A DNA stretch of 64,000 nt. Origin: Takakia lepidozioides. Taxonomy: Eukaryota; Plantae; Bryophyta. The translations under genes and the position numbers were made by a program. Location: NCBI GenBank assembly GCA_030704615.1, contig CM060731.1, forward strand, positions 28,520,001 through 28,584,000. The letters are read 5' to 3'. Positions within the stretch are counted from its first letter, which is position 1; every line of letters starts with the position of its first letter. The notes beneath the pieces are model-generated. The model saw nothing but the letters and a program-made list of their open reading frames with translations. It did no database searches and was not told the origin of the DNA. This document shows positions 1 to 64,000 of the stretch, piece after piece.

Positions 1-1993
1 GATATCATTGGGCCTTTTGGTGAGGACGAGCCCTCTATAAAGAGTGCTGCAATTTGAAAACCAACAGAGAATTGTGGGCGAGGTACTATCAGCTCCGGAA
101 AGATATCAATCAGCTTGTTAGGTCTCAGAAGAAATTATACTGGGATAAGTTATACAGTGAAATAAACTCAAACCACCATGGTGGTAATGACAAGAAATTA
201 TGGTTGGCCCTTCAACGTTTGTACAAGCCTAAAAACGGTCAACAAGTACAAGCGCTGAAGACTACTAAAGGTGCACTGGTGACTTCATCGGTTGACATTG
301 TCAAAACCTTTGAAAATCACTACAGTATCCTTGGCAGAACTTCTAGGTCTAACAGTGAGGGGTCTTCTGCTGAATGGAGGGACACAGTTGGAAAAATTGT
401 TCCTATGATTCAAAACAGCCCTGATGAACTGGAGTATATTTCAATGGCTCATAACGCTCCCATTAGTTCTTCTGAGATTGTGGAAGCAATTGAACATTTA
501 AATGGATATAAAGCTGGTGGACCTGATGGTATTGTCAACGAGCTTATCAAGCACGGTGGCGATCCCATGATAGAGGCCCTAGTTCTCCTCTTTAACCTTA
601 TCTGGAAAACTGAAATGATCCCCTTTCGCTGGCGACAGGGGGTCATTGTCAGTCTATACAAGAAGGGTGACAGAGAAGAACCGGGGAACTACCGTGGCAT
701 CACACTCAGGAGTTGATTAATTGCGCGAAGAGATACTTTGATCTTTGGGGGCTAGAGGCTAATGTCAGCAAATGTGCAGTGGTAGCATTCAATGACAGAG
801 GAGAGGGAGGAAGTGATCTTAAGTGGCAGTGGGGTAGCCAAGAGATCCCGGTCCTCCCTTCCTACACTTATCTGGGCGTTGAGTTTTCCTCCAATTGTAA
901 TTGGGATGCACATATCCGGAAAGTTGTTCGAACTGGCAAGGGCAAAGCTCTGGGGCTCACTAAATTTTTCCACTGCAGAGGGGTCATCTCTGAGGTTAAG
1001 AAAACCATGCTTTGTCGCGTTATTAGACCTGCCTTGGAGTACGGATCTGCTATATGGGTTGATAACTCCAACCAGGCTAAGTCTCTAGAATCCATTCAAG
1101 TGGGGGTGCTTAAGGAGTGTATGTCAGCATGCTCCAAAACAGCCAATGTGGCTGTTCGGGGTGAGTTTGGCATTCCATCCTTAAGCTCCCGACGAGATGA
1201 ATTCAAGGTCAGATGGTGGGGTCAGCTGCAACATATGCCCAACACCAGATATCCTAAGTTGATTGACTCTATATCTTGGAAACAGGACCGCCCTGTCAAA
1301 CAGGCTAAGTCCTGGCAGAAGAGAGTAGAAAAGATTCTCAAGGACCTGGACCTGGATCCGCAAGTCTTGACCCTGCTGGATAAATCTACCTTAGAGGCTG
1401 TAGTGTCTGAGGCCATGTCTGTTGCCATGAGATTGTCTGATGAAAATGAAGTTAGGCAGAGAACTTCCCTGAACTTTGTTTCCAGTCAGTGACATGGGGG
1501 TGGACATCTTGGATGACCTCAAGGGTCTACCCACTCTCGGCACTAGACTGAAATTTAAACTCAGGGCAGGAAGCCTACCTTTGAACAGCAAACAGAAGCA
1601 GAGAGGAAAGGGAGAGTGCAATTGCCCGTTGTGTGGGCAATCTGAAGACAGTATTCATTTTCTGATACGCTGTCCGAGTTCTCTCACCAAAGAGAGGCTC
1701 TCTTCAATTCTATCAAGGGAATTGTGCCTGTACCCTTGTTTACCAACTTTGAAAGTCTCGAGGCTGAGCCAAAAGCCCAGGCCCTCCTGAGGCCTAGTTT
1801 TTGGGCAAATCACACACAACATATTGATGCTTGTGTGAAGGGTTTTCTAGAGGATATCTGGAAAACCCGGATTAATTCCTTATACGATGGTAAGTCTTAC
1901 TACCAACGTCAGCCCTGTTCCTTTTGTTCCCACTGAAACTGGGCGCGGGGTCAATGGCCACAAGGCTACGGCAAAAAACGTCTTATGAGTACA
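1..1993 (+). mobile_element. Non-LTR retrotransposon (RTE/RTEX-like LINE) ORF2 remnant with internal deletions and an intact 3' end
   Basis: ORF 54-716 has RT N-terminal motifs (KAGGPDGIVNELIK, IVSLYKKGDREEPGNYRGITL). ORF 713-1492 resumes after the catalytic core (ANVSKC, YTYLGV), so the YADD region is missing. 1476-1790 has CPLC..EDSIHFLIRCP (zinc knuckle). Bases 1-30 match the endonuclease segment at ~62068. The 3' tail ends GGCCACAAGGCTACGGCAAAAAACGTCTTATGAGTACA. Confidence 0.9.
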
Positions 1994-2504
1994 ATCTCAT
2001 CCTTATCATCCCTCGCCTTTTGGAAAATTCCAGCCATAATTGAAGGGCAATTGGTTGTTGTACTTAAGTGCACGAATGTTCCCCTTTCTGTTGGAATGAG
2101 CCGCACGTCCTTTCCATGCTGACATACCCTTTCTTCTTCCTGCAGGATCCTTTGCCCAGCCCTGTTATTTCTATCATTTGTGCCATCCTCTTGGCGTTTC
2201 CACAGCCTCCTCTCATTGCCAGTGAAGTGTTTCTTTCTCTTCCCTTTGTCTTTAAAGACACTCCAACTGTTAGCTGCAGTACCCTTCGCTGATTTCTTAT
2301 TGCCTTTGACCTCATGTATGTTTTCAATCATGTTTGAAGGGTGATCACTTGCTGCCATATGCATGACTGTGTCCTTGACTGCTTCTCTTGTCTCAGTATG
2401 ATGTTTAATTGTTGTCATGTCAGGCTGTGCTCAGCTGCACCGTGGTGTCTTCAAATGGATCAATTTTTCAGACACGGTCTTGCCAACTGAATGATGCAGG
2501 TTCA

Positions 2505-3035
2505 CTTGGGAGAGTGCACTCCCCCTTTCCTCTCTGCTTCTGTTTCATGTTCAAAGGTAGGCTTCCTTCCCTGAGTTTAAATTTCAGTCTAGTGCCGAGA
2601 GTGGGTGGACCCTTGAGGTCATCCAAGATGTCCTCCCCCATGTCACTGACTAGAAACAAGTTCAGGGAAGTTTTATGTCTAACTTCATTTCCATCAAACA
2701 ATCTCATGGCAATAGACATGGCTTTGGACACTACAGCCTCTAAGTCTGATTTATCCAGCAGGGTCAAGACTTGCGGATCCAGGTCCAGGTCCTTGAGAAT
2801 CTCTTCTACTCTGGCCTTGGGAAAACACCTTTTGATCTCAGTCCAGAAAGTGGTCAGAGGTACCAATATCAGTTCTGTCGATCAACACATTGGCACACTG
2901 GGGGAACAAATTTTTGTCCATTATGATATAGTCCACAATGGAACGTTCCCCAGTTTGGGATTTCTCACGAGTCCACTGCACTTGGTCACCTCTTGTCTTG
3001 TTAATCAAGGTCAAAAGCTGAAGCTCTTCCATGGG
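2505..3035 (-). mobile_element. Second copy of the same LINE: endonuclease C-terminus joined directly to the post-RT region
   Basis: ORF 2838-3032 (SIVDYIIMD...SDHFL) is near-identical to 62014-62340. ORF 2468-2866 (ILKDLDLDPQVLTLLDK...TRLKFKLREG) matches ~1320-1620. Confidence 0.9.
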
Positions 3036-4722
3036 TGTTGGGTGATGAGGTTGCTACATTGAATCATGTGTTATTGGTCTACCATTCATTTTCAGTGGAC
3101 AAGCATGGACTTCGGGAATGTGATATCAAAAGAGAAGATCGACAGAATTGGGGAGCAGCTCAACGACTGGCATCTCGGAAGGTGCAAGCTTGTTTGAGGG
3201 AGTTACAATCAACTGTGAATCATCGAAGAGAGAGGACCAAAGGTACTGAAATTTACCTATACATCATTTCATGCTACATCGATATTTTTTTGTCTCCTCA
3301 CATGTCATTGTGTGAGAGGGTACAATCTGCTGCGAAGGTATCATTTTTTTTCAGATTGTGGAAGTTGTGGCTATTCCAGCACGAGGTGTATAATCTGAAA
3401 TCCTTCTTCATTAGCAGGGAAACATACTTGGATTTACAAATTTCATGCCACTACATCAAATTGTTCAAGGATAAGTTTAATCATGTGCAAGTTCCTTTGA
3501 GCCTTGTTGGTTCAGATGTGTGTGAAATATTCTTCAGCAAAGTGGGAGGTATGTCACGGAATGAGAGGACATATGACGGGTGTGATTTGATTGAGAGTGC
3601 GGGAGCATTAACACGCATATCCGAGTTCGAGGCGAATCCAAAATGACCCAAGTTCTCAAGAGCTCACAAGAAACAAGAACACATATGGTCTTCTTTGGAG
3701 AAGAAGCCAGGTATCCCCCTTGCTGATTTGTCCGACTTTTCTACTGTCCAATCGGATGATTGCATTGTGGAGGCTTTGAAAACTGGATTTCTAGAAGCGC
3801 AACTTTTATGCCATAAACTTGGGATGAAACCAAACAAAGCAACAAACTTGGATTGGTGGAATGAGCCATGGACAATTGAGAGACAAATGGAGGTCGAGCT
3901 ATTCAAAAGCATGGAAGAAGAGGGTGATGATGTCAATGCCATAGATTCTATTTGTCCTCTTAATGCAGACACACATATTCAAAATGAGGTCGTGGAAGAT
4001 GAATTGGTGTGCGGGCCTTCGAATTCAATGGAGGATGTTTTGAGCCAACCTTTGGATGATCATGCGGAAGAGGTACTTGTTCAAAGTGAATTGAGACATA
4101 CTCTGGATGCTGTCATTGATGAGTTTGAACAAGAGAAAGATGGATCGAAGGCAGTGGTTCCATTTGTCAAAGTAGACGGGAAGACCATATTCAAAAGTAC
4201 TTTGGTTAGCCAACTCAATGGCAACCCTACTCTATCCAAGGATAGATTGACACGAGTAAGAAGTGCATCGATGTTGTTTTGCCGAGAAACAAACCAACTA
4301 CCAGCAACAAAGCCACGAGCTTGGGATTGGGTTCGGATTGTGCTGTATTTTTTGTTGATGGGGAGACTGCGATCCAAACTACAAACATGAAAGGTAGACC
4401 AGGGAAAACCTGCAGAGGAGCAACCAAAGGCACTTGGTATTTGGGCAGGGTTCAAAGAATGCGGAAGAAAATCAATAAGCAGTTTGTAGAATGTAGGGAT
4501 TCTGTTGATTTATTGGAGCGTCCTTCTCATATGGAGATTGGGTTAGCATGGTACCAAAAAATTCGAGGAGGGGTCTATACGTACGATTTGACGGATAACA
4601 TGATGGTTGATTTGGATTCCATTATCGCGTTAGCATGTTTAAAGTACAATGTCAAGTCAAACACATATGTTCTTGATGCAAATGACCGAAAAGTCTTTGA
4701 CAACTTTATCAAAGGCAAATAA
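3035..4722 (+). pseudogene. P-element/THAP9-like DDE transposase remnant (5'-truncated, with stops and frameshifts)
   Basis: Motifs EDRQNWGAAQRLAS, TKGTEIYL, FFRLWKLWL and GSDVCEIFFSKV resemble the P-superfamily DxQxVxxAxxLFS and SQDxLExFF motifs. The reading continues through ORFs 3695-4390 and 4279-4722 (STLVSQLNGNPTLSKDRLTRV). Confidence 0.6.
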
Positions 4723-4839
4723 TTTTTTTAATTAATTTGTTAGATTTTATTATGTTTTAAATGAATAAATTCGATATAATATAAAAACATACATATACAT
4801 ATTGGAGGGTTATTTTTAATGATGAAAAATGAGAATATA

Positions 4840-5024
4840 CATACAGAAGGGGGTACTTTTCGAAAATTGTAAATTTTTGTATATTTACAGGAGGGGATTT
4901 TATAATCTTCAAAAAGTATGTACAGAGGGGGTATAAATTATCCAAGGACCCGTATACAGGGGGTTTTTTTATTAGGCGACGAACGCACGTGATACGCACA
5001 GTTTATAAAGAGTGCACCCCCCGG
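4840..5024. mobile_element. Putative terminal/subterminal region of the P-like element, ending GAGTGCACCCCCCGGG
   Basis: Repeated ACAG(A/G)AGGGG motifs, then GAGTGCACCCCCCGGG at ~5010-5024. The same 16-mer ends the short element at 7648-7844. Confidence 0.5.
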
Positions 5025-6149
5025 GGTCTCTTCTGATATCAGTCAGCTGGACTGTCACAAAGTCAGTCTACTATGGCGCAAGTCTGTTTGCGCTGGGTCT
5101 GTTGAGCCGTCATTATGATCAGTCTGCTGGACCTATTAATGCAACGACGGCGGGAAGGGGCGCCAGTGATTTCGTGTCGTGTCCGAACTCGGACAGAAAG
5201 TGCGGTTTACGGTTTACGGTTTACTCCCGTATCACCTGGCCGCCTAGGGGATACTTTGTCTTTTGGGATATTAGCCTGTTAGAAATCAGTCTGTTGTCGC
5301 GCAAATTACTCTGCGCCAGTCTCTTCGTCAGTCTGTTGAACCTTCCGTCTGCTGGCTTGTCCGTGCAGTGGCATACGAGTCTGTTGTTGCGCAAGTTTGT
5401 TTGCAGTGGGTCTGTTCGGCCGTTATGTCATTAGGTTTAAGTCTGCTGGACGTAATAAATGCAGCGACAACGGTAAGGAGGCCCAGTCACGTCGCAGCAC
5501 GTCATCAGACTCCACACCAGACTCCGCACTCGCCTTAGTCTCTTCGTCAGTCCGCTTAACCTCAGTCGTCAGTCTGTCCTTGAGGTGGCATATGAGTCTG
5601 TTGTCGAGGGTACTGGGTCTGTTCGGCCATCTTTGTCATCAGGAGTAAGTCTGCTAGACTTAATGAATGCGATGACGGTAGACTGACGATAATCCCACTC
5701 ATCCAGTCTGCTGGACTATCTGTGCAGTGGCATACCGCCAGCACGTGTGAGGGGTCTGCAACTATTTAATGCGATGGCGGCCAAAAAGTGGCGCCAGTGA
5801 AATCTCGCCACGTCATTCCGCGCATGTAGGGTTATACATGTTCTCCACTTCCCGCTGGACTTCTTTCGCACTGTTTCGTTTAGGGCCCGTCCACCTCCCA
5901 TTTGTGCGAGCCTGCTTTCCTTTGTGCGTGTTAGCTTTTCGAGGCGCGGACAGTCGCGTGAGCACCGAATCTTCGCAACAACCGTCGCCTTCGCAACAAC
6001 CGTCGCCTCCGCAACACGCCCGGTGAGCTTTCCTCTTTGTGCTTTGTGCTTTGGTTTCTTTCCATTCTCTTTTCCGCTCTTCTCTGCTTTCTAATTCTTA
6101 GTCTGTCTGTCGCTCATTGCCGCTGCATCTCTTGTCTGATTCTGCAGCC

Positions 6150-7157
6150 ATGGAGGATGCTTGTGCAAAGGGTTGAGCAAACTGGTTGCATTTCATGCAC
6201 AAGTCCAGGGTAAAGGAGCGAAGGTACTGGTACTCACCTGAGGAGTATGATGCGAAAATAGTCAAAGCATTCTTAGACCTCTGCGCAATCAAGCCTGCAG
6301 ACTCCAACTGGCAGAAGGATAAGCTCCATTGTCCCTTCTGTAGTGAAATTATCAAGGACAAAGTGCAGCTAAATCGCCATTGTGTTGACATGGGTTGCAA
6401 AAACAAGCGTTATATCCCACCTAGCTTCAAGCCGTGGCCAGTTCAAAGTTCAATGAGGGTGGTGAATGCGGCCACTGCCAGACTCTGTGGCGCAAACCCA
6501 AAGGCCCGCACTTTGGCGGAAGTGCGCGCACGGTATGGGGTGGGTTCTACTGTTTCAATGCAAGATGTGCATGACCTGACATTGCCATCACCTGTGGCTC
6601 CCAGAAAAAGGAAACTTAGTGATGGGGCCCAGAAGAAGGAAAGAGAAAAGGCTGCAAGGTCTGCTCGGGAGGCGAGGGCAAAATCTCAACAGCAGACTCG
6701 TCCCCAAGGCAGTCAGGAAGTGTCACGGGCTATGCCAGGGAGACGGTCTATGCAGCAGACGTAGACCATCAGTACTTCGAGTGAGAGTCAGTCTGCTGAG
6801 CCGTCTACAGACATCATTCGAAATGATGAATTCGTAGGTCTGGGAGGTGTCTCATCTCCCGTCGACATTGTCTTGTCTGACCAGTCGAGGGTTCACGTGG
6901 ACGAATTCCAGTCGAAAGAGACTACCAGTGGAGTCTGTCCTGGCACATTGCGCCTCATACCATTTGGGCTTCTCCCATCGGTGTGCCCACCAATGGACGA
7001 TCCAGACTTCTTCCGTTTTTTCTACAGTTTCACCCAGTCCGGACAGCTCAGCAGAACCATCCGAGCAGCGGGGGAAAAATGGTTGAGCTCCCTTGAAGAT
7101 GAGGAGGACGTCTGTGTCGACGAGGAGGAGGAGGTAATGCCCAGTCTGTCCCCATAG
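6150..7157 (+). pseudogene. Decayed TE-borne ORF (~335 codons) with a CPFC..LNRHC..C zinc-finger-like motif, a basic NLS-like stretch and an acidic tail
   Basis: ATG 6150 and ORFs 6186-6764 and 6873-7157 are in one frame, broken only by TGA (6174) and TAG (6762). A plausible 5'UTR intron runs from GTGAGC (~6023) to TGCAG (6147). Confidence 0.55.
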
Positions 7158-7647
7158 TTGGTAGTTGTTGCGTCAGTCTGCTGCCTCCCCTCCTGCAGTC
7201 CACTGTGCGCAGGTGTCTGTTGTCATAGAGTCTGCTGGTTCAGTCTACTATACGTGCGCAGGTGTCTCTTGTCGTTGAGTCTACTCGTGAGTCTGCTGGA
7301 GTGCGCTGGTTCCTTTGTTCTGTGCCACAATGCTCGTGAGTCTGCTTGTGAGTATGCTCGTAGTTAGTAGTCTACCTGCTTGGTCTGCTGTGTCAGTCTG
7401 CTTGTGGACTTGCAGGTCAGTCCCATGCTTGTGGACTTGCTGGTCAGTCCCCTGCTTGTGGACTTGCTCGTCAATCCCTGGAGTCCGCTGGTTCCTTTGT
7501 TCTGTGCCACGATGCTGGTGAGTCTGCTGGTGAGTCTGCTGCTAGTGAGTCCGATGCTGAGTTTTTGGGTTTTCTGTCATCTACTAGGATGAACGAGCCA
7601 GTATTCGGGAGGCCTTGTGTGCTTGGCGGACGGTGAGCTCCGACCCT

Positions 7648-7844
7648 CCCGGGATGCATCGCGGCGGAATCGCCATTCTTACCACTACACTATCCCTAAA
7701 AACTCAACAACCCCCTCCTGTAAAATTATATTTAAGGTGTTTTAAACCCCCCTCTGTATGTATAATGTTGTACATAGGGGGGTTTAAAATACCCCCTCCT
7801 GTGCACGCACGTGGCTGGTACATTTGAGGAGTGCACCCCCCGGG
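7648..7844. mobile_element. Short non-autonomous element (MITE-like) related to the 4840-5024 end
   Basis: Begins CCCGGGATGCA and ends GAGTGCACCCCCCGGG. It has internal CCCCCTC(C)TGT motifs and is an AT-richer insert within AGTCTG-rich flanks. Confidence 0.5.
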
Positions 7845-8744
7845 CCGTTTCCCTCCCAGGCAATTCCACAACCCGCCAATGTTGCTCACGTTGGCTCCAC
7901 AACCGGAAATGTGGCTTACTTACAATGCCAACAGATGCACGGATTAGTTCAACGCATGCGACCCGTGAGGCTGCCAATACAGGTCCTGCAAGTGTGAACA
8001 AGCCTGCAGACATAGTCGTATTGCGAAGCAGGACCGCATCACTTCGTCAGTCTGCTGAATCGAACCCGGCCACAGTAGTCGCCGAATCCCTGGGCACAAG
8101 TAGAGCGAAGAAACGGACTGTCGTGGAGCAGACTCAGGAAGTTTGGGAGGGTCCTGTTGCCAAGTAACCTGCGAAGAAAGACAAGTCCGCTGTCTTCATG
8201 AACAAGCACCGCAAAATGGCATTGGATACGGACAAGGAAGTGGTTCTTCAGCGACAAATGCACCAGTGCGTAGTCCTCCCAGTCTGCTGAGTCTGGTCAC
8301 TCCAGTCTGCTCAGAAGTGTGAGTCTGCTCAGTCTGCTCGGTCTGGTGAGTTTGGCAAATCTGCTCAGTCCGCTCGGTATGGGCAGTCTGTTGAATGGAG
8401 TCAGTCCGCTCAGACCGTTGCGTACATGGGTTTTCACGCAAGGTCGTGGTCTGTGTGCAGGTTGGGTTCTCGTTTTGCCGCAGCCGGCAATTGCATGGTT
8501 CACTTTTATGAAGGCAACCCCCGGTATGAGTGCTCCATCGGGGGGGGTGCTATTCCGTGAGCCCGGAGGCGTGAGCCTGTGAGCCCAGGAAACCGTGAGC
8601 CCAGCACAGGCTCACGCCACGTCAGCATGCATACAGGGCCTATTTCCGCGGGTGTCACCTATTACCGCGGGTTGAACAGCCATTTCCCGGGAATGCAGAC
8701 TGGATGTATTACATCCTTTGTATCCATTGCATCCATCTAGACGT

Positions 8745-8925
8745 TATCAAAGACTTTCCTTCATATAAAGAATTAATCCATGTTTTCCAGATATCCTCTA
8801 GAAATCCCTTCACACAAGCATCAATCTGCTGTGTGTAATTTGCCCAAAAACTAGGCCTCAGGAGGGCCTGGGCTTTTGGCTCAGCCTCGAGACTGTCGGG
8901 AGCTTAAGGACGGAAAGCCAAACTC
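8745..8925 (-). mobile_element. Third, internally deleted fragment of the same LINE
   Basis: Reverse complement matches ~1755-1895 joined to ~1164-1192. Confidence 0.85.
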
Positions 8926-8949
8926 TGCATTGGAATGTGGGTACGTCGT

Positions 8950-9235
8950 GAGGAGGTGCACACTGACATCATCTAAAGCGGATCCCTGCGAAATCTTTTC
9001 TTACTCACCACCTTTGTGAACATGCCAAGTATGTGCGGGAGCATCATGGATGCTCACCAGATTTGAGAATGCCTGAACGATCTTTGATCACGTGGACTTC
9101 ACCTCGATGGATTCACCAAGCATTCTTCTAGCAGGAATGGTTTGGAGACAAGCGAGCAAATGATGCGAGAATGCTGTACACGAACCAAAGTCGATTGTTT
9201 GTTTTTGAAATGCACTCAAGCCTGTGAGGTCCACA
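8950..9235 (+). pseudogene. Degenerate PLS-class PPR gene fragment
   Basis: Frameshifted reading VHTDII..CGSIMDAHQI..MPERSLITWT..GFTKH..GRNGLETSEQMMRE, similar to 62520-62615. Confidence 0.6.
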
Positions 9236-9954
9236 AAACTCTAAATAGATTGAAGGAACAATCCGGGCAGTCCATGCAACCCCCATCTCCAATAATAGTT
9301 TGTTCCCATGAAGTTGCATCCCACGCACACATTGCAAACAGGACAACAAGGACACACAACCATCCCATTTCAAATTTGGCCCCGAATAAAACCAAAAGAA
9401 AACTTCATATCAAGTGTCACAGTCATCAGAATCACTCTCGACCTCCTGTGCTATGTCATCCACAAAGATTCTGGCCCCAACACCACGTCTTCTACCACGG
9501 CCGTCAATGGGCGGACAGCGAGTGCCATGAATGGACATGCTTGTTGCGAGTGCCTCCGCATAGACAGGTTGCACGTAAGACCGAGGAAGACTTGAAAGAA
9601 GTCCAAATAGGTGTGATAGCCCACCTATCTGCCCTTGTGCCTCCTTCCCCTACCCCTTCCTTTCCCCACACCACCAACAACATCTTTTCCCTTTGCCTTT
9701 CAACCTCTACCCGGGGTATCGTGAGCGGGAGGCTCCTTCTCTGCAAGAGTCCTCAAATTTCTATCATGAATGTCGAGGTCGGCTGCTGCGGCGGTGGCTG
9801 CTATACGCTCATTCTCTCTCCTCAAAGACACATCCTGAGCTGGGGTCTCAGAAGGAGGGCAATCCAAATACCATGGGAGTTTTGACAACTATGGGAGTTT
9901 TGAGCATGCATACTGGCCCTGTTAGGCCCAATTTCACATAGAAAAACAAGCACG

Positions 9955-11285
9955 AAGGGGGCTCAAAACAGTGTGCGTTGCCGCACACTGTTTGAGCTTC
10001 CAATAAAGATTGGATTCAACCTGCCAAAGTGGCCCCAGGAGACCGATTTTCACATCAAAATCAATCACATAAGGAAGCTCAAACAGTGTGCGTTGCCGCA
10101 CACTGTTTGAGCTTGCAATAAGGTGTGATTTTAATATGGCATAGTGGCCATAAGTGACCAATTTGAAATAAAAGAAAAGGCAGTGAAGGGGGCTCAAACA
10201 GTGTGCGTCCGCGCACACTGTTTGAGCTTCCATTTTGGAGTCGAATGAACTTGCCAGACTAGCCGTAGGTGCACAATTTCCATATCCATAAACAAGCAAA
10301 TCAGGGGGGCTCAAACCGTGTGCGTTGACGCACACCGTTTGGGCTGCCAGGTAAGTCTGAATTGAACCTGACAGAGATGACCTTTGTGGTCGATTCTAAA
10401 ATGCCAGCTGCCAGGTAAGTGTGCATTGACGCTCAAAGAGATGCCCTATGTGGCCGATTTTCAGATAAAAAAAACAATGACATGGTGGGCTGTTGTGCGT
10501 TGACGCACACTGTTTGAGCTGCCAGGTAAGTCTGGATTGAACCTCAAATACATGCCCTATGTGGCCGATTTTCACATGAAAAAAACAATGACAAGTTGGG
10601 CTCAAACAATGTGCGTTGACGCACACTATTTGAGCTGCCACGTAAGTGTGCATTGACGCTCAAAGAGATGCCATATGTAGCCGATTTTCAGATTGAAAAA
10701 ATAATGACATGGTGGACTCGAACAGTGTGCGTTGACTCACACTACTGGAGCTGCCACGTAAGTGTGCATTAAAGCTCAAAGAGATGCCCTCTGTGGCTAA
10801 TTTATTAAATAAATAATAAATAATTAAAAAAAACAAAAAAAAAACATGGTTGGCTGGAACAGTGTGCGTTGACGCACACTATTTGAGCTGCCAGGTAAGT
10901 CTGCATTGAACCTCAAATACATGCCATATGTGGCCAATTTTCACATGAAAAAAAACAATGACAAGTTGGGCTCAAACAGTGTGCGTTGACGCACACTATT
11001 TGAGCTGCCAGGTAAGTGTGCATTGACGCTCAAAGAGATGCCCTATGTGGCCGATTTTCAAATAAAAAAAACAATGACATGGTGGGCTGTTGTGCGTTGA
11101 CGCACACTGTTTGAGCTGCCACGTAAGTGTGCATTGAAGCTCAAAGAGATGCCATATGTGGCCGATTTTCAGATTAAAAAAATAATGACATGGTGGACAC
11201 GAACAGTGTGCGTTGACGCACACTGCTGGAGCTGCCACGTAAGTGTGCATTAAAGCTCAAAGAGATGCCCTATATGGCCGATTTT

Positions 11286-11332
<47 letters not shown>

Positions 11333-11772
11333 ATGGTTGGCTGGAACAGTGTGCGTTGACGCACACTATTTGAGCTGCCAGGTAAGTCTGCATTGAACCT
11401 CAAATACATGCCCTATGTGGCCAATTTTCACATGAAAAAAAACAATGACAAGTTGGGCTCAAACAGTGTGCGTTGACGCACACTATTTGAGCTGCCAGGT
11501 AAGTGTGCATTAACGCTCAAAGAGATGCCCTATGTGGCCGATTTTCAGATAAAAAAAACAATGACATGGTGGGCTGTTGTGCGTTGACGCACACTGTTTG
11601 AGCTGCCACGTAAGTGTGCATTGAAGCTCAAAGAGATGCCATATGTGGCCGATTTTCAGATTAAAAAAATAATGACATGGTGGACACGAACAGTGTGCGT
11701 TGACGCACACTGCTGGAGCTGCCACGTAAGTGTGCATTAAAGCTCAAAGAGATGCCCTATGTGGCCGATTTT

Positions 11773-11808
<36 letters not shown>

Positions 11809-12141
11809 ATGGTTGGCTGGAACAGTGTGCGTTGACGCACACTATTTGAGCTGCCAGGTAAGTCTGCATTGAACCTCAAATACATGCCCTATGTGGCCAA
11901 TTTTCACATGAAAAAAACAATGACAAGTTGGGCTCAAACAGTGTGCGTTGACGCACACTCTTTGAGCTGCCACGTAAGTGTGCATTGAAGCTCAAAGAGA
12001 TGCCTTATGTGGCCGATTTTCAGATTAAAAAAATAATGACATGGTGGACTCGAACAGTGTGCGTTGACGCACACTGCTGGAACTGCCACGAAAGTGTGCA
12101 TTAAAGCTCAAAGAGATGCCCTATGTGGCCGATTTTCAAAG

Positions 12142-12182
<41 letters not shown>

Positions 12183-13063
12183 ATGGTTGGCTGGAACAGT
12201 GTGCGTTGACGCACTCTTTTTGAGCTGCCAGGTAAGTCTGCATTGAACCTCAAATACATGCCCTATGTGGCCAATTTTCACATGAAAAAAACAATGACAA
12301 GTTGGGCTCAAACAGTGTGCGTTGACGCACACTATTTGAGCTGCCACGTAAGTGTGCATTGAAGCTCAAAGAGATGTCTTATGTGGCCGATTTTCAGATT
12401 AAAAAAATAATGACATGGTGTGCTCAAACAGTGTGCGTTGACGCACACTTCTGGAGCTGCCTTGAGATGCCCTATGTGGCCGATTTTCGAAAAAAAAAAA
12501 AAAAAAAAAAAAAAAAAGAAAAAAAAAAGGTGCTTGCAACAGTGTGCGTTGACGCACACTGTTTGAGCTGCCACGTAAGTCTGCATTGAACCTCAAATAC
12601 ATGCCCTATGTGGCCGATTTTCACATGAAAAAAATAAAGACATGTTGGGGTCAAACAGTGTGCGTTGACGCACACTGTTTGAGCTGCCACGTAAGTGTGT
12701 ATTGAGGCTCAAAGAGATGCCCTAGGTGGCCGATTTTCATATAAAAAAAAACAATGACATGGTGGGCTGGAACAGTGTGCGTTGACGCACACTGTTTGAG
12801 CTGCCAGGTAAGTCTACATTGAACCTCAAATACATGCCATATGTGGCCAATTTTCACATGAAAAAAACAATGACAAGTTGGGCTCAAACAGTGTGCGTTG
12901 ACGCACACTATTTGAGCTGCCACGTAAGTGTGCATTGAAGCTCAAAGAGATGCCTTAAGTGGCCGATTTTCAGATTAAAAAAATAATGACATGGTGTGCT
13001 CAAACAGTGTGCGTTGACGCACACTGCTGGAGCTGCCTTGAGATGCCCTATGTGGCCGATTTT

Positions 13064-13101
<38 letters not shown>

Positions 13102-15042
13102 CCCGCGCTAGTGTGCGTTGACGCACACTGTTTGAGCTGCCACGTAAGTCTGCATTGAACCTCAAATACATGCCCTATGTGGCCGATTTTCACATGAAAA
13201 AAATAAAGACATGTTGGGGTCAAACAGTGTGCGTTGACGCACACTGTTTGAGCTGCCACGTAAGTGTGTATTGAGGCTCAAAGAGATGCCCTAGGTGGCC
13301 GATTTTCATATAAAAAAAAACAATGACATGGTGGGCTGGAACAGTGTGCGTTGACGCACACTGTTTGAGCTGCCAGGTAAGTCTGCATTGAACCTCAAAT
13401 ACATGCCCTATGTGGCCAATTTTCACATGAAAAAAACAATGACAAGTTGGGCTCAAACAGTGTGCGTTGACGCACACTATTTGAGCTGCCACGTAAGTGT
13501 GCATTGAAGCTCAAAGAGATGCCTTATGTGGCCGATTTTCAGATTAAAAAAATAATGACATGGTGTGCTCAAACAGTGTGCGTTGACGCACACTGCTGGA
13601 GCTGCCTTGAGATGCCCTATGTGGCCGATTTTCGAAAAAAAAAAAAAAAAAAAAAAAAATGCCCGCAACAGTGTGCGTTGACGCACACTGTTTGAGCTGC
13701 CACGTAAGTCTGCATTGAACCTCAAATACATGCCCTATGTGGCCGATTTTCACATGAAAAAAATAAAGACATGTTGGGGTCAAACAGTGTGCGTTGACGC
13801 ACACTGTTTGAGCTGCCACGTAAGTGTGTATTGAGGCTCAAAGAGATGCCCTAGGTGGCCGATTTTCATATAAAAAAAAACAATGACATGGTGGGCTGGA
13901 ACAGTGTGCGTTGACGCACACTGTTTGAGCTGCCAGGTAAGTCTGCATTGAACCTCAAATACATGCCCTATGTGGCCAATTTTCACATGAAAAAAACAAT
14001 GACAAGTTGGGCTCAAACAGTGTGCGTTGACGCACACTATTTGAGCTGCCACGTAAGTGTGCATTGAAGCTCAAAGAGATGCCTTATGTGGCCGATTTTC
14101 AGATTAAAAAAATAATGACATGGTGTGCTCAAACAGTGTGCGTTGACGCACACTGCTGGAGCTGCCTTGAGATGCCCTATGTGGCCGATTTTCAAAAAAA
14201 AAATAAAAAAAAAATAAAAAAAATGGATGCCTGCATTAGAGTGCGTTGACGCACACTGTTTGAGCTGCCACGTAAGTCTGCATTGAACCTCAAATACATG
14301 CCCTATGTGGCCGATTTTCACATGAAAAAAATAAAGACATGTTGGGGTCAAACAGTGTGCGTTGATGCACACTGTTTGAGCTGTCACGTAAGTGCGTATT
14401 GAGGCTCAAAGAGATGCCCTATGTGGCCGATTTTCATATATAAAAAAACAATGACATGGTGGGCTGGAACAGTGTGCGTTGACGCACACTGTTTGAGCTG
14501 CCAGGTAAGTCTGCATTGAACCTCAAATACATGCCATATGTGACCAATTTTCACATGAAAAAAACAATGACAAGTTGGGCTCAAACAGTGTGCGTTGACG
14601 CACACTATTTGAGCTGCCACGTAAGTGTGCATTGAAGCTCAAAGAGATGTCTTATGTGGCCGATTTTCAGATTAAAAATATAATGACATGGTGGGCTCAA
14701 ACAGTGTGCATTGACGCACGCTGCTGGAGCTACCATGTAAGTGTTTATTGAAGCTCAAAGAGATGCCCTATGTGGCCGATTTTCACATGAAAAAAAACAA
14801 TGACAAGGTGGGCTCAAATAGTGTGCGTTGACGCACACTGCTGGAGCTGCCAGGTAAGTGTGCATTGAACAACAAAGAGATGCCCTATGAGACCGATTTC
14901 CAAATGAAAAAAAGAATGACAAGGTGGGCTCAAACAGTGTGCGTTGACACACACTGCTAGAGCTGCCAGGTAAGTGTGCATTGAAGCTCAAAGAGATACC
15001 CTATGAGGCCGATTCCAAATGAAAAAAACAATGACAAGGTGC
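9955..15042. repeat. Tandem satellite of ~43 monomers of ~116 bp, each centred on a 36-bp palindrome, with higher-order repeats and variable poly-A tracts
   Basis: The core GCTCAAACAGTGTGCGT-TG-ACGCACACTGTTTGAGC recurs every ~95-145 bp. Poly-A runs lie at ~11287, 11774, 12138, 12490, 13064, 13635 and 14194. Confidence 0.97.
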
Positions 15043-15522
15043 ACAACACAACCTCATTACATTCGGGGTCTTCCTGTTTACTGCTCTCTAGGGTTGTTGT
15101 CGTCTTTCCATAATTGATGGTTTCATGTCATGTTTAGGGTTTGTTTTTCATCCAAATACAACACGGCTTCTTGTGGCTTCTTGTCACCCTAAACAGTTTT
15201 TCTGGTTGGTGTCTCTCAGTGTGGTTGTCTGCGAAGTTCGGTGCATGTCATTCCTACATCATTTGCAGGCATCGCCCACAGTCTTTGGGTTAGTGCTAAC
15301 CTTATTGACCTCAGTTTGTTTGTGGTGGATCCCCTTTCGAGAATTACGGGCTATCAGTTCGGGGATTCCGTTGTGAATCGCAATTTTTGGTCAGTGGAGG
15401 AAAACATGTCGAGGGAGTAAGATAGACTCGCTCGATTTCATTCCAATGCAGGTAGTCTTCCACTGACTACCACTACAGACGACAATGGGTTTGCAGTTGT
15501 TCATGAGGATGAGCTGGTTACA

Positions 15523-16613
15523 GTGTTCCCGCTGGAATTGGGTTATCTGCTTGTTCAAAAAGAGGTGTATGACGAGGATGGGAATTTGGATTCTGGGCAC
15601 TTGGAGAAACCATTGGTTGGCGAGTGTGGAAGGAAGTGGAGAGTCCTTCCAGGCACATCCTATGTCCTTGGAAAAGAGAGAAGACAATCAGCAGGATCAG
15701 TAGTTACCCCTGGCACTGCAGCATCAGTCGTGCAGCAGAAGGGCACAGTTCATGTGAAACAAGAGGTGAGCACATCCACTACATTCGTGACTCTTTCAGA
15801 CTCGTCCTCGGAGGATGTTTCTGAGATTCCTCCGCCAGTGCACACTCCCATCTTGGATGATGACGAATTGCAGGAGATAACGAGTGTCATTCCGAAATTG
15901 AAAGCCCTCGCAGGGGTGCTTGGGTGCAAGAGCGAGTTGCGTTTTGTTGATTGGGAGTCCCTTCATGTGCAGCGGGTTCAATACGTGCCAACAAAGTTTG
16001 ATGGGGACATCTTGTTTGAGCTCAACCCTCCCACGTCTTCCAGTGGACTGGCTAGGCTTCTGCAAGGCATGGACAAGAAACATGACGGACACCCTTGGTG
16101 CATGACAAAAACATCGAACATCCACAACGACATTGGATTGAAATTTCGAAGGTCGGTTTGCGTTGGGCATTGCAAGTGCGTGAATATTTCTTGCCCTCGG
16201 CTGAGAAACAGCGCTAATCGGCTGATGACGAATCGGGTGCAAATCACAAATGCAAGATGGAATCGGCTATTTTGCAGGCTCGGGTGACTCGTATCACCGA
16301 AGTCCCTCCCGGGTATGGACGGATTTACACAGTGCTGTCTATTGGCTCAATTTTTCATGGCAAAGAATATCAGGTTACCGTGGGGAATTTCCCTAAATGC
16401 ACTTGTCCGGATTTTGTAACGATGCGTGAGGGCGCCCTCGGCATGAGAGGGAAGTGGATCCTCTGCAAGCATCAATATTACATATATCTTGTAATTATGT
16501 GTTGCGACGGTAAGAGAGACCAATTCATTCACCAAGCCACACTAGGCTACGGAGAAGTCATCACCCTTCTGCAGCGGGACACCTCACGTGGGGCTCCGCC
16601 AAATTCTCTTTGA
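15523..16613 (+). pseudogene. MULE-type transposase remnant: N-terminal Cys-rich DNA-binding-like region plus SWIM zinc finger, catalytic core absent
   Basis: GMDKKHDGHPWCMTKTSNI..RSVCVGHCKCVNISCP is followed by a frameshift to YQVTVGNFPKCTCPDF...CKHQYYIY (SWIM CxC..CxH). No DDE region lies between them. Confidence 0.7.
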
Positions 16614-19156
16614 ACACATACGAGCCATGCCCGCTTCCCATGCTGGTTTCCAGGTTACCGTGTGAAGACTTTGCATTTATGACAAACACATACATTTCGT
16701 TCATGGAACCAGGGCAAATGCACATGCCATTCATTGTAAGCGTCTATCTGTGAATTCAAATAAAGTGTGTCAATCATTCTGAGCTCAAATCTGCCATATT
16801 TTCATATTCCTCTTTTTGTGCAGGCATTGCAGACACGGTGCATGGTGGCCCCCTTTGTTTTGTCCACGGTAATAGGCCCTCTTCCTGCAATCCTCGCCTA
16901 TAGGACCTGCTTCTCCAGCAGATTTGTGCCGCTCACGCTTCCCTGAAGTGTGAGCTCAGCTCACGCTTTGCAGCTTCAACGTGAGCTCAGCTCCCAGGCT
17001 CACGGGGCTGGGCTCACGCCGTAGCTACGCTGCTCCATCGGGCCTCCGGACTTGAAGCCACTTGAGACGGTGGAGTCGGAGTGCACAGATAGAATGCTGG
17101 AGCTGTGGTGTCGTTTCTATGAGAAAACGGTTGAGAAGAAGTACTCAAGTACTGTTGCTCTTCTGTCAGCCTCAACGTGGTCTCGTATGATGACACATTG
17201 GGACGGGCCACGGGAAAGGCTAGTGGAGTATCTGCATTCTTGCTAGAGCGTTCCTCGGCTCGGCAAAGACATAAAAGACTGCCATCATATAATCGTTCTG
17301 ATTGTGGAGGAGTAAGATCTCGCATACCCAGTCTGTTCTGTCGGGCCAGTCTTTTGAATGACGTCACTACGTTCACACCTGCCTCTTGCTGGTTGAGTCC
17401 GTTCAGACTGGCAAATCTGCCCAGTCTTTTGAATGAGGACAGTCTGCTCGGTCTGCCCACTCAGCCCTGAGTCTGCTCAATCTGCCGAGTCTGCTGAGTC
17501 TGCCCATTATGCTGAGTCTGCTCATTATGCCGAGTCTGCTGAGTGATGAGTCTTCTGAGTCTGCTGAGTCGTGACTCTGCCGAGTCGGCTGAGTGTAGTG
17601 GGACCAGGACCAAGCCTACTTGTGAGTCTGTAGAGTCTGCTGGAGAGGCAATTGGAGTGGTCTGCTGAGAGGACTGTTGCCGTGAGACTCATGAGATTCA
17701 TCTTGCAGGGCGCACTGGAGTGTTGTTGTCATCGACGTGCGGAAAGGCTGCTACACTCACATGAACTCCATCGAGTCTTTGTATGGTTGACCATATGTTT
17801 TGTCATGGATACGGAAGCTGCATGCGGAGTGTTTAGGCTACACTGTTGATTCACCGGGTTGGGAGGAGGTTAGGGCATTTCAGTTCAACCAGCCTGAAGT
17901 GCCCCAACAGCCATTCAGCTGGGAATGCGGGTTTTACGTCATGTCCTTCATCCAAGGATATTATGAATGGCTACAAACTGGGCATAGTTGAACCTCTTCT
18001 AAAAGGACAGAGAGAGGAGTACTTTCACGAAACACTGGTTTACGTTCAAGTTTGCACTTGGCTAACGGATGCAGTGTCTTAAGTACATCTTGACTGGTTT
18101 GACCGCTGCTGAGAAAGCAGTATTCTCATAGATATCCATCTGGGCCTGAGATTAGAGGTGCACCATAGGACGCATTTGTCATGTAAGCATGCTTTTGAGC
18201 ATTTGCAACGAAATAAAATATGACTTTGCATACACATCCTATTGGTCGCATATGAGTGCAGTGTGGAGTAGTCGCTGTAGACTTGTGACCAATTCACTGC
18301 ATGTTGTTAAGCGGACTTACCCCTGCACACACAATCATTTTATTTAACATACCAAGGGAGTCCACTGGTCAGCAAATAGCCGAGAGTCAGCAGACTGCCA
18401 GAGTACGGGAAGAGGGTATGCCTAGGCTTGTGAGCAGACAGAGGGCAATGTCGCCAGACTGACGAGAGTCCGACAGACCGAGGAGTTGGAACCAGTCTGG
18501 CAGACTGACAGATGCAATTGGGAACCATGAGTTTGCACTGGTGAGCAGACTGTCGAGAGAGTCACCGGAGTGGTAGAGTAATGGCATTGGCCAGTAGACT
18601 GCCAAGTCTGGTTAGCAGAGTAAGTGAGAGTCCACCGTACTGAGAATGGCCAGTCTGATGGGCAGACCGCATGAGCTCACTGGTCAGCCAGGTGCAGGCA
18701 CGTTCAGAACCGGGAGACTGGTCTGCTCAGGAGAAGGTTGGCACAGTAGACCATTCGAAGACTGCGTCCCAGCCTGGTACAGCAGACTGGTTCAGACACC
18801 AGAAGACTGGTTGAGCAGACTGGTTCAAACGGTAGAAGACTAGTTGAGCAGACAAGTTCAGACGCCAGAAGACTGGTTTACCAGGCTGGTTGGCAGACAG
18901 GTTGGAAGTCTGGTGCACATGCAATCGTACCGCTGAAATTTTATTTCATGGGGAGAATGATACTGTACCATTTCCTACATTCCTACTCTATTTTACAACT
19001 GGTATACGGTCTGCAACCCTCCGGATTGTGGAGTATATGTGTGCTATAGGTGTTGGGGCACCAACCCTCTTCCCTGTTTTGCGTAAGACCCTGGTCGCGT
19101 TTTCCATGCCTCAACGAAATCCCGTTTCTTTTTCAGCGACATATTGTTGTTGTCAT

Positions 19157-21810
19157 TTACAGGACGGAAGCTCTTTGCTGCCGCAGGATGCAACATTCCT
19201 GCAGCACTCTTGGCGAGAATATCAACAAGCTGCCCCCTACAGATACGAAGAGAAGACAATACATGTTTTTGCAGGTATTTGTCGTCCCCAACAATGCGAA
19301 GTATGTCTGCAAATTCTTCATGGAGGATGGTACGAGGACAGGCTCCGCATCATAGGGGAAGTCATCTGTGGAAGGGCCCTCTGTTGCATTTCCCAAACCC
19401 TCTTCGTCACCGACACTTGCATGAACCCTAAACACATTATGCAATCCTCCATGAATGGTTCCCAGCGCCGTGCCACAAGCGCGCACTATGAGCCCATCCT
19501 GCAAGTGTGGATGAAGCAACTTCAGGACTCGGACTTGATGTTTGCACAAATTGCCCTTCATTGCCCATGGGCAAGTGCAAGAAGCCCATTCGCATCCGGG
19601 GTTGTAAACAATGTAAATTGTGTTTGGGTAATTGGTGTTTAGAACATAGGCTGGTTGCCCAGGATGGAACGGAAGAGTGACATTGCAAGCTGGGATATCG
19701 CGTGCCGCAAGCACAGAACTGGATATGTACTCTCATGTTTGTCATTCCTTATGAATCCGTGCGTCTTCAGGTGAATTGCATACCAGTAGTGTGTTAGCAC
19801 ACGGCCTTTGAGTTCCCATATGAGCCAATCCACTCTACGCCCAGTCATTTTGCCTTTCCCTATCCTCAGTCTTGCCTTCAAGTTTCCATGGTATGCCTCA
19901 ATGCTAGCATTGGTGTCTTGACTGGCATGCGGAACATGGCGAGCTGCTGTACACCACATTGCTATTTTAGGACGCCATTCCTTATCGATGTAGTCCAGAA
20001 ATTCATGCCCATTCGGATATTTCTTTCTCATGCGTCGGAGCGTTGTTGCTACCCATGCAAGACCTTATTTGGGATTGCTTGGTCTACCTCTACAGTACAT
20101 GAGGTCTCCCATATCTTTCAGCAAGTTTGCGGCAGTGATAGAATCTTTGGTTTTCGCGCATGATTGCTTCACCCAAGCCCGCCGGACATGCCAAAGGCAC
20201 AGGAAAATGAGCACTCCTTGAAAAACAGCCCTGCAAAGTACACATGTCCACATGAGAGACTTCAAAGAGGATTTCGCCAGTGGACTTGGGCACTAACCCA
20301 GTAGACTGTCTAGTTGACTGGTCTGCTCGTCTGTTCCAAACGGATTCAGGCAGCAGACTCGCCCACTCTGACCTGCCATGAGTGTTGCCCTCACGACACC
20401 GCCAACAGACCTGACCACACTGACCTCGCAGCGGACTTACGTAAGTGAGTCTTGCAACGGACTTGGCCAGAGGGCATCCCGAGCGGACTGGGTTGCCAGC
20501 AGACTTCCAAACAGTCCCCTCCGGCGGACTCGCCTACGAGCGGACTTGCTCGACCAGACTGAGGTCGAGCAGACTGGCGCACGTGAGTCTTGCAGCGGAC
20601 TGCTTGCAAACAGTCCCCTCCGGCGGACTCGCCTGCCAGCGGACTTGCTGGACCAGACCGAGGTCGCAGCAGACTGACGCACATGACTCCTGCAGCGGAC
20701 TGCTTGCGAACAGTCCCCTCCGGCGAACCTACCTGCTAGCAGACTTGCTGGACCAGATTGAGGTCGCAGTAGACTGACGTGAGTCTTGCAGCGGACTGCT
20801 TGCGAACAGTCCCCTCCGGCGGACTTGCCCTTCTAGCGGACTTGCCCTTAGGAGACCGGCAGCAGACTTACCCAGACTTTGCTGGCAGCACACCCGAGTA
20901 GACTGACTTGTCCCGTGTCCATGCATCCCCCAACCCGGTGTTGTTCATGACGTGCTCTTTATGTTCCATCATGATTTGGGCGACTGACAGGCCTCGGCAC
21001 AGACACTCCATGACCCATGCTTTCAATTCCTCGCTAATGTGTGGTGCATAGGCGTGACAAGTGTTCCTGAACTCAACGGACTTCCCATGACAGGCGTTCC
21101 CTTTCGCGTCTGTATGCTCCATATTGTTGTAGTACGTGAGGACACAAATGTCGGGGGCGAGATAACATTGCTGGACCTTGAAACAGCACTGACAACCACG
21201 CTTGTAAGACTCTCCATATTCCGACTTCTTTCTCCTTGGGCCTTTATGAGGGTGAGATGTTCCAGCACCCACAAGAGGTCCTCCACGTTTCAGTTTGGGA
21301 TCCTCCACTATTGCATTGTTGGTGCGCTTGTCATCTGGACCGTAGCAGCATTGATACCTGGACATAAAAATCACAATGGATATCCATCGACTTCTGGAAG
21401 TATGAAATCACAGAACGTGGGTACGAATAATGGCAACAAACATGCAATCAGATTACAAAAGGACTATGAGGATGGAACACACATGATACTGTTTAGAGAA
21501 CTGCTGGCTCTCGGCTCTTTTAGCATGCCGGGTTGCACTTTAGTATGGACATTCACCCAAAACTGAGTGGGGTAGTCCACCAAACTCTCCTCTCCAAGGC
21601 GAAAATCATCAACTCTATCCCACGGTATGCAAGCCTTCAGAACATTCTGTCTGGCACCCATATAACCATATTGCGTGTCTCTCTTCCATTGGAGGTCCTT
21701 CGTGTTGAAGGGTCCTGGTTTGGGTGTTTGCAAACTTTGTCGAAGAGGCCGTTTAATCCAGCATCCTGTTTTTAGTATATCATCACCTTCTGCTTCCACG
21801 TCCATACCCT
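19157..21810 (-). pseudogene. Spliced MULE (MuDR-type) transposase with SWIM domain, disrupted
   Basis: N-terminal RYQCCYGPDD..KRGCQC..H..CHG (WRKY/FLYWCH-like), FLCLWHVRRAW (CxxH), DTNASIEAYHGNLK (catalytic E) and CTCPWAMKGNLCKHQ (SWIM). Frameshifts are present and the region with the first catalytic Asp residues is not seen. Confidence 0.85.
20445..20835. repeat. About four copies of a ~100-bp tandem repeat inside a transposase intron
   Basis: GAGTCTTGCAGCGGACTGCTTGC(A/G)AACAGTCCCCTCCGGCG-like units start near 20448, 20585, 20686 and 20781. Confidence 0.85.
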
Positions 21811-24800
21811 GTACAGTACAGAGGACACGCTTCAGAACCTGCAAGAAACGCGCCACAGTACACTGGACACGATGGACAACGTGCAAGGAGCATCAGTGCG
21901 CACGTTCGCGGCTGCTGGCAAGTGGCAGGCGGCTTTGAATTCATATCCTAAAAATGGAAGGCTCAGATGGCATTTGCGAACGGACGGTCCAGATGCAGCA
22001 TCATCAGTGGATTGGAGGAAAGCGGAGTCATGGGCGGCGGACTGGCGGGCAGACTGTTGGGTAGACTGGCCGGGACTGGCACAACGGACTGGCATGGATG
22101 GCGCGGATGGGTTTCTCAGAATGGACGATCCAGATCCTTCGGCCGGCGCGGACTGATAGACTGACAGACTGGGGCAGCAGACGGGCACAGCGGACTGTTG
22201 GGTGGACTTGTGGGGACTGGCACAGCGGACTGGCGTGCACAGCAGACTGGCCGACAGACTGTCGGTTTGGCGGATTGAGGGAACTGGACTCACGGGCAGC
22301 GGACTGGCGGGCGGACTGGCCGTGCCGGACTGGCCGTGCCGGACTGGGGGTGCGGTGGAGCGCGGTGCGGGGGTGGCTGGTAGGGCCGCGGCAGCAGCTG
22401 GCCGAACCCCGGGGGTCCCGGTGAGGGGAGCCGGGCGCCCGTGCCCACCGGTCAGCTCGCGCGTGCGCCATAACGTCCCAATTATTGTAAAATGAGAGGC
22501 TATATTCCTCCATGATATTTCAGCTCCACACACTCCACGTGCTTCTGAAGCTTATCCTTTCCCATGTACTTTTTATAGCCTCTATTGTAGATTAATAGCG
22601 ACTCGAATGCATTGCGGGGCCCAAGGAGAGGTCCATGGGTCTGGAGCATGGAGGATGTCCTCTTGCCCCAGGCATGACCCTTTTTTTTGGACGTGGTGTG
22701 GCCATAGGCCTCAACGAATGCTATCGAAAATCCGAGGCCTTTTGATTGAACATTTTAGCAGAGAGAGAACCCATCTACTCTTTCCTCCAACGTTTCCTCC
22801 AAAGCGTAGATGGTTTGTGTGTCTGCTAAAATGGTCAATCAAAAGTGAGGCTCTTGTTCCTTGGTCGACTGCATGTACCATCTCTGCATGATCGTAGCAG
22901 CTAGCTCACGATAATCTGCCTTTTCTAAAGCGCAAGCTTCACGTGTTCCCAGCTATTGTATTTTTCGCCAGCTCATTGCTTCGCCGCCATCTGATTGATG
23001 ACTCTGTTATCGTTGATTGGGTCATAGAAACGTACTTTGGATCGCCTATACATTCCTTTCTCGAATGATATACCTTGCCTTCCACCGTACAACGTCATTT
23101 CTCCTCCAGCTGTGATTACAAATTGGTCCGTTGGCATTCTTTTGTTCTTCAAATATGACATCTGGAACATCCTTCTATAAAGCTTCTCGTATCTCGAAGT
23201 TCGATTCGTGCGCAAGTGCCTTCAGCTATGCATTGGTGGTCTTCCTGCCTCGAGGTCTGCTATTCATCTACTGAAAGTTGAGCAAGTACAATCTGCAAGG
23301 ATCTTCAGAAATGGTCATGCGAGGGTTCCTGCAGGTTGATACAGAGATAAAATGACACATATATCATTTTATGTGTCATACGTGCAAGGCCGACGTCGAG
23401 TCTCTAGTAACATATCTGATAATTGAAGTTGTCCAATCTCCGTGGCAGCCAACCATGCCAATATCCGTTGCTCTCACTCTCAGACTGCTCCTTCAACTTG
23501 TTTGAAGAACCTGCAATCGATCCAAAACTACCTGATCATCCTGAACCACGAATTTCACAATAATTTCTGTATCCAGAAGTTCGGTGACTCGAATCAGGAA
23601 GTAATTTGCCAGACTCCCGTATCTTGTCGGGTGTCCCGGTTTTTCGAAAGACTGTATGCATCATGGGATTATCCCAGTACACGAGACCACATTTCCCTAA
23701 GCCCTGGAAAGTTTGGATCAGAAAGCGGTTGTCGAAGTCTAACAAACGCCATGGGTACCTGGCAGCATTATTTTGGGGTTGTCCTATTCCCGGTGATTTT
23801 TGTCTGCACTATTCTGGACTGAAAGCCTCTACAGAATAACACTCATGTGCAAACGAAAATAAGAGTCCACAATAGAATCAGCTTTGGACATCTAGAAAGC
23901 GGTGTTGCTGAGCTGCCTAGTGATGGCAGCTAGCAAGCTGAGATTCCACGATTATGATGGTGTTTCAAACAGTTGGATTATGACGTGTTGAAAGTTTGAA
24001 TGCTATTTCCTTGTCCCAGCCTGTAATGTGAACACGGCTATGATCAGGAATCGCTATGACTGTTAGTTCTTGTGATTTGTATGGTGCATAAAATGAACAT
24101 CTGGCTCAATGTGGTAGCACAACACATGTGGTTGAAGACTTTGGGTGTCGACTGAGAATTACCATACACCGATTGTGAGCATTTTGGGATAACGACGCAA
24201 CTGAAATGGTCCTCTTTGGACAAACCTCCGCAGTGTCGAATCTACTCTAGCTCGCCACCTGATGGCTACATCGTGTTCTGGCTGCTGCAAAGCTCCTAAT
24301 GGTCTGGTAGTGAGCATGATCCTACATGCTCAGCACAGGAGGCACATTGTGCAGAGCCCCAAGGTTGGCGTCGATGACGCAGGTGATAGATAATGATAGA
24401 ACTTCAACCAACCCTGCCACCGTGTAAGCCCCACTAAATTCTCCAGGGAAGAAAGCCATCTTGATGGCAGGATACAAATTGTCAACAACGCTTCAGGTGA
24501 CCTCCACGTGACAGTTGTCTACTATGTAACACAAGCTCCATCGATGTGTGCTCATGCTGTAATGAACGAGCACAAGTTGCCCACCCAAAAATACCCATGC
24601 TAAAGACAGCTCTAGAGTGCTGCACATTATGGCTTGGTTTCACCATGTTGCGCCCTAAGGCGTTTCCTCAGCAAACCTAGAGCGTTTGACTAGGTTCTGG
24701 ATTTCAAATGTTTGTGGGAACTTCCAGGGTTCCGTTACAGGCTAACTTAGCAGAGAAGTATTCAACGTTAGAATAATCTGAGGAACTGATTTCTAAGGAT

Positions 24801-25494
24801 ACTGAACACCTACTAGTCGGCCAGTGAGGGCATCACACGCATGGCTTTCAGGCCGAAACTTGGATACGGTTTTGGTAATGGCTTTATGATGTTTACACAT
24901 TGACCATGTTCCATCTATTCCATCTATTCTAACCAGTGAGCTGGCTGTCCTTCCTTACATGGAATAGGAAGCAGTTTCAGTTAGGAAGACATGGATGTGG
25001 ATTTGCACCAGCGTTTGGGACATACCTTAAATCTATTGGAGTACTTCAAACTTTTGTCATATAGCTTCTCCTTCACAAAGTTTCTTCATTTAACGACTCT
25101 GGTTTAGGGTTTAAGGTCGCTAGTCCCTATTCAATATTGAGAAATGTCTGCAACTTGCACTTTGGATGAGGGGTGGCGTATGGGTCTCGTGTCATCACTA
25201 AGTCTTATCCCAAGTTCAAACTGCCCCGCCCAGATCCCAAGTTTCCACTTTTGGAAACTGGGCCCTGTCCGATCCCAAAAATGATTGAAGTGTATCCTTT
25301 GAATGTTTCTTGAACCTTACCGTGACTACAATAGAAAAATGGGGGCCCGTCCTGTTTCCACTAATATCTCCAAAATGCATCTGGGCCACTCTCACACTTC
25401 CCAAAATGAGGAGGTGGTGGCAGATTCTATCCCTTGAAAAATCAAAGGCTCATTCCAAGTGCATATTCAAGCAGCATGGGAAGGGAGTAGAGAA

Positions 25495-25710
25495 AGACTA
25501 GATCTTAAGGAGATAGCTCTCATCCGAACAACTGATTAAATGGGAAGGGAGCAGAAAAAGACCAGATCACAGGAGATAGCAGCTCTCATCCACACAACTG
25601 ATTTAAAAGGGAGGGAGAAGAGGAAGGATAGATCACGTGGTGAGCTCTCATCCCCAACAACTGAATAAATAGGAAGAGAGAGATAGATCATGAGGAGAGC
25701 TCCCATCCCC
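25495..25710. repeat. Degenerate ~60-bp tandem repeat (3-4 copies)
   Basis: AGATC...AGCTCTCATCC...ACAACTGA is repeated. Confidence 0.75.
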
Positions 25711-27072
25711 AAAGAAGAAATGTCTCCCAGCGACACATCCCAAAACACGGGGGCTGGTGGCCGCTTCCAAGCGCCTTCCTTGGCCTCCGTATCATATCTA
25801 CATACTATAACTAAAATTAAAAAGCAAGGAAATTGAGTATTAAATAGTATTATAGCCACGTCACGAGTTTCCGCGCGGGCACGGGCCGGTCGCGCAGCGG
25901 GGGAAAAAGCTGTGAAACCGGGCCAAATTCTTGGGAGGCAAACAAGTGTGAGGAGGATGGTGTGGTCGATGAGCGTGGCGTGCAATGCTGCTGTGCTGAG
26001 CCGTTGCGTGGTGCCTGGATTGTTGCGTCGTGATTGCAACAGTGTTGCAGGCTGAATGGAGGTGGAAGATGTAGTGAGCGCAAGAGATTTCATGTTTTGA
26101 TTTAGAGAAAATGAGAGTGAGATCTTCGTTTACAGAGCTCACAAATCGAGGCAATCAACGACGTCTCCCCGTAATAATAATAAGTCTCAGAGAGGATCGT
26201 ACACAAGGGAGGGAGAGAGATTGAAGGGAGACATGTTTTCCACCAGTTCTGTGACAGTGCCTGGATCAGAGAAGTTGGCAGCAAGAGTGTGGAATGGTTA
26301 TGGCAGGTATTGATAGCTGGAGTACCTTCCGCAGTCTGAAGTCATGGAAATCTCTTGTGTGAGAGTTCTCAGGAAGAGGTAATCTTCGAAGAATTTCATT
26401 TCTTGTATGAGATGCTGGAGTTATGTCTGCTTGTCTGTGCTTGCTCTCCCTATTTTGTCCATGGTGGAACTGCTGTGCATCTCACCGATAACTGCCTAAT
26501 TTCAGCTATGATACTGACAATTGTCAAAATTGAGTACTGGAGACACTGAAAGAATAAAAAAGTAGGTTGGAAATCTCAATACCTCTCCAGATCCATTTAG
26601 TGTGCCCGCGCAATAGAAAGACAGCGATTTTTAGCTTTAGCGCGTGACTTTTTCTTGTCACATGCTTTGATGTTTAGTGAGTAGAACGATCCCTAAGGCG
26701 AGAGTGAGAGCTCCAAAATCTGCAGAGTCTTATAGCGTAGAAGTCAGGATTGGCCCCAACTTGTGGTCGATTGTACATGTAATGTGACCGATAATGGGGA
26801 TTGTCTGTGTTGTGAAAAGCATGAATGGTAACTTAACCGTGTAATTATTATCACACAAAGGGAATTGACCTCTTTCATATATCTGATATGTTGCTGATAG
26901 AACTAGATCCATTCTACAGTAGTCCTGATTACAAACAAAGTATCTGTAATTGTAGTAGTCAACTCAACTATTTATCATGCTGCTTGGCATATTTGTGAAT
27001 GCAGGGCTACTTTTTACTGTAACTTAATCTTCCTCATGAAGATACAGAGATAGTAACCAGACATCAACAGCA

Positions 27073-30000
27073 ATGGCGCATCTCTCAGACATCACAGAAG
27101 AAAGTCACGAGTCGGAGGATGATTCTTTCTTTCGGCAACCTTCAAGCATCTTAAGACCCTGGCCCCAGCAGGATCCCCACAATGTCCCTGTTTTGCGGCG
27201 TTCAGATTCGATGGATGGGCACTGGAGTCCATATCTGCGAGACCTGCATATGCTTAACTTGTCCTTTCTCTTCATTTTTCTGGCATATGGAGCTACGCAA
27301 AATCTGGAAACCAGTCTTCACATTGTGAGAATCACTTGCCTTCCTTTGTTTGTTTTTCCTATCACCAACAATTGAAGTAAGAACCTTTGCAGAGTTTGGT
27401 GTGAAGAGCAAGGTGATTGTAATGAAATGGTAGCTGCCTTCCATTTGCAAGTACTGCTCTTCCTCTTGAAGTCACCATCATCATGTCGTCCTCTCACAGC
27501 AATGTATGATTACCGTGGATGAACATAAACACGTTACAGAAGTGTACTATTGCAGCAACGAGATCAAGATTTTCAGCTGTGATAAATGAGGAACATTTAA
27601 CATGGGGCAAGGTAGAACAGCCGAAGAACTACTGCAGAGGAGAAGGAGACAAAAAGGAAAAAAGAAAGAAATGAAATGAAATGGTACTTTATAACGTCCG
27701 TGGAAAGCTCAAAGAGCTTATGGGACAATGGGAAGAAACAAGAGAGAGGAAACAAAACCAGAGCCAAAAATGAAAGAAGTTTATGACGTCTGAAGGAGGT
27801 TCAAAGGGCATAAGGAATGCCAGTAATCAACACAACCAACCTAGAGAGAGAGAGAGAAAGTAAGGAACTTTGTATCGTCCACAGAGGAAGGAGAGGAATG
27901 GAAGTAAAGTTAATTATGTCCATGGGAAGCTCAAAGACTTCATTGGAAAGAAAGAGACAGAAATTCTATACCCTCCGCAAAATGCTGCAAAGGCCCATGG
28001 AATAGGGTAGAACAAACCATGAACTACTTCAGAATACATCAACTGCCACATAAAGATGGAGTGTCTGCAACAGGTGGGCCACGAGGCACTTCAGAATCTT
28101 CAAAGAGAAATGAAATGGTACTCTATAACGTTTGTGGAATGCTCACAGAGCTTATGGGATGAGAAATGAAGTGAAGTGGTATTTCATAACGTCCGGGGAA
28201 AGCTCAAAGAGCTTATGGGACAAATTGGAAAAAACAAGAGAGAGGAAACAAAACCAGAGCCAAAAAACAGCCCAAAAGCAACTATTGCTCAAGGGATTGT
28301 CTAAGGGTCAAGGCCTCATGCAGGTAAGCTGCCAAGCATTTCTGATCCTCATAGTGGAAGACTTCATTGAGAGATGAGAAATGAATGAAATGAAATGGTG
28401 CTTTATAACGTCCGCGGAAAGCTCATAGACCTTATGGGAGAAAATGGAAGAAAACATGAGAGAAGAAACAAAACCAGAGCCAAAAATAAAAACTATTGCT
28501 CGAGTGATTGTCTAAGGGAAAGAAAGAAAGAAGCAACAGAGAGGGGATTGATTGCATCAAGGGAAGTCTGCTTCTGGGCATGATGTGCAAAGCAGATGAC
28601 AAAATGGTTACATTGTTCTGAGTATTAATTTTGAGGCCAGCACTGACATTGTATGGAAAGCTTGATTTGAAATTGCCTATTGCCACTGTGGCCTCTTTAT
28701 TTGAAGTGAAAGGTTGCTTCAGTTGCTTGAGGATACAGCTTTCTTGTTGTGCTGGGATTGTATGCCCAGTCACATTGTATGTAAGAATGTACTCATAAGA
28801 CTTTGTTTGCCATAGCCTTGTGGCCATAGACCCGCGCCCAGTTTGGACGAAAATATAGGGCATAGGCAGTACCTTTGTGAGGGGCTCACTCCAGTAGTGT
28901 GACAATTAGTTTGGGCTTTCCAGATATCCTATAGAAAGCTCTTCACACAAGCATCAATCTGCTCCGTGTGAGCAGCCCAAAAGTTAGACCCCCACAGGGC
29001 CTAGGCTTACCTCGAGATTTTGAAAGTTGGTTACATTACATGTAAGAGAGAGGGAGACGGAATGTACTCATAAGAGGTTTTTTCTGTAGCCATGTAAGAA
29101 TGTCCTCATGCCGGTCCCTGCGAATGTTGGCTTGCCATAGCCTTATGGCCCTAGACGTGGCTCCCAGTTTGGGCACAACAAGAGAGAGAGAAAGAATTAC
29201 TAATGCCATTCCCTGGGAACGTTGGCTTGCTATAGCCTTATGGCCATCAACAACACAGGAAACTAACCCGGAGGCTTTTGTGGGGTTCGCAGTGCACACC
29301 CACCAGGGTTTAGCTTATCCCCGCAGTCCAGCTGCAGGTATAAAATTATTTTCCTGCATCTGCCATTAAGGCACTGACAGAGGCACTTGTCCGCATGGAA
29401 ACTCAACAGCCCGGTTGCTGTGGTATTGATTTTTATAGCCCTGCGTTTGAGAGAGAGACCATGATTTGAGAACTCTTATATTGGTACTCTTTTTGCATGT
29501 GCATGTCCAGATTGATGGTCTTGGGTCCATATCCTTGGGCATATTGTATTTGTCCTTGACGATTTCATCGCTGGGGGCGCCATTTATGGTGATGTGGCTG
29601 GGCTCTAAGAATGCACTTTTATTGGGTCTCTCGGGCTACTGGACCTTTATTGTAGCGAATCTTTTCCCTTCCTGGTAAGCCTCAGGAGCTGAAGACCAAA
29701 ATTTAAGCTGTAAGATTGCAGTACCATATTCCATTTAACCTAGAGTTGAACTTCTGCTTGGTCAGGCAGACTGTCAAAGTTATGTCATTGGCAAACAAAA
29801 GAATTGGTGCTTATGGTCCATTGAAAGTGTGAGTGGATATAAAGGATACATTCTTTGATTTCATTGGCGGTAAAACTCTTTCGCTTCAGGGTAACTAGAA
29901 CAAATGATTTTTATTCTGTTTCTAGTGTTGAGTTTTAGGACAAGTGCAAAGTTCAGATGCAAATAAAGGGTCATAAACTGCTCTCAATCAAAGAAAGGCA

Positions 30001-33000
30001 TAACTTGGAGATTATTGCTGTCCGTGTGAGTGGCAGGTACACAATGATTCCTGCATCTGTTTTTCTTGGGTTTACAGCCTCAGTTCTTTGGGTTGCTGAG
30101 GTGATGTCTTTATCTCCTCTCTCATAGCCAAGGTGATGATAGTGTTGGTTCATCAAATTTTTGTGGTGTTTGTGTTTTGGGCAATATTTCTGGTTTTGGG
30201 AAGTGTGCATGCCTCAGATCAGATATGAAATGATCAGAAAAAGTTGAATTCACCTACAACCAGGCTCTGCAGAAGTACCTGGCAATTCAAGTTTCTACAA
30301 CTGACTGTGCCTAGAGCTTGTTTTCAGGTGATAGTTTACTACAGTCCAATTATGAGAGGCAATCTTTTTTTTGCATGACTCATTCTAGCTGCGTTGAAAG
30401 AAACAATCCGCAGTCTGGAATTGATAAGCCTGGTGTAACTCCCACTTTGAGATGTTGATCTCTGGGAATGGGATTCACAGGGCACATACCTGACATATGC
30501 AGCAAAAAGTCATGCAGCTGCATGCAACATATCAGAAGAAGCTGCAATTGGGACTTTCAATGGGAGGTTTTGGGGGGTATTTGCATCAAATCAGGTTCTG
30601 TACCTCATCCCTGGTTTGCAGTTTGCTGATCCAGTGTTAGAAGACCTTTCCCTTTTGGATGGAGGATCTCTTTGTATGGTTCTTAAGGGTGAACTAAGAG
30701 GCACGTCCACATTTTCTTTTGTTTGGTGATATTTGAAAGATCAAAGCGTTAAAGCAGGATAAACCTCGACAGACAGGAAATTCCTGGCCAATGAGAAGGA
30801 AACTCAGTAATATATCTGCTAAGTCTCGTCTTATGTACAATTAGTACAACTTTTTCTGGAAAATGATAAGAAAATTGAATCTGATATCTCAGGTGATAGG
30901 CAATCTTATATCGCTGGTCTTACTGCAGTATGGAAAGGTGCGTGAAACAAACAACAGATTTTTGCAGTATTCCTGCTGATAGATTCCAGCTTGGCAAAGG
31001 GAGTCATGTTGTTGTCAGGAGATGTGAGCTGTCTGAAGGAGACTAGCTAAAACCATTGCAGAGCCCTGTTATGGTTTCTCACACTCAAGTGAGTGTTTGG
31101 CTATGTAGGGAATGATCTTGATCAAAGAGGATATATGAACAGCCGATTTTGAAATATTCTTAACATGGTGTGTAATCAAAGGCAGCATCCTCCATGATAA
31201 GTGAGTGTTTTGCTGCTACTCGACCTCATTGGGTAGAAAAGACAAAAGAATGGCCTCCTCTATCCGATGTTGTCATTCCATTTTGTGCCAAGCTATGTTT
31301 TATCTCACTGAAGCATTTATGAACCTCCAGGCTTCATCTGCCAATCCAGGCGAAGCCTCTCCTGGCACCATGCAACTTTTCATGGCGTTTCTTGGGAGTA
31401 TGACACTGGGCACTGTTCTTGCCTGCTTTCTGCGACCGCATGGTCAGGGTTCAAACCCCCTCTTAAGAGAGGATTTGGGCCTCTCTCCTAGACAAAATCG
31501 TGAGTTTGTGAACAGGACATTTGCTCTGCTGTTTGAAAAGAAGATGCTGCTGCTCATATTGGTCTTGATCTACACGGGCTTGCAGCAGGCCTTTATCTGG
31601 TATGTGTATTGTGGTGTGTATTCTTTTCTGTGTCACCTGAACATCTGTGGGGGTGCTGTCTCGCTTTCCTGTGTTTGCAGGCACATGAACAAAACCTACT
31701 GTTTATACAGTCAATTGTATCTATACTTCACCACTCCTCTAGAGCAGTTCACTGTTTATTACTGCATCTCGATATGTGACTCATTGATCGTTCGTTCTCA
31801 TCAAGTCATCTATGTTAGAACAGGGGGGATTTCACCAAGGACATCATCACACCAGCCTTTGGTGTTGCTTGGGTTGGAGGTGTGATGGCTTTATATGGCG
31901 CTGCTGATGCAATAGTAAGTTTATTGTCCCCATAACCCTATCTAAGCTTGTAGAGTTACAGAAAAAAATTTCCGTCTCATCTCAATTCTGTTGTTGCATG
32001 GTGTAGGGGTTTTGACGAAGTCAACTTGAGAAGCCACATCCTGCATGCTCAGTTACCGAGTTACTGAGTTTGATTGTCCCTGTTACTCTTCAAGTTCAAG
32101 TTCTTTACTGGGGTCCATGATGGGCGGGATAGGGTTCATTGGTTGCAGGCCAATTTTCAGCAGGGCTCGGCTCAATTGCTATCATTACAGGTGCTGGTGC
32201 GGCTGCACAGGCCTTCGTGATAATTGTACTCTACTGTAGGCAGGAGTAAGTCTCAAGGCTGCCGTGGCCATACTGCAGAAATCTGGTTGTACGTAAAAAT
32301 GTATCCTATTTCCTGATGTATGCTTCAATGGCTCAAGCGCTGGCACCTACTGGCATTCCCTGTGAAAATATCATGTATAGTTCTGAAGCTAAGATTAATC
32401 AGCCGTGTTTTATTTCTCTAGTATTCTGTAATCCCTATTACTGAGATATATGTATATGTGCATAATGCAGGTACATGGAAGGATGGATTGATTACCTAAT
32501 ATTGGGGGGACTAGCAACTGCATGGGGTGTGGGTGATGCCACATTCAACACACAGATCAGTGCACTTCTGGGCATTCTTTATCCCAACGATACTGTGAGC
32601 ACCTGGGTACCCTAAACCCAGATTAATCCCATTCAACAGATTCTTTGGGTATGAAATGACAGAATATGCTGGATGGAAATTATGTAGGACTTCCTCCATA
32701 AGTTGAGGTTTCGCACTCATGTGAGAGTGATGAGCTTGTCCTTACTGTTTATTTGCAGGGAAAATTAAGATCTCGTTCATGACATTGGGTCTCTCATGTA
32801 GGCCTTATGTACTGTGACCTTTAATGTTGTTGCAATATGCTGTTCTTGTTGGGGGTGGGCGGGGACGAGTCGCTCATAACAAAAATCACGAAAAGCTTGG
32901 TGGGTCAGAGATTTGACCAAGCTAGTTCTGTAGGTCATTTAAACCTGGCGATTTGAATGAGCAACCTTGCCTTGACAACTGGTGGCACATGATCTGTAGA

Positions 33001-33297
33001 TCATGTGCTTATTTGCTTGGGACAGAAACCTGTGTTTGTGACTTGTGCCTACTGTAATGGTCCAGCTACTAATGTCATTTAGTCCTCACAGTTTATGTTG
33101 GGATGCCTGGACAGGAGGCTGCATTTGCTCAATGGAAGATTTGGCAGAGTATGGCAACTTCAGCTGCGTTCTTTGCAAGCCCACGAACTAACATAACAAC
33201 CGAGCTAATTTTTCTGCTGGGTGTTCTCTTGGTTTCTATGGTGGCGTTTCTGGTGGTCACATTGAGACCAGAAAGAATGCACTGGTCAAAATGGTGA
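27073..33297 (+). CDS. UNC93-like MFS membrane protein (plant UNC93-like protein 3 type), 10 coding exons
   Basis: Exons 27073-27324, 29511-29674, 30037-30100, 30481-30594, 30893-30937, 31331-31599, 31824-31914, 32133-32245, 32471-32594 and 33115-33297 join with GT-AG introns in consistent phase. Motifs: FLAYGATQNLETSL, ASVLWVAEGTYLT, YTGLQQAFIW, WGVGDATFNTQISALLG, EAAFAQWKIWQS. Confidence 0.92.
27670..28500. repeat. Locally duplicated ~100-bp unit (3-4 copies) in UNC93 intron 1
   Basis: AAATGAAATGGTAC..TATAACGTCCG.GGAAAGCTCAAAGAGCTTATGGGA..GAAACAAAACCAGAGCCAAAA at ~27675, 28110 (partial), 28170 and 28390. Confidence 0.8.
28788..29250 (-). mobile_element. 5'-truncated LINE 3' end plus extra 3'-tail fragments in UNC93 intron 1
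   Basis: The reverse complement of 28788-29035 matches ~1740-1993. Further tail pieces lie at 29063-29092, 29126-29175 and 29220-29250. Confidence 0.8.
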
Positions 33298-36200
33298 AAT
33301 TACAGGTTTCTTTTAATTCTGTGTAAATTTAATTCATTTAAGTGCAATGGACATGTTTCAGATCACCTTTTTAAATGCATCTGATTCAGTTCCCCAAGGT
33401 CAGTTACAAGAGCATTACTTGCTCATTGTTTAGAGGGTAGCCCTTGGCAAAATGGTGCACAACTAGAGAGAGCTTAGGATTAGAAGCTTGGACAGCCATG
33501 CCCGCAAACAGAGATGAAGTTGGATGAATTTTGAATACAATTAAGTTTAAATATCAGGTGACTGCTCAACTAAGCTGAAATGCAAGTCTGTGTCCGTGTA
33601 GTCTGCGACACAATGTCTCTTCAAAATAGAGCTATCTATCTTGAGTGATGATTCTTACCTCCAGGAGCAAAGAATGTGACAAGAAGGCCTCTGCTATAGC
33701 TCCCCTACTTGGATTACATCACTGGTGGATAGGAAACTGAAGTCCACACCAGAATTGAGCTGAGGAAGCCCATTGTAGTGAATCCTTCTGCATGTAAGTA
33801 AACAGAACCTCCTATGCTCATGCCGAAGGGCAACTAGATGGTATTCATGGACATTTCTTAGTTGCTTTCCCAGGTGTGGTTGTAGGCCCCTCAAATCAGG
33901 GCGAAGTAGGGCTCACCAGCTGTATACATTCCAGCAATCTCATGTTGGCTGTGAAAGACTAGTTCAAGGGAGGGAACTGACAACTGACACTACCACAACA
34001 CTCGTTTTTTGTGCTCGATGTCCACAATTACCGGATTTAGGCCTTTACGAGTCTTCAGGAGAATACTTTCAGGGCAAGAGACCATCATTTTGAACAATGG
34101 AGAGGGACAAGGTACATATTTTGAATGCGAAAGGACACATGCTCATGACAGGCACAAAACCTATTACCTACCCAGCATTCTGAGATAGTTGAACAGTGAG
34201 TGTCTGGACCTGAAGTTTAGAGGTGGGGCAGGTCCAATCTCAAACAGCTCCATATGTAGGCAATAGAAGTAAATCTGCACTTTATTTGGCAGTGACACTT
34301 TGGAAGTCCTAAGTAGCTCAGAAAGGGTTTTGCGAGTTAACCAGAGACAACTTTTAATCTGCTCAAGCATGACTGAAAGAAAGTAACCAAAAAAGTCTTC
34401 CAAATCCAGAGAGTATTAATGCAGATATTTCATAACAGTCACATCTATTGCCTTGTCATTGCCAATATACAAATCCATGATGTGAGTACTCATTCCCAGA
34501 CCACAAAATCATATCATGGTTGCCCTTTCATTACTGCTCCACACCATTCCATCCAACAAACAAAACTTCTATGAAACTCAAAGAGTGTTGTTGTCCCCTT
34601 TGGATAATTTCACCAACATCACAATAATGTGAGAGATGTAGAGAAGAGTTTGTCCCACGTTGTCTCAAAAGGACACTGACACTTAGCAGCCTAAAACTAT
34701 GTACAGGCAATATGACAAAACTCGGGTGGTCCGTAAGCCCTTAGGGCATGTAAGATTGTCTTGACACTGCCTTATCAACTTTGAATGTGTATTTTGGACT
34801 TGGTTTACCTGGGTGGGAACTGGTCACAATTACCTACTGAAATGGAACTCTGTAGATTGATCAAGGTGAAAAAAAATGAAGAAAATGACTGAAGAGAAAC
34901 TACAATTTGTCTCTTACCTGCGAATTATACTGTGGAAGCATTGGTTGCTAGTGACTCTCCTACCGCTAGTTTTGTGGTACACAATGCAAAAACTTGAATC
35001 CAAATTGCAGGCCTATTGGTGCAGAAACTCAAACAGCGGACTGGCGGCTCTCACTCCCATGCCGAATTGTGGGGAATGTGAACTCTTCTTGCACAGTGGT
35101 GGGAAAAGTGAAATCCACGGTTTCCTGAAAAGTGTCCTCAAGTGCCTGCAGACAGGATACTTGATCCTGTCAGACACACATAAAAACTGCAATGCAAGCC
35201 CCTGCTCCTACTATAGCTGACCCGGAAGCATAAACCTACTCACTCTCCAGCCTCTCCTCTCTCCCTATACCAGTTCACCATGAAAGTCTACCGAGGTCAA
35301 GATTCTGAAATCAAATAGGTTCAACACGGTTTTAGGATCTCATCCTAGTGTGTTCTGTAAGCCGTGTACTGGTTGTTTTAAGGATCAAGACTCATTAAGG
35401 GACAGGTCCATGAAGACCTAGTAAGACAACAAAACAGCCTAATTGAGAAATGGGAAGAGTGGCTGGACCTTGGGAGGCACAGAGGGAGCGAGAGAGCAAA
35501 TTGGCCTGCGGTTGCGTGCCAACAGTCCTCTAGACACAGGCGACACCATGGCATCTGTTGGGCTCTTGTACCTGTACACACCCACCCACATTAAGAAAAC
35601 GCACTTGACATGCCCAAATGAACGCACATTATTGAAGATTAGAATCATGGGACTGTGTGAGACCATACTTTTTCTTTACATCAAGTTTCGACTAGCCTTA
35701 TATCCTTTGAGCAGGTATACATGTACTCTTTCTTCTTTGTCATTGGTGTGTCTTTGAGCTACCTCCTCTCTTGAAATTCGAGTCAAAGTAAATACTGTTG
35801 AGTTCTAACAAAGTGTCATTCTTAGATGGACATGCTTGAAACTCTCGAACTGCGAGGCGCCTACATTCAGATAAATTGGTAGATGCAACAGAGAGCGAGG
35901 GAGAGGGGAGAGGAAAAGAGAGACGACGGGTTAAACTGAACGACAAGGCAGACAGACTAATAAGAATCTACGTAATCAGCAACGGAGGAGAATCAATCAG
36001 GGACAAAAGTAAGCCGTCAGGCAGGAACGGTACCTCTCTGGGTAGCCAAAAAGTGTCTTCGGAGGTACTTTGACAGGGGTTGGAGGTGGTCGCTTCCCTT
36101 CTTCTTTGTTTCTCTCCGCCAGGACAACAACCGGAGCCTGCATCATTTTCGCCTCGCCAATGTTTTGCTCTTTCACAGCAGGAAGGTGGGTCAAATCCTT

Positions 36201-36657
36201 AGAAACACCTGCAAAATTCTCTATGCCTGCCTTGTTCTCCATATGTGTGTACTCGAAAGAGTATCTGTCCCTACACTTCAAATGAGAGCTTCCTAAAAAA
36301 AATCCTTTACGATTTGGGAGGGACCTGCTTCATCAAGTTTGATCTCTTCCGCAGATCCACCAACACACAACCTGTCCCCCTCCCTCCGCGTCCAGGCAAA
36401 AAGCAACTTCTCCGGACTTCAAAATAGATGGGAGGAAAATGCAATATCAGTCCATCCGCAGGTCCAACACAGCGCTGTCACTCTCTTCCCACTCCCAGCA
36501 CGCAACTTCTCCAGAATTCCAAAATAGAAGGGATGAAGATCAATGTCAAGTGACAAGATATTTAACCTGTTTACTCTCTTCACTTCCAGCCACACACCTT
36601 CTCCAGACTGCACAATAGGTGCGAGGAAGATGCAATATCACTCCATACACCTCCAAT

Positions 36658-37151
36658 TATCACTTCGTATACCAAATGAGACGAATTAATTCTCCAGACT
36701 GCAAATGCGATCCTCCACAGCCTCCACAATAGATGTGAGAAGATGCAATATTACACAGAACACACCTCTAGTCAACAACTCGTCGTACGCCTCAATGTGA
36801 GACGATAGAAGCAAGAAGATGATTATCCGGACCTAAATCTGATGCTCAGAAGTCAGAATGCACGCCGCAGTCAGAGAAAGACAGTGCAGATCGGATGCAG
36901 CTCAATATCACTTAATATACCAAATGAGAGGAAATTAATTCTCCAGACTGCAAATGCGATCCTCCACAGCCTCCACAATAGATGTGAGAAGATGCAATAT
37001 TACACAAAACACACCTCTAGTCAACTCTTTTACGCCTCAATGAGAGACGATAGAAGCAAGAAGTTGATTATTCAGAACTTAAATCTGATGCTCAGACGTC
37101 AGAATGCAGGCCGCAGTCAGAGAAAGAACAGTGCAGATCGGATGCAGCTCA
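36658..37151. repeat. Tandem duplication of a ~247-bp unit, with more degenerate partial copies at 36410-36650
   Basis: ATACCAAATGAGA..AATTCTCCAGACTGCAAATGCGATCCTCCACAGCCTCCACAATAGATGTGAG...ACAGTGCAGATCGGATGCAGCTCAA occurs twice. Confidence 0.9.
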
Positions 37152-38257
37152 ACATCGATGCAGGGGAGAGATAGATGTAAGAGAGGAGCAGAATCCTGGA
37201 AGAGAGCAAGTGAACGTTGCCGCTTCAACGGCACCTCGACGTGTACCCTTCCCTATGGCCGCGCCCGCCACTCACTTTTATCCCATAGCGGATGAATGTC
37301 GTCAGCTTCGACACAATCCCGCCATCTGTGCTTGTCCTGGCTTCATCCACATCATCCCTACATCATGACAGCGTTCATCTGAAATGGATGAACGTCAGCG
37401 GTCCAAGTGACGCAGCCGCTACTGACTGGACTCGCGACGGAAGTCTCGTGGAAAGGATGGATGATATAAAAAATGGCAGATGTGTTATCGGCACGTGGCA
37501 CGAAAGCTTGGAAGACTGGTTCCTCGCTCCCTGGCTGCCGAGTGAAGGACGGCGGTGTGCTGCCGCCAGATCGTGCTTGCCAAGCAACGACTCACTCTCG
37601 GCTGCTTGGATTGCTGAAAGACCTGCCTTTGAAGGTGTAGCTTTCTGTTCGAGCATTGACTGGTTACGTGCTTGGACGGAGAATATTATTTTGGGGGTGC
37701 CGGTAGATCATGCCAGACTGTTTGAGGTCGAGTAGAAGGAGATGCAAGATTCTGACTTGTTCGTGAGCTTTCATCACATTTTACAAAGGCATTGAAGATT
37801 ATCTAGCTCGCCGTAGTTAGGCTGGATCACCAGTCCTCTAAAATTACTCGGAGGCTTTTAGAGCTCGTGGTCGCTGATGGGTACTTCTAACCCACCCCGC
37901 TTGGTGAGAAGGTGGTCTTGAGGAATACTGATCGTCAGAGATGTTGAGCCAGTGCTCCTCCTCGATTGAGGGATGAGGGTTGTGTGCTGGAACTTAAATC
38001 CACCATGCTTAATAATGAGATCTAAGACATGAGACCTTTGCAAGGATTTCCATGGATAACAACACGGGTCTTCGAGAACTGAGACCATTTGTTGCCGCAG
38101 CCGCCATTTCCCTCGAGATGAAGTCTACAGTGATTGAATCCTTTTAGTGCACGCAATTGTTTGGCCTGAATGAACAATTTGCCATCTACATGTCGATGTT
38201 TCCAATCCATGCAAAAAGAATGGACTAAAGAACTCATGTGATAAAGAGAAATGTGCA

Positions 38258-39556
38258 TCAAGTAGCTTGAGCTTCTTGGGATTTGCTCTGTGCTCCCGAA
38301 GACTTCTTCTTGAGCTTGGGCCGCCATTTTGGGGAAGTGACATAGGATGCCTGCAGGGATACCATTTTGCGTAGAACGGCCAGTAGTCTTTCCTCAATGA
38401 CACGACCCTCCACTTCTAAAACTGAGAGTGCACGGGCGACGGCCTCCATGGTGCTCACACAACCATCAAAGGGCTCCTTTCTGAGGATCGAATCTGCGTC
38501 TCCCATGCCATCTCCCTCCTTGTGCATGTCGTAAGACAGACACACTTGTGTAACAAAATTACCGAGGAGAGGCAGGCTGGCAGTCACCATCTCCTTCGCA
38601 TGCTCCCAAGTCCCATCCATGACCAGTAAGGTGATTTGTGCCGTATCTACCGCATACTCGTGTCTCTCCTCCAGAGGGCCTTCAATCATGGATCCGGAAC
38701 TTCGACTCATTTTAAGATGTTCACAGTGAACACAGCTTGACTCGTTGTATCCACCACCATTTGATGCTAAAGCCGATGTCAGCTTGTAGCATAACTCCCC
38801 AACCCCTTCTAGTCCGCAGTTTCGATCATGACCTAAAATACCACGGACACCGCTGCTGACATGCTTTCTCAACGACCCATTGACCGATGCATATTTGCTG
38901 CCACCAGTAACTACAGAGTTCCTGTCCTCTCTGTAACGCTCAACATAACAGTTGCCATTGTGGCTGCTCTCTGCAAAGCATCCAACTTTGTCTGGTTCAA
39001 CCTGGCTACCCATCGTATGTTCTTCACCTTGCAGAAAACGTTGGCACCCATCATGGAAGGTCGAAGTTTCCAGGCTCGTACCTGTACACACCTGGTGAAG
39101 TGACTTCGACGATGCATAACTGCATTCTCCATCAAGTTTTGTAGATCTGTCACAAAAACCGTCTGACTGCATGGAGCATAACCACTTCCCGATGTCTACA
39201 GCATCAGGCCCAGGAAACAGAAGCAGAGCTGCTTTATGTTTCTGCCGTGATCCTGCATCCGCACACACTTTGCCCCAATCCCCACGAAAAACATCCTGGA
39301 TAGCCGACACTCTCGAATGTGACTTGACCAGAGAAGCTATGATAGGAGAAGAACCAGGGTGCAAACGACGACCGACAATAACATGGCATCGATCTACGCA
39401 ACGGGCAAGAATAGGCACAGTAGCTAATTTCTGGCGTGTTTCATGTGGATGTTGCAAGATTATAATTTGCGTGTTGATGTGCAAGGGTGGTGAAGGAAGC
39501 ACATCGCAGAGGCAGACGGAGAGAGGCCGACTGCAGCCGGGGCACAGAGGTCTCAT
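38258..39556 (-). CDS. DTW-domain protein (tRNA-uridine aminocarboxypropyltransferase, TapT/DTWD2-like), single exon
   Basis: CPGCSRPLSVCLC, IILQHPHE, LLFPG, LLVMDGTWEHAKEM and LRKEP..CVSTMEAVARAL. The first in-frame ATG is at 39556. Confidence 0.92.
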   Translation of the reverse strand: MRPLCPGCSRPLSVCLCDVLPSPPLHINTQIIILQHPHETRQKLATVPILARCVDRCHVIVGRRLHPGSSPIIASLVKSHSRVSAIQDVFRGDWGKVCADAGSRQKHKAALLLFPGPDAVDIGKWLCSMQSDGFCDRSTKLDGECSYASSKSLHQVCTGTSLETSTFHDGCQRFLQGEEHTMGSQVEPDKVGCFAESSHNGNCYVERYREDRNSVVTGGSKYASVNGSLRKHVSSGVRGILGHDRNCGLEGVGELCYKLTSALASNGGGYNESSCVHCEHLKMSRSSGSMIEGPLEERHEYAVDTAQITLLVMDGTWEHAKEMVTASLPLLGNFVTQVCLSYDMHKEGDGMGDADSILRKEPFDGCVSTMEAVARALSVLEVEGRVIEERLLAVLRKMVSLQASYVTSPKWRPKLKKKSSGAQSKSQEAQAT

Positions 39557-42220
39557 TGGAAACACAGTGTTTTCGCCTTTCGCTGCACTGATATGGCCAC
39601 CTTTCAGAAGCCAGTTTGCTCATTTTCCTCCTCCGAACCGGGGGTTTGTTTTAGGCCTACAATGCATTAGCGCCCATCGCATCGAGCTTCCATTGCTACA
39701 GTAAATTCTTGCTCATTCTCACGGCAACCACCCATCACCGCTAATCTTATGCAACCAGGTGCCCCACATGTGTGAGGCGACCTGCTCTAACGCCCAAAGA
39801 CCAGCGAGTGTAGGGATCTAATTACGAAGTCCTTTCGCCTCATCGCGCTCTCTACAGATTGGGCAGGTGGGGAGGTCATTTTTGTCGGTGGACCTTAGAT
39901 TTCTCTGGTTACTTTGTACAGGGCCAGTCCCCATAACAAGTCCACCATACTCTGAAGATCAGAAGCATCTTACCAATGCCAATCTCTGCAAGAAAGTTTA
40001 ATGATGTCAACACTGACCTTCTCAGTAAATTTTCTGCCTAAGAAATGGTGTTTTGCTTGCTAAACGTGCAGCTCCCTTCCGAAGATTGAGCAACGCAGCC
40101 AACCAAACTGTGCTTATTGCGCACGGTTGTGGGGTCTGGTAATAAAGAGCTTGGCGGTGGAGGCCTCCCAAACCTTCACGATGCTCCATGTAGAGGACCA
40201 AAAAGCTATCAAAGAATGTGGAATATGGAAGACATTCTCAACAGCCTTCAAGGAGTGGCGTTTTTTGGCTATTCTCCACATTCTGGTTCCAACAACTAGT
40301 GTACCACAATTCCAGCAAGGTTCCATGGAGGGATAATGAGTTAGCAAGAATTGTGGAGAAGTTGACACCATTCAACCATAGGGGATGGAGAACAATTGTT
40401 CTGGCATTTTACGCCCACCTACCTGACTTGTAAGTGGAGGCACGGAGTGCAAGTCTTAATCCATGGGATTATACAGCCAGCACGTAAGCAACTCAAACGT
40501 TTTACAACGCCCATTTGATGCTGATGATCTAGATATATTGCTTTCTTGACAGGCCCAATGTCCAGCTTCCATTTAGACAGCTGAGTTATAGCCGAAAATG
40601 GTGTGCCAGGTTCGCTTGGAGAAGGGCATGCATCTGGTCAGGCCATATGAAATTGAGGAACCACACAAAGAGGATGCTTTGGGAGGTATCTAAAGTCCCA
40701 AAACAAGTCAGAGATTGCTTGGCAGGATGCAGACGCCTCAATGCAAGCAGAGAACTCTTCAAGAATGAGGAAATCCCCAGACAGTCACCAGAGCATTGGT
40801 AGGAAAAGCAGGTTTGTGGTCTGCTACTTCTAATTGCACAACACAAGAACATGAGAGAATTGGTGTGGTACTTATAACAAGTACAACTGCAATAGGTCAA
40901 AGCTTTTTAAGCTCATGTATGGCTGTTGGATGCTTGAAATAGGAAAACATTCAGGGGCTCTAAATTGGCAGAATCTATGATAGCTGAGTCCTATTCACAG
41001 GTCTTTGTGGCAGTTGGTGATTAAGGGCAGAATATGCACCACAACCAGATTATTCAGCATTCCCAAATGAAAAATCACAGATTTGGAGGTATATTGAAGT
41101 TTGACATTTGTCCTTCATGAGCTATCAAGTAGTCATTTCCTGACTTATGCTCAGTTACAGTAATGGTGTCAGAAAGTTTTAAGATCACTGGTTTCATGTT
41201 CTTGTAACCATGATGATCATCTATCAATTGAGTTTTTTGGCCAAGTTATCTCCGTTACTGAAGTTGCTCAAGGATCTTTGCAGCCTGAGAGCACTGCAAG
41301 AGCTTTCCTTTTGGGTTGCCTCAGTCTCACTTTATGCCAAAGGATTGAGGAGTAAAGAATCTATGTGCATACTGGACCTTGCTCTTGGCAACCTGAGCTC
41401 GGCTCAGAGAGTTCTTCCAAGTTCTTCCAAACAGCTGTTACCGTCTCATGGAGCTACCAGAGAGCTTCAGGAAAATGAATGATGTGGAGTTTCTGGATCT
41501 TGGAGAATGGCCCTTGATAGATGGTTGAGGATATGCAACAAAAGAGCTGCCTTGTCCTAGAAGTACTTGTCGTTCCAAAAGACAGTGAGGAGATAAGGAC
41601 AATGACAGGTCTCCTGTGGATCTTAGTCTGGGTAAGATGTACTGCATACTGCAAATTATTCAATCTTGCAATGGCTGCTATCAGCATCATTAGAAGCAAC
41701 TAAGGTCATGAGCAGGACCCTGGCCAGAGTGTGATTGTTAAGAACAAATGTTAAGCTCCACATGTTTTGGATTCTTAAATCATCAAAGGGAATTGGACTT
41801 GTTGACTCCAAAACCATCCAGTTTCTGGCCAAAATTATGTGTATTCCACACTTAGCAAGAGACTACTGGATTGCATATGTGCCTCTCTCAGTGCTTTAAT
41901 CTTGAGACTAGTGAAAAAATCTTTCGACCACTCCATTAGCACTGCGCAGCTCCACATACCAAGTTGAGACATTACTGAAGCATGCTTGCTCCAAACCTAG
42001 TTCAGCATTTTACTCAAGTGATCCGATCACATCATATAAGTACCCTGCACCACTCACAGACCTATTATCACTGGTGGTTTAATGGTAGTTTAAGAAAATA
42101 CATAGGATTGTTAATTATGATTAACAAGTTACTAATTCCTTGTGGAATCTGACAGCGAGGTTGTCAAGTCTCTCTAAGTCCTCGCTCCTAGTCTTCGCTC
42201 AGACTGTGAGAGGGGGAACT

Positions 42221-45200
42221 ATGGGGGAGCACCAGCATCTCCGCATGTGGTTTGAGTCTGTGGACGAGGACAACTCGGGATCTGTCAACGCCTTGGAGCT
42301 TCAGGTCTGTGCCAACTTCCTCATACGCAACCTTTCGGATTTCAAAGAGTGGATGAACTGGCTTCGAACCGTGCCTGGATCTCATCGCTTGACGGGGAAT
42401 TTAGTTTCACGTTTAGCTCGACCTGGAATTGGTCTGTCTGATCAAGGCAGTAAAAGATGGTTTGAGATCCACCACAGTGGTGACCGTGGCATGTGCCGGT
42501 GGGTCAGGAGTGCTGTGCACACAACCATTCTTGACCGTTAGGGCTGTCTGTGAAGCAGCAGGGTTGCAGTAGAAACGAGAAATGAGTCAGCTCACAGCCT
42601 AGCTTGGATGATAGGATCTCTCAGGTAGTGGGTTCTAGAACACAATCATGAGGTTTCCGGGCTAAGGCTGGGAAATCAAAGGCCCACATCGGCTCTGGTG
42701 AAACTTGTGTAGTGGGCTGAAGCAGTAGGGCTCCTATTTTAAGTACTTTGCGGGCCTGTTACATAATCCTGATAGCTGTACTGAGGGGTGTCCCTTTTCT
42801 GGAGCCCTCTCTCCACCACACAGAGTACATGCAACGATTTCCATCATGTGAACACATGAGCAACAGACATCTGTGCTTCCTGATAACCTGATGAGCTGTG
42901 CTGGTTCCTTGAAATTTCAACTACTACGATACTTTAAAATTTCTCCAAAAAAATTCTCCATCTTTCTTGTCTCCCTTTCTGGTTGACATGATCAGAGCAT
43001 GCCCTTGCAGCACCTTTGAGCATTGACAGGAAACCTGCACCACAGTAAGCCGCATTAAGGTCTAATCCTTTGATAAGGATACCATGAGACATGAGAAATG
43101 GTTTTACTTCTCCACTTAGAGGGGCTTGTTAACTCTTGGGTCGTTCATAAAGCTTTACAGAGAGTCCATCTCTTGTTTATTATCTGATCTGTGTCCCAAT
43201 GAGGGGTAGCACTAAAATTGGGGGGTCCCCTAGATGGATTTCAAATTCTGTCTGTTGCACCAGCACCTCGTGATAAGGTGGATCATGCTGGACTGGATAA
43301 GAACAGGGCAAGAACGTTTGACAAGTGAGGTATAGGGAAGCTGATGATGGAAGAAGGGGCATGGGGCTGGATATACAGCAGGCACTCGCCGTGGGGAATC
43401 TGAAGTTTCCAACAAGCATAGTAGCACAAATGATCAGGTTGAATTCATCTCCCTCTAGTTCCTTGCAGTAAGTGGAGTATAGTGTAGGACGAAAGAGCTC
43501 GTATGCAGATATGCAAAGTTTGATCTGCTTTGCGGTCTCTTTGGCAGTAAATAGAAGTAAAATGTCCATGTTAGCTCTTAACTGAGCACTCAACTCCATG
43601 CTACTGCAGAAGGTAGTACAGATTGTGCAGTTTATTTCCGTGACTTTCCACCATGATATATGTGCTGTACTAAATTACGTTGAGGTGTCAGCAGTTGAAG
43701 GCAGGAAAGAACATTCCACGTGGAAAATCAATCTAGAATATTGGACCGGATTCCTTTTTGTAGTGGGAAGGGTTGTATGAAGTATTTGCACTGTAAGACC
43801 ATTGAAGTGATAATGTCTGTCATTTATGTAAGCCTTGCTTCTTTAGAAGTCATGAAATGAACATTGCTTATTCCAACACCTTAATGAACGGGTGATGTGG
43901 TGGGTATGACAGAATGTACGACACAGATCAGAATGGGGTCATGTCATTTGAAGGTATGATTCTCCCTGCCTGCCTCTTGGCCTCCCACTTACTTTCTCCG
44001 GTGGACAGCCTGTGTGGTCTCGTCTCTTCTGTGGTAGGTATGACTCGGACCGTAGTGCTTACTACACAAACTGCCACAAAGAACAAAAAACCCATTGACC
44101 CAGTTTTCATGCGAAGAATGACTGATTGCTATAATTTGAGGGAAGATGCTGGATTGGGAAAAATGGAGAGTTTTTCAGATGAAAAGCAAGCCTGCAAATA
44201 GTAACATTGTCTATCTAAAAACATGAGTTCAAATGCCAATTATCTGTGTAAACAATTCAGCATCATCCAGGGCCACATTATCTGGTGTTTGCACTCTTGT
44301 GTTGGGTAGTTCCACTGCTGAATATGGGAATGTGCACTGTACTCCATGGTAACCCTGCCTTGCAGCAGGCTGATCCAAACTTGTGGGCATTTGATTGCAG
44401 AATTCGTCAGTCTACACAAGTTTCTCAATTCGGTGTGTGCAGGCTCCCAGTACTTTTGCAATTCATTTGTTTGTTTGATCTTCATATGATTGGATTAAGA
44501 CCTGATATTGCCGGATATGGACAGTAGTCATCCAGCAGAAGTGGGTGCTTTGATGGTACTTGGTGTCACACTATCGTGTGGAAGTGCAAACTTTGGTTTT
44601 TCTTCAGATAGCATAGTGGGCCACAGAGCATGGTCGTGGGTTCCAATTCACATGGTTATTACATATTGTGGTCTCCACAAACGGGAAGCTTGGTGGCAAA
44701 TTGGGTAACTAGGGGGTTCTGGGTTTGTAGGGAAAGAGGTAGGGCAATACAGTCTTTCGTCACTCTTAGTGGTGATTCAAAAAGTCCCCACATTTGAAGA
44801 CAGGGAAGGAGGCACTATCACTGTTAGCTCCAGCAGGGTTCTTCCTTTCCTACACTCTTAGTCTTTCACTAACTAACCATGTGAAATGTACTAGCATTTT
44901 CTTTGTAGTTTCAGCCAGGTTACAGGGCAGAACCCTCCCTGTGGCTTAGCTGTCATTCTTGAGGTAGGGTTCTGCTCTATGCAACCTGGTGACACATACA
45001 GGGCTCGCTGCGGTTACTAGGGGTAATCAGCTCAATCCTGCGGGTTACAGTACACAAAGTGGTTCTTTATTTTCGATATACTGTTCCAGTGAGAGTCTCA
45101 AGTGCATGGAAGTACACCTGTAAAGTACCTCAAAAGGGCTCTTCTTTCCTAATAGCACGAGTGTTTGCGATGTCCAATATTCTGATTCCATGTGTTTGAA

Positions 45201-47900
45201 CACACTGCAGGTGCAGAATTCCTTTGCGGTATGTGCTAGGTATATTTGTTGGGAACTCGTTCATTTTATGGTTGATTATCTTGAGGCACATCATATGAGG
45301 GAGTCCACGTGAACCCTTAATCATCACAACTTTTTCTGACCAAAAACAATAGATCTAATTGTAGTATCAGATGTACTTCTTGTTGAAAAGATTCTCAGAT
45401 TCAAAATTCAGATGATAGTGTTAGACTCACCTTAAGAGAAGAAAAGATTTACCAGATTTTACAGGACTTTTATCAGTTTTTAAGATTACTGGAGTGATGG
45501 GATTAGAAGGAACGAAGGTTTGATTGCAAAGTTAAACTGGAGCTGCAATATTGGAAATCCCACCCTGGAGGATGTGCATTCAAACTCCAGGTTCCTCTCT
45601 CCATCGCAGTCACCGTAAGAGAGGTAATCCTGGAGGCCAAGTTTTAAATAGCAGTAAATTATCAATTGAATCTTGATGGATTGTGGTGCCGATTGCAGGG
45701 ACCAACAATATCTCGCCCTGAATGAGGTGTACACGGTATGCCTCCAGCCCTGTGTTTTGCCACTTCACGTCACTCGCTCTCAGTTCCATTTGCATCAGTT
45801 GCAGTTTGTACCATCAGATAGAGCATTTGTTCTGGGCAGTTTTCCTTATTTTTACAACATCGACCTTCGAGAAAGTTGGGTTTAGTTTAGTAGCAGCTGA
45901 ATCACGGAAATTCTCGAAATTGAAACAGCTCATTTGGTAAATTGACGAGGGAAAAGACTGCCTATTCACTAGTTTTTAATGGGGGAACATATCTGTAAAA
46001 CTGTCGTTTTTGTATGACAGCAATCTTGTATGTAGAAGTCTATGCAATTCTCTATTTGTGTTCAAGTGTGGAATCAACAGTTACCCCTGAGCCATTGTAT
46101 GAAGTCATTGCATTTCTTTCACAACACCATTGTCAATATGGAAGTTTTTCATCTGTAAAGGTGCTATGAGATATAATTTTTTCTGATATGGCATGACCTC
46201 ATGCCAAAAGACAACCACTTAATTGTTTGTGAGCCTGACGACCTCCCCTTTACCATAAGAATATATGCTGAATGAAAAGTTCTAGTCATTTGTCCATACT
46301 CATGCCAATCGAGTTAAAGGCTTGTGCTGGTCCTGTCATTTGAGCTTCTTGTTTGGAGCTCTTGTCTCCCTCTTTCTTGTTGTTGGTGTCTCTTTTCTGC
46401 TGAAAATAGTGCACTGGGGCTGTTAGAGTTCCCAATCAACAAAAGTGTTGAGTGGATGGGCGAATACATGGATAGAAAGGATATATGTATCAGTAGTGGG
46501 ATGACAGCAAGCAAGGGTTGGATTGAGGGCAGGCACTTCAACAGGTTGGATTCTCACTGGATCAGCCGTCGTTCTACACTGCTTGCCAGGTATAGTACAG
46601 GGCCTATTCTCTAAGCACCCCCTCCTGTCCCAACAATAGGCTCCAGAAGATGGATGGATAGCCATTTGGTAGGTTACTAGGAAGTTTTTCCCCAGTCATT
46701 TAAGGTCCCCAACCTAACAAGGATGACTAGTTTAGTGTAAAGCCTGCTGACAGTAAGAACAGGGTGCAATCCGATAATCTAGATTAAACATTAGCAAGAA
46801 AGTGTGGAAGCTCAAGTAGGTCCACAACTTTGTGCTTGGATCTAGGTAGTGGTAAGGGAAAATTCTAAGCTCCTTAAAACTATCCAGTTGAGGACAAAGG
46901 CTTCTTCTGTGGCTTTGTATAGTTCGCCCACCTGATTATCTCTACTCTAGGTGGTTCGACAGACAGCCGCAAATGGCAAGAAGGAAGGAAACAGTGGATC
47001 ATTTGAGGGTGATAATTTTTTCCTTCATTTGCAGAGTTTCGATCCAAATCGAACAGGGAAGTTCAAACTGGACGAATACATTTCGATGTGTATTTTTCTG
47101 CAGTCTGCTAAGTACGCTACGATTTCTTCCTTCCACCAGTCGCTGTGGGGATCGTTTTGTGGACAGTTCTGGTTGTATGTGAAGGAAACGTTAGGGTCAC
47201 GCGTCACATTAGATAAAAAGACTGTTGTGCTTTTCAGTTCTTGTGAACAGTTTTTGTATGGTTTGTGTAGCACCTTCCAGCATGTAGCCTACTGTTTGTG
47301 GCTCTCGGTTTTCAATCATGTAACAACCCAACTTATAGACGCTAATGCTAATGGAATGAATTGATCAATTAGTAGTGGGCACATGGATGGTTGGCCTTTT
47401 AAGTTTCAGGGTGACCCGACCTCCAAGAATAGAGCATACTGTAGGAGGATGTGTCATGGGTCAGGGGAGCCGTGTTCCATCCGTGTTGGTGAATGGCGTG
47501 TATCGGGTGAGGGGCTCTGTGGTATAAGCCCTCTAGTAGCTCTTCACCTTCTTTTTGAGTTTGCAGCAACCTGGGGCTGACTGAGTGCATGGATGGGGGC
47601 CTTGCAGGAATCTATTTGGAGCTTTCGATACTGGCAAGGCAGGCCACATTACGCTCGACTTCAACCAGTTTGTATATTGTGGTGTGCCTCTCTCTCCTCC
47701 CTCTACGTTTTGTGTGGGGTAAGACAAGCCAGTCTCTGCGCTTAAAGTGAGATAATGAATGTGGCACGACGTTGACCTATGCACTTGGGATGCTAACTTG
47801 ATTTCCTAGACATCGGATCTTCTCGATTAAGCAGAATTCTTACATGAGCAGCTTTTCTGATTGTTGGGGGATGTGTGCAGCGGCAAATTTGAGAATATGA
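42221..47900 (+). CDS. Sorcin-like penta-EF-hand calcium-binding protein, 10 exons, 169 aa
   Basis: Exons 42221-42304, 43379-43437, 43913-43953, 44401-44432, 45211-45239, 45699-45735, 46533-46589, 47035-47111, 47608-47681 and 47881-47900 total 510 nt, all GT-AG. Translation includes WFESVDEDNSGSV, QMIRMYDTDQNGVMSFEEF, GFSLDQPSFYTACQSFD and TLDFNQFVYCAANLRI. Confidence 0.93.
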
Positions 47901-49077
47901 CAATCACCAAACTTCAGGAGTTGATGTTGCGGTGTGTCATGCATGACTTCGACCTAAATGCTCTTGCTTTATGTGCGAGCGTGAGGATATAGATAGGCAA
48001 GACTATCCTTTGCTATACGTACTAGTCTAGCCAGCTCATGGGATGATTAGGTGTTCGAATCCCCTTTCATGCCTAATGAGTTGTGGGGGGCCACAATTAG
48101 GTCCATAAGGTGAGGCATTTGCATGCTAAGTTGGGATTGGTTATATATGCTATATCCGCTTTCAGTATCAAGAGGTGCAGTGCATACAATGTGGGTTACC
48201 TGGATCAAGGGTGTTAGCAGGAAGGAAGGCAACATGTATTGCCAGTGACATTCTCAAGGACCTCAGTCAGGGAAATTTTGATCTGCAGAGAAATGCAGCA
48301 ATGCAAGAAAAATTGTAATTGTCAAATCCTTTGAAGATTCTCATGGCAATGAAAACACCGGGCATGTCACTGCCTGCAGTTTGTTAAATTTCCTGCTTAA
48401 TCCGATCCATTCAAAATATGTGGATGGAAGACATAGGCATCTCAGAAATACGACCAACCCATTCCATCAGCAAAGTGGTATGTACTGCCTCCTCCATCTG
48501 TGCCTCCTTGTCCACCGTGCTGAAACCCCACTAGTTCCTGAGCTGCCGTTGATGCGTCCCTGCCCCTAGTAAAGTCTTTGGTCAGCACAAGGTAAGGGTG
48601 GCTGTGCCCCGGGACCTTCTGCCCTGTTTGGGAGGATTTCCAATAGGAAGATGCCACACACTAATGCGAGGGATACTGAAAAATAGGGCGACCTGTTGCT
48701 CTCTTGTTTCCCTTTTCTGGCCCATGCCACCTTCGCAGGACCAACAGTTGATACGTTACATGACAGCACAGCAACATCTCACTGACGCGAAATAGAAATG
48801 CACTAACCATAGTTTCTATAGATAGGCCAACTTTTGGGTCCGAAAAAGATTGAATAGCGCTTAAAAGTGCATTAAGTTGTTACCTCATCCTATTTTATCC
48901 TTGGCGAGGACGTTTGTGAGCGGCGTTGCCTGCATATATATACAACGCAACGCTAACGAGGGGGTCGAGTCTGTCTTTGCTTGCCACCCTGCGCTTACCT
49001 CGCCCTCTCTTGTTGCCTTGTCAGTGCGCTTTAGAGTCTTGTGAGTCCTGTGGGATTGTAAGTGAAGTTCATTTGCG

Positions 49078-49608
49078 ATGAAAAGGAAACAAGAGATTCC
49101 GAACATGTCTGTGAAGGAGGAGCATGAAGCCATCAGCAAGAAGCAAAAGAAGATGTCGATTGCCGTTCGAGATTGGCCAACTATGGGTTGCCATCCTGTT
49201 TTGGTTTTTGGTTGTGATCTGAATGGTGATAAGGTGGCTCGCTTGAGCCTGGATGCTGCTGCCCGTGAGGACGCAGCATCATTTGCATCTTATATAAAGA
49301 GCGAGGAGTCGACAGCATCATGTCCATCTTATATAAAGAGCGAGGAGTCAGCAGCACCATGTGCATCCGACATAAAGAGCGAGTCGGACAGTTCGAAGAC
49401 TGGATGTAGCTGGCCGGAGGTGGAGAGTCCGTGGAACAACCGATCTGGACAGGACCAGGATTATGATTGCCATGCCTACGAACAGGCAGTAGATGGTCCA
49501 TCTATATTGCAGGGGCGGATCGCCGATGGGTCGATCTACAAACATGGACAAGGCTGTGGCAGCTATTCCAGATTGGCCGAGGATTGTTGCGGATGGTTGT
49601 GCTGGTGA
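49078..49608 (+). CDS. Hypothetical 176-aa protein with three 13-aa repeats
   Basis: ATG-initiated ORF ~140 bp downstream of TATATATA (~48935), with a basic N-terminus and 39-bp repeats at ~49276-49392 (ASFASYIKSEEST/ASCPSYIKSEESA/APCASDIKSESDS). Confidence 0.4.
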   Translation: MKRKQEIPNMSVKEEHEAISKKQKKMSIAVRDWPTMGCHPVLVFGCDLNGDKVARLSLDAAAREDAASFASYIKSEESTASCPSYIKSEESAAPCASDIKSESDSSKTGCSWPEVESPWNNRSGQDQDYDCHAYEQAVDGPSILQGRIADGSIYKHGQGCGSYSRLAEDCCGWLCW

Positions 49609-51467
49609 GAAGCAAGTCAAGGTGCTGAAGTTCCATGAATGATAGGAAAAAATTTAGTGCCAAAGGAGAAGCCGATGGCTGTGCGCATGGGTTTGCATAT
49701 TCACCTTGGCTAGTTCAAATTGAAGACTACTTTTAGATACCTTCAAATGGATGATGATCTGCTGGGCTGCTACTGATTTAGAAAAGTATGGGCTCAGCTC
49801 TTGGAACAATCCTGAGCAAATATTATGTGAATTCACATATTTGAATTCAATTAAATGTTCTAGTACTAAGCATCATTAATGTAGCTGTAATTTGAGATCT
49901 CTTTAGCCTTTGGACTATGTTATCTTTACTTTAGTTCTTCTCGTGCAGTATCCTGGAGCATAGGTAGTTCCTGAGTTTTCAGGGCTTCTGGATAATTGTT
50001 TGTTTAAAGCTTGCCCTGGGGGGCTTGGTAGGGTGTTACACCAATCAACAAAGATGGGCCTGGTTTATTTTTCCAGGACTCCCCTTTATTAATATGATTT
50101 ACAGGACTTCCACCCCTTTTATTCTTTTTTAAAACAAAATTGAGATTCAAGTGTGCACGCATGTCACAAGCTTGAGACAGATTATGTAAATTGAGATGAA
50201 TGGAACAACATTTTGAAATCAGTATCCTTACGTCCATTGGACTTTTGCTGCATACATTGGATTTCTTCTTCAGGAACATTGGTTCCTATACTTAGGGGGA
50301 CATATTTACTTGTGTTGAACGTTAAGTTGTATTCTCCCTCTTTTCTTCTCTGCACTTTCTCAGATCTATGGAATGCCTGTATGAAGTTTTCATGTTGGCC
50401 AGATCACTAGGAATGCCTTACACACTAAACTGTCTTACATGGATTTTCTGCGATAAAGGATCTTATGTGAGCCTCAGTGCCTTTTCATGTTGTTTCCATC
50501 AATATTCCCTCTGTTGGAATTCAACCTTGGTAGGTATACATGTAGCATCGGACTGTGGGCATCGCTAGTCCAGAAAAAATAAAAATAAAACAAAAAGTAA
50601 GTTTGTATATATCACCCTAGCCAACTTTATGCCTCCTTGTTGCTAGCCATGCTGTATCTTCAGACTTCAAGCCTGAAAAGACAAAAAAAACCTCCTACTT
50701 AGTTGACATTTGAAACATTGGACCTGGAAACTCAAAACAAACAAAAAGGGGCATAGCAAAGCAATGCGTTCTTGCGTTAATTAGTCATCTTGCCCCACCA
50801 ATTCAAACATGAAATTGGCATAATGTCCTTAGGCAATTGGATTGAAAGCACATATCATTGGCGTCGACAATATTCAAAACCATGCTGTCAGTAGCTTTGC
50901 ATAAAGCAGAAAACCTCAATAGAGTAGGTAAGTGTAACTGAAGCAAAGAGAGGGTGAGGTTAGGGGGACTACTACTCGAAAAGAGTTTTGCTGCCAAAAC
51001 CAAACAGAGTTCGACCCGAAGGTCTCACTGATACACCTATTTATGCTGCTAGTGTCCCTATACCCATACTCGGACCTATGCGCTCAGTATTGCTTTCATA
51101 CTTGCGCTCACTTGGCCTCTTCCAAAGTAGATTAATCTGTCCCAACACACCTCATCCCCTCACAATCTGCACCCTACATTGTAAATTTGGAGAAAACATT
51201 TGAAGGTTGCATTTTTGTTTAATAGGATCATGTTTAGGCCATCTGGTTGATGTTCTGTAGTGTTTCATGCTCATTCGTAAGATTGTGTTTGCATGTACAT
51301 ACTGATGAGACATATTATGGGCTCTATATTGCATTCCATTGAAATAAAAATATGTCCAACATGGATCTCTAGTTATTTTAAGATTTCATTGATGTACGGT
51401 CTGTCGCAGTGGAATATTCAAAATGGATAGATAGATCAAGACTTATAGTGAGTAACTTAGACTGGTC

Positions 51468-51720
51468 AACAGTCAATAGCTCAGTTGGTTAGTGTGTTGA
51501 GTGCCACCCACATGATTCTGGGGCCAAATTCTGCTACTTGACGGGTGTGGTATACTCTTGTCCCCCTTCCCTTCCCTTGGGCGGTGTCCCATTTCTACGC
51601 CTGCATGGCGAGGTTACTGTGAAAGAGGTTATTTTCTCCTCTCCCTATTAAGGGGGCTGATTGCGAGTTGTCGCTCCCATGTGTTTCCCTTTTCACAATT
51701 ACAAAACGTTTAAAAACAAA
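51468..51720 (+). mobile_element. Degenerate tRNA-derived SINE-like element
   Basis: A-box-like TAGCTCAGTTGGTTAG at ~51477, a decayed B-box GGGCCAAATTC at ~51521, and an A-rich end at ~51700-51720. It does not fold as an intact tRNA. Confidence 0.5.
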
Positions 51721-52969
51721 CTTAGACTCTTTAGTTCTTTGACTTTCTTCAACCACATCCTCCTACACACCAGAATTACAAATGGGATTGACTGTTTTCA
51801 AGAAATGCTGTTAGTTAGGCTTTGGCTGGTGTCTTCTCTCTAGTCTAGGACAAGTCAAGAAATGAGCATTGAAGTCTTCAGATTTCAGTCGACATCTACG
51901 TAGGGCTATGCATTTGCCTTGCCTTAATCAACAAGCCAATTTATGTAATCATAGAGAGCCCTAAATGTCAGGAGATTAATTGATGCAAAACCTAGTTGCC
52001 TACAAAATACTAGCTGATTATTGAGTGCTGAAGATGTCACATGCTAAAACAACCATAGGCTTTGGTTTGCAAGGAACTCCACGACTCATTGCCCATTGCA
52101 GATAGCCTGGCAACGTTTTTTCTTGAACGTTGATCATCAAGAATGTACAGGAGCAGCATTTAGAAGGCCAAAAATGGGCAAGAATGGCGACTATATCACA
52201 CTTTCTATCATGACAATCCCTTGCTCACAACTTTCTGCATCATAAAATCACAGCCTTCATGTAAACGTGCACCGCAAATGCTCTGAAAACAGTGTGCGGT
52301 GATTTTATTGTATTACAAAAGAAAGAACTGAAGGAACTTTATAATGTCCACTCACAGGGAGAAAGAAAGGGAGGCCTTAGGGACACAGAACACAACAAAA
52401 CAGAACCAGAAAGAGATGCTCACAACAAGACTGGAGGGAAAAAGTTTGAACACGAAAATCCTCAATGAAGTTTTTCAGAAAAAAAATCCACGGTTTATTG
52501 AATCAATCGTTGAGAATGGGTCAAAGAGTTCTTCAGAAAGTGCATGTGCTATATTTCGAGTTGAAACCAGCCACCTACATATATACAGAAGTAGCAAAGA
52601 GAGCAAGTCTGGCACTTGAATGTGAGTAGTTGGAGCACTGATAATGCAACCATTCTCAGCCCTCCCCTCTAATGCAATTATATACACATATACAGCTTTG
52701 ACAACAGCGTCTGTTGGGCGAGGCCATGGAAGACTGACCGAAGAAATATAAATGTCCTGTTCAATCGCAATCTGGCACTTCATAAACTCAAGGGCTCCCA
52801 GTGATGGAACAGTAGTGTACCCTGGCCTCGACAGCAAAATGTGAACAAACAAGCAGGAAACAATTGTGATCTAGACATCGCGATATATATCAAAGAGTCA
52901 AGTGAAGCGTACGGCAAGAACCATGGTATCAAGGACAAGGCAAGACAAGAAACGAAACAGATAGCCCTG

Positions 52970-53623
52970 TCATGCTTGAGCCAATTGGCCCGCATCCCCG
53001 TCACACAGCCTCATATCTACAAGTGACCAATCATCCTCCCAGCAGCATTGGCTCTTGTCATCGTCTGAGAGCGAAATCCCTGACCAGCTGTCATCGCTGT
53101 CGCCCACACTTGCATTCTGATAACCATCTTCGATATCCATCTCGAATATATCGAAATTTTCGCCCTCATGGATCGTGTTCTCGAGCTCATATTGGATCGG
53201 GGCGCCACTGAAGACTTCCAATTCAGGCTCCTCAGCATTCGATTCTTCACCTTGGTACTGCAGATCTTTCATCATGGTTTCCACAATCATCGCCATAGCC
53301 GAAGCCTCTCCCTCTGAAGGACCCTCATCGCGATCACTGGTTTCAGGAGTCTGCGACTCTGTGTCATGGAAATCCAAATAAAGTGCAGGCCGCCCACCTT
53401 TGCGACCAGCATGAGAGCCAGAGTTTGGAGGCGAGACCCACCAGTCCTGGAGGAGATAATTAGTGGTTACGTCGTACGCTTTGAGCTTGAGGCAACCCTT
53501 GACTTTACCCAGGGATTTGTTCACAGGGTGGCTGTGGCACATCAGACAGCGGGGTTTTCCACATTTCCCTGTGAACTTGGAGTGGTTGCAGGGCTTGCCG
53601 GTTATCCGTCCCTCGCGCCTCAT
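52970..53623 (-). CDS. Conserved uncharacterised plant protein (MxREGR..NHSKFTGKC..C..CH.HP motif) with an acidic C-terminus
   Basis: MRREGR..KPCNHSKFTGKCGKPRCLMCHSHPVNKS..KG and a terminal DDWSLV match a land-plant family I recognise. ATG at 53623. Confidence 0.82.
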   Translation of the reverse strand: MRREGRITGKPCNHSKFTGKCGKPRCLMCHSHPVNKSLGKVKGCLKLKAYDVTTNYLLQDWWVSPPNSGSHAGRKGGRPALYLDFHDTESQTPETSDRDEGPSEGEASAMAMIVETMMKDLQYQGEESNAEEPELEVFSGAPIQYELENTIHEGENFDIFEMDIEDGYQNASVGDSDDSWSGISLSDDDKSQCCWEDDWSLVDMRLCDGDAGQLAQA

Positions 53624-55210
53624 GCTTTCTGCCTTCCTCGATCGCTCCCACTGCTTTTCTCTCTTCCCCTTCGTCTTCTCTCCTTTCTTGCTCTCCCTCT
53701 CCTCTCTTCCTTCGCAGAACTGAACCAGATCAAGAATGACAGAATCGCTGCAATTGACGGAAAGGGGCGGAAGCAATCATGCAAGCAAGTGATCTCTCTT
53801 GAATTCCACTCTCTCTCTCAGCCTTGCAAGACAAGCAATCATACGTCTGCTTATGATTACCAACAATTCAAGCACTCTGCCCTGTCATTCTCATCAACTC
53901 CAGTAATAGCGAGGTGTCAGAGTGACAGAGTGTGGGACACTCAGCGAGGATGCTTCCACTCGTGAGGACATGTCTTCCTGGAAAGAAGCAAGAAATGGCA
54001 AGTGTGGGTAGCACGTTAATAACGCCCGCTAACTACGCGTTCAACTGTTCGCCTCTCCGCCCTTCCTGTGGACGTTATCAACTGCATTTGTTTTTGCCTT
54101 TTTTTTCTGTGACTCGGGCTCATGTGTTTTGTAACTTGCTTCACCAAAAGTCCAATCTCCTCATTCAACATAAGAAGTTCTTCAAAGAGGCTCATGGCGT
54201 ACAAATTACCTTTAGCTTGTAGTCACCAACACTACTGAATCAATTTTTATTTCAACGTGCTTTCACTGTCTCCTGGTTTGCTGAGTGTGGACTAATGCCC
54301 AGAGGAAAATAATCAGCAGGTGTTTTAGCTGGATCGGGCCCATGCACATAGTTGTTCGTTCGGTGTTCACATGTGGAGGCCATGTTGAAAGCACACTAGC
54401 GTTAAAGGGCAATAGTATACAGGTTTTACTTTGGAAGGACAGTGCTGGATAATCGTGTTTCATGCCACAATTAGGCCACTCTTGAAGGACTTCCATAGCC
54501 TTCAAAGATAGCCTCTCTCACTCAAGACAAACAACAAACAACCATTCATTGCATGAGAGGAGGCACCATCCTCAACACTCACCCCAGAACTTGTGCATGG
54601 CCTTGAGTGAGAAGATCTCCTCACATGAGACTAGGTACAACTTCATTTGTCAGTTTTGAGCAAAACGCTCTCTAGATTAAATTGCAGATTGTCAAGGTAG
54701 ATTTCTAAGCAGGTTGCTACTTTTAACAAAAGAGCATCATGAGGTTCTTTTCTAGCCTCTCACATGTCCATCATCAAAATCATACATAGGTAGATGGATC
54801 TGCAGATTGCAAGCATAAATTGCTAAAACAAGGATTGTAGGACATGCAAAGTGGTCTTAGATCTCTCGAGCATGTTATGCGGAAATAACTCTGTTCAGCC
54901 AAAGATAGAGAGGGAAAAGACGCCAGCCGGAGCGGCATAACTAAGAGCCACTTCGCCTTTCAGCTACGGCCCCCTTTCGGGGGTGGGCCCTTCAGCCAAA
55001 CTACATCATTCCCTGGCCTTCCACAGAGATGCACCATTTTACAATCTTGAGATTGTCGAGCCTAAGACCAACTGAAGAGGGTATCAACAGCTCACATAAT
55101 GATGATTGCTTTGGAATCTCTACACCTTTCCTCTCCTACTTACAAGGCCTGTGGAAAGCAAAACATTCGCCCCAAACCATCTTCAAAATTTGACTGAACC
55201 CTATCAGCCT

Positions 55211-56658
55211 TCAAAGGCGGGGCCTGTCACTTTCATCTACATCAAATAACTTGTCATCTTCATGTTCCTCATCATCACTGTCATACTCACCATCTACACC
55301 CATCCCCAAATAGCGTCAGCCATGAATTAACAGTTTAAACAATATTTTAAAACTGCCTGTGAAGGTAGATGTGACTCGTTCCAGTAACTGCAGCAAGCCA
55401 ACAAGGTCTACATCTCATCCTTAATGAAGGTAAGCAATTCAAGAAAAGACAAGATTCTGATGCAGACCATACCACTCTCAGGCCCAGGTAGAGGTGCGGT
55501 GTAGTCTTGCGATGGCCTGAACTGGAGGGGCAAAAATTCCACTGAGAAGTTCCCCAAATGCGCATTTGACCAGTCTCTCTGAAGCTCAGCCTTCTTACTC
55601 TGAACAAAAGCGAAACTCACCGCAGGTCAAACAGACAATTGATACTCAAACCTGGGGACTAATCCATGGTTCAAGTTTATTCTTCTCAGATTGAATGACG
55701 TGAATGTGAAACTTCCATGTGGAAGCTGAATACTTTTGAAGTATATTTGTTACCCTGGCCAAAATGCAGATAGTAGTGTCCAAAAATCTCTGTTCTCCTT
55801 TTTCAGACATGAATCTCAGACTATGATTGACCATCGCATGATTTTCTGTAGGTTTTCACACCTATAACTCTCTTACTACAGGGAGATTACCATGCAGAGC
55901 TCTCTCTCTCTCTCTCCATACAACAGGTGACTGGCAGTGACCAACACCCTGGTTTCTATTAAGTACCAATACGAGCCTTTAAAACAACAACCTATTCCGT
56001 TCAACCGCGACACAGCCTGACTTTGACGTACATAGGTGGAGGAATCCCCAGGACAGGTCACCTATACGCTCAAGGACGTAGCAAACGATTTCAGGGAACG
56101 GTCGATGAAGACATGATGATTCATGGATGAAGATCACAGAAGCTACAAGAGAACAAAGGCAATTGGGGAAGTTGGGTATTACTGAGAACGTACCTCCAAT
56201 TCGGCAGCCGTGCTTGGAGGCGGGATGGATTCTCCCTTCAAGAGCATCGACCCAAAATGTGCATGCATGATTCTGCTGGTGTGCGTAAGGGCTCTCTCCT
56301 TTGTGGCACCCCGCCCCAGACAATCGCGCGAATCCAGAACTATTGCGTAATAATCGATGGTCCCATCCTCATTATCGCGATCGTCTAGCGATGCTGTGAA
56401 TACTGGATACTGGCGATGCTCGTCGTTTATCGATGACAAAGTCTGGTCCAACCGGGCAAGGGTACTAAGAGGTCGCAAGCGAATCAGAACCTCCCCAGCC
56501 TCCTGGCTGGGCTCGCCTCCATCGGCAGGACCGCTCAAATTGATGTCAATTTCTGGGCCCTCGGAGGCAGACTGTTTACTGCCTTCCAAGCTTGAATAAG
56601 ATCCCTGCTCTTCCTCTTCCTCTTCCCAGCCCCTCCATGGTTTGAATTCAAGACCCAT
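55211..56658 (-). CDS. Spliced gene encoding a HicB-like (UPF0150) domain, a possible Cro/C1 HTH and acidic termini; tentative 8 exons, 260 aa
   Basis: Exon 1 (56658-56194) contains YPVF..EDGTIDYYAIVLDSRDCLGRGATKERAL....AHFGSMLLKGESIPPPS. Further exons 56061-56032, 55948-55891, 55789-55754, 55651-55621, 55521-55473, 55387-55357 and 55293-55211 join in phase (783 nt in total). The last intron is GC-AG. Confidence 0.7.
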
Positions 56659-57699
56659 CTTCGCCTGTGGAGCACGCTAATCGTTTCCGGGAGAGGCGCT
56701 TCCCACAGAAGACCCCAACACTTCCTAGCCTCGTATCTCGAGAAACCTAATCTACTCAAAAGCTTTCTACGCGTGAGTCTTGAGAGGGATCCGGATTTTG
56801 GTGCAAATGAAACCCTAGACACAGACAACGGGAGGCAGAGAGACCGATGCTACAAGCAACACATGTAATCTCTAACCAAAGAAAACATGTAGGACACGGG
56901 TTATGGGTTCCGGAGAGAGAGAAAGATGGAAGCTCTCCCACAACCCAAGAAAGCAAAAAGCACTAGAAAGCTGTTTGCAATCTTGCAACAGAGAAGCGAG
57001 ACGAGAAAGGCAGCAGCGCACGGCAGCAGGAATACCTAGGGGAGAGCGCAAATGAGTGGCCCTTGTTTTGAATAGGGAAAGTGCAACTCCATAGGTTCGG
57101 ATGGATGTGCACGAGTCACTGTGGATGTATTCTTGCTTCATGTAAAGCCTTTGGACAGCATCGATGGATGAAAAGAGAAGTACAAATTTACATGTTTCTA
57201 ATAATGGTACTGTCCTGTCCAACTTTTTGTCTTTTTTTTCTCTTTTTATCTTTTTTTTTCTGTTTTCAAGGAACTTATCTTTTTATTTTTTCCCTCTTTT
57301 TTTCTAAAGGAAAGGGAACAGAGGCTCTTTTAATCAAATTAGTTAAAAAAATGTTCACAAAAGGTGGAAAAAAAAACCAACGGGGAGGCTGTAAAGGCTA
57401 ACTAAGAGGGAACTTCCCCGAAACCAAAGCAAACTAGCTATACTAAGACAGACAGTGATGTAGCAGGGAGAACTAAGTGAAAAGGAGAGGAACCATATGC
57501 ATAAGAAACCTACATGTAAGCGTACAACTGTAAGCATACACTAAGGCCCAAGCGTCTGGTTTGCAAGCGAAACAATGCATGTTCGAGATGAACATGGCTG
57601 GTAGCAAGTCAAGAAAAGATTGTCCGAGAAAACACATGAGAGCGACCAAGCTAAGCAATGTAAGAACTTGAACAGCTCGCTAAAGTCTGAAGATGTGAT

Positions 57700-58300
57700 C
57701 TAAAATTTCAGCTGGGTTCTGAATTTAGTAACTCTAGCCTTCTTGTGCCTCCAATTGAAGTCTCCATCTTCTCCTTCACCAGGAGACATCCCAATCAGTA
57801 GGAGTGAAGACTTGCCAAGTGAACCACATGTTGGGAAGGCTGGTGCCAAGAACGTTGTTTTTATCCCAGGACTGTTGAAAATCATTGAGGAGCTTCTTCC
57901 CACGTTGCTCAAAAGATATGGAAACAGCTACAGTCATAATGCCCAAGCTTTTCTCCCCTCAGTAAGCAGGTCCTGGTAAATGCAAAAGAGGATAGACCTG
58001 CCCCTGGGGGGTTTCCCATCATATACGAAAGCACACCTAGTTTTCCAAAGGTTCCACAATGCATGGGCCCTAAGACATGTCCAAACAAGTCCAAACATGG
58101 CAAACATAAAGCCTATGACTAGGCAGTAAATTCAACAACAGCAGAGAGGTAGAAGGGGGGAAAGGGAGGGAGTCCCAATTGCGGTAGAAATTCAGAACAA
58201 CTCTATAGACAGGCCTGGTGGAAAGTGGACAGTCTGCTAGGCAGTGCTCAATTGACTCTGCCAGGGTCATGCACAAGGTGCAGGTGACCATGGACCCTTG
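57700..58300 (-). mobile_element. L1-type LINE ORF2 C-terminal (zinc-binding) fragment, degenerate
   Basis: CTLCMTLAESIEHCLADCP followed by frameshifted W-rich segments. Confidence 0.65.
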
Positions 58301-58354
58301 GGAATGGGTAATGGTTGAAGAAGGCCGTAAGGTTGATGTCGTGGTCCCTCCGCT

Positions 58355-58784
58355 CTAGCACACGTGTCGCAAGATTTTATAAATTCTTTCACGAGTTTCC
58401 ACATCTGCGGCCACCAATAGTCCTTGGATATCAATTCCATTGTTTTGTTGAAGCCGAAATATCCTACAGCCGGAAGATCATGACATGTTTGAAGAATTCA
58501 AAGTTGTGTAGGTCTTGGAGGTACATAGAGAAGTCCTTGAAATAAAGTAAGTCATCTTTGAATTTGAAGTCGTTTGTAATATGTGGGTTGTCTCGAGGTC
58601 GATTTAGTTGACTTCGTAGTGTCGTAGCAAAATGATCACTCTTCAGTGTTTCCTGAATCTCCTTTATAATTTTTGCATCGTCATATGTGGACATGGATAG
58701 CATATTCAATTGGAGATTTGTTGGTTTCAAGATGATGAATATTTGTTGGTCAAAAGCTGCATCCCCTTCCTTTGGCGCAAGATA
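58355..58784 (-). mobile_element. Ty3/Gypsy pol fragment (RNase H-integrase linker and H2C2 zinc-binding region)
   Basis: FKFKDDLLYFKD, then after a frameshift ILQTCHDLPAVGYFGFNKTMELISKDYWWPQMWKLVKEFIKSCDTCAR. Confidence 0.85.
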
Positions 58785-59790
58785 CACTAGAAGAAAAACG
58801 CGGAATTACCACTGGCTCTTTAATCACTACTGTCTTTTCTCATTCAATAAACCACTAGTAACCACTTGTCAGTGGTTAATCCCGATGAAATGCCACGGTG
58901 GCATCACAGACAGTGGTTGGAAGTGGTTTGAACCACTCGGTATTCCACGTGTAATAATTTATTTTTTATTTTTTATTTTTTATTTGGTAATATATTTTAG
59001 TTAATATATATTATATTCCACGTGGATGGGTGTAGTGGTAGATTGTGAGTGGTTATAGACACCTCAGTGATGGGAAGTGGTCGAAACCACTTGCTACTCC
59101 ACGTGTATTAATTCAAATTTTATTTATGATTTATAATTTGAAAATATATTTTAATTAATAAATATAATATTCCACGTGGACGGGGACAGTGCATGTTGAT
59201 CTTGAGTGGTTAAAGACACCTCATTGATTTGTACCACTTTGACACTGATAGAGAGTGGGTGGTGAAAGACACTGCAGTAATTGGAATCACAATTCTAGTG
59301 GTCGCGCATGAGTGGCCTACACAATAGTGATTGGTGATCCGTGGTGATATATGAAAAACTTTAAGTGAATTGTGTACTTGTGACAGATTTGAAAAACAGT
59401 CGTGTTCATACCATTGTACACTACAACACACCTGGGTTTTTTCAACCTGTCAGTTTGATGATTTTTTTATTTATTGTTGTCATTTTTTTCTGTTCCAACC
59501 ATTCCATAATAAAAATAAAAATATTGAAACATTCAACATAATACACTATAGTGAAATAGTTTCATTATTTCAGGGCCATAATTGCGAGAGACTTTGACTA
59601 CCTAAATCAACTGACTGACACAACCATTTAAACCATGACACATGTATCTGCAACATATTTATTATTTATATATTAATATGGATAAGTAAGTAGTAAAAAG
59701 TTTGACCATATTTTCACTGGAATTTTATACTTTCCACATTGTGGTGTATGGGTTTAGTTAGAACTCCACTGCAAATGGAATAAATCATGA
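58785..59790 (+). mobile_element. CACTA (En/Spm) terminus and AT-rich subterminal region; the other end was not found
   Basis: CACTAGAAGAAAAA starts exactly where the Gypsy frame breaks. It is followed by many CCACT/AGTGG and TTCCACGTG subterminal repeats. The right boundary is approximate. Confidence 0.6.
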
Positions 59791-61844
59791 ACTTCGGAAA
59801 TCTGCCCTCGGAAAGAGGAAGAGGTGGCCGTCGCACTTTGCAATGTAAACCGAATGCAATGCAAGCTTAACAGTCCTCATATTATGATTGAAGGGAGTCA
59901 AACTAAGTGTGGCCATATCAATGCAGGGACATAAATACGAATCATTCAACATTGTAAAATGAAAACAGGGTACATCTAGTACATGGTACCTTTAAAACTT
60001 GTTGCAGAGTGCAAAAGGTTTTAAAAAAATTGCAAAAGTTGCTTATAGGGTTTGCAAAAAGTTAAAAAAATTAAAAAGTTGCCCATCCCGGTAGTCGTGA
60101 ACAGAGGGCTGGGACTTAGAGCAGTGAGCGGCAGGGAGGGCAAACATGGGAGGCCCGCAGTTGGAGCAACCTTCGCATCTGAAGCAAGCGACAAACGATA
60201 GGGTATGTGTGCGAGGAGGTGTCCGCTGAGAGCTCGCCGCTGGGGGAGAGTCAGCTTGGTCTTAGGTCGAGGACAATGCGGTGAGGGCACCTTCTTCTTC
60301 GACCTATTTCAGCCTGTTTTGCGCTCTCATCATACTCAGCCCTGAGTTTGCAGCACAGAGCCGAGCTGGCATGAGTTTTTAAAGATCCTTCACAATGGTG
60401 GGACAACCGCAATCACAGCGCACCCCGTGCCATCGCTGCATGGGAGGCAACTTCGCACCATCGCTACTCTGTTCCCCCTCTGTGTGCTGGCCGAGACTAG
60501 GCCCATAGCCGTCTGCTCCCTCCCAATCTTCCCGCCACATCCAGTCGATTCCGAGTTTGTTTTTGGTAGTCAGAAGCTGGAAGGAAAGCGTTGTAGTGTT
60601 GGACTTGAGGGAGTAGGAACGATTGAATTGAAGTGAGATGAGTAGGAAGGAGGCAGAAAGGGGGATGTAGAGCATCTGTAGGGTGGATGTAATTTTGGGT
60701 GCTTGGAAGAGGCGAATCAGAGAACTAGACAAGGAGAGCTATGGACCTGGCTCATTTGGTGAGCCCGGAGGGTCTTCCACGTGATAACGTCAGAAGGAAG
60801 GCCATGTTTGGGCTAGTGAAAGAGGCGGTTAAGAGTAGAGCTGCTGGCAACAAGCAGGTCGAATCAAACGTGGGGTACGTTGTTGTGGAACTCGTGCTCG
60901 GGTGTGAAGCCCAGTTAGACATTCAAGTGAGTTGGGCATCATCGTTACGAATCTCTAAGGCGTGAGTACGCAGGCTGGAGGTTTTATGGATAATCGGCAC
61001 GTACTCTGCAGAGGTAATCCAGTCTGTATCCCATTCCGGTCGACTGTCTCCTCTACAGTGTTGCCCTGTCATTTCAGCTGTCTGAAATCTCTTACATAGA
61101 TTTTGTCAAGGGACCTCTTTCCGAGTCTGCAGATCTAGTCTTAACTCACTGGTTTTTTCTTAATGTACGATGTTATCTCCCTGTCCTCTAGGAAGCCTAT
61201 TGCCATTGGGTGGACTTGATACGGGAGTACATTAATGTCTCTGTGACTAAATGCCGGCCTTGTGACCTCGTGTCTTTGTTTGTTTTGACCTGAAGCGCTT
61301 GCTCCAGGTAAGGTAGTGCATTGGATTTAGTTGGAAAGCTTGGGGCCTTTCCCTCTTTAGAATATGCCTACACGGGCCATTCCCTGCAACTCCCTGGAGT
61401 GTGATCTCTGAATGGTAACAAGTGGACCCCTACCGCTTGGGGGCAGCCCCTCCGCTCAAATTGGGCAATCGTATGCTTTGTCTAGCATACTCGGCACTTG
61501 GGGCTCGGGTTGGTTCCTGTGTTTAAATTATGGCCTGCAACAACAATCAAAATCTTAGCTCCTATCAACATCAACACTCCTCAGGGTGATTCCTAGGAAT
61601 TGGTTACTTATGCCAAATCTAGGGCTTCATGTGTAGTTTTTTGGGTGAATCCCAGGATGGATGTTGTGTCCTTTAAAACTACATTAGAAGCCCCTTTGGG
61701 CATTGCAACCTTCAAAGTGCCCCTGTTATCAAGTCTCGTGATGGAGCCATTGGCCATGAAATCACATCAAAAGGGGTTGGATTCTTTGTCCGTGATTTCT
61801 TGTTTGACAATTGTGAAATTATCAGCAAGGGTTTGAACTTTGAG

Positions 61845-62530
61845 GTACGAGCATAGTATCTGGCTAAAGCTGAAACTGAAGGGCGGCATGAGTACGAAGG
61901 ACCTCTTTGTGGGCTGTGTTTACATGCCCACAGAGGGGACCCTTAGTGCTGACACAAACAAAGCCTTTGAAGATGTAAAGCTAGACTGTGCTTCGTTCCT
62001 TGCCAAAGGTTAGGTGATTTTATTTGGTGACTTCAATGCCCGGGTGGGTAAAGGTCTCCATCAGGATGATATCATTGGGCCTTTTGGTGAGGACGAGCTG
62101 AACTCTAATGGCAGACGGTTAATTAACTGTCTGGAAGAGCTTCAGCTTCTGGCCTTGAACAATAGGGCAAAAGGTGAACAAGTGCAGTGGACTTGTGAGA
62201 AAGCCCAAACTGGGGAACGTTCCATTGTGGATTATATCATAATGGACCAAAATTTGTTTCCCTAGAGTGCCAATGTGTTGATCGACAAAACTGATATTGG
62301 TACCTCTGACCACTTCCTGGTTTGGACTGAGATCAAAAGGTGTTTTCCCAACACCAAGAGATCCGTTCAATTCGGAAGTGGTGCATAGAAAAATTCCATA
62401 ATGAAGAGGTCAAGGCTGAGTATGTCCAAGCCTTGCAAGAGGCTCTTCCTCATTTTGTCCATTCGCTCCAAGACCTTCAGTCTTGCGCAGACAATGCAAG
62501 AAATGAAGTTGAAAGAGCAGTGGATTCTTG
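61845..62530 (+). mobile_element. AP-endonuclease region of the same RTE/RTEX-like LINE family
   Basis: SIWLKL..VGCVYMP, ILFGDFNARVG, NSNGRRL, SIVDYII and SDHFLVW, with in-frame stops. Confidence 0.9.
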
Positions 62531-62615
62531 GGATATAATGTTGGCAGGATTTACCAAGCATGGGTGTGGTAGGAATGCTTTGGAGACCTATGAGCAAATG
62601 ATGGGCAAAGGGTAC
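62520..62615 (+). pseudogene. PLS-class PPR fragment fused in frame to LINE sequence
   Basis: SWDIMLAGFTKHGCGRNALETYEQMMGKG within ORF 62340-62723. Confidence 0.65.
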
Positions 62616-63027
62616 CACCGACAGTCTGGAGGCTGTGATGGCTGCATACGAGTGGGGAAAAAGAAGCGAAGGGATAGAGTGTGGCCAGATTTCAGGCACA
62701 AGATTACTTATGATTCCCTGTGAATCAATAGCTACTAGCAACCTACATGGGTAGATGGTCAACTGGAAGCTGCAGCAGCAGCAACACAATTGATAAATTC
62801 AGGCATTGCTAATGAAGGCACCTTCTTCAACACATTTCACCCTGTTTTTCCCTCTTATCATAATCGGCCCTGAATTTTCATGTTGAATTCTGCAAGTTAG
62901 CTTGTTGAGTGAACCTTTGATAGTTTGGAGGGACTGACTGATATTGCCAATGTGACAACAAAGTATCCAGAAACAGGTAACAGAGACAAGGAGACCAGGA
63001 GCTGTGGAAGTGATACTTTTCTGACCC

Positions 63028-64000
63028 AAGTCAATGGTGGGACAATCGAGGCAAAAGACAAATGCCTGTTGGATTACAGAGAGTAGCAAATGCAATCGAG
63101 CATAGGAACTAGTGTGATAAGTTGAGTTGGGTGTTTTCTAGAACAATTATAGGCTTGCATTGTTAGTTGCTAGCAGCAAGGCAAGGGTGAATGCATGATT
63201 TGTGCGGAGGCATGGATAGGTGAAGGAGTAGGGATAGAGTGTGGGTCCAGATTCATGTAAGAGGGGCAGATTTCAAGCTCCACATTACCTGAGATTCCCT
63301 GTGGATCAATAGCTACCAGAAACCTGCATGGGTAAGATGGTCAACTGGCAGCAGCGGCACAATTGATATAGTTCAGGATGACATCTGGAACAACTGCAGA
63401 TTTGATCATGTCACCAGGGATCTCTTTGCCCTTTTCGAGGGCTGCCAGACACACTGCAAACACACACAAACCTTATGTCGGCGGGCTTCACCCCTTCCCC
63501 CATCATTTGCTCATAGGTTGGAGCCTCCATCCCGCACCCCTGCTGTGCATACCCCGCAATTTGCTCATAGGTCTCCAAAGCCTCCATCCTGCACCCCTGC
63601 GAGCATCACACTCCACGACATCACATCCCGTTCGCCAAAGTGTTGAACACTCTCTTGGCATCCTTGATGCACCCACATTTGGCCTACATGTCCACCAAGG
63701 CAAAGACAATGTTCAGAATGACATCTGGTAATCTGATAAGCATCCACCTTTTTTCCTCGGTTGTCCCACCATTGACTGGGGTCAGAATAGTATTCATTCT
63801 GCTCCTTCAGCTATCCATGCCTATGCACAAATCAAGTATACATCCTTGCCTTGCTGCTAGCAGCTGATGATGACAGCCTAGATTTGTTCTAGGAAACATC
63901 CAACTCAACTTATCACACTAGTTCCTATGCTCAATTGCATTTGCTACTCTCTATAATCCAACAGGCATTCACCTTCTTGCCTCGATTACCCACCATTGAT
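63028..64000. repeat. Inverted duplication: 63028-63230 versus 63800-64000
   Basis: For example GCATAGGAACTAGTGTGATAAGTTGAGTTGG (~63100) is the reverse complement of CCAACTCAACTTATCACACTAGTTCCTATGC (~63900). Confidence 0.9.
63410..63750 (-). pseudogene. Degenerate PLS-class PPR fragment
   Basis: Frameshifted ALVDM.AKCGCIKDAKRVFN..RDVMSWSVMLAG..TYEQM. Confidence 0.65.

Follow-up and report, generated by a model that had tools for sequence, protein, structure and literature searches.

The stretch of Takakia lepidozioides DNA analysed here (64 kb in all, called the window below) carries a HicB-like gene, in a single copy, on its minus strand. It is a genuine, expressed, three-exon nuclear gene. 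The transcription unit occupies 54840-57040 and the coding sequence is formed by three segments (56658-56194, 55599-55473 and 55293-55211, minus strand), which together specify a protein of 224 amino acids. Elsewhere in the window, an uninterrupted ORF of 435 codons at 38258-39565 (minus strand) includes a DTW domain (PF03942, E 6e-36), as seen in tRNA aminocarboxypropyl-uridine transferases; the protein collection has no entry identical to its product. An ORF at 31205-31885 on the plus strand contains an UNC-93-like segment (PF05978, E 3e-9) and is probably one exon of a larger gene.

Structure and expression of the gene

In the ORF reading of the window, the minus-strand ATG at 56658 opens an ORF of 159 codons. 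Two public runs, each from a different study (X1 and X2, both small assemblies of one organism, whose RNA label is an automatic guess), supplied contigs that were mapped onto positions 54900-57100 with a match of at least 99%. Transcript contigs from both runs define exactly two splice joints, 56194|55599 and 55473|55293, which skip 594 nt and 179 nt, respectively. Both joints read CT..AC on the plus strand and therefore GT..AG on the minus strand. A single contig of 1428 nt (X2 record 8, depth 94) spans the entire mRNA: it maps to 57040-56194, 55599-55473 and 55293-54900 and then continues for about 60 nt, and X1 records 1 and 7 are consistent with it. Intron 1 is covered by thin contigs (6-7x), as expected for an unspliced precursor. 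The spliced contigs represent a monocistronic mRNA of at least 1428 nt, whose 5' end lies near 57040 and whose 3' end is placed approximately, some 60 nt below 54900. One further X2 contig (depth 66) runs from 56627 back to 55900, with six additional nucleotides at the joint. Such an unusual back-joint might come from chimeric assembly or from an RNA that is circular or rearranged.

The intronless 5' UTR (56659-57040, about 382 nt) includes two minus-strand uORFs, one of 12 codons (ATG at 56888) and one of 4 codons (ATG at 56864). Coding exon 1 (56194-56658, 155 codons) ends at the joint at 56194, with its GT donor at 56193-56192. It encodes an N-terminal motif recognised in family alignments, MGLEFKP..WE(E/D)E (56608-56658), followed by an acidic linker of low complexity, a helix and the larger part of the HicB-like domain. 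The exon-1 part of this predicted domain (HicB_lk_antitox/UPF0150-type, residues ~82-155, 56194-56415) is placed by profile, hhalign and language-model matches and includes strands 1-3, the long helix and GESIPPPS. Intron 1 (55600-56193, 594 nt, phase 0) holds a (CT)n run at about 55899-55918. Coding exon 2 (55473-55599) consists of 42 codons plus the first letter of a GAT codon that intron 2 interrupts; its segment SKKAELQRDW...FSVEF aligns with the last-strand region of bacterial HicB_lk and is followed by a conserved PLQF..DY..P. Intron 2 (55294-55472, 179 nt, phase 1) leads to coding exon 3 (55211-55293), which carries the acidic tail (GEYDSDDEEHEDDKLFDVDES...) and the stop codon (55213-55211). 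Both of these exons are defined by the transcript contigs and by a Sphagnum match. The three exons sum to 675 nt (224 codons and the stop) and the frame is open throughout, with a single terminal stop. The predicted protein is strongly acidic, with 49 D+E residues against 21 K+R.

The 3' UTR (54840-55210) measures at least 370 nt. Within it, about 50 nt (54938-54988) recur with a 90-95% match, terminally or internally, in many contigs of both runs that are not otherwise related and that diverge into unlike sequence on either side. The segment resembles a short dispersed repeat and may be a fragment of a MITE or another transposon.

Moss homologues provide the same two junctions as the transcript contigs, and do so independently. 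Searched alone by BLASTP, exon 2 matches the Sphagnum protein P0008 with 54% identity (E 1e-13) and exon 3 matches the same protein with E 7e-4. In full-length Sphagnum proteins the end of exon 1 (..LE) is continued by an exon-2-like segment. Another family member is encoded on a genomic contig of 268 kb (L002), in which exon 2 is bounded at identical codons, so that the intron positions are common to both genes: phase 0 after ..LE and phase 1 after ..PES. A further full-length homologue, P0019, is encoded without interruption by an intron-free transcript contig of another species. Many of the database entries are prokaryote-style gene calls that run on into intron 1.

A preliminary description of this locus, made from the sequence, had given the start at 56658, the stop at 55211 and an acidic last exon correctly, and its view of an intron-bearing plant nuclear gene is confirmed by the spliced contigs, which also show it to be expressed. 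Its internal structure for the gene does not stand. Instead of seven introns of 63-132 nt and a product of 260 amino acids, the contigs show two introns (594 and 179 nt) and 224 amino acids, and the GC-AG intron that it included does not exist since both introns are GT-AG. The Cro/C1 helix-turn-helix (HTH) proposed on that basis is not encoded by the mRNA: it was assembled from intron sequence and from a wrong frame. Its first piece, GLSINCLFDLR, maps to 55652-55620, within intron 1. The other half, SGHRKTTPHLYLGLRV (55473-55520, minus strand), is exon 2 read in frame 2 instead of the real frame 0 and is untranslated; the frame used by the transcript is the one conserved in mosses. The frames used in transcripts had been put forward as a check on the HTH, and the real exon-2 frame differs from the one proposed, so that the HTH is refuted. 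With it falls the idea that a full antitoxin architecture is preserved: the HicB-like core is followed by its own predicted last strand and the acidic tail. A suggested role as transcription regulator also loses its basis because the HTH is an artefact of the wrong splice model.

A plant family of uncharacterised proteins

The protein belongs to a small family which, where the matches are named, is found only in mosses, to which the copy in the window is added. Named members are unnamed products of Sphagnum troendelagicum, Physcomitrium patens XP_024401636.1 (LOC112294889, UniProt A0A2K1J318, annotated as 'uncharacterized protein') and Ceratodon purpureus M758_2G067300. Copies without a name are numerous in JGI, ENA and Logan assemblies, and some of the metagenome copies carry an automatic label from the JGI pipeline, 'predicted RNase H-like HicB family nuclease'. 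The family is therefore already present in the databases, as uncharacterised or auto-labelled HicB. Our search of the literature on HicB and antitoxins in mosses or land plants, and for the Physcomitrium accession, found no description of it.

All members follow one order: the motif MGLEFKP..WE(E/D)E, a variable low-complexity linker, a short helix, the HicB-like core and a C-terminal segment. The first seven residues of the N-terminal motif are invariant in 15 of 15 aligned sequences; one further homologue has E for K at the sixth. The C-terminal segment, KK...ERDW..(V)KLENFS.E...LQFQ.G.DY.A.PP.SDGEY.SD.E.EELFE.E, is near-invariant from Sphagnum to Bryopsida, and a search with the C-terminal part alone gives matches confined to the same plant family. 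The acidic tail is thus specific to this family and very conserved. The protein encoded in the window carries the family features in order, including the (E/D)-rich acidic tail with LF(D/E).(D/E).

The window protein and its moss relatives share the same end-to-end architecture and, in L002, the same exon-2 junctions. They differ in sequence: identity with the moss members is 38-50% and no database protein exceeds 50%. The window protein has more bacterial-looking residues of its own (EDG..YYA, and Cys at the bacterial PGC position) and is without the extra C-terminal repeat of the Sphagnum proteins. In a tree of the domain, which is short, the window copy branches as sister to the moss copies as a whole (support 89/89) when the domains of the bacterial protein P0026 (see below) are taken as outgroup, the root set by the tool being a midpoint. 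This position would suit a liverwort or an early-diverging moss. A bacterial sequence, P0056, falls within the Sphagnum group on a very long branch and was treated as a tree artefact. Three Sphagnum-like metagenome or genome entries (P0053-P0055) are short copies of the domain in which many of the otherwise invariant positions are substituted; they could be peat-moss paralogues undergoing decay.

Relationship of the core to bacterial HicB

HicB is familiar as an antitoxin of prokaryotes and phages, and its N-terminal domain has a strand-strand-strand-helix-strand fold, a derived form of the RNase H-like fold. The peptide pattern that had been noticed in exon 1 (YPV...EDG..YYAIVLDS...GRGATKERAL...KGESIPPPS) is present in the ORF that starts at 56658. 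The kinship with HicB drawn from it holds at the level of profile homology to the HicB N-terminal domain, but the Pfam cut-off is not reached. As a single sequence, the window domain scores 12.5 bits (E 0.17) with PF15919 (HicB_lk_antitox), against a gathering cut-off of 27. Several other members also give sub-threshold matches, the best being P0019 (17.1 bits, E 0.006), and no family member scanned reaches the gathering score of PF15919 or of PF21748 (UPF0150). Single-sequence searches with exon 1 gave no match in NCBIfam and nothing usable among PDB sequences. A weak match of exon 1 to ELF (PF03317, E 0.05-0.13) was dropped, as it is absent from other members. For these searches, and for structure prediction, the exons were used singly and P0019, a natural full-length homologue, served as proxy for the whole protein.

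Profile methods are more informative. A domain profile built from nine sequences was compared with 1.84 billion (1.84e9) representative proteins and returned 17 matches: the plant family, one low-complexity false match and P0026. The last, with E 4.2e-7 summed over two domains, is the sole bacterial protein passing E 0.001. It contains two HicB_lk_antitox domains in tandem (Pfam E 1e-38) and is encoded on a 445-kb metagenome scaffold (L001) which we take to be bacterial. Using hhalign, the family profile aligns with P0026 at 94% probability (E 1.4e-7, 35% identity over 66 columns) and with HicB of Escherichia coli K-12, which has been characterised by experiment, at 83-88% (E 3e-6 to 9e-6), while the negative controls SutR, HicA and YdcR, unrelated proteins from the same E. 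coli locus, give 0.06-0.24%; the family alignment is shallow (Neff ~1.6), which may inflate such probabilities. In a profile search of the PDB, two of the three matches are HicB chains (6hpb_B and 6u0i_A, E ~0.02). The match at the top of that list, a flagellin-hook repeat protein (E 0.015), is spurious: no stretch of it passes alone.

A language-model comparison gave the same answer. Two queries were made in ESM-Atlas, the window domain and a Sphagnum-like member, which are about 50% identical to each other. All of the feature neighbours listed are HicB/UPF0150 clusters (score 0.89-0.93, with 178-199 of 256 features in common). When full-length homologues are included, the hhalign alignment runs past GE.IP.PS to the exon-2-encoded ERDW..VKL, which stands opposite ..W..VPI of the bacterial proteins, where this sequence leads into the last strand of the HicB_lk domain. 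The HicB-like domain thus spans intron 1. AlphaFold2 models of the window exon 1 and of P0019, made with family-only alignments, have a mean pLDDT of about 51 each, too low to judge the fold either way, and gave no significant match by Foldseek against the PDB (both models) or by VIA-align (one model).

Because independent profile, hhalign, PDB-profile and language-model methods agree, we consider it very probable that the core, some 95 residues encoded by exon 1 and the first part of exon 2, is distantly homologous to the N-terminal domain of HicB from bacteria.

The opposite view is that the likeness is due to chance or convergence, the domain being a bryophyte-specific invention with a simple strand-strand-helix arrangement and a proline-rich GE.IP.PS. 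Such a view would fit the negative or sub-threshold results of the single-sequence searches (Pfam, NCBIfam and PDB), the poor structure models (pLDDT ~51), whose fold searches were without significance, and the possible inflation of hhalign probabilities by an alignment with Neff ~1.6. It seems to us unlikely in the face of a database-wide E of 4e-7, of hhalign matches to two unrelated HicB proteins, for which the negative controls came out clean, and of HicB as two of three PDB profile matches and as the language-model neighbour of two members. Moreover, the known HicB motifs are matched in the right order and the match extends into the last strand. Contamination by bacterial DNA, or a dead relic (pseudogene), could be suspected from the prokaryotic type of the domain and from the decayed appearance of P0053-P0055. 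The gene, however, is interrupted by two spliceosomal introns whose positions recur in another family member, its spliced transcripts are found in both studies, its frame is open over three exons and its protein is strongly conserved over deep bryophyte divergences; we give this explanation practically no weight.

There are two further explanations. One is that of the preliminary description: a complete HicB antitoxin with a HicB fold and a Cro/C1 HTH, encoded by eight exons as a DNA-binding regulator of 260 amino acids. A C-terminal Xre-HTH or RHH domain is indeed present in many HicB proteins of bacteria (PMC2701414), and exon 1 and the last exon were rightly spotted. But the mRNA has only two introns, the HTH is made from intron 1 and the wrong frame of exon 2, and the real frame is conserved in mosses; in addition, no HTH or other DNA-binding family was reported in the full-length homologues scanned against Pfam. 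The chance that it is right is negligible. The other explanation makes the protein one half of a working toxin-antitoxin-like pair, with a HicA-like RNase encoded elsewhere in the genome. The known role of the HicB N-terminal domain in bacteria is indeed to bind and block the HicA RNase (PMC2701414), and the domain is strongly conserved throughout the plant family. Against this, the mRNA is monocistronic and no HicA-like segment was found in the six-frame translation of the 64-kb window (phmmer with E. coli HicA, best E 0.26), in agreement with the earlier statement that there is no convincing HicA partner in the window; the scan is very insensitive, since phmmer with E. coli HicB likewise misses the HicB-like exon. 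We regard such a pair as quite improbable.

Origin, possible action and comparison with known HicB systems

The overall explanation that we favour, and think likely, is an expressed plant gene with a HicB-derived, partnerless core and plant-specific end pieces. An old acquisition from bacteria followed by domestication, as had been proposed, is a reasonable reading because a remote HicB homology is combined with an intron-bearing, expressed nuclear gene. A bacterial hicB gene would have been acquired before the present carrier lineages split from one another. This order of events is favoured because nothing comparable occurs elsewhere among the 1.84 billion representatives and because the introns are shared; an older origin followed by losses is also conceivable.

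Following its transfer, the protein would no longer act as an operon repressor. Its HicB-like domain may bind a partner, either a protein (possibly with a dsRBD-like fold) or an RNA, and the acidic tail and N-terminal motif might act as docking or regulatory peptides. Our best guess at the present function, and a tentative one for which the odds fall a little short of even, is that of a partner-binding adaptor or inhibitor without DNA binding. The acidic tail also contains several candidate S/T-x-x-D/E sites of the casein-kinase-2 type, predicted from its sequence. A more specific proposal, which we rate as a long shot, is that an early bryophyte acquired an antitoxin domain from bacteria and that its descendants have retained it over hundreds of millions of years as a partner clamp on a host RNase or on an RNA-pathway protein with a dsRBD fold. 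If this were true, the partner would be a HicA-like enzyme that was itself transferred and is encoded elsewhere, or else a dsRBD protein of the plant's own, and the two would represent a toxin-antitoxin-derived regulatory pair in a land plant.

A HicB toxin-binding domain in an expressed, intron-bearing plant nuclear gene would represent a eukaryotic variant of a known domain family. It would also add a clean candidate to the bacterial genes acquired by early land plants. The existence of a Physcomitrium patens orthologue makes this an easily testable case for an orphan antitoxin domain in a eukaryote.

Among bacterial proteins, the comparison is with the HicB antitoxin of the type II HicAB system (b1438 in E. 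coli K-12; structures 6HPB, 6U0I, 6G1C, 4P7D and 5YRZ). To repress its own operon, bacterial HicB relies on another domain, an HTH or RHH. P0026, which gives the best sequence match among proteins outside the plant family, resembles the plant protein in being without a DNA-binding domain and without an adjacent hicA. It differs in having two HicB_lk domains per chain, in lying amid called genes of prokaryote type, and in being without the N- and C-terminal modules of the plant proteins. On its scaffold (L001:2186-4714), three paralogous genes lie in tandem, each with two HicB_lk_antitox domains in a single chain, with no adjacent hicA and with an RRXRR-domain gene adjoining, an arrangement that is unusual for HicB. 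Stand-alone or tandem proteins of the HicB_lk_antitox/UPF0150 type also include PDB 3KWR, a 'putative RNA-binding protein'.

The plant protein and bacterial HicB present their motifs in the same order: strand 1 starting from Tyr, strand 2 ending in ..D.P, then G.T..(E)A, the long helix and GE.IP.PS. In other respects they are clearly different. The plant gene is a eukaryotic nuclear gene with two introns, and its predicted antitoxin-type domain remains below the Pfam cut-off. The C-terminal HTH or RHH domain and the adjacent hicA are both absent, so that, relative to the bacterial antitoxin, the toxin neighbour and the DNA-binding domain would have been lost and conserved plant end pieces gained: a near-invariant motif at the N-terminus, a linker of low complexity and an acidic tail.
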